This document shows, in pieces, positions 1 to 37,989 of a DNA stretch of 37,989 nucleotides; position 1 is the first letter of the stretch; each line of letters starts with the position of its first letter. Both the position numbers and the translations under genes were made by a program. This DNA is from Salisapilia sapeloensis CBS 127946. Taxonomy: Eukaryota > Protista > Oomycota. The DNA is taken from the NCBI GenBank assembly GCA_023334545.1, contig JAADVB010000186.1, forward strand, positions 1 to 37,989, written 5' to 3'. The notes under the pieces are model-generated. The model was not told where the DNA came from and made no database searches. It saw only the letters and a program-made list of their open reading frames with translations.

Positions 1-3
1 AAG

Positions 4-76
4 TATCGATGGGGGGGATCGAACCCCCGATCTCGAGCGTGTGAAGCTCGCGTCCTAACCACTAGACGACATCGAC
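4..76 (-). tRNA. trnV-CAC: tRNA-Val, anticodon CAC
   Basis: Reverse complement folds into a 73-nt cloverleaf: acceptor GTCGATG/CATCGAT plus discriminator A, D-arm GTCTAGTGGTTAGGAC, anticodon arm CGAGC-TTCACAC-GCTCG, T-arm GGGGG-TTCGATC-CCCCC. Confidence 0.97.
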
Positions 77-1271
77 TTGCTATTTGTGACAAGTCCAATA
101 CATATAAAAACACGTAGTATGCTTTAATAAAGATACATACATACATTTATCATCTACAGCGCTTATACTAGGACTGCAGCAGCTCAATGTATTGAAATTT
201 TGAGTAAATGTGCATGGCAGGCTTGATGAGCCAAACTAGTTGGACAAATGGATCTAGCAACCAATATCGCATGCTACACAACCTTGTAGAAACTTAAAGA
301 CCTCATATTGCGCAGACCAGTAAGTACATGAAAAATGAAGTAAGCTCAAAATTAATATGACAGATGAGAGCTAATACTTTTGGACGCCCACTGCACGAAA
401 ATTGGTAATATGTCTTGAAGTCAAATAAGACATTATGTCGCTCTATCTGTCAAGCGATGGCTCCTAAGAGGCACTAGAGAATGCTTTGTTACAATGTCGC
501 TAGTCCATAGCAACGATGATGAAGTTTACGCCTCGATTGAGCTATATCTTGTACTTTTATGGGCACTAACGTTGAGGATCAGCATAATGCCGTATCTGGA
601 AACTAATAATCTATACACAGTTCTTGGGTTGCAATATCACAACAAAGCGTACAACTTTGTACATCAGCTAGTGTGATAGATGCCCCACTAAAGATGTCAG
701 TGATGCAGCGAACAAGATAAATTTTACTTACACATGTGTATTTGGAGCTAATAGTATGTATGTCATCATCACATTGACAGAGATAATCGTCAAGAGAGTC
801 ATCGGTCTGTTTGTCGAAAGATGAACCTGATTGACCAAGCTCTACTTAAGCATGTCAGCAGAATATACTTCGCTTTTAAGACAAATCGTATGTTCCAAAG
901 CTTTCTCGTATGTAGCTAAACAGTTTGTCGTAAGTATAATGGAATAGTTGCTTTACTTGGTATACAAATCAGTAATATACAGGATAAAATGAAAGAGTAC
1001 TGCAATAGCGGATACCGATAAAATATTCGTATACCATCCGCCGTTTGTTATGGTAGGGTAGGTTGTACTTGACTAAACTCTACCTCAGTTAAAAATGGCA
1101 TCGAAGTGCCTTTCGAGGGCACTCTCTGGTTGAATTGCTCTATACACATCCAATTACAGCGAACTCGCGTTAATACAAACCAATCAAATCTCACCTACCA
1201 CTCTTTCTTGTGAACCTTTCATTTCCCTCAAAGGCGACTCTATTGACGAGCTATCGCTGCTTAAAAAACAA

Positions 1272-2520
1272 ATGTTCATTGCCGTCATGCAAAATTTTAA
1301 GCAGAAAAGGCATATACGGCTTGCTATTGAGGTCATGGCAATTCCATTTGATGATTGCAGGAAGTACTTTGAAAAGATGTTGGATGGCAAACAAATGAAC
1401 AATATGAGACTTCTCGAATGTACGGCAATTGCTTTGAAACTGGGGCAAAGTATCATTCAAAATATACGGTCTATAATGGAAGCAAGTGAGTCGTTTAGTG
1501 AGGACGGTCGTTCACAGGATTGAGTCTTTCCAGATAACTTCATGCCAATTGTAAGACGAGCAATCTTGAAGGCGTATATCGATAACATGCATGTCATTCT
1601 TTATACCATCTTGCAACGCCTCATATCACCATCTGGTACTCAATGTACCGCATGGAAGTGGTCACGAGCCACTTCACATCGGTTAAAAAAATTAAATGAG
1701 CTACTCATACGGTCTGCGACATATCTATTACCGAGATCTGTAAGGTGTGGCCTCAACTGCCACTCAACGGATCAAATACACATGCAGAGCCCAGACACAT
1801 CGAGCCCAAGGCCGTCCTATCTATTATCGAAATACGACTTGGACCAACAAGTGTATGGCAGCTACTAAATTATGCGTTGATGAACGTGGGCATGGTGGAC
1901 TTAGGGTGCCTTCAGGCAAAGTCGAGAAGTGTAAAATATCTCACATGGAAGGTGCAACGGGCTTCGTATCTAACGCAAAACTAATGTTTAGATGATCAAA
2001 GTCATTAAAAGTTTCTGGCTACCATACCGAGACGAACGCTGGAAGTATTCTACGTCGGTTCGAGAAGCCCATTCTCAAACTATTTCCCATACAATCTGTT
2101 TTTGTCCTTTATTATGCCTCATACCATAGGACCCTCACGCCCAAGACGAGACCAGACAAGGCAAGCTCGAACAAAGCGCAACTGGCCTCATGACTACTTC
2201 AACAATACACCGACGACAAGGAGCGCCTAATGAGAGCATGTTGCTCGCAATGATGAAGCCAGAGTTGTACTTGCCTTGCACAAATCGCCAGCTTCTATCT
2301 ATCTGTCTTTGAGACAAAGTCTTTTGCAGAGAAGCATGGCTGCGAAGTGGCCTTCCTACCCGTTGGACATCCCAAACTCAATTCTATTGGTATGGTATGG
2401 ACCCGGACGAAAAGCTATACCATTCAACACGACACAACGTTCACTCTTCAAGTTGTCGAGAGGCTTGCTCATTAATGTCTACGCATTTTAGGTGCATCCG
2501 AGTGCGCTAAATGCGCTAAG
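1272..2520 (+). mobile_element. Decayed IS630/Tc1-mariner-like (DDE_3) transposase, with stops and frameshifts
   Basis: Fragments across frames: THRAQGRPIYYRNTTW...GGLRVPSGK (cf. YRxEGRPIYYLDETW...GGLKVPSGKG), GFVSNAKLMFR*, GYHTETNA, VFVLYYASYHR (cf. VIVMDNASYHS), FAEKHGCEVAFLPVGHPKLNSIGMVW (cf. LxLPPYHPELNPIELVW). Catalytic acidic residues are eroded. Termini not identified. Confidence 0.8.
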
Positions 2521-3074
2521 CATTACATGTAGAAATAGGTATCTCGAAGCATCGGACAACATTGACATGGAGGATAAAAATGAAGAATGACAAATGTTTT
2601 ATCCACTTCAATTCTGAGCTTTTATAATTGTAAATTAACCGCAAGGTTTATACAGCTACACTTTCATTTTCAAGATTTTCTGAGCATTAAGTATTGCGCA
2701 AGATGAAAAACGAAGGTGCTATTAGTAGCTGAAACTGACTTTATTAATAAAGTAATTCTTGATATGCTTTTACCTGATCAAATTGAGACCCTGAATCTAC
2801 ACAGAGCAGTAGAGTGGATATCTTAGCAACTCAAATACCGTGCAAGCGAGCGATGTTAAACACAAATGTAGATAGCATCAATATTACTACCTACTTCAAG
2901 GGCAAGCATGCAAAGCGAAATAGTTTAGTATGTGCGTGGCTATTTTTGTTTACAGTCCACTTAAGACGATATGGGCACTCAATTTTGGAGGCAGCTAAGA
3001 AATAACAAAACGTTTTTGACCAACTACAAAAATCGAAAGTTGAGACCATCACCTGGTGGCAAGAGCTAAAATGC

Positions 3075-4600
3075 ATGATGCCATCGGAGCACGAAAGAGT
3101 GCGCACGATCAAAAAGGATGAGAGCTCTTACGATGTTACATGATGAAGTAGCTAACTCGCGCTGTGTGTCAAACGGACAGCGATATAGATAACGAAGAAG
3201 GTGACCTCGCTGTGTTGATGCTGTGCAAGTATAAAGTACTAATTAAAGCTCGCTAGGTAAAACTGCGCACCTACCAGCAGCACGACAATGGATTTAAATG
3301 TATCTTCGCTGCTCAAGCGACCGTGCATTACAGCGATGCTTCCGGATGAATTGCCAATCCTTTTCCACACTAGGTGATCTCGTCTCTACTTGTCCAACAT
3401 CTGCAACCACTTTGGAAACTGACAACTGGCACTACCTCGCAATCAACTTTATACTTTTAACGTTCGGCGGCACAATCGGCTCTGACGCATGTGTGGAGAA
3501 CTTGCAAACTAGTTTTGGTGTGAGCAGTGATGCATTCTTCTTCTACATTGCTCACATGATTAAGGCATCGATATCAGTGCACACAACGGTGGTTACATGA
3601 CCTGGTAATGACAAAAGAAAACGATAGCAGTGTGCTGCCTTGTGAATAATGCTTCAAGTAGTTGTTGAATGTAGCATGTTTATTAGAAAGCAAATTGCCA
3701 AGTGAGCTGTGCTATCTACTCTAGAGTCTAGAGCCTATTCTACCGGCTACTTTCTAGAAAGATCTCACTGGACACTCTACTGGCATGCTCAACGGCATGT
3801 CCAGCGCTGTCTCGTATGCGAAGTTGATCCATTTAGAGAGTAAGTGTAAATATAAAATGTACCGTGGAAGTTGAAGTGTCCGTTGACAGAAATCTTGAAG
3901 TTGGCAGATCGTGACCTTCGAAGATCGATCTAGCACAAGCAACAAAAATTGGAATAAGGTATGACTTTACAAATTGTGTTGGAATACTTGATGAGACATT
4001 TATTCCTCTTGCATTCCGACCTAAAAGTAATAGTGAAAACTACTCACGAAAGAATGGCTGCTCACTAAACTCTATAGTATGCTGCGATCACACTGCAAGG
4101 ACCATATATGCTCCGATCGGATAACCGGGTTCGACGCATGATACCCGTGCATAAGAAAGTCTAATGTAAATCGGCCACCATCAAAATATTTTGCTTCAAA
4201 TGAGTATTTGCTTGGCGACTCTGTCTTTCATCCTTCACAACACACTGTACCATCATTAAAAATACCAAGAAGCTCGCTATCACAAAAGACAGAGCATTTC
4301 AGCACTAAGCTAGCTAAGATCCGGATACGCAGCGCACATACATTTATTTCACTTAAGACACGATTCTAGTACTTTAAAGGCGTGCGTGTGCTGATCGAAT
4401 CGAGGCATGATCTTCATGGAATCATTAATTTATACAAAGCCGTGCTAGTCATCCAAAATCTATTTGTTGCCGAACCTCTGTCCCTTGAGCTTTAACCGAT
4501 GTTGAAGAGGAATGTCGCGCTGACGCACAGAGAGACGATGACGACTTAAAGGACGCGAACAAACAGGAATTGGATAAACGTATTGGCATTGATAGACGAG
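3075..4600 (+). pseudogene. PIF/Harbinger transposase (DDE_Tnp_4, HARBI1-like) pseudogene, interrupted by a ~300-bp insertion
   Basis: Reads CFRMNCQSFSTLGDLV...VVT*PGNDKRK, then insert, then IRYDFTNCVGILDETFIPLAFRPK...SLNSIVCCDH...G*PGSTHDTRA*...YFASNEYLLGDSVF...TKLAKIRIRSAHTFISLKTRF*. This follows the Harbinger motif order FRM / WP / NCVGxIDGT / GWPGSxHD / LLGDS / RIRSEH / LKxRFQ. Boundaries approximate. Confidence 0.85.
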
Positions 4601-4653
4601 ATAAAGTTTTTAATTATTTAGTTGAGCTAGATGGGCGCTTTTAGGCTCTATTC

Positions 4654-5650
4654 TCACGGAAACAAGCGGTTGAATTCATCCTCTGGTATGCCTTCTTCTC
4701 GCAATCGAAGACGACAGCGTGCCAGTTCAGCCTCCGTCAATAATTTTTCCCACCGAACAAATTCCTCCTTCCATTCAGCCTTAGCCTCCTTTCGTTTGGC
4801 TTGAGCTTGGAGAAACAGTACACATCGCTTCGTCTCCTCTTCTGTACAGCTAAACCGACGCTCCTCCAAAAGCGTAGTCTTCGCAATACGTTATCGTTCC
4901 CAGTCCATTTGTTCATTATGCATATGTGCTTCATTTTGTAGATCATTCTCTTTGGTATAGATACGAGCATTGTTGCTGTCGCTCCATTCGGTACGACGCT
5001 TCCAGCAGTAGTTTTCATTGTACGAAAAGTTGCAGATGCTGATTAAGATTAAATTATTGTTTTAACGCTTCGATGGACGTGTTGCATTGTCAAAAGTTTG
5101 GTAGGAGAAAGAACACTCGTCTTCAAGCTAATATCTATCGTTTTTGAATATGGAGAAAGTGTCGCTAGTAAATAGAGTTCTGACTGATGCATGGTCTCCG
5201 AATACAAATTTCAACACTTCGTAATGTAGGCATCGTTTTTCTATTGCCTCTCGTAGAGTCAACGCATCCGTAATACTAGCACCCATGTCAGACAGAACAT
5301 CGATGGCATCGCGAAAACTCTGCTCGAGTTGATCTACCTTTATTATTATGTTTTTCGTTTTTCTTATTTTGTAATATCCTTGCTCTCAATTAAAGTGGCG
5401 ATTTGGCTGGTGAGTGATGACTTTTTTAAACCCAAGTGGCATTCGCCACCAATCCATTTTGTATAGTTCCCTTCAGTAGTGAGCCAGTCGATGAGCACGT
5501 TGAGCGAGCTAATCTCGTCGGTGAGACCATCACTGTTCTACCATGTACGGCATACACACTTTTCTTTTGATACCTTTCCTAGCTTCTCAGGAGAAGCAGC
5601 ACAACTTCCCCGGGCACCATCGCCCGAAACACTAAGTGGTATGCTCATTG
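4654..5650 (-). pseudogene. Harbinger companion ORF2 (putative DNA-binding protein with C-terminal coiled coil), decayed
   Basis: Minus strand reads W*NSDGLTDEISSLNVLIDWLTTEGNYTKWIGG...KVDQLEQSFRDAIDVLSDMGASIT...AIEKRCLHYEVL...GDHAS, ending in the charged helix EERRF...KEEFVRWEKLL...REEGIPEDEFNRLFP. This resembles the oomycete/fungal family WDxDG...SSLxVLLDWLTTEGNYxRWRGG. It is convergent with the transposase. Confidence 0.7.
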
Positions 5651-7154
5651 ACTTGGAGGTCGGCAGCTAATTCAAGATAGTCATTTTAACCAACATAATT
5701 TAAAAACCTTTATTTATTGCCCCTTCCAAGTTAGCTGGTGACAAAGTTGAGAACCCCTAATGTGATATTGCAGTTACCTACATATTTTACGCTTGTTTTG
5801 AGTCCTATGTTTCCAATATAATATCATAGCTACATTTGTGTAGAGTGGCCTGAATTTTGTATGCTATTACTTCGAAACCATGTTGATAATGAATTGAAGT
5901 TATGAGTTTAGTCAGCTATCTACACCCGTTCAAGACCACGTAGGGTCACGAAAGGAATAGCTTCAACGGAAAAAGTCATTTGTCTGGATAAGAGAGGATA
6001 TTATGGAAAGGAGCAAGGTGTTTCATGAAATGCTTCAAACTCTACTCCCTAGTCACCTCATCAATAAAGACAACAGAGCGAAACCGGCCACTCTGGAATA
6101 CAATAGCGGCGTCCATCCAGTCTTATGACTCAGTAGGCGTCGAACGACCGACTTACCATTTCTCGGAATGGTTGAGCCCATTTCTGGTGGGTTCCGAAGC
6201 TATACGTAGATTAGACTTTTTAAAGTTCAATATACTTCCAACCTTTGCCACAGCAACAACCCGTTCGAGGCCACGTTGGTAACAGTTAGCACTCGTCTAA
6301 GCTACGACCCTTGTAAGAACTATACGAAAGAAGGAGACTAACGAATGGACTTCATAAAGCTGTGTAAGAGAAACTTACCACGAAAATGTTCGTTTCACCT
6401 CCTACTAGATCTATCAATCCCGTTATGTTCAGTCTGTATTCTTCGTTCAATTCTAGCAAGCACCGCCATTCGTTTTCTCAGCATCTTCGCTAGCTTTCCA
6501 CAACAAAAAGCAAATATATTACTTTACTCTTTGGCGTTCGAAGTCAGATCTTAGCTAGCTTCAAACGTATTATCTCTTGCATGATGTAGAAACTTGGAAC
6601 CCATGAACGCACCCGATTAAAAGCAATCTTCTTGGATAACCATTGATGATTGGGTGGATGCTCAAAAGTACGCGATCTTGTTTATGCCAAGCTGCTCTTC
6701 CTCAAAGTACACACTTCCAATTAATTGAAAACCAAACGCAATATCTATAGATGAAATGCGATATCGTCCACGCTTCCCATGAGGTTGATCGATTGTGTAT
6801 CCTCTGACGTACAACTGCATATATCAGATGTTTTGAGGTATAACTCCCTCGCTCTGGCCTTATCATGCAATCATCATGTCTGCATTTTATGTGAGCATAC
6901 AAAGCGTCTCTATGAGGCATTTCTAACCTTACCTGCATGGACTCTAGCGACTCAAGTCACAATGATAACGACGATGCGATGCAAATTGTAATGCGGTAAC
7001 CCAGCTTTTTCTGCGGTACAGCTCCGTGCAATGTATCCTTGACTCAGCAGCTGGCTTGAATGCCTTCCACTTTCTGACATCTTTGGCGTAAGCACAAGCG
7101 CTAATCTTCTTATCGAAAAGCTCTGGTATAAGCACCAGTGCGTATCGGAAGATC

Positions 7155-7170
7155 AGTCATTTCTACTTTC
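7155..7170 (+). promoter_or_regulatory. Oomycete Inr+FPR core promoter upstream of the ABCG gene
   Basis: AGTCATTTCTACTTTC fits TCA(T/C)TYBNNNWTTY and ends 25 nt before the ATG at 7196. Confidence 0.65.
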
Positions 7171-7195
7171 GTAGCGTTCGCCACAACCGTTCAGT

Positions 7196-10100
7196 ATGCC
7201 AGCGGAAGGAGAGCAGCAGGAGGCTGGTCCTACCAATGCATCGTATCCAGGAGAATCGGACAAGGTCATCAGCGAGATCACGTACGACTCGCCGGATGGC
7301 TTAATGGCGAAAGGACCAGATGCACTGCACGAGCACCTTGCACAAGCAGTGGAAACTTCGCTCGGACGAGAGCTTCCCCAGACAGAAATCCGATTCCGGC
7401 ATGTTTCACTGTCTGCCGAGATCCAACTCGCTAATGAACAACGAGATACACCAGAGCTACCAACGCTGTGGAATGAATTTCGTAAAGGTATTGCGTCCAT
7501 GTTATGCCTGCGCGGCACACACGCGGTCACGAAGAACATTTTGCAAGATGTCAGTGGTACGTTTAAACCAGGTACGATCACTCTCGTCATGGGCCAACCT
7601 GGCTCGGGTAAATCGGCACTCATGAAGCTTCTTGCCGGAAGATTCCCTCTGAATAAGAACGTCACCTTTGAAGGTGATATTACGTACAATGGCAAGTCGA
7701 GGGAGGAGTTGAAAGACCGATTGCCCCAGCTTTCATCTTACGTGACACAGCGAAACTATCTGTCTCCGACACTGACAGTTAAAGAGACGTTAGAATTTGC
7801 TCACAAGTTCACTGGGTACGATCCTACAGTGCATGGTAAAGATCACTTTTCCTACGGTGATTCTACCCAAAATAGTCGGGCACTGGATGTCGCACATGCC
7901 ATGCATGAAAACCATCCAGATGTAGTCCTTCGTCAGCTTGGACTCACAAATTGCCAAGATACGATTGTTGGAGATGAGATGACGAGAGGCGTGTCTGGCG
8001 GAGAGAAGAAGCGTGTGACAACGGGGGAAATGCAGTTTGGCTTGAAGAATATTTCGCTCATGGACGAGATTACCACCGGTCTAGATAGTGCTGCCGCCTA
8101 TGATATCGTCAACACACAGAGAAGTATCGCTCGTCGTCTTAAAAAAACGGTTGTTATCTCACTTCTCCAGCCAACACCGGAAGTCTTTGACCTGTTCGAT
8201 GATGTCATGATATTCACAGAAGGTCGTGTGATGTACTTTGGTCCGCGAGAAGAAGCCGTCTCATACTTTCGCAACATCGGCTTTAGTTGTCCTCCAGAGC
8301 GTGACCCAGCCGATTTCCTCATGGATCTCAATACGAACCAGCAAAAGCACTACGAAGTCCAAGATGAGTCCATCACGCCACCGCGCTCTGGATGGGAGTT
8401 TGCGGAGCGTTTCCGAGCCTCAAAGTACTATCGAGCAGTTGAAGAGACGCTTGATTCGAATCTAGACCCTCAGCGCAAGGAGGATGCTGACAAATATATG
8501 TCCAAGGTGCCAAAGTACTGGCAAACGTTTTGGCCATCTACATGGACAGTCGTCAAACGCGAATTGGTCCTCTTGTCTCGAAACCCAGCGGTCGTGCGTG
8601 GTCACATGATTATGATGGTGGTCATGGGGCTTCTACTCTCATCCACCTTTTACCAAGTAGATACGACAAAAGTACAGGTAGTGATGGGTGTTATTTTCCA
8701 AGCGGTACTCTTTGTATCGCTTGGCATGGCCTCCCAAATCCCAACGTTCATGAAAGCCAGAGACGTCTTTTACAAGCAACGTGGCTCTCACTTTTTCCGA
8801 ACACTTTCCTACGTCTTGGCAGTGTCCATCAGTCAGCTTCCTCAATCCATCTTTGACGCTCTATCCTTTGGATCGCTCATCTACTGGATGTGTGGCTTGA
8901 CGGCGAAAGTGGAACTCTACTTGGTCTATCTCGTGGTGCTGCTGACAACCAACCTGGCACTATGCTCCTGGTTCTTTTTCCTCGTCACCGTGTCACCCAA
9001 CACGAATGTAGCGATGCCAGTGGCCATGATGTCCATCAACGTTTTTGTCATCTTTGCTGGATTTGTGATTCCAAAAGGTCAGATTCCAGACTACTTCATC
9101 TGGCTCTACTGGTTATCTCCCGTTTCTTGGTCAATCCGATCGCTTGCTGTCAACGAGTATCGGTATGGAGGGTACGATGACATGTGCACATTATCAAGTG
9201 TGAAAGACATCAACTTTTGTGAATCGGAACAAACTGCTGGGGAGTATCTGCTCAACTTTTATGAAGTACCGACGGAGAAACATTGGGTCTTCACTGGCAT
9301 CATCTTCCTCGTGGCTCTATATGTTGGATTCATGACCTTGTCGACACTTGTGCTCGAGTTCAATCGGTATGAAGCACCAGAAAATGTATCTTTCACGGAG
9401 GAAGAGCAAAATCAGTCAACAGGTAAGAAGAACAGCAGTGATGGGGGAGTTTACCAGGCGCTAAAATCTCCAACCACTTCCCAAAACGGTTCGGATGAGG
9501 CAGTCATGGATGTAAAGCCTGTCGAGCGTCATTTCACACCCGTCAACCTTGCATTTAAGGATCTCTGGTACACCGTCCAAGTGCCCGGTAAGAAGCGTGG
9601 AGAAAAGAGCACGTCTCTTGACCTCCTCAAGGGTGTCACTGGATACGCTTTGCCGGGTACGATGACGGCCCTCATGGGATCAACCGGAGCTGGTAAGACG
9701 ACGCTCATGGACGTGATCGCCGGCCGTAAGACTGGAGGCAAGATCGGCGGAGACATTCTCCTCAATGGCCACCCTGCCAGTGCGCTTGCCATCCAGCGTG
9801 CGACTGGATACTGTGAGCAAATGGACATCCACGCGAGTACCACGACATTCCGGGAAGCGCTAGTCTTTAGTGCCTTCCTCCGTCAATCAGCGGACGTACC
9901 GGACAGCGTCAAATTCGACTCTGTCAACGAATGTCTCGAACTCTTGGATATGCACGACGTTGCTGATCAAATCGTACGAGGTGGCTCGACGGAGCAGATG
10001 AAGCGACTGACGATCGGAGTGGAGCTCGCTGCTCAGCCGAGTATCTTGTTCCTGGACGAGCCGACGAGTGGTCTAGACGCTCACTCAGCCAAGGTCATCA

Positions 10101-11413
10101 TGGATGGTGTGCGCAACGTTGCCAAATCTGGCCGTACAATCGTCTGTACAATCCACCAACCATCCAGCGAAGTCTTCCTGCTCTTTGACAAAGTTCTGCT
10201 TCTACAACGAGGTGGATACATGGTCTACTTTGGTGATCTAGGAGAAAACTGTCGTACGCTGGTCAATTACTTTAGCGGCATGGACCACACGCAGCCCATG
10301 ACCAAGGGATACAACCCAGCCAACTGGATGCTCGAGTGCATCGGCGCTGGTGTTGACAACAACATCGCAGATGACGTTGACTTCGAAGCTGCTTTCAACA
10401 ATAGTGAGCTGCACAAGACGATGGAAAACGATATGGAACAAGAAGGTGTCATGCATCCGTCTCCAGATATGCCTGAAGTGACGTTTGACCGCAAGCGCGC
10501 TTCCGAATCAAGCGTCCAGGCCAAGATGCTGTTAAAACGTTTCATGGATCAATACTGGCGCACACCGACGTACAACCTCACACGCATTGTCGTCGCACTT
10601 ATTCTGGCTGTGCTCTTTGGTCTACTCTTCTTAGGCAACGACTACAACACATACCAAGGTATCAACGCTGGTGTTGGAGTCATTTTCATGTCCACGCTCT
10701 TCACTGGTATGATCGCGTTTAACAACATCCTCTCCATCTCGTGTGAAGAACGCGCCGTCTTCTACCGTGAACGGTCAGCACAGACGTACAACGCGCTGTG
10801 GTACTTCGTCGGAACGACCGTCGCGGAGATCCCGTATACGTATCTCAGTGTCCTGCTCTTCACCGTCATCTTCTATCCGATGGTCGGTTTCCAAGGTTTT
10901 ACCAATGCTGTCATTTACTGGCTATCATCGTCTACTCTGGTGCTGCTCCAGACGTACATGGGTCAAGCGCTTGCGTTTGCATTCCCGACGGAAGAAGTTG
11001 CCCATATCGTTGGTGTGCTGCTCAATATCTTCTTCATCCTGTTCATGGGCTTCAATCCTCCAGCCGAATCCATTCCAGCGGGTTACAAATGGGTTTACAC
11101 TATCGCTCCACACCGATACGCTTTGTCTACGTTGGTAGCAGTCGTCTTTGGTGATTGTGAGAACCCTTCCATTCGAGACCCAGAAACAGGAGCTATTGAT
11201 ATGCCGACTGCTGGAGATAGTCTTGGATGTCAGATCGTGCAGAACGGACCGGAAGAGACGAAAAACATGACCATTAAAGAGTTTGTCGAAGTATTCTATG
11301 GCGCCAACCACGATGAAATCACTCGTGATTTCCTGATTCTCGTCGCTTACATCATCGGCTTCCGCATCATCGCGCTAGTTTCACTACGCTACATCAACCA
11401 TCAGAAGCGCTAA
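7196..11413 (+). CDS. Full-size ABCG / pleiotropic drug resistance (PDR-like) transporter, 1405 aa, no introns needed
   Basis: NBD-TMD-NBD-TMD order. NBD1: GQPGSGKS, VSGGEKKRV, LMDEITTGLDS, SLLQP. NBD2: GSTGAGKTT, EQMKRLTIGVEL, FLDEPTSGLD, CTIHQPS. Two hydrophobic multi-helix blocks. Confidence 0.97.
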   Translation: MPAEGEQQEAGPTNASYPGESDKVISEITYDSPDGLMAKGPDALHEHLAQAVETSLGRELPQTEIRFRHVSLSAEIQLANEQRDTPELPTLWNEFRKGIASMLCLRGTHAVTKNILQDVSGTFKPGTITLVMGQPGSGKSALMKLLAGRFPLNKNVTFEGDITYNGKSREELKDRLPQLSSYVTQRNYLSPTLTVKETLEFAHKFTGYDPTVHGKDHFSYGDSTQNSRALDVAHAMHENHPDVVLRQLGLTNCQDTIVGDEMTRGVSGGEKKRVTTGEMQFGLKNISLMDEITTGLDSAAAYDIVNTQRSIARRLKKTVVISLLQPTPEVFDLFDDVMIFTEGRVMYFGPREEAVSYFRNIGFSCPPERDPADFLMDLNTNQQKHYEVQDESITPPRSGWEFAERFRASKYYRAVEETLDSNLDPQRKEDADKYMSKVPKYWQTFWPSTWTVVKRELVLLSRNPAVVRGHMIMMVVMGLLLSSTFYQVDTTKVQVVMGVIFQAVLFVSLGMASQIPTFMKARDVFYKQRGSHFFRTLSYVLAVSISQLPQSIFDALSFGSLIYWMCGLTAKVELYLVYLVVLLTTNLALCSWFFFLVTVSPNTNVAMPVAMMSINVFVIFAGFVIPKGQIPDYFIWLYWLSPVSWSIRSLAVNEYRYGGYDDMCTLSSVKDINFCESEQTAGEYLLNFYEVPTEKHWVFTGIIFLVALYVGFMTLSTLVLEFNRYEAPENVSFTEEEQNQSTGKKNSSDGGVYQALKSPTTSQNGSDEAVMDVKPVERHFTPVNLAFKDLWYTVQVPGKKRGEKSTSLDLLKGVTGYALPGTMTALMGSTGAGKTTLMDVIAGRKTGGKIGGDILLNGHPASALAIQRATGYCEQMDIHASTTTFREALVFSAFLRQSADVPDSVKFDSVNECLELLDMHDVADQIVRGGSTEQMKRLTIGVELAAQPSILFLDEPTSGLDAHSAKVIMDGVRNVAKSGRTIVCTIHQPSSEVFLLFDKVLLLQRGGYMVYFGDLGENCRTLVNYFSGMDHTQPMTKGYNPANWMLECIGAGVDNNIADDVDFEAAFNNSELHKTMENDMEQEGVMHPSPDMPEVTFDRKRASESSVQAKMLLKRFMDQYWRTPTYNLTRIVVALILAVLFGLLFLGNDYNTYQGINAGVGVIFMSTLFTGMIAFNNILSISCEERAVFYRERSAQTYNALWYFVGTTVAEIPYTYLSVLLFTVIFYPMVGFQGFTNAVIYWLSSSTLVLLQTYMGQALAFAFPTEEVAHIVGVLLNIFFILFMGFNPPAESIPAGYKWVYTIAPHRYALSTLVAVVFGDCENPSIRDPETGAIDMPTAGDSLGCQIVQNGPEETKNMTIKEFVEVFYGANHDEITRDFLILVAYIIGFRIIALVSLRYINHQKR

Positions 11414-11524
11414 ATTTGGTTTTAAGTTGAATCAATTTCCATATCTTTCTTGACCGCGTATATCTGTCTTGACGAGTTGATTTGGACGATACTGATCCCG
11501 TTCGTGCATCTAGAAAACAAATAC

Positions 11525-14500
11525 TTACGTGTTCTCATCTGGTAACTTGGGAAGCGACCGCGAATGCTGAGGTGCACTTTGTGGTCTGTACATTTGCCCA
11601 TTGAACTTTGGTACGCTAATCGAAACTTGTTGATGTTGACCGATTAACTGAACTCGCTCAAGGCTACTAGAGTCATCTTCTTCGGCTATAATGCCTCCGC
11701 TTTCTTCAACTGCACCTACCTGATATCCAGGGATTGACGGCGATGAAGATGTCCGTGAAAGTGCAGTAGAATAGCCATCTATTGTGAATTGGGGCTGCCG
11801 ATTCGTCTGTGAAGGGTTTCTATGGCCTTGAACGGGCAGACGGAAGCCACCACGATAAACAAATTCGGCCGTGCCAGGCGCCTTGTGAACATTTTCAGAA
11901 GCACTCTTAGGTCGCATCCCAGTATTTCCAGACTTGCCTCTAATGGCTGAAGTTGTGTCGATGCGGTTTGCCACTGCCGAAGACTGTATTCGATGAGGTT
12001 TTAGCTTAGAACATGGCGCAGGATTGGTAGTGTCGACTTCCCGATTTTCAGTTTTATAGCGACTTTGATGGTCTTCCGTACGTCCCGCACCACTGGATAA
12101 ACAATTTTTGTGCATTTCGCTGCTTTCATTGCCATCAGGCGTAGCTCTTTGGACGATACTCATAGGTAGCTGGCCACCAGCCTCCTGCTTGTCTAACTGA
12201 TTTGATCTTTCCATTTGATTTAAGTCGAGCTGGTCATCATCGATCGGACGATCGCAAGCAATGCAAGTACTGCTATTTGGAGGGCGCTTCGCTACCGGAT
12301 TCCTGGGCTTTCCTGCGTTTGGAAATAGATTTGCAAGTCCAAACTCGAGGACAAACCGTATTCTTCGCTCATATGAATCTCTGAACTCCTTTGTATACTT
12401 ATTTGTCAACGATATAGGCTGTAAGCTATCCATCTTTTGGCGGGTGCGAGTAGCAAACAAAGTAGCTTTAGCTACACGAAATCCTTCAAGTACTTGCTGT
12501 GGTGGCATTTCCATCACAACAGCCCCAGTTGCATCATCGGCCGAATGCTGTCGCTTAGCTGTTAGTAGGTACTTGTTCTGGTCAACAGCCACTCCAGCAC
12601 CAAGGAATCGAACAACTTTTGACAATAACATCGCTAACTCCGCTTTTGTATCTCTTTGGCTCGATATAGAATTAGTTTGCTCACTTTCATTCGGCACTGT
12701 CATCGCTGACGGATTTGACTTTGTGAGGAATTCAAGCTTTAGTCCGAGCTGGGCACATGATAAAGCAAAAGCTTTCATTTTATCTTCCATACTTTGCGGT
12801 GTCTCCGGAATCACCAAGCTATCCACCATCGTGTTCAGTTGATGAATCATATTACTGTTATAACGAATCGCTTTTTCAAAATCGTTTTTCGTGTGTTCAG
12901 CGTTTTCTTCTGCTAGTTTAATCTCTTGTTCGTTCTTATCATCACGTATTTGGGAAGCCTCAAACCTGCTCGCCGTATTTTGAACTTCTCGTTCAAAACG
13001 AGCTGCTAGCGTGTTGCGTGCTTTGCGTTCATCTTCGTAAGACGCGGTAAGATCACGGATACTTTGACGGTTCTTAGCCGTATTGGACAGATTGTTATTA
13101 AGAGAGTTCTGAAGCTTAGGTATTTCTGCACAAGCTCGTTTCAGCGCCGTGTCTGTCGACGATGCAGCTTTGGTAACCTCTTGTACTGACTGCCGAAGTT
13201 CCACAATTGAGTCACCAAGATCTTCGCTATATTTCTTCATAGTAGCTCGATCTTTTGTAGCTTTATCTAGAGCCGTCCGCAATTCTTTAACATGAATCTG
13301 CACCTCTTGATGATGCTCCTGTATAACGCTTGCGGTAGTAATTAACTTCTTTTCACAAACGCCATTCCTTGCGTCCAGGGCAGAAAGAAAAGCATCTTGC
13401 TTGTCTTGGTTACTGTGAAGCTGCGTGATCTCTTTGCTTTGAGTCGTAAAGCCGGCACCCAACGCATTCAACTCTGCTTGCTGCATCAACAGATCGGATT
13501 GGCATGCTTTAATATTTGACGATACCGATTCAAGAGACTTGTTAGTATTAAGCACAAAACTCTCATGGGTAGTATGGTATCTTTGCAAACTAATCTCTGC
13601 GGCATCTAGTCGCTTGGTTACTCCAGCTGTAGTAGTATTAGCGATGTCCCTCTGAGCATCCAACCGGTTGTTTGTCTCGAACAAAGAATCATTAATAGAT
13701 TTCAGTTCTTTTGCCTGCTCTTCCTGTACTTTGCCTTGGCTGATACTTTCATGCTCAATACGAGCCGCTATCGTTCGCATTTCTTCCATGCTCAGTGCTA
13801 CATCTTTTCCATTCTCTTCCTGCTGAATAATATCTGTTTGTAAAGATAGTACGAGTTGTTCGAACTTTTGTGTAGAAGACTGTAGCCAAGCCCAAACGTC
13901 TTTGATGCGAGTATCGATAGCATTTTCAAATGTGCTTTTCCACTCATTTTCCTCAAGCTGATGCTCGATCTGTGTCTTCTCTAGTTCATGCGCTGTTTCA
14001 GTCACTTGATCTCTAATAGATCGAAACGAAGCTTGAAATGAAACCTCGACTTCATCACGAAATACTGATAAATCGCTTTGATGAGGCAATTGATCCACTT
14101 CTCGTCGAAGTTGAGCAAGCGCAAGTTGAAATCTAGGGTCTAAAACGTAAGAAACAATAAAATGACAATACAGTAAGTGCGTACGACGATTGAAGCGTTT
14201 GCGTATCGATATTGCAACGAAGTTGTGCAGCCTGCAATTCTTCGAGCTGTCGGACGATTTCAGCGGTAGTAATTGCATTCGAACGATCTTGTATAGAGGA
14301 ATCCTCATGGATATTATTCGAAACTGCAGCTGCATCCTGCCCGTTTGCTGTTGTTGGTTGGGAGTCCTTGGCTTTGGGCATTTCAGAAGTAGCCTTCGCA
14401 TCTACCCGGGCTTCCAATTCCTCAACACGGGCTAGTAGTGTTTCGAAACGGTGGTCCAAAGACGAAAAGTCTATGGTGATCACCTTACAGAATTCGTCTT

Positions 14501-14549
14501 CCCCTTTAATTGGAAACCTCTTCACAGAGGTTGTACCTCGGACGGACAT
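11525..14549 (-). CDS. Long coiled-coil protein of unknown function. 2 exons (14549-14185, 14132-11525), ~990 aa
   Basis: Two overlapping minus-strand ORFs are joined in frame by a 52-nt GTACGC...CCCTAG intron (14133-14184). Heptad-rich body; C-terminal CIACDRP and FVYRGGFRLP motifs. Confidence 0.8.
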
Positions 14550-14720
14550 GATCACTCTAGCCAAGAGGATTCAGGATGTGAGTGCACGTGATGCGAATTT
14601 GGTTTTTCATATATTTTTAGATCTAGAGTTTGTACGACGGAGAAGTTAAGCGTCAAATAAGGCACTTTGTCACGTTTTAGTGCATTTCAGGTACATTTAC
14701 CATCAAAATCGTTTTCTACT

Positions 14721-17700
14721 TCACTTGGATGCTTTCTTGTCAATTTCAGCCAAAAACTCTAAAACTTGGTTACTGTCACTCACTCGAGCGTAGTCAAGCG
14801 GTGAATATCCGTCGATGTTTAGTGCGTAGAGAGATAATTCCGGCATATACTCAAGTAGTATGCGAGCAACCTCGACAAAACCAAACCAAAGAGCCAAGTG
14901 GAGTGGAATGTTGCCATACATGTCTGCGTAATCGACAAAGTCGGGAAATTTTGTACACAAATAGCGGACACTCTCTATATCGTTGCGCTCTACAGCATAG
15001 AACAGTGGCACCCGACCGACTACGTCGGTAGCAAGGAAATCTATATGGAATTTCCCGAGTTCTTTTAACATGTCAGCATGGGTCGAAGCGTGGGCAGCGT
15101 TCATGAGTGCTGAGTTTGTCGAGTCTACAGCCACGTATTGTGATTCGAGCAGCAGCCTAGCTGCATTAATGCAATTACTTGCTGCAGCCGCATGCAAGGG
15201 TGTATCTCCATAATTATCAGATACGGATTGAAACTGGAAACCTTGCGCGAGGGCTCTTTCACGATGCTCTAAGAGAGTTCGAATGCAGTCGATGTGGCCA
15301 GCATAACAAGAGTAATACATAGGTGTCCTCCCATCATTGTCTCTCCACTCTAACATAGATATGCTGCCTGAAGCTTGTGTATTTACAACCCACTGATCTG
15401 CTTCGATCAAGACGCGTAGACAGTCCGGGTGGTTGAGCATTGCAGCAGCATGTGCTTGGGTGACCATTGCTGTCATTTGGCACTGCATACAAACTGAGAC
15501 TTCGTTTTCAAGTGGAGCGGATAAATAGTCTTTGTAGTACTCTTCATAGGTGATGAGGTCGAATCCCAATGGCTCCTTGCTAACTTTAAAGCTAGGGATT
15601 TCAACAATAACTTCCTTGTAACACTCTTCACTAGCTAACCACCGTTGAAGCTCAAGTACAATGTTCATCTTCTTTCGCCACTGCTTGATATACGATTTCA
15701 CCATCCTCTCGTTGCTTGCGTCTTCTACATCACCACATTGCATAAGTATATCTGCTTCATGCAAGCCCATGTTTGTCGCTAGGGAATTCGGCACAATGTT
15801 GTAAATTAAAAGAAAAGTCCCGCTGCCGTATGCTTCTTCATAGGCGCTATCGCTTGGACACCCGTAATTTGTATCAACTCTTTCAGCTGAACGCGGATTT
15901 GATGACACTTTCGACACGATGGTCCATTCATACGGAGCTAGTTGACATCCAAGCATCCCTTTACCACTCCATTCTTGAGGAGTTAAGTACAATGTATGTG
16001 TTTCATATATTTCCACATCAGTTGATCGCAAAACAATAAGCGTAATCGTTTGTAAAATATGCTTTTGAACACATTGTGCAATTGCTTTGAGTGTCTTTGA
16101 TACCTTGCTGGTTATGCCACCGAAATTTGCGATTAGGTCGTCAGCCTGAAGCGTAGCTGCCATTGCCGGTGAGTCCATGGATACACTTACCACTTTGGCA
16201 AACGGAACCAAGTCCAACTCACGAATTTTATCTGGACTTAAACTCGTACTGGCATACACTTTCTCCTGATTAGCTACTGTTTCACCACTCATCAGTGTAT
16301 CCGTCGCGGGCAAGTCATTGACAGATTGGTAAGTTTTCACTGCTCCAGAACAAGACTTGGTATGTCCCTTTGCTTTTGTAGCTGAGTTCATACCATCTTC
16401 TAGCTCTTGACTCCACTTAAACGGCACTAACTGACATCCAAGCATCCCCTTGCCACTCCATTTTCTTGGTCGAAGCTGTATTCGCACTTGTTGGAAGCAG
16501 TCATTTGTTCCATCCAAACGTAAAACTATCAGCGGCACCGCTTTTTCAACGTTTGCCTGTACACACTGCGCTACCATCTTTAGTGCTTTTGATTGCGCGT
16601 ATGTGATCCCTCCAAAATTCACGATCAAATCGTCGATCAGCAGGCATGCTTCCATTGCAGGCGAATCATCGCTAACTCCAGTTACCTTGGCAAATGGAAG
16701 GATTCCCACCTGTTGCATAGTTTCTTTCGACATGGGAGTTTGATTTGTGCACGTTGCTTTGGGTACACTCGTTGTCTTCACATTATATAGGTTGCTGTGT
16801 TTGACATTCTCGGTCATTTCACGAACAGTGCCCGGCTTTTGCTGGCATTCAGGCTCCAATACTTTATCGCTTCCGTCTAGTAGAGTCGGTTTTACTGTTC
16901 CTATAGAGTCCACATGGTGCTGCAGCGAAGTTGTCGACGTGTTTGCAAGAATAGACGGGTTAGATGCTCTTGTTTGGTGACCACTAGATTCATCCACTTT
17001 GCTGCTGCCATCACCATTAGTTTCCATCACAACTGGCATCGTGGATTCGTGAGACTTCGGTTCATGCTTCACCTCTGCTTTCTTCTTCTTTTTGATAGTA
17101 GATGATGATTGTGATCCATTGCCAGAGTTTTGGGATTTTCGTGCTTCCTCATGTAAGAGTGCTTTTGAACAGTCTACGGTTTCATCTATTTTGTCGGAGC
17201 ATTCTACTTGTGTGTTGCTTTCCACAAACAGTGCACTATCGGTGTTCGTAAGAGGCACGTTGTCACTATGTTGCGATGAATGGTCAGACTTTTGTGCGAG
17301 CGTCGGCACGGGCATTCTTCCGTCATGCTTATCTTCCACTGGCCGGATATGCTGGTCTTTTTGCAGTACGGGTAGATGAAGGTCTGCTTCAGCTAGAGTC
17401 AAATGCTCTTGCTTTTCCGGTTCTTTTTGACGCTGGGCACTTAAAGCTGGGAGGTGGTCGTTGTTTAATTCAGCAGGATGCTTACTCCTATCTTTATCCT
17501 TGTGTTTTGTTGCTACATCTCTTTCATCCGAGTTATGATTTCCAGAAGTTCTGGGGAAACTGGAATCCTTACAGCAGTCTTTGCCCCCGGGGTCGGATAT
17601 GGTCCCATTTGCTTCATTAAGGGTGCATCGTACATCTGAAAGATGCAGTGGCTCGATTGCTGATGTAGCTTTGCTGTCGTTCACATGGCTTTCCTCAGCG

Positions 17701-19559
17701 GTAGCTACCTGCTTCTTATGCTTCCCTTTTTTATGCTTTATTCTGTGCGTTCCTTGTTGTAGAGATGTATCAATTTCCTTTTTCTCCTTTGCTTTACTCT
17801 TATTACCTCCATGACGTACTACTGACTGCGACAATATTTCATGTTCATTGCTTACATCCTTGCTTTCTGAAAGACTGCGTGCTGCTTCCATAGACATATC
17901 ATTAATCAATACTTTTTGTTTTTCTTGATTGGCAACACTTGGGCTTTCATTTGTTGGAAAATGAACAGGGCCATCTACCTGAGCCTTCACCATGATTTCT
18001 TCTTTGCGCTCTGTCTTAGTTTCAATCTCCCTTGATGATACTCTTTTTTGTTTAATTTCCACCAAATCATCTTTTTGGTCCATACTGCACAACGTAGCAG
18101 TCACAGTTACATCTTCTTGGTTATTCTCATTTGGCGTAGGTATCTCGTCATCCTCTACTGCTGGCCTATCGATCACCTTCTCTTGACTCATACCACTTCT
18201 AGCAAGATTTGTCTCTTTCGTTTCCTCGTTTATCCCTCTGGCTTGGTGTATAAGACTCAAGCTTTCCACTTTCTTATGTACTGCGGACTTACTGATGGAC
18301 TTCTCTTGATTTATTTTACCTATTGTGTGACCTCTCGCGTTCTCTTTCGCTCCTTTAGCTTCATGTACATCCGTCGAGATTTCCACTTCGAGTCGAACTG
18401 TTGGCTTATCGTATAATTTCTCTTGGTTTACTTTATTTGCTGTATGCTTTTCACTCTCCCTCACCTCTTTCTTCACCTTGACTTTGTGTTTACGATTCGA
18501 GGAATCCAGTTTTTCTCGACGTAGTGGCTCATCGATCAACTTATCTTGGTTTACTTTATATTTTGTATGATCCTTCATCTCTTTCTTCACTTCTTCGACT
18601 TTCTCTATAAGGCTAGAGGTTTCCACGTTCTTGCATACTGTTGGTTTATTGATTGATTCCTTTTGATTCACTTCATCTAGTGTAGGGGGCTTCACCTCCG
18701 CCTTTACCTCTTTGGCTTCTTGTGCAGATGTCGAGGTTTCCACATTCTCAGTTACTTTCGTTTTATTAATTTTTCCTGATCGAGCAGCTAATGCTTGTGC
18801 CCTCTGCTTCTTTAACCGCTCTAATTCGGCTCGGCGTCTTTGGTTCTCTTCAAATTGTCTTGCCTGAGCTGCACGTCGCACTCTCGCCTCCTCTTCTTGT
18901 TTCGCTGCCAATTCCTTCTCCACCAGTTCCCACTTTCTCTCCTCTTCGGCTACTAACTCCAATCGATGCTTCTCCCTTAACCATCTTATCTGCGCTTCCA
19001 TACTTATCCTATCCTCTCTTTCCATCCACTCTAGTTCTAATACTCTCCTCCTCTTTTCTTCTTCCGCCAAACGTTGTTTCTCCAGTTCCATCTTCCTTCT
19101 CTCATAGTCCGCTCGAGCTCTTGCATCCGATTCCGCCTTAAGCTGCTTTCGTCTATCCTCTTGTGCTTGCCTTCTAGCTTTCTCCTTCTCTCGCTGCTCT
19201 GCTTCTCGCCTCTCCTTTTCCTCTTTCTGTTTCATCGAAAACTTTTCAAACTCTTGCTTTTCTTGTTCGCGTAGCTGCTGAAGTTTGATCTCTCTCTTTC
19301 TAGCTTTTTCCGCCAAGAAAGTATCCTCGAGTTGCATTTGTGTCTGCTCTGCCACTCTCCGATGCACTTCTTCGTTTCTGTCGACCATCGGAGTTAAATC
19401 GGAAGAAGTCGTACTCGAAAGCATTCCACTACTGTTTTGTGATTCAAGCTCGTATATCTGCTTCATCGCTTGGAGCCGGTCGATGCCATTGCTAGATCCG
19501 AATCGATGCTGACCGGATATATGCGCTGGCAATGGAGCTGCGACGTTGGAAGCAGACAT
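14721..19559 (-). CDS. 1612-aa multidomain protein: E/R/K-rich helix, degenerate ~40-aa repeats, 2 clear and 1 divergent PSMD9/Nas2-type PDZ domains, C-terminal ankyrin repeats
   Basis: Single ORF. PFAKV..S.DSPAM.A.L..DDLI.NFGGIT...WSGKGMLGCQL.P occurs twice (~16410-16710, ~15925-16220). Ankyrin motifs DGRTPMYYSCYAGH, YGDTPLHAAAASN, VGRVPLFYAV, YGNIPLHLAL, DGYSPLDYA. Confidence 0.92.
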   Translation of the reverse strand: MSASNVAAPLPAHISGQHRFGSSNGIDRLQAMKQIYELESQNSSGMLSSTTSSDLTPMVDRNEEVHRRVAEQTQMQLEDTFLAEKARKREIKLQQLREQEKQEFEKFSMKQKEEKERREAEQREKEKARRQAQEDRRKQLKAESDARARADYERRKMELEKQRLAEEEKRRRVLELEWMEREDRISMEAQIRWLREKHRLELVAEEERKWELVEKELAAKQEEEARVRRAAQARQFEENQRRRAELERLKKQRAQALAARSGKINKTKVTENVETSTSAQEAKEVKAEVKPPTLDEVNQKESINKPTVCKNVETSSLIEKVEEVKKEMKDHTKYKVNQDKLIDEPLRREKLDSSNRKHKVKVKKEVRESEKHTANKVNQEKLYDKPTVRLEVEISTDVHEAKGAKENARGHTIGKINQEKSISKSAVHKKVESLSLIHQARGINEETKETNLARSGMSQEKVIDRPAVEDDEIPTPNENNQEDVTVTATLCSMDQKDDLVEIKQKRVSSREIETKTERKEEIMVKAQVDGPVHFPTNESPSVANQEKQKVLINDMSMEAARSLSESKDVSNEHEILSQSVVRHGGNKSKAKEKKEIDTSLQQGTHRIKHKKGKHKKQVATAEESHVNDSKATSAIEPLHLSDVRCTLNEANGTISDPGGKDCCKDSSFPRTSGNHNSDERDVATKHKDKDRSKHPAELNNDHLPALSAQRQKEPEKQEHLTLAEADLHLPVLQKDQHIRPVEDKHDGRMPVPTLAQKSDHSSQHSDNVPLTNTDSALFVESNTQVECSDKIDETVDCSKALLHEEARKSQNSGNGSQSSSTIKKKKKAEVKHEPKSHESTMPVVMETNGDGSSKVDESSGHQTRASNPSILANTSTTSLQHHVDSIGTVKPTLLDGSDKVLEPECQQKPGTVREMTENVKHSNLYNVKTTSVPKATCTNQTPMSKETMQQVGILPFAKVTGVSDDSPAMEACLLIDDLIVNFGGITYAQSKALKMVAQCVQANVEKAVPLIVLRLDGTNDCFQQVRIQLRPRKWSGKGMLGCQLVPFKWSQELEDGMNSATKAKGHTKSCSGAVKTYQSVNDLPATDTLMSGETVANQEKVYASTSLSPDKIRELDLVPFAKVVSVSMDSPAMAATLQADDLIANFGGITSKVSKTLKAIAQCVQKHILQTITLIVLRSTDVEIYETHTLYLTPQEWSGKGMLGCQLAPYEWTIVSKVSSNPRSAERVDTNYGCPSDSAYEEAYGSGTFLLIYNIVPNSLATNMGLHEADILMQCGDVEDASNERMVKSYIKQWRKKMNIVLELQRWLASEECYKEVIVEIPSFKVSKEPLGFDLITYEEYYKDYLSAPLENEVSVCMQCQMTAMVTQAHAAAMLNHPDCLRVLIEADQWVVNTQASGSISMLEWRDNDGRTPMYYSCYAGHIDCIRTLLEHRERALAQGFQFQSVSDNYGDTPLHAAAASNCINAARLLLESQYVAVDSTNSALMNAAHASTHADMLKELGKFHIDFLATDVVGRVPLFYAVERNDIESVRYLCTKFPDFVDYADMYGNIPLHLALWFGFVEVARILLEYMPELSLYALNIDGYSPLDYARVSDSNQVLEFLAEIDKKASK
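18157..18749 (-). repeat. About five degenerate tandem ~39-41-codon repeats inside the 1612-aa gene
   Basis: Units: ENVETS..EVNQKESINKPTV / KNVETS..KVNQDKLIDEPLR / ..KVNQEKLYDKPTV / ..KINQEKSISKSAV / KKVESL..MSQEKVIDRPAV. Confidence 0.7.
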
Positions 19560-19654
19560 AATGAATGCTTTGAATAGGAACGATATTTCTAGTACAAAAC
19601 GAAACGATCAATGCAGTTACTTCATCTAAATGAGTGTTTATTTATGACGGAGAC

Positions 19655-20296
19655 TTAAGCGTCCGTCTTCTGCTTCTTCTGAGCACTGCCGTCCTCGACG
19701 GTGGCAAAGTACTCAAGAGATCCCTTCGGGTCCTCCTTGATCGTCTTCTTGCCCTTCTTCCAGTTAGCCGGGCATACTTCTCCGTGCTCCTCATGGAACT
19801 GGAGGGCTTCAATGAGACGAACGACTTCGTCGACGTTACGGCCGATCGGAAGGTCGTTAATAGTGATCTGACGGATCTTGCCTTCCGGGTCGATGATGAA
19901 CAGGCCACGATACGTGACACCAGCTTCGTCGCCTTCCGGGACGAGGACACCGTATTTAGAGCTGACGTCCTTGCTGACATCGCCGACGAGCGGGATGTCC
20001 ATATCGCCGAGACCACCCTTCTTACGCGGCGTGTTGATCCAAGCCAAGTGAGCAAACTTGGAGTCGACGGAGCAGCCAATGACCTGAGTGTTCAGCTTGG
20101 CGAACTCTTCGGCACGGTCGCTGAAGGCACAGATTTCGGTCGGGCAGACGAAGGTGAAGTCCATCGGGTAGAAGAAGAGGACGACGTACTTGCCCTTGTA
20201 GTCCGACAAGGAGATCTTCTTGAACTCGCCATCGACGACAGCTTCCGCCGTGAAGTCAGGGGCAGGAGCACCGAGCTGAGGAACTTGAGGGGCCAT
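19655..20296 (-). CDS. Typical 2-Cys peroxiredoxin (AhpC/TSA, Prx1 subfamily), 213 aa
   Basis: [15 protein letters not shown] (peroxidatic Cys), [11 protein letters not shown] (resolving Cys), YF motif. Start placed at MAPQVP (ATG 20296); the upstream in-frame 40 codons are AT-rich and look like UTR. Confidence 0.97.
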
Positions 20297-20881
20297 ATTG
20301 ATTTTGTGTTTTACTAGATAAATTTGATTGTGTACGGCATCGAAGCTCGAAACTGAAGCTGGTCGGACATCGTCAGGTAGCTGACGCAAACGGTTCGAGT
20401 AGCATGTCTCCGTCACTGCGTTCTGGCCAATCGATCTTAGAACCTACTATCCGATTGGCAGATACCTGAACCACACTATCGAATGAAAAGGCATGCCAAA
20501 TATCGACGGACGTTCTAGATCCGTCTGCGGAGACCGATAGCTTGCTGTATTGACATGGCAAGATCTGTTCAAAAAAAATGCTGATTTTCTTAAAGTAGCC
20601 GAGTATGAGAAAAGTAGACAGAGTCATGTAGACAGGCATAATAGCTCTATGACATGATCCTGCTCAATTTAAAGAAGTCTTATTAGAATATCATCTCGTT
20701 CTACTGCCTACATCGAAGTTTTCTTGCTGTATAGAATACGATGCCAATACCACCGAGCTACACGTCTCAAAATGTATCTAATCTGGTCTGAAAGCATCTC
20801 ACTCTGTGATCATCTATCCTTTACGCGTAAGATTACGCGCAGTATTCCCTTCTTGGAGGATAAATTCCACTCCCATCTCCA

Positions 20882-22519
20882 ATGTGGGCAATACGTAATT
20901 CAAGGAGTAAGCTACCACTCATAGGAAGACACTTTTCAACATTTAGACCAAAAATGCCGCACCTCTTTCAACAAGTTCTTCGGAACCAACAGTCCGTTGC
21001 GCTCGTAGGCGAACAGAACTGGACGTACGGACAGCTACTTCGACATGCGCTCCAGCTTCGAGACCAAATCGCTCCTCTCATCGAACGCAACAAAGCGCCT
21101 CACATCGCTTTCTTGGGTGGACGAGATGCATCCTACATTGTCACGCAGTGGGCGATCTGGCTATCTGGTGGCGTGTGCGTACCACTTCATCCAAAGCACC
21201 CGACGGAAGAGATCCAGTACATCTTGGATGATTCCTGTGCTCAACTCTTCATCGCAGACGAATCGTTCGTCCAAGACGAGCATCTAAAGCCTCTCTTGCT
21301 AGACAAGAAGAGCTCTACTCCCGTTCGACTGCACAAACTACTTTCGGATGACAATAGCCCACCAACACTCGACGATGGCGAGCAACAGGAGATTCAAGCG
21401 TACGTTGAACGCCTGAATCCAGATGAAGAGAACGCTCATATTATTTACACGAGTGGTACTACTGGGCGACCGAAGGGAGTCGTGACGTCTCATGCCGGAC
21501 TGACGTCTCAGATCCTAGACATTGTGTCTTCGTGGAAGATGAATCCAAAGGACCATCTCCTCCACTTCCTTCCTCTCCACCACGTCCACGGCGTTCTAAA
21601 CAATCTGCTATGTGTCATGTATGCTGGTGGATCCGTGCGTTTCCTTCCGTCCGCCACTCCTCGTGTCATTTGGGACGCACTAGCGACTGACGAGCGTCAA
21701 GTGACGATGCTCATGGCCGTACCAACCATCTACATGAACTTACTTGAGTACATGGAACCACTTCTGCAAGATCCAAGTGAAACGACGAAGGCTTCTTTAC
21801 AAGCTGCCAAGAACCTTCGTGTTGCGATCAGTGGGTCCATGGCATGCCCCGTGTCGATCTTAGAACGATGGGAGAAGCTCACTGGTCATCGTCTGTTGGA
21901 ACGATATGGCATGAGTGAGCTAGGTATGGTCTTAACAAATCCACTGGAAGGCGAGAAGCACGTAGGATTCGTCGGACAGCCATTCCCGTCCGTCAAGGTG
22001 CGTCTCATGGACCCTGACACGGAACGTCTGATCGATATCAAGAGTGAGGAAGAAGGAGAGCTGCGAGTGAAAGGAACGTCTGTGTTCAAAGAGTACTGGA
22101 ACAAACCAGACGCGACGAAGAAGGAGTTTGATGCCGACGGATGGTTCAAGACGGGAGACATTGCTCAGTTCATCAATGAGAAAAACAGTTTCCGACTACG
22201 AGGACGCGCAAGTGCGGATATTCTCAAGAGTGCCGGGTACAAGATCTCGGCGCTGGATATTGAACGAGTGCTCTTGACGCATGAAAATGTCGCCGAGTGT
22301 GCTGTGTTCGGGATTGCCGATGAAAAGTGGGGGCAAGTCGTATCTGCTGTCTTACGTGTGAACACATCGATGGATGAAGAAGAGCTGAAAAACTTTGCAA
22401 AGGAGCATTTGGCGAGTTACCGTGTGCCTCGGAAATACTTTTTCGTCGAAGCGATTCCGAAGAATGCGATGGGCAAAGTGAATAAGAAGGAGCTAGCTAA
22501 GATCTTTGCTGAAAAGTAA
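20882..22519 (+). CDS. ACSF3: Acyl-CoA synthetase family member 3 / malonyl-CoA synthetase (MatB-like), probable mitochondrial presequence, 545 aa
   Basis: AMP-binding IIYTSGTTGRPKG, LPLHHVHG, FGG-like SGSMA, ERYGMSE (ACSF3 has ERYGMTE), GWFKTGD, GRASADILKSAGYKISALDIE, PKNAMGKVNK. The N-terminus is Arg/Ser-rich with no acidic residues. Confidence 0.92.
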   Translation: MWAIRNSRSKLPLIGRHFSTFRPKMPHLFQQVLRNQQSVALVGEQNWTYGQLLRHALQLRDQIAPLIERNKAPHIAFLGGRDASYIVTQWAIWLSGGVCVPLHPKHPTEEIQYILDDSCAQLFIADESFVQDEHLKPLLLDKKSSTPVRLHKLLSDDNSPPTLDDGEQQEIQAYVERLNPDEENAHIIYTSGTTGRPKGVVTSHAGLTSQILDIVSSWKMNPKDHLLHFLPLHHVHGVLNNLLCVMYAGGSVRFLPSATPRVIWDALATDERQVTMLMAVPTIYMNLLEYMEPLLQDPSETTKASLQAAKNLRVAISGSMACPVSILERWEKLTGHRLLERYGMSELGMVLTNPLEGEKHVGFVGQPFPSVKVRLMDPDTERLIDIKSEEEGELRVKGTSVFKEYWNKPDATKKEFDADGWFKTGDIAQFINEKNSFRLRGRASADILKSAGYKISALDIERVLLTHENVAECAVFGIADEKWGQVVSAVLRVNTSMDEEELKNFAKEHLASYRVPRKYFFVEAIPKNAMGKVNKKELAKIFAEK

Positions 22520-22550
22520 AGAGCTATCGTCGGATTGCTTTCGAGATGCT

Positions 22551-24444
22551 TTAAGTCGTATCAGCTTTCCAGCATTTTATCATGGTGGCAAAATAGAAAG
22601 CAGCGTTTTCTAGTTCCTTTTGATCAATGTTGCTTTGAATGATCATGTCTGAGCTCTTGTTGGATTGAGCTGATTGAAAAATCGCATTGAAGATGCGTTT
22701 CGTACGAGCAGACATTGTCCATGTCTGTGTTTTCGTCGCAGGCTGGATTTCATCTACACTATTGATAAGAATTGTATTGGAAAATATGAAGAAGCATCGT
22801 ACGTCCAGTAAGGCTAGTCGAAATAGGAAGAATGCTCATTGAGAATGTGGATGGTTTCTCCGACTCAACTGACTTGACGTCAATGACTTGCTCTGGACTG
22901 GAAACCTGGAGAGATGATGTCTGCTCGACGCTGGGAGTGTCTACAAAAAGATAGTCATCTTATAGGTGTGGAGTAGACGACTGAATGGGTCTATTACTAT
23001 TGCTTTCAAGCTCATTGTGAGGACTGCTGACGCGATTATCTTCGATCTTTGCTTTCTTACGAGGTTGGAAAGCTCGTAGTTGCCAGTTGAGAGGTGGGAT
23101 CTGGCATACGAGACTTTCGTCTGAACTATTTGAATCGGCTGGAGAAGGCACATGGATGCGATCTTGATGTGACTGATATAGTGATTAGAAATCGAGCTGG
23201 AGAATGGAATGTCCAGGATTTACCATTGTAGGAGGAGTCAATTCGACGTGGAGTGGAGAATGCTGGTGAGATCCTTTGCTCATACCCCGTGATCGAGCTT
23301 TGGAAGGTGGTTGCGGCGTACTTGCAAATGGAGCTTTTCTCTTGGATGACTCAGTCTGACTCGCCTTAGGCATAATGAAAGATTTTGCTGGTACGAAGTC
23401 TTTGGTAAAACTGGCAGTAGATGATCTAGAGACTGGTCGCTCATGATCTTTGCTTCCGATTGATCTCAACGGACTTTGTATCGGAGAAGAAGCGTATTGC
23501 ATACGAGTGAATGTATAGTCTTTAGGTAGGAAGGAGGATCGGTGCATGCTATCATCCATCAGCTCCTCTGGATCGATCGTACGGTCCATACTCACTTGGG
23601 ATGATTCATATACGCCACTGTCCCAGTTCCAACCATCGTCAAACGATTCCCAATATGGATCCTCCTTGATCTGGTTTTCCACCTCATGTGCATATTCTGG
23701 AGAGTGCAAACTGCGTGAATAGTTCGTACCGTTATTGTACGAGGTAGTTGTCGGTAGCGGTCTGTTAGTAGTCGTCCAGTTTCCGTCCCTATCTTTCTTC
23801 TTGGACATCATTTCCCCATGACTAAATCCACCGACATATTAGACACTGTACGCTTAGAATCATCTAGTAATATCCATAACCACTTCTTACTTGATAAAAG
23901 TCACATCGTCTTTACTCTCGTTGTCAGCAGTAGGCAAGTCCAGTGGATACTGAGATGGAATGTTTGACTTTGGTTTCGGAGGCGTGAACATGCACCGATT
24001 CACCTTTTCTTCCTCCTTTCGAGCCTGGTCGATTTGGGAAACAGCAGGAGCTGACTGCTTATCGATAGGGTGATCCGTAGCACTCTTTAACGATTGAAAG
24101 GCAAAAGAAGTTCTTGCTGCTCGTCGCTCAAATTCCAGTACTTGAATATCTACTTCCACCGACAATGTATAGTACATCTACCCTACAACAGATAACCTAT
24201 CCAAATATCCAATACAGACAACTATACCTCTCGATTCAGAGTCATCGAGAATCGGACGCATGTACCAAGGTTGCTCATCTGTACCTCGTTGCACCGTTCG
24301 TTTCGACGGTGGTTGGTAACTTGGCAAACTTTCTACACTCGTACGTTTTTGAGGAGTTTTGGACGATGGAAAATGTGTGCGTAGTTTTGCTCGCCCACGC
24401 TTCGTGTCCATCGCCCGGTGCCTCGAACTCGACATCCAATTCAT
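22551..24444 (-). CDS. Unknown low-complexity protein. Proposed 6 exons (24444-24228, 24149-23891, 23821-23224, 23172-22998, 22940-22803, 22753-22551)
   Basis: Several short ORFs are joined in frame by GT-AG introns of 78, 69, 51, 57 and 49 nt (24150-24227, 23822-23890, 23173-23223, 22941-22997, 22754-22802). These introns remove the in-frame stops at 24178 and 22960. S/P/K-rich; starts MNWMSSSRHRAM. The first and fourth introns are less certain. Confidence 0.6.
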
Positions 24445-24517
24445 CTTCAACTTCCGAGCGGAATGCACTTCAACTGTATCAAAGAAAAGATTATGCCGAT
24501 AAATATATTTTCTTTAT

Positions 24518-27500
24518 CTAGCCCGTCTTGGCTTCGGGCTTAGCTTCGTCCTTCACAGCCTTGACGTCTGTCTTCACGGCTACGGCTTCCGGCTTGACGG
24601 TCTTAGCTTCGGCCTTGGGAGGCTCTGCCTGCTTCGGCTCTGACTTGATAGACTCCACTGGCTTCCCTTCGGCCTTATCAGTAGGTTTCGCAGCGCCATC
24701 TTTCTTTTCATCCTTCTTTTCGTCCTTGTTTTCCTTGGGTTTCCGAGGTTTCTTTACCTTGGGTACAGGCGCTTGACATTTGTCTTCAAATGTCATAACC
24801 TCGCTCCCATTCACTCTCACCTCTGTCTTCATAACAGGCTTTGGTGTCGGGACAGTCGACATGATCGGAACCATCTTGGCGAGGTTCTGGTACGAGCTAC
24901 CGACAGGGAAGGGAGGTACGACTGGTTTTGGTGGTGCCACAGGTACTTGTCTGTACTCCAGTTTGGGTACTCGCAGTCTCAGTTTCCCATGATGATGTGG
25001 CAAGTCCGTCGGTTGACCTTTGACCATGTCATTCCATCGAATGACAAACCGTCGACCTGAGTTTTCCGTCTCCAAGTTTCCACACGAATGTCCTTTCACG
25101 ACATTCTCTTCCACGACAACATTTCCAGAATGGTACAACAGTCGTAAACCAAAGCGACCGTTATTCACGACCTTGTTCCGTCGTAAGACAGCGTTTCCAT
25201 GCCACACAGTCACGCCTGAATGTCTATTTTCAAAGATCGTATTCCGACGCAAGACTAGTCCACCACCAATGAGTAAGACGCCACTACTACCAGCATGATA
25301 GACTTTACAGTCTAGTAGCACAAGTAACGAGTCTTTCGATCCAGAGACACATGCACATGCGTTCCCTCGTAAGCCTCCGTCTAGATCGCACGAGACGACA
25401 CGCAGCCGAGCGTCTTTCACGACGTAGATCAAGTGTTGCCAATTGCGATTGCCACCGCCTTCCTGACGACGACTCAGGTGGATGCCGACAATCATACCTC
25501 CCTTGCTTTCCCACGTCAGCTGAGCACTGGCGTTCGTCATCTGGAGTTCGACATGGGCATTCGGACTCGCCCATAGTCTTAATGGTTTCTTCACTAGCAC
25601 AGGCTTATCGATCGAGTAGACACCACTGGCAAAGACGATCGTGTCTCCTGGTAGAGCGTCATCCACCACTTGCTGCAGATCCAACGGCGCATCGTCCGAT
25701 CGACTGGATACCTTTGTGTGCAGCCGCATGTCACTCGCACTTGTCTGCCACTTCTTGCAGACAGTGCTTGCAGCAAGACGATCAGGTAGAGGTGCAAGAT
25801 ATTGAAAGATAACAAGCAAAGAGGAGGATGGGAGACCTGCGAACCCCTTCTCCCGGCACTCGGCCAGTTCTGCGTTCTTCCGAACGATCGCAGGTTCATC
25901 CCACACTGCTTCCTTCGTGTACTCGTTATAATAGAACGGATGGTGCGTCCGAACGCACTTGAGGATCTTCCAGTCGCTACCTTCGAGATGCCGTCGACGA
26001 CGTTCAAACGCGAGTTTCTTCTTCTCTTGCTTATACAGCTCTTCGTACGTCGTGTCAGGACTCACGTCTCCAGCAATGAGTTCTCCTTCCTTGAGGAGCA
26101 TCTCCTCTTCCTTGGCTTTTGCTTCATCCACTTCATCAAAGTCCACTCGAGCACTCTCAAACTGTGCTTCCACCGACTCTTTCGTCGGTACGTCGTCATA
26201 CAACGGTTCGACTTCTTCTCGGAACCGCAGCGCATATCGATCGACCGCATTCAAGTTACTTTCAAAGTCTGTGAGCGACTTGACCGACGACTTCCACTCC
26301 TGCAGCTTCCGTTCATCCTCTTCCTCTCTCTTCTGTCTCTTGACCGCTTTGCTCGGCTCCTCTGCCTTGCGTTTCTTATCCTCCTCTTCATCTGCTTTAT
26401 CATCAAAGTCCTCTTCATCCTGCTTCGCTTCTTCCTCCGCTCCTCGCATCGCCTTGACGTCTTCTTCATCCTCCACCTGGTTCATCGCCTGCTGCACCAC
26501 TTCATCACTCACTTGCTCTTTATCGAAAAAGTCCGTGGTGAAGTTGCCTTGAGCCATGACAAGCCAGTCCAGCTGCCTCTTCTGCTGTGCTCGAGCCAAG
26601 ATATTCTCCTCCACCGTATGCTTCGTCACGAGACGATAGATGTGAACGTCTCTTGTCTGTCCGATCCGATGCGCTCGATCCTGCGCCTGTGCATCCATCG
26701 CAGGGTTCCAGTCGCTGTCGTAGAAGATGACGCAGTCGGCACCTGTGAGATTGACTCCTAGACCTCCACTACGTGTCGAAAGGATAAAACAAAAGATCTT
26801 GTCGTCCTGATTAAACCTCTCCATCAACCTCTGCCGTCGATCTGCAGGTGTCGAGCCATCGAGACGGAAGTAGGAATGGCCATGGAGGTTTAAAAAGCCT
26901 TCGAGGATATCTAACATGCTGCTCATTTGAGTGAATAGGAGACAGCGATGGTTGCCGGATTTCAAACGACGGAGGAGGATGTCGAGTTGCTGGAGTTTGC
27001 CACAATCGAATTGGAGCAGACGCTTGTCTGGGAAAAAGAGCTGCGTGCGTTTGTGTGCTTCATAGTATGGAGATAGGATGCGACTGGCGACGGGAGTTAA
27101 TTGCGTGTCGATCATGTGGGTTAGACGTGTTTGGATCGATAGAGCAGTGTCGTTGTGGCTAGAGGAAGGGAAGGTGAAGGACATGGTGACGGGACGTGCT
27201 CTGGCTTTCGGGACGTAGCACATAGCGCGAGTGGCAATTGGAAGGTAGGAGCGGATGCGACTGTCAGGGTCTTGGACCATGTCTTTCAACGCATTCGTGA
27301 CTTTGTCACTCTTGCGACTGACGTGCACTTGCATCGCTTGGGAGATGAGGTACGGCATACTAACGAGTCGAAGGAGTTCATCTCCATACGTCGGAGCGTC
27401 TCCACCGACAGCAAGTGTCACTCGCATCTGATGCAGCTGACTCTGTCGTTTCTGTTTCCAATATAAGAGTTTCACAGCTGCTTCTTCTTCCATCGCTTGT

Positions 27501-30130
27501 AGTACATCAGGACGATGTTTATGCTCTTCCTTTGCATCTTCCTGTACGTAGCACTCTGTCGGGTAGTTGTCTAGATGCACGTCTTCCACTAGCAGTTTCT
27601 TTCTACTTTCCATGGAGAATAGACTACATCCTTCTTTACCAGCAATAGACGACCCCCAATACGGCGCATCATAAGCACCTTGATAATTGATCAAATGATT
27701 CGAAAGGAAAGCACAGGCTCTAGGTATGTCGATGGTCATAGGTGGGAGATCCAACGGACAGACGATCGGTCGAGGCTCGAACAGATCTGGATGGTTACAT
27801 ACCTTTCGTAGCTGCATTAAGACGTTCATCATGCTCATAAAGTTCCCTTTTTCATGCAACGCTTTTCGCGTGGATGAGCGACTGATGAAATCTTCATACA
27901 GTCCTCGCTGTCGTTTGCTCAAGTCACAAGTGACAGTATGTTCATGCTTCTCTGGCAATTGTTTCTCGACTTCACTCTTTAGACGCCGAAGAACGAACGG
28001 ACGTATGATCGCATGCAGTTGATCGACTAGTTCACTTTCAGCACCTGCTGTGGCTTTATCTTTCGTTTCGACCATGGCAGTTAAAGGGCTTTGGAACCAA
28101 TAGGCAAAGTCCTTACGAGATGAAAAGACATGGGGCATGAGGAAATGCATGAGTGCCCACAATTCTAATAGGCTGTTCTGCAAGGGAGTGCCAGTGAGTA
28201 ATAGACGTCGTTGCGCGTTAAAGTTGAGCAGCGTCTGCCATCGCAACGATCGAAAGTTTTTAATATGATGCGCTTCGTCTAGAATCAGGTAGAACCACTT
28301 TTTACGTCGAAAGCAATGCGCGTCTTGCACCACAAGTTGATAGCTCGTAATGCACACCTGGAACGCATTCGCTTTACTCCATCCTTGACGCAACTCTTTC
28401 CGTCGTTTCGCACTGCCAAAGTACGTCAGAATCTTAAGCGCCGGACACCAACGTTTGAACTCCATCTCCCAATTCACGAGACAACTCGTCGGGACGACGA
28501 TCAAGTGCGGTCCCCAGATACCTCGTTCACTCGCCAAGTGTGCGAGGAGCGAGATGGTCTGGATGGTCTTTCCGAGACCCATCTCATCTGCTAGAATCCC
28601 ATTCACGCGCTTCTCGCATAGCGTCACGAGCCAATTGACACCTGCCTCTTGGTACTGTCGCAGGGAGAGGCGGGAGGTTAGTAGGAATGGGCGCTTATAG
28701 CCTCTTCGACGGACAATGTCTTCATCTGCTGTCGTTAGTTTATCCATAAACTGCTCTGTGGCAGACTTTTCCAACGTCTCTGGATGATACTTGGCACGTA
28801 GTTCTTCAACGGAAAGCTCATTATCTGCTTCTAGCTCCTGCACTTCGTCTGCGTTCGAGTCACCGTAACGCTCCTCTTCTTCTAGCGTCCTTTCGTCATC
28901 CACTTCCATCACATCTTCTTCAAACTCTGCGTCACTCTCCTGCTTCCCGTCTTCTTCACTAGCAGAAGACTCTGTCCGACCGTAGTAATGTGCTCGTAAA
29001 GCTTCGACATCCATCTCTCCTTCCGCTTTTAAAGCGGCTAACTCGTCCTCGTAATCGTCATCTGCATCCTCTTCCTCCTGTGCTAGAGTCGTCTCGTCAT
29101 CCTGCTCCGCATCCATCTCTGCTTTCGACATTTCAAAGTCTGATCCGTCCTCTTCTTCCTTTTGTACATCTTCTTCTTGCACTGGAATTGATTTCTTCTT
29201 TCGTTTGGAAGGCTTAGGTGGTACGGGAGATTCTGTCGATGCTTTTTCCTGAAAGGATTGAGCAAGGGATGCAGCGTATGACTGGGTTTGAGATACAAGA
29301 GAATGTAAATGACGGTCCATGGCCTCCCGACGGAGCTCATCCGTTTGTAACTTGACCTTGTACTCGATGATTTTATCGATTTTACCCCAGAATTTTTTCA
29401 TATCGCGACCGATCTTGGCGGCCTTACGTCGACGTTTCTCTTCCTCCATCTAGTATACAAAAGAATATGAGTATACTGGCTCAAAAAATAGTTTTACTGT
29501 TTTTATAAAGCATCAGGGTACGATAAAGATCAGTTTTCTTGATAAAAGTACCCATCTGCATCGTACAAATAGCATGCTTCCTGTATGGAACACGAACCTT
29601 GTCTTTACGAGCAGCTCGCGTGGCAATTTTGTTGTGGTGACTGAGTACCGAGGTGGAAAGCAATTTCCCATGCTTAGTACGCCATCGACGTTCCTGTGAG
29701 AAATCTGCTGCCATCCACTCCTATATCCACACGAGAAAAGAATACAACATGAGCTTCTGTCTCTTTCTAAGAAGAGAAAAGAATAGAAAGATACCATTTC
29801 TTGCAGCAAATAGTCCTGGTGAGAACGTTGTAGGCGACTGCCATTCACGTCGACACCCGGCTCGGATACCTTTGTAATTGTTTTCCCCAACGTAAGTTCA
29901 TGGAGGCGCGTCTGGGCTTCATTCTGCTCTTCCTGTAATGAAAAGAGCAATGTTTCTTCGGCTTCACTGTCGAATTGCTCAGCATTGGGAATGTCTTTCG
30001 ACGTTTCTTGGGTATCAGACGATGCGGAGCTGCGTGCAGAATGCGGTCTTTTTGTCGGCGGTTGCGTCACGGCCTCCTGCGCCTCAGAATCACGGGTTCT
30101 CTTGGCCCGCCCACGCGTCTTCGCCGCCAT
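24518..30130 (-). CDS. SWR1: SWR1/SRCAP/PIE1-type SNF2 chromatin-remodelling ATPase with C-terminal WW-like, F-box and beta-helix domains. 3 exons (30130-29795, 29720-29598, 29449-24518)
   Basis: The HSA domain is reassembled across introns 29721-29794 and 29450-29597 (HQDYLLQEM|EWMAADFSQERRW...KDK|MEEEKRRRKAAKIGRDMKKFWGKI). ATPase motifs GILADEMGLGKT, LILDEAHHIKN, LTGTPLQN, split-ATPase insertion, FILSTRSGGLGVNL, DSDWNPAMDAQAQDRAHRIGQ, and post-ATPase NAVDRYALRF. Confidence 0.95.
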
Positions 30131-30451
30131 TCCTTTCACTTTGCTGAACAGCCACGTAACCGCTACTGTTAATTGGGCCAACTTTCAAATAAGCTTAATT
30201 TAAGAGGACATGTGGTAATATAAGATTTCTCTCTTTTGAGGCACAAAAAAGGCATAGCTATTCGATTCATCCTTCCACTTATTTCTTGTACATGTACAGA
30301 TAGCTCTTCACTTAAAATCCATGCTTCTTATGCTTCCTAGTAGACTTCATGGAAAGCTATTCGATTCTTTCTTTATTACCCAATCGGAAGCTAGAATAAC
30401 TTTTATCCAATAATAAGCTGCAGGATACGCAACTCCTGGACAAGTAGCATC

Positions 30452-31402
30452 ATGTTGTCCAAGTTGAGACGTATCCAGGCATTGCCTCTCGGTAGACGAT
30501 TCTCTGTGCTCGGTGGAGTGTCAGAAGACTTACTCGTGAGTACTAGTATTGGTCACCAAATTGGTGGTGACAACCATGCATCGCTGGTGTCTTCACTGGT
30601 GAAAACTGGCGTCGTGCCAGCCAATTCGCGTCTGGAATCCGCTTTTAACAAGGTCGATCGCGCTCTTTTCGTTCCAAAAGATCGCCAAGACGAAGCCTAC
30701 GCTAACAAGCCTCTCCGTATCGGAGTAGTCGCCACCATCTCGACTCCTCAGCAACATGCACAGGTCCTCCAGCTCTTGGAACCACACTTGCAGCCAGGTA
30801 GCAAAGCTCTAGACATTGGCAGTGGCTCTGGTATCCTCGTAGCAATCATGTCACACCTAGTCGGTACGTCCGGGCATGTCCTAGGCTTGGATATTGTCCC
30901 TGAACTCGTTGATCTGGCCAATACCAACGTGAAGGCATGTCTACCGTCCGAATTGGCATCGTCCGTCACGATCAAAGAATCGAGTGGAAAGCAAGTAGAC
31001 ATTCAAGGAGAATACGACGCCATCCACGTCGGTGTTGCTGTCGAGACAAAGGACGAAGCTGAGAAATTCCTCGAGTACTTGAAACCAGGCGGAGCGTTAT
31101 TAGTTCCTCTCGGATTCGGCGGTGCGGAACAAAAGCTAGTGAAGATGACAAAAGACATGGATGGACATGTCGACAAGAAAGACGTTATGAGTGTGCTCTG
31201 TCAACCTATTCTAGATGCTGCACCAGAAGCAGAGCCAGAGCAAGAGACTCGATCGGAGAAACTGGAGCGTTTACAATCAGAACTCTCTTCTTGGAGAGCA
31301 GCGTTTGAGCAAGAGCATGGAAAGCGTCCGACGAGAGACGACATGATGGCAGATCCGATTGCCAAAGACCTGTTCATGGACTTTAGCAAACTGCGCAAAT
31401 AA
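30452..31402 (+). CDS. PCMT: Protein-L-isoaspartate O-methyltransferase (PIMT/PCMT)-like, with N-terminal presequence and extra C-terminal helical domain, 316 aa
   Basis: VDRALFVP, AYANKPL.IG..ATISTP, ALDIGSGSG, YDAIHVGVA, LKPGGALLVPLG match the PCMT motif series. Confidence 0.88.
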   Translation: MLSKLRRIQALPLGRRFSVLGGVSEDLLVSTSIGHQIGGDNHASLVSSLVKTGVVPANSRLESAFNKVDRALFVPKDRQDEAYANKPLRIGVVATISTPQQHAQVLQLLEPHLQPGSKALDIGSGSGILVAIMSHLVGTSGHVLGLDIVPELVDLANTNVKACLPSELASSVTIKESSGKQVDIQGEYDAIHVGVAVETKDEAEKFLEYLKPGGALLVPLGFGGAEQKLVKMTKDMDGHVDKKDVMSVLCQPILDAAPEAEPEQETRSEKLERLQSELSSWRAAFEQEHGKRPTRDDMMADPIAKDLFMDFSKLRK

Positions 31403-31426
31403 AAGTCTTTGATTTCATTTGGATGG

Positions 31427-32824
31427 TTATTTCGAAATGACACGTAGGACGGTGCCGAGGAGGACCATGGTCGTTGCGAGTGCGAGGATGCGCAAGTTAC
31501 GTGTGCCTTGGATCTCTTTAAAGTAGAGAGCAGACCAGAGCATGGACACCATGGCAGGACCGATGGACGTGACGGGGTACGCTTGGTCGAAGCCCATCAT
31601 CCCGGCCGAGTAGAGCTGTCCACCCAACCCAAGTGCCCACATGATGCCACAGATGTAGGCTGGGCGCATGGCACTTCGAGGCATCGACTTGCGAAGGACG
31701 AAGCGGTGGAAGACAGAGTAGAGAAGGAAGACGACGGTGCTGGCGAGGTAGATGCCGAGGCACTGGGAGAAGATAAAGTTGAGTGGGTTGCATGTCGAGA
31801 TGAGGACTTCTCCGTCTGAGTCTTCAATACGGGAGGCCTTTGGTCGACACGCTTGTTGCCACTTGACGAATGGCACGAGGCAGCAGCCGAGGAACATACC
31901 AACGAGGAGAGCGATGACCATGCCGATCGTCTTCCTCCTCGCCTCGTCTTTTTCGTTCTGTAACGCAATGTGTTCGCTATAGTCTGCCGGCATCATGAAA
32001 GGTCCAAAGTTCGGTAGCTCTGGATGCATGAGGGCATCATGGAGAGATTCATCTCCACTTGACAAGCCTCGACGATGCAAGCGTTTCGGTCTTGTGACTG
32101 TGCTGTACGACGTTTGTTCTTTTGACAAGAGCTCGGTTTCTTCATCCGATGTCGAGTACTCTTGTCCGTCTGCGGCAAAGTGCACCTTTGGATCTTTGCT
32201 CGATGTATCCGTATTTGCCGTTTTCGGACTAAGCTTTGCGTCCGAGTCGTCTGATAACGTCGGTTTGATCATGCTGTAGACAGCGATGGAAGCGAGCATG
32301 AAGAAGATGCCGAGAGCACTGAGCCACGGGTACGTTGGTATCGTCTGCTGGACGCCAAAGAGACCGTAGCGCGAGATGAGGTAGCCGATGAAGATGTTAG
32401 TGGCGTTCCAAAGCATGAATCCAATACCAAGTCCGAGGTTATTGACAACCGTTGGAATGAGCAGATTGGCGATGGCAAACAAGGCGCCTCCGAGCAGTCC
32501 TTGCGGGAAGGTAAATAGTCCGGACTGAGCAAAGTGGCTCCAGTCGTTACTGACGAGACCCCATACGATACCAACCATCAAGATACCAGAGCACTACGCA
32601 CTTATGAGCACATGATCGAGTTATGACATCTATATAAACGTACCATGAACCATTGGAAGATGATGCCATCTACACGGATCGAGATACTGTCAAAAGATGT
32701 ATCAGACCTATTCACTTCAGATCATACCATAAGTCGGATATCGCTTCGTCGGGACGTAGCACGTGCCGAAGAAGAAGACCGCGACGGCTGCACCAATGTA
32801 TCCGAGTACTAAATTCTGCGCCAT
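31427..32824 (-). CDS. TMEM144: TMEM144-like (CEO / drug-metabolite transporter superfamily) membrane protein. 3 exons (32824-32728, 32669-32644, 32593-31427)
   Basis: Spliced N-terminus MAQNLVLGYIGAAVAVFFFGTCYVPTKRYPTY-DGIIFQWFM-CSGILMVG, plus GLGIGFMLW and GPAMVSMLWSALYFKEIQG. About 10 hydrophobic segments. Introns of 58 and 50 nt keep the frame. Confidence 0.88.
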
Positions 32825-32850
32825 CGTCCGACGGGTGTGGGAAAGATCGC

Positions 32851-32866
32851 GAAATTTGAAGTGAGG
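32851..32866 (-). promoter_or_regulatory. Oomycete Inr+FPR core promoter upstream of the TMEM144-like gene
   Basis: Minus strand CCTCACTTCAAATTTC fits TCA(T/C)TYBNNNWTTY and ends 26 nt before ATG 32824. Confidence 0.65.
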
Positions 32867-33031
32867 TCGAAGCAGACAGAAGTTTACGCTCCGATACAAA
32901 GAGTCTATCAACATGATAACGCTTCAGATTCGTTCAAATTCAGCTTGAAACAGTTTTGATTGGTGGAAAGTAGACGCACGGGAACTGGAACGAGCGGTAG
33001 ATTCCGAGCGAAGCGGCGCAAGGTCGACGTG

Positions 33032-34808
33032 ATGCACACGATGGAAGCGTCTGGTGAGCCAACGGAGGAGCGTAGTGCAGAGTATCAGGTAGGTCTCATG
33101 TCTGTCTTGCTCTTTGTTGAAGTTTGGACGAGGTAGTTGTCGTGGGGGAGGTGTATACGATAAAGCTTGTCCGTTTCATTTGGACTCGATGATGCCAAAC
33201 GATAGGGATACACTTCCCAGTCTTCTGTCGTGCGCACTGCATCCCACATTCCCTCCGTCGTTCCCACATTAGCGTTGGGACTAGTCTACCATCCCTTCCC
33301 ATTCGTACAGTTTCTAATACTCTTTTTAATTCCTCCTCTAGCCTCCGTCTGAAGTCGATAGCTACGCACAGATTACGATGAACATGAACGTCAATATAAC
33401 GACGACGAGCGGGATGGACCCCCCTCCGTTCGTCAACATCACTTCCTCGACGTCCAATTCGCCCATCCAGTCCAACCAGCGCCATGCGCTTCCTCCGTCT
33501 CTACCTCCTCTCGCGGACTCGAAGCCTCATTCCGGACGTCGACGCCGTAACAGTCAGAACAAGAAGCCGAGTCATAATTGGAAAAAGGAGGACGAGAACA
33601 CGTCTCCGCATGCCAAGAGTGCGTTTGAAAAGTTGAATACGTTAAAGCTTTTGCTCGACTGCGGACACTTAACGAAAGACGAGTATCAGGAACGGAAGAC
33701 ACAGATCATCAATGAAATGACAGGCACATCCACCGCCCGGCTTAAACCGTCTCCACGACGACCGTTGCAACCGATTATGAAAGTCGTCGTGCCGCATCTA
33801 CCGCCGGATTTTAGTCGCAAACCAAAGGAACGAGCGGATAAACTCTCCTTCGACCCCGACACACTCCAATGGACGTCGGAACGGACGCGTGTGAAGCTAG
33901 ATCTTGTTCCGTTTGCCATGGGACAGCTCCGAAATGCGCACTACATGCTGGAAGTGGGTGACAATGGGAGCGACATGGACCCAAAGCTCGTCGTTGCCAA
34001 GTTCAGTATTCGAGGAGGAGAGCCCTCGGCCTACCTAAGTGACGTGGAGATGCAAGCGGTGTGTGCCCACTACGCCCAGCTGTATAATGAGCATGAGCCG
34101 CCTCTTAAAGTCACGTACGCGCAGTCCTGGGCGTTGAAACTCGTGGATCGGGGAGAGCGGACACTGTGCTCCGTGGAAGAGCACTTGGATGGGTCCTATG
34201 TAAAATATAGTAACAATAGCGGATACGTTGGTAAGGAGACGAGCAGTAAGGAAGAACGGGAGCGCAATACGCCCCAGGCGTTTTCCCATTTTACATTCGT
34301 CGCATCTGACTATCGTCTCATGGTCGTGGACATCCAAGGTGTCAACGACAGTTACACGGATCCTCAGATCCACACAGCCGACGGTCGAGGCTTTGGTGCT
34401 GGTAACTTGGGTACTTTGGGCATGGAAAAGTTCCTCCAGTCGCATCGGTGCAATGAAGTCTGTCGGTGGCTCGGTCTCCAGAGCATCAATGCGCAGTACA
34501 AGCAAGGAGGGACGGCTGCTCCATTGTACCAAATGCCGTTCGGGAGTGCGATTAAGAAGAGCACGGGACGGATTACGGAAGAAAGGAATACGTTTTCAAC
34601 GTCCGTGACGGTGTCGGAGGCATTTGGTGGAAGTGTGGATGACACGAGTGACGTGGAAGAGGTGCGTCATAAGGACGGACAGGATGGTCTGTCGTATGCG
34701 GTTGTGAGGTCGCCGTCGAGTAAAAAGGTGGATGGAGTGGAAGTCCGGATTGCGTCCTTTTGGTGGCGTGTCCTTCAACGTCTCTTGTGCTGCTTTTATT
34801 GCTTTTAG
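33032..34808 (+). CDS. Alpha-kinase (eEF2K/MHCK-like) with SHOCT-like domain. Main exon 33342-34808; putative first exon 33032-33088
   Basis: PFAMGQLRNAH, VAKF, DVEMQ, VEEHLDGSYVKYSNNSG, PQAFSHFT, VVDIQG, TDPQIH, FGAGNLG, SHRCNEVC (Zn ligands). The 5' exon structure is uncertain; the alternative start is 33378. Confidence 0.92.
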
Positions 34809-34878
34809 GTAGATGAACGCAATAAGTTATAAGTATTTGATGGATATATTTAGCTCCTTGTCTTTTGGTCATTTTGAA

Positions 34879-36706
34879 ATGGATGCGACGCAAGGTCTTG
34901 TCGATTCAGAGGTGGTGCTCCAAGAGGAGACGCCACATGTCGCCAAAGGTATCTTGTCTCGAGCACTTGCAGCAGCGATAGGACAGAATGACACCAAGGT
35001 CGTATTTGACATCACGCTGCTGAATGAAAAGATGACGGCATTGTACGTGTAGTAGGATCACGAGATGGGGTATGTGGCTGATTGATACTTGTAGAGAACG
35101 TGAAAATAAAGAGCTGAGGCGTCAGCATGCAGAGATGAAGCACGAGCTAGAGAATGCCAAGCAGGAACGAGATGAAATGTACCAGTATTTACATAGTAAG
35201 TTGGATCAGAAAGTAGAGATAGCGAAGCGCTTGGAGTCTGAGCTTCAGACGACTCGAGAGCAATTGGAAAGACAAGTTGAAATGCATGAAGCGTACGTGA
35301 AGAAAATTGAAAATGAGCATGAACAGGAGATAATGGAAATGAAAAGTCAAGTTGAACGGCAGTCTGCCGAGGTAAATAACTTGCTTGCGTTTGCAGAGGA
35401 AAAGGATCGGATTGAAGGCAAAGTCGCTCAGTTGGAAGCTTTACTTAGTCTCAAGTCGGCAGAATGGCAGGAGGAGAAGACGAATATCGAGCGAGAGTCC
35501 TTGATTGATCGGGAAAAGCTTCGGAGGAAGTTGTTAGCGTTTCAGACTGAACATGATGAAAGCGAGCTTATCGAGCGAGGCTCCAAGGAAGAGATTTGCC
35601 AATTCATGAAGCGGATGAAGAAAGAGAAAGCTTTCATGGTACAGCAGCTAACTCTCCACAGCGAGGAAACGGAAAAGATCATGGCCAAGCAGAAAGAGTT
35701 GGAAGCCGAGGTGCAGCAATTAAAAGTTCGGGCGCGAGTAGCAGAAGGAAATGCTTCGGAGTTGGTAAAACGAAGTCATCATCTGGCCAAGATCGTACGA
35801 AACGTTTCCAAAGATGCTTCGGAAGGCAGTCCGGAGAATACGTCAGTCGTCGAAACTGCTTGCGAAGACACACCATCTGTACTTACTGAGTCAACGGATC
35901 AATATGTACAAGAGCTAGAGGTAGCCTTGCAAAAGGCAAGGAAGTGTATCCAAGCCTTTCAAAAAGAAAGAGCATATCTGGTAACTCAGCAAGATGAAGT
36001 CGTCCAATTTCTCCTTCGAGCCTTGTACGAAAGCTCCCAGCTATTGCAACAAGAAGGCGACACCAAGGTTGATTCTGTCGAGGCAAATAAGCGACTATCT
36101 ACACTTGCACTTTCAGACAGGATGGATGACCTCGTAGCTCAGCTTCCGCCGATCTCTGTGGATGAGCTTGGGTCCTCTCAGATCCAATTCCTTCTCAAGT
36201 GTCTAGTAAAAAAGATACAAGTGTATCAAGAACGCATCGCTCTTATCTACCAGAAGAAATCACCCGTTCGGAAAGCAGAACAAGAGGAATGGAAGGGACG
36301 TAGAGGCTTGTTAGAAAAGCAACTGGGTGTTCAGCTACCTCCGCTTAGTCCAATTGCCGTCAAGTCCTATCTGTCTCCGTTAAAACAACATCGACGGATC
36401 TTTCAACTGGATGGTTCATTTACAAATTTGACTGAAAATCGGCATAAAGCTCATTCTAATAAAGCTGTTGCTCGGTCCATGAAAAGGAAGAATCAAGAGC
36501 TACTGGTCATGGCAACGCACCCGTTCAACTTTACTTCGGCAGTGTCGACAAAACCAGCTCCAAAAGCTACTGTGAATGAGAGAACGCCATCCCCAGTGTC
36601 ATGTGCGACCACACCAGAAGACCGAATGGAGAGGACGCCTGTTTCCGTACGTGTCCAAGTTCCTTACTTGTCCAACGTAGCATCCGAGGATACTGCTCGT
36701 GAATAG
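34879..36706 (+). CDS. Coiled-coil cilia/basal-body protein, CFAP157/BBOF1-like. 2 exons (34879-35042, 35095-36706)
   Basis: A 52-nt GTACGT...TTGTAG intron (35043-35094) joins in frame. DEMYQYLHSKLDQK...LLAFAEEKDRIE...IERESLIDREKLRRKL resembles the CFAP157/BBOF1 coiled-coil pattern. The family assignment is by eye. Confidence 0.65.
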
Positions 36707-36750
36707 ATAGAAAAGAAAGAAGAGCTTGTATACGTTTCATTCTGTTCCTT

Positions 36751-37712
36751 CTATTGATAATCTTCTTTCTCCAGGTCTTTGCTTTTAATCACGCCAATCT
36801 CCACGAGCTTTCGAGCCAACTTTATCAAGTATAAGTACATGAATTAGCTAGATGTAAATAAACAACGTACAGCAATTGTTGGGAAATTATCTTTGGATGT
36901 AGCGATGTTCGGCTTGGTGCCAAAGTTTGCTATTTCCTCCGTTTCATCATCTTCCACCAGTCCATCGAAACCAATGACACGTTCGGGGAAAGCGACGCCG
37001 TCTCGGAAGCAGATGACCGTTGGTAGTACACGGACTACTAGCTTGTCGACGAAGAATGGAGCCTTCTCGGCGTTCATTTTGAGAAATTTGCACTCAATAT
37101 GCTTCTTTGCCAAGCGTCCCAAGTGCTACAAGATGGATGAATGGATCTGCTGTGTGTGGAATCTAATATTAGGCGTACCATGTCCATGATTTTGCATCGC
37201 TCAAAGTCGTTATGATAAAAGTGGACGGCGACAAGTGGACTACTCGTGACTTCTTTCAAGAATTCATCCTGTGAGATCTCTCTGAATTCACCATGGCCTT
37301 TTGCTAGTAAACTCTGCTTCTCCTCATGCTCCTTCTTTAGCTCCTTCAATCGAGCTGCTCGAAGTCTATGCAAATGGTCAGAAGTGGTTATATACAAGAT
37401 CTAAGTGTCGTACGCTTCTAGTTCAGGATCATGCTCCAGTTCGTCCAGAAGGTCATCATCACTGTCATTTTCATCTTCATTGTTGCCGCTATTCGATACA
37501 AATGCATCTTGCTTTGTCTGGTCGACTCGACCATTCACCTGAGGACTCGGCTGACGCTTCCTCTGTTGACGTGCTTTTTCCTCCTCCTTTGCTCGTTTAC
37601 GGTCTTCCTGCTCATGCATCACCTTTAGCTCTTCCGCAGCAGTTTGCATGCGGTCTGTAGCTGCCGCATGAGCCTCTGCACCGAAGAAATTGCCGCCAAA
37701 TTTGCTCGTCAT
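36751..37712 (-). CDS. TXNDC9: Phosducin-like protein 3 / thioredoxin domain-containing 9 (CCT co-chaperone). 4 exons (37712-37414, 37365-37179, 37125-36871, 36819-36751)
   Basis: LRAARLKEL, GHGEFREISQDEFLKEV, VAVHFYHNDFERCKIMDMHL, KFLKMNAEKAPFFVDKL.VRVLPTV, IGFDGL. Introns of 48, 53 and 51 nt with GTACG donors all keep the frame. Confidence 0.9.
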
Positions 37713-37989
37713 GGCCAAGTCAAGTCGTTTAATGTGTCCGTTCAAATTTCGATACAAAAAAGAGGTGTCCGGTACAAGTAATATACCGATCGGTATCTCG
37801 TAGGTTTCCAAATGTGCTTTTGTGTGTCCAAGAAGCATCTTTTGTGCGTTTGATGGATATTATGACTTGATCTTGTGATGACCTACATGCACATATGGGT
37901 ATGGATTTTGCGTTGACGATGTGGAGAGGTATGGTCGGAAGGTTAGGCCAGTTGATGACCGCTCGTATCCGGTGCAGACACGGATATTC

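What the first reader, a model, noticed from the sequence alone, without database searches (positions are those of the whole stretch)
24518..26000. SWR1 chromatin remodeler fused to a WW-like + F-box + right-handed beta-helix module
Seen: in one uninterrupted ORF, the SWR1 ATPase is followed by WKILKCVRTHHPFYYNEYTKEAVWDEP (WW-like, ~25892-25972). Next come LPSSSLLVIFQYLAPLPDRLAASTVCKKWQ (F-box) and LQQVVDDALPGDTIVFASGVY...GVLLIGGGLVLRRNTIFENRHSGVTVWHGNAVLRRNKVVNNGRFGL (parallel beta-helix). Known: F-box plus beta-helix is the architecture of FBXO10/FBXO11 SCF substrate receptors. Yeast Swr1, plant PIE1 and animal SRCAP/p400 lack it. Inference: an H2A.Z-depositing remodeler that may recruit Skp1-Cullin1, coupling histone-variant exchange to ubiquitination on chromatin or to its own turnover. 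I recall a Phytophthora annotation 'SNF2 family helicase/ATPase and F-box protein', so the architecture may be oomycete-wide; I know of no functional study.
Basis: partly seen in the sequence, partly recalled or inferred. Interest (0 to 1): 0.72.

Follow-up and report, generated by a model that had tools for sequence, protein, structure and literature searches.

The report
SWR1 remodeler with built-in F-box module
This oomycete's SWR1 motor, the enzyme type that loads histone H2A.Z in other organisms, really does end in a WW, F-box and beta-helix module like a ubiquitin-ligase substrate receptor; the fusion is shared by oomycetes, diatoms, golden and pelagophyte algae, is named in databases, and I found no study of it.

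Summary
Observation confirmed. A three-exon minus-strand gene (30130..24518, 1796 codons) has a last exon that is one uninterrupted 1643-codon ORF.

Domain order:
- HSA
- split SNF2 ATPase, best matches SRCAP and Swr1
- the conserved SWR1 C-terminal region
- WW, below Pfam's cut-off, but its signature is invariant in an alignment of 25 relatives
- F-box, above Pfam's cut-off; its family profile matches Skp1-bound Skp2, FBXL5 and FBXW7 F-boxes
- a roughly 10-rung right-handed beta-helix (AF2 pLDDT 83; Z 20-24)
- a Lys/Pro-rich tail

It is not an artefact. The same collinear architecture occurs in every named oomycete order, and in diatoms, chrysophytes and pelagophytes. The gene tree follows the species tree. 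Two MMETSP transcriptome ORFs span motor to beta-helix. Plant, green-algal, fungal, amoebozoan and animal SWR1/SRCAP/p400 lack the module.

The WW/F-box/beta-helix triad was not found as a clear stand-alone family. It is an old stramenopile feature of SWR1, annotated since the P. infestans genome ("SNF2 family helicase/ATPase and F-box protein"). I found no paper on it.

Skp1 or SCF recruitment is the most likely mechanism, but it is inferred only.

The parts
29795..30130 (-). Exon 1: ATG plus 112 codons. Acidic/Ser-rich N-terminus; the last residues begin the HSA domain.
   Evidence: Read from the sequence. Frame and GT donor checked by script. Not joined to the other exons in any search.
29721..29794 (-). 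Intron 1, 74 nt, GT..AG
   Evidence: Retaining it would disrupt the HSA match.
29598..29720 (-). Exon 2, 41 codons: core of the HSA domain
   Evidence: Pfam HSA 30.8 bits (cut-off 23), profile positions 21-58, searched alone by reference.
29450..29597 (-). Intron 2, 148 nt, GT..AG
24518..29449 (-). Exon 3: uninterrupted 1643-codon ORF plus stop, running from the end of HSA to the C-terminus
   Evidence: Collinear BLAST to 38 relatives.
27782..28654 (-). SNF2 N-lobe (aa 266-556). Walker A GLGKT, DEAH box and TGTPLQN motif are intact.
   Evidence: Pfam 300 bits. Motifs read. Best PDB matches SRCAP and Swr1.
26993..27781 (-). Insertion of about 263 aa that splits the ATPase lobes (aa 557-819), as in Swr1/Ino80-type motors
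   Evidence: Gap between the two Pfam domains. Only 21-42% identical to relatives.
26660..26992 (-). Helicase_C lobe (aa 820-930), with the QDRAHRIGQ motif
   Evidence: Pfam 87.7 bits.
26000..26341 (-). Conserved SWR1 C-terminal region (aa 1037-1150), also present in plant and green-algal PIE1/SWR1
   Evidence: BLAST coverage 0.6-1.0 in the plant and algal hits, which then end without the module.
25892..25978 (-). WW domain (aa 1158-1186). Prp40/FBP11/TCERG1-like rather than the PPxY class.
   Evidence: Pfam 16 bits, below cut-off. Signature invariant in A1. AF2 three-strand sheet, pLDDT 86-90. Weak PDB matches to PRP40, PRPF40A and PCIF1 WW domains.
25709..25840 (-). F-box (aa 1204-1247)
   Evidence: Pfam F-box-like 33.4 bits, cut-off 24.3. 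Family profile A2 hits the Skp2 F-box at E 9e-9, and also FBXL5, FBXL17, FBXO42, FBXW7, FBXL3 and TIR1. Helical in the AF2 model.
24977..25708 (-). Right-handed parallel beta-helix, about 10 rungs (aa 1248-1491)
   Evidence: Pfam Beta_helix 35.4 bits. AF2 pLDDT mostly 90-98. VIA-align Z 20-24, rmsd 2.2-3.5 A over 220-245 residues, to polysaccharide lyases, alginate epimerases and tailspikes. Foldseek agrees.
24521..24976 (-). Low-complexity Lys/Pro/Val/Ala/Glu-rich tail (aa 1492-1643). Disordered, poorly conserved, contains basic NLS-like runs.
   Evidence: Composition. pLDDT below 50 in the part modelled. 11-29% identity to relatives.

Best explanation
Shown: this is one genuine gene for the catalytic subunit of a SWR1-type (H2A.Z-exchanging) chromatin remodeler. 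In stramenopiles that subunit has carried a C-terminal WW, F-box and beta-helix module since before oomycetes and ochrophyte algae diverged.

Inferred:
- The F-box docks Skp1, and through it Cul1-Rbx1, onto the SWR1 ATPase. The remodeler would then double as an SCF substrate receptor.
- The beta-helix would be the substrate-binding surface, as the CASH beta-helices are in FBXO10/11.
- The Prp40/FBP11-like WW would bind a proline-rich or phospho-Ser-Pro partner.
- The outcome would be ubiquitination of a protein at sites of H2A.Z deposition, SCF-dependent turnover of the remodeler itself, or both.

Confidence differs by layer. About 0.95 that the fusion is real, single-gene and ancient. About 0.5 that it acts through Skp1/SCF. 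The figure given below is for the whole statement.
For: Single ORF with all domains. HSA found in the upstream exon. SWR1/SRCAP class.

Conservation and inheritance:
- Collinear architecture in 38 word-search hits and in all named oomycete orders, diatoms, chrysophytes and pelagophytes.
- The gene tree mirrors the species tree.
- Uninterrupted ORFs in other genomes (L001).
- MMETSP transcriptome ORFs P0067 and P0113 span SNF2 to beta-helix.

F-box quality:
- Canonical F-box positions (L-P, hydrophobic helix 1, P-x-R, V-C-x-x-W) are invariant or nearly so from oomycetes to diatoms.
- The family F-box profile matches F-boxes crystallised on Skp1: Skp2 at E 9e-9, plus FBXL5, FBXL17, FBXW7, FBXL3 and TIR1.

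Fold: a confident AF2 model (pLDDT 82.9, pTM 0.72) with a beta-helix at Z 20-24. Its F-box plus helix together superpose on FBXO11-family Atlas models (TM 0.64 over residues 2-338) and on plant SKIP5.

The module is as conserved as the other non-catalytic parts of the protein.
Against: - No Skp1 binding, ubiquitination or H2A.Z data exist for any member.
- In Aphanomyces the F-box is degenerate: LP becomes LS, one species has a 9-aa deletion, and Pfam gives no hit.
- Two proteins of unknown taxon that branch below the oomycete + ochrophyte clade have SWR1 plus a homologous beta-helix but no detectable WW or F-box. The beta-helix may therefore be the primary add-on.
- F-box proteins can bind Skp1 without forming an SCF ligase.
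- No sequence-level link to FBXO10/11 was found.
Confidence: 0.5

Rival explanations
1. The F-box recruits Skp1 as a structural, non-ligase subunit of the stramenopile SWR1 complex, with no Cul1. Known precedents, from memory, are Skp1 in PRC1.1 through KDM2B, in RAVE, and in CBF3 through Ctf13. The WW and beta-helix would be protein- or chromatin-docking surfaces.
For: The F-box evidence is the same as for the main reading. Nothing in the sequence speaks to Cul1. The module sits on a large scaffold protein of a multisubunit complex, which is the situation in which non-SCF Skp1 complexes are known.
Against: The best profile matches are to classical SCF receptors: Skp2, FBXL5, FBXW7 and TIR1. 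F-box followed by a beta-helix is the layout of bona fide SCF receptors FBXO10/11 (established knowledge).
Confidence: 0.2
2. The beta-helix, with the WW, is the functional addition: a binding or even enzymatic domain acting on chromatin proteins or a glycan-like modification. On this reading the F-box is a linker helix bundle that no longer, or never, binds Skp1.
For: - SWR1 plus a homologous beta-helix occurs without WW or F-box in P0116 and P0130 (hhalign probability 97.6).
- The Aphanomyces F-box is degenerate.
- The nearest solved folds are polysaccharide lyases and epimerases.
Against: F-box consensus positions are kept from oomycetes to diatoms, and C and W are invariant in 18 diverse members. 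The profile hit to the Skp2 F-box at E 9e-9 covers the whole domain. No catalytic motif of the lyase or epimerase families was identified. Sequence identity to them is 7-17%.
Confidence: 0.15
3. Artefact or separable genes: an assembly chimera, read-through of two adjacent genes, or an internal promoter so that the F-box/beta-helix protein is made separately from the remodeler.
For: Many database entries are C-terminal fragments that begin just upstream of the WW.
Against: - One open frame of 1643 codons.
- GC and GC3 show no composition break at the junction; only the 17-codon WW-to-F-box helix stands out.
- The same collinear ORF occurs in dozens of species across more than four algal and oomycete classes.
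- Transcriptome-derived complete ORFs span the junction (P0067, P0113).
- The fragments all still carry SWR1's own pre-WW region, so they are pieces of the fusion gene. An additional short isoform cannot be excluded.
Confidence: 0.04

Closest known systems
Canonical SWR1-class ATPases (yeast Swr1, human SRCAP, plant PIE1)
   Same: HSA domain, split SNF2 motor with a long insertion, intact catalytic motifs, and a conserved post-ATPase C-terminal region shared with PIE1.
   Different: None of them carries WW, F-box or beta-helix. The module finds nothing in their full-length sequences. The SANT or AT-hook tails of PIE1 and SRCAP were not detected here.
FBXO11 / FBXO10 (C. elegans DRE-1): SCF receptors with an F-box plus CASH beta-helix
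   Same: An F-box directly followed by a right-handed PbH1/CASH-type beta-helix. F-box and helix superpose together on FBXO11-family Atlas models (TM 0.64, 277 residues). Protein-language-model neighbour, score 0.89.
   Different: - One helix of about 10 rungs instead of three CASH domains.
- No UBR zinc finger.
- Preceded by a WW domain and a 1150-aa remodeler.
- No sequence-level hit to FBXO10/11, so this is an architectural analogue, not a shown orthologue.
FBH1 / FBXO18 (F-box DNA helicase)
   Same: An ATP-driven nucleic-acid motor and an F-box in one polypeptide. From established knowledge, FBH1 forms an SCF ligase acting on RAD51 at its site of action.
   Different: FBH1 is an SF1 UvrD-type helicase with an N-terminal F-box and no beta-helix. 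Here the motor is an SF2 Snf2 remodeler with a C-terminal F-box. The two are unrelated in sequence.
KDM2A / KDM2B (FBXL11 / FBXL10)
   Same: A chromatin enzyme that carries an F-box and so brings Skp1 onto chromatin (established knowledge).
   Different: JmjC demethylase with CXXC, PHD and LRR domains. No ATPase, no WW, no beta-helix.
Plant F-box protein SKIP5 (SKP1-interacting partner 5)
   Same: A short F-box plus beta-helix protein. Atlas structural match at TM 0.65 by target over model residues 50-291, and feature score 0.92.
   Different: A stand-alone protein of about 260 aa, not fused to a remodeler. Homology not tested at sequence level.

Membership tests
SWR1/SRCAP subfamily of Snf2 ATPases | N-terminal HSA domain | tested here: met
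   Exon 2 alone: Pfam HSA 30.8 bits, cut-off 23. Relatives have HSA too.
SWR1/SRCAP subfamily of Snf2 ATPases | Split ATPase with a long insertion between the lobes, and closest similarity to Swr1/SRCAP rather than INO80, p400 or others | tested here: met
   263-aa gap between SNF2-rel_dom and Helicase_C. SRCAP 777 and Swr1 662 bits against INO80 479 and p400 454. Falls inside the SWR1 clade, with plant PIE1 outside the stramenopile clade.
SWR1/SRCAP subfamily of Snf2 ATPases | Intact catalytic motifs (Walker A, DEAH, motif VI) | tested here: met
   GLGKT, DEAH, TGTPLQN and QDRAHRIGQ read.
SWR1/SRCAP subfamily of Snf2 ATPases | H2A.Z-H2B for H2A-H2B exchange activity within a SWR1 complex | not testable with these tools
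   Biochemical property, inferred from orthology only.
F-box proteins | F-box motif of about 40-45 aa scoring above the curated threshold | tested here: met
   PF12937 at 33.4 bits, cut-off 24.3. Family profile hits the Skp2 F-box at E 9e-9, and also FBXL5, FBXL17, FBXW7, FBXL3 and TIR1.
F-box proteins | Conservation of the consensus L-P, helix-1 hydrophobics and V-C-x-x-W across the family | tested here: met
   Invariant or nearly invariant columns in A1 and A2. Exception: the Aphanomyces F-box is degenerate.
F-box proteins | Binds Skp1 | not testable with these tools
   No multimer prediction or experiment was available.
FBXO10/FBXO11 family | F-box followed by a CASH/PbH1 right-handed beta-helix | tested here: met
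FBXO10/FBXO11 family | Three tandem CASH domains and, in FBXO11, a C-terminal UBR-type zinc finger | tested here: not met
   A single helix of about 10 rungs. No zf-UBR or other zinc-finger hit.
FBXO10/FBXO11 family | Sequence orthology to FBXO10/11 | tested here: inconclusive
   No FBXO10/11 among the 38 word-search hits, although proteins of their length were eligible. None recognised in the top 150 of the exhaustive search. Only fold and feature similarity.
WW domain | Two Trp 20-23 residues apart plus a C-terminal Pro, on a three-stranded sheet | tested here: met
   W1160, W1183 and P1186 are invariant in A1. AF2 strands at model residues 11-15, 22-26 and 31-33.
WW domain | Pfam WW above the gathering score | tested here: not met
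   16.0 bits against 26.9 in the window and 14-21 bits in relatives on fresh scans. Five relatives carry a precomputed PF00397 hit (P0017, P0019, P0027; P0039, P0041).

The most novel reading that the evidence does not exclude
In stramenopiles the SWR1 complex is itself a cullin-RING ubiquitin ligase (an 'SCF-SWR1'). The ATPase subunit docks Skp1-Cul1 through its F-box and uses its beta-helix and WW to select a chromatin-bound substrate, such as evicted H2A-H2B, H2A.Z, RNA polymerase II or a SWR1 subunit. Histone-variant exchange and ubiquitination would then be mechanically coupled in one machine. This arrangement would have been kept for the whole history of oomycetes and ochrophyte algae.
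Probability: 0.35. Interest if true: 0.8.

Novelty: new variant of a known kind. Interest (0 to 1): 0.6.

Why it matters
SWR1 is the conserved machine that installs H2A.Z at promoters. To my knowledge, no SWR1/SRCAP/PIE1 studied so far carries a ubiquitin-ligase adaptor.

A fusion kept in crop- and fish-pathogenic oomycetes and in diatoms, major marine primary producers, works as a 'Rosetta stone'. It predicts a functional link between H2A.Z exchange and SCF-type ubiquitination, or at least Skp1. That link could exist as separate proteins elsewhere, for example FBXO11-like receptors in animals.

It is directly testable in tractable diatoms and oomycetes. It also adds to the pattern, noted elsewhere in this genome, of stramenopile F-boxes fused to nuclear machinery.

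The architecture has been visible in database names since the P. infestans genome annotation. The advance here is the delimitation, the dating and the structural support, not first sight.

Tried and rejected
Tools that gave nothing:
There is no RNA or spanning-read evidence from this organism.
- The careful IQ-TREE run timed out. I used FastTree instead, which gives weaker support values.
- The taxon of P0116 and P0130 could not be recovered.
Full report
**Observation.** The minus strand carries an uninterrupted ORF at 24518..29449, 1643 codons. Pfam finds these domains on it:
- SNF2-rel_dom, aa 266-556, 300 bits.
- Helicase_C, aa 820-930, 87.7 bits.
- A weak WW, aa 1158-1186, 16.0 bits against a cut-off of 26.9.
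- F-box-like, aa 1204-1247, 33.4 bits against a cut-off of 24.3.
- Beta_helix, aa 1347-1455, 35.4 bits against a cut-off of 25.9.

**Gene structure.** The ORF begins inside an HSA domain, so I read upstream. I found two small exons with GT..AG introns, all in frame:
- Exon 1, 30130..29795, ATG plus 112 codons.
- Intron 1, 74 nt.
- Exon 2, 29720..29598, 41 codons.
- Intron 2, 148 nt.
- Exon 3, 29449..24518.

Exon 2 searched alone scores 30.8 bits for HSA against a cut-off of 23. The gene therefore encodes about 1796 residues.

**What the motor is.** The first 1000 residues of exon 3 match human SRCAP (777 bits) and yeast Swr1 (662 bits) far better than INO80 (about 479) or p400 (454). The lobes are split by a 263-aa insertion. 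The Walker A, DEAH, TGTPLQN and QDRAHRIGQ motifs are intact. This is an SWR1-class ATPase, apparently active.

**What the tail is.** I aligned the C-terminal module of the window with 24 relatives (A1).
- WW: W1160, W1183, P1186 and the N-x-x-T-x-E-A core are invariant. Weak solved-structure matches are to Prp40, PRPF40A and PCIF1 WW domains, and relatives give faint TCERG1-WW hits. From memory of those families, this points to a proline-rich or phospho-CTD binding type rather than PPxY. That is a lead only.
- F-box: the positions L-P, helix-1 hydrophobics, P-x-R and V-C-x-x-W are invariant or nearly so. A profile of 18 diverse family F-boxes (A2) matches F-boxes that were crystallised on Skp1. 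These are Skp2 at E 9e-9 over the full domain, then FBXL5, FBXL17, FBXO42, FBXW7, FBXL3 and TIR1.
- Fold: AlphaFold2 with A1 gives a confident model, mean pLDDT 82.9 and pTM 0.72. It shows a three-stranded WW, a helical F-box and a right-handed beta-helix of about 10 rungs.
- Beta-helix matches: it aligns to polysaccharide lyases, alginate epimerases and phage tailspikes at Z 20-24, rmsd 2.2-3.5 A, over 220-245 residues (Foldseek).
- FBXO11 likeness: in the ESM Atlas, the F-box and helix together superpose on FBXO11-family models (TM 0.64, 277 residues, model residues 2-338) and on plant SKIP5. The feature search lists the same neighbours.
- Tail: the last roughly 150 residues are a Lys/Pro/Ala/Glu-rich disordered stretch.

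**Is it one gene?** GC and GC3 show no composition break at the junction; only the 17-codon WW-to-F-box helix stands out. A word search with the module region returned 38 proteins, all with SNF2 plus F-box and/or beta-helix, and all collinear with the window protein. One of them is P. infestans "SNF2 family helicase/ATPase and F-box protein, putative". A related Logan contig carries the whole thing as one ORF (L001).

A second search with the ATPase region listed the 120 best SWR1 homologues. I scored each for coverage of the window's segments.
- With the module:
  - Oomycetes:
    - Peronosporales and Pythiales: Phytophthora, Peronospora, Hyaloperonospora, Nothophytophthora, Pythium, Globisporangium.
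    - Albugo.
    - Saprolegniales: Saprolegnia, Achlya, Aphanomyces.
  - Diatoms: Nitzschia, Seminavis, Mayamaea, Skeletonema, Thalassiosira, Epithemia, Cyclostephanos.
  - Chrysophytes: Ochromonadaceae CCMP2298, Epipyxis.
  - Pelagophytes: Chrysophaeum and, from the exhaustive search, Aureococcus.
- Without the module: land plants, green algae, a fungus, Balamuthia and an animal. Several of these do share the preceding SWR1 C-terminal region (aa 1037-1150).
- The module also finds no match in the full-length SRCAP, Swr1 and p400 sequences held in the PDB set.

Two MMETSP transcriptome ORFs span SNF2 to beta-helix. They are P0067, whose cluster contains a Pseudo-nitzschia model, and P0113. 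This is transcript-level evidence in diatom relatives.

A FastTree of 37 sequences reproduces the species tree. It places the window within the peronosporalean oomycetes, outside Saprolegniales. Inheritance therefore looks vertical, from the common ancestor of oomycetes and ochrophytes.

**Is the module known on its own?** The exhaustive profile search gave 14,398 hits at E up to 1e-3 and 169 at E up to 1e-30. Among the best 150, every protein with the WW plus F-box pair also carries SWR1's pre-WW region or is an obvious fragment. The rest are WW-repeat proteins or generic PbH1 beta-helix proteins, four of the seven checked being fused to kinase or TIR domains. No FBXO10/11 sequence was recognised. 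The triad is therefore a signature of stramenopile SWR1. Its likeness to FBXO10/11 is architectural and structural, not shown orthology.

**Nuances.**
1. Pfam does not detect the Aphanomyces F-box. A. invadans has LS for LP, and A. stellatus has a 9-aa deletion.
2. A. euteiches gene models seem to lack the F-box. Its genome encodes it in frame without stops, and the models remove 324 nt as an 'intron'.
3. Two EukProt proteins of unknown taxon (P0116, P0130) branch below the oomycete + ochrophyte clade. They have SWR1 plus a homologous beta-helix (hhalign probability 97.6) but no WW or F-box. The beta-helix may be the older addition.
4. Peronosporales carry an insertion of about 170-200 aa, rich in Thr/Pro/Ser/Ala, inside the beta-helix.
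5. The module is about as conserved as the other non-catalytic parts. The beta-helix is 32-54% identical within oomycetes and 21-24% to ochrophytes. The F-box is 27-48% and 26-43% respectively.

**Mechanism.** Shown: the domain architecture, the fold, the conservation and the phyletic range.

Inferred: the F-box binds Skp1, and the beta-helix and WW bind substrate or partner. I put about 0.5 on an SCF-type role, meaning local ubiquitination or self-turnover. I put about 0.2 on Skp1 as a non-ligase subunit, about 0.15 on a vestigial F-box with the beta-helix and WW as the working parts, and under 0.05 on an artefact or separable genes.

Precedents from established knowledge:
- FBH1, an F-box plus helicase that forms an SCF ligase.
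- KDM2A/B, chromatin enzymes with an F-box.
- FBXO10/11, F-box plus CASH beta-helix receptors.

**Literature and earlier notes.** I found no paper that describes this architecture. The FBXO11 papers found describe only the animal protein.

Earlier scan notes on this genome, all unchecked by me, list other F-box fusions to nuclear machinery. They also list a p400/PIE1-like gene with a dead motor and an F-box + SNF2 + RING protein. I did not test these. They suggest that F-box grafting is a habit of this lineage, and that the fused protein may be the only active SWR1-class motor.

**Limits.**
- No multimer prediction was possible.
- The species is not identified.

Noticed in passing
A1 columns ~290-520 (e.g. 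P0024:1810-1983, P0020, P0029): Phytophthora, Peronospora and Hyaloperonospora carry an insertion of about 170-200 aa, rich in Thr/Pro/Ser/Ala, between rungs of the beta-helix. Pythium insidiosum has a shorter one. The window, Globisporangium-like sequences, Saprolegniales and diatoms have none.
   Followed up: partly
L002:6330-6653: Aphanomyces euteiches gene models (P0050, P0073, P0090, P0091) splice out 324 in-frame nt that encode the F-box and the first beta-helix rungs. The genome reads through without stops and aligns to A. invadans, so this is probably an annotation artefact.
   Followed up: yes
P0116:1510-1768 and P0130:1560-2000: Two EukProt proteins of unknown taxon branch below oomycetes + ochrophytes. 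They are SWR1 plus a homologous beta-helix with no WW or F-box. P0130 has a C1/FYVE-like zinc finger instead, and an N-terminal TPT transporter piece that looks like a chimeric gene model.
   Followed up: partly
L002:8524-8546: In A. euteiches the gene just downstream of the SWR1/F-box gene encodes a RING-H2 protein with a zf-rbx1 hit. The window and L001 show no equivalent neighbour, so this is probably chance.
   Followed up: no
window 30131-30451: The SWR1 start codon (30130, minus strand) and the PIMT-like gene (30452, plus strand) are divergent and only about 320 nt apart, i.e. a shared bidirectional promoter region. An earlier scan note reports a 13-bp direct repeat there.
   Followed up: no
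window 24521-24976: The C-terminal tail is Lys/Pro/Val/Ala/Glu-rich with K-P-K and K-x-E-A-K type repeats, reminiscent of linker-histone tails. It could be a non-specific DNA-binding or nuclear-localisation element. It is not conserved in sequence among relatives.
   Followed up: no
This suggests an intron or frame break within Helicase_C (the N-terminal piece keeps about a third of it) that the window's gene lacks.
   Followed up: no
same genome, other pieces (scan notes s1-296585, s1-296912): Unchecked first-reader notes report a p400/PIE1-like paralogue with a catalytically dead SNF2 motor and a separate F-box + SNF2 + RING polypeptide in this genome. Both bear on how this lineage combines remodelers with ubiquitin machinery.
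   Followed up: no
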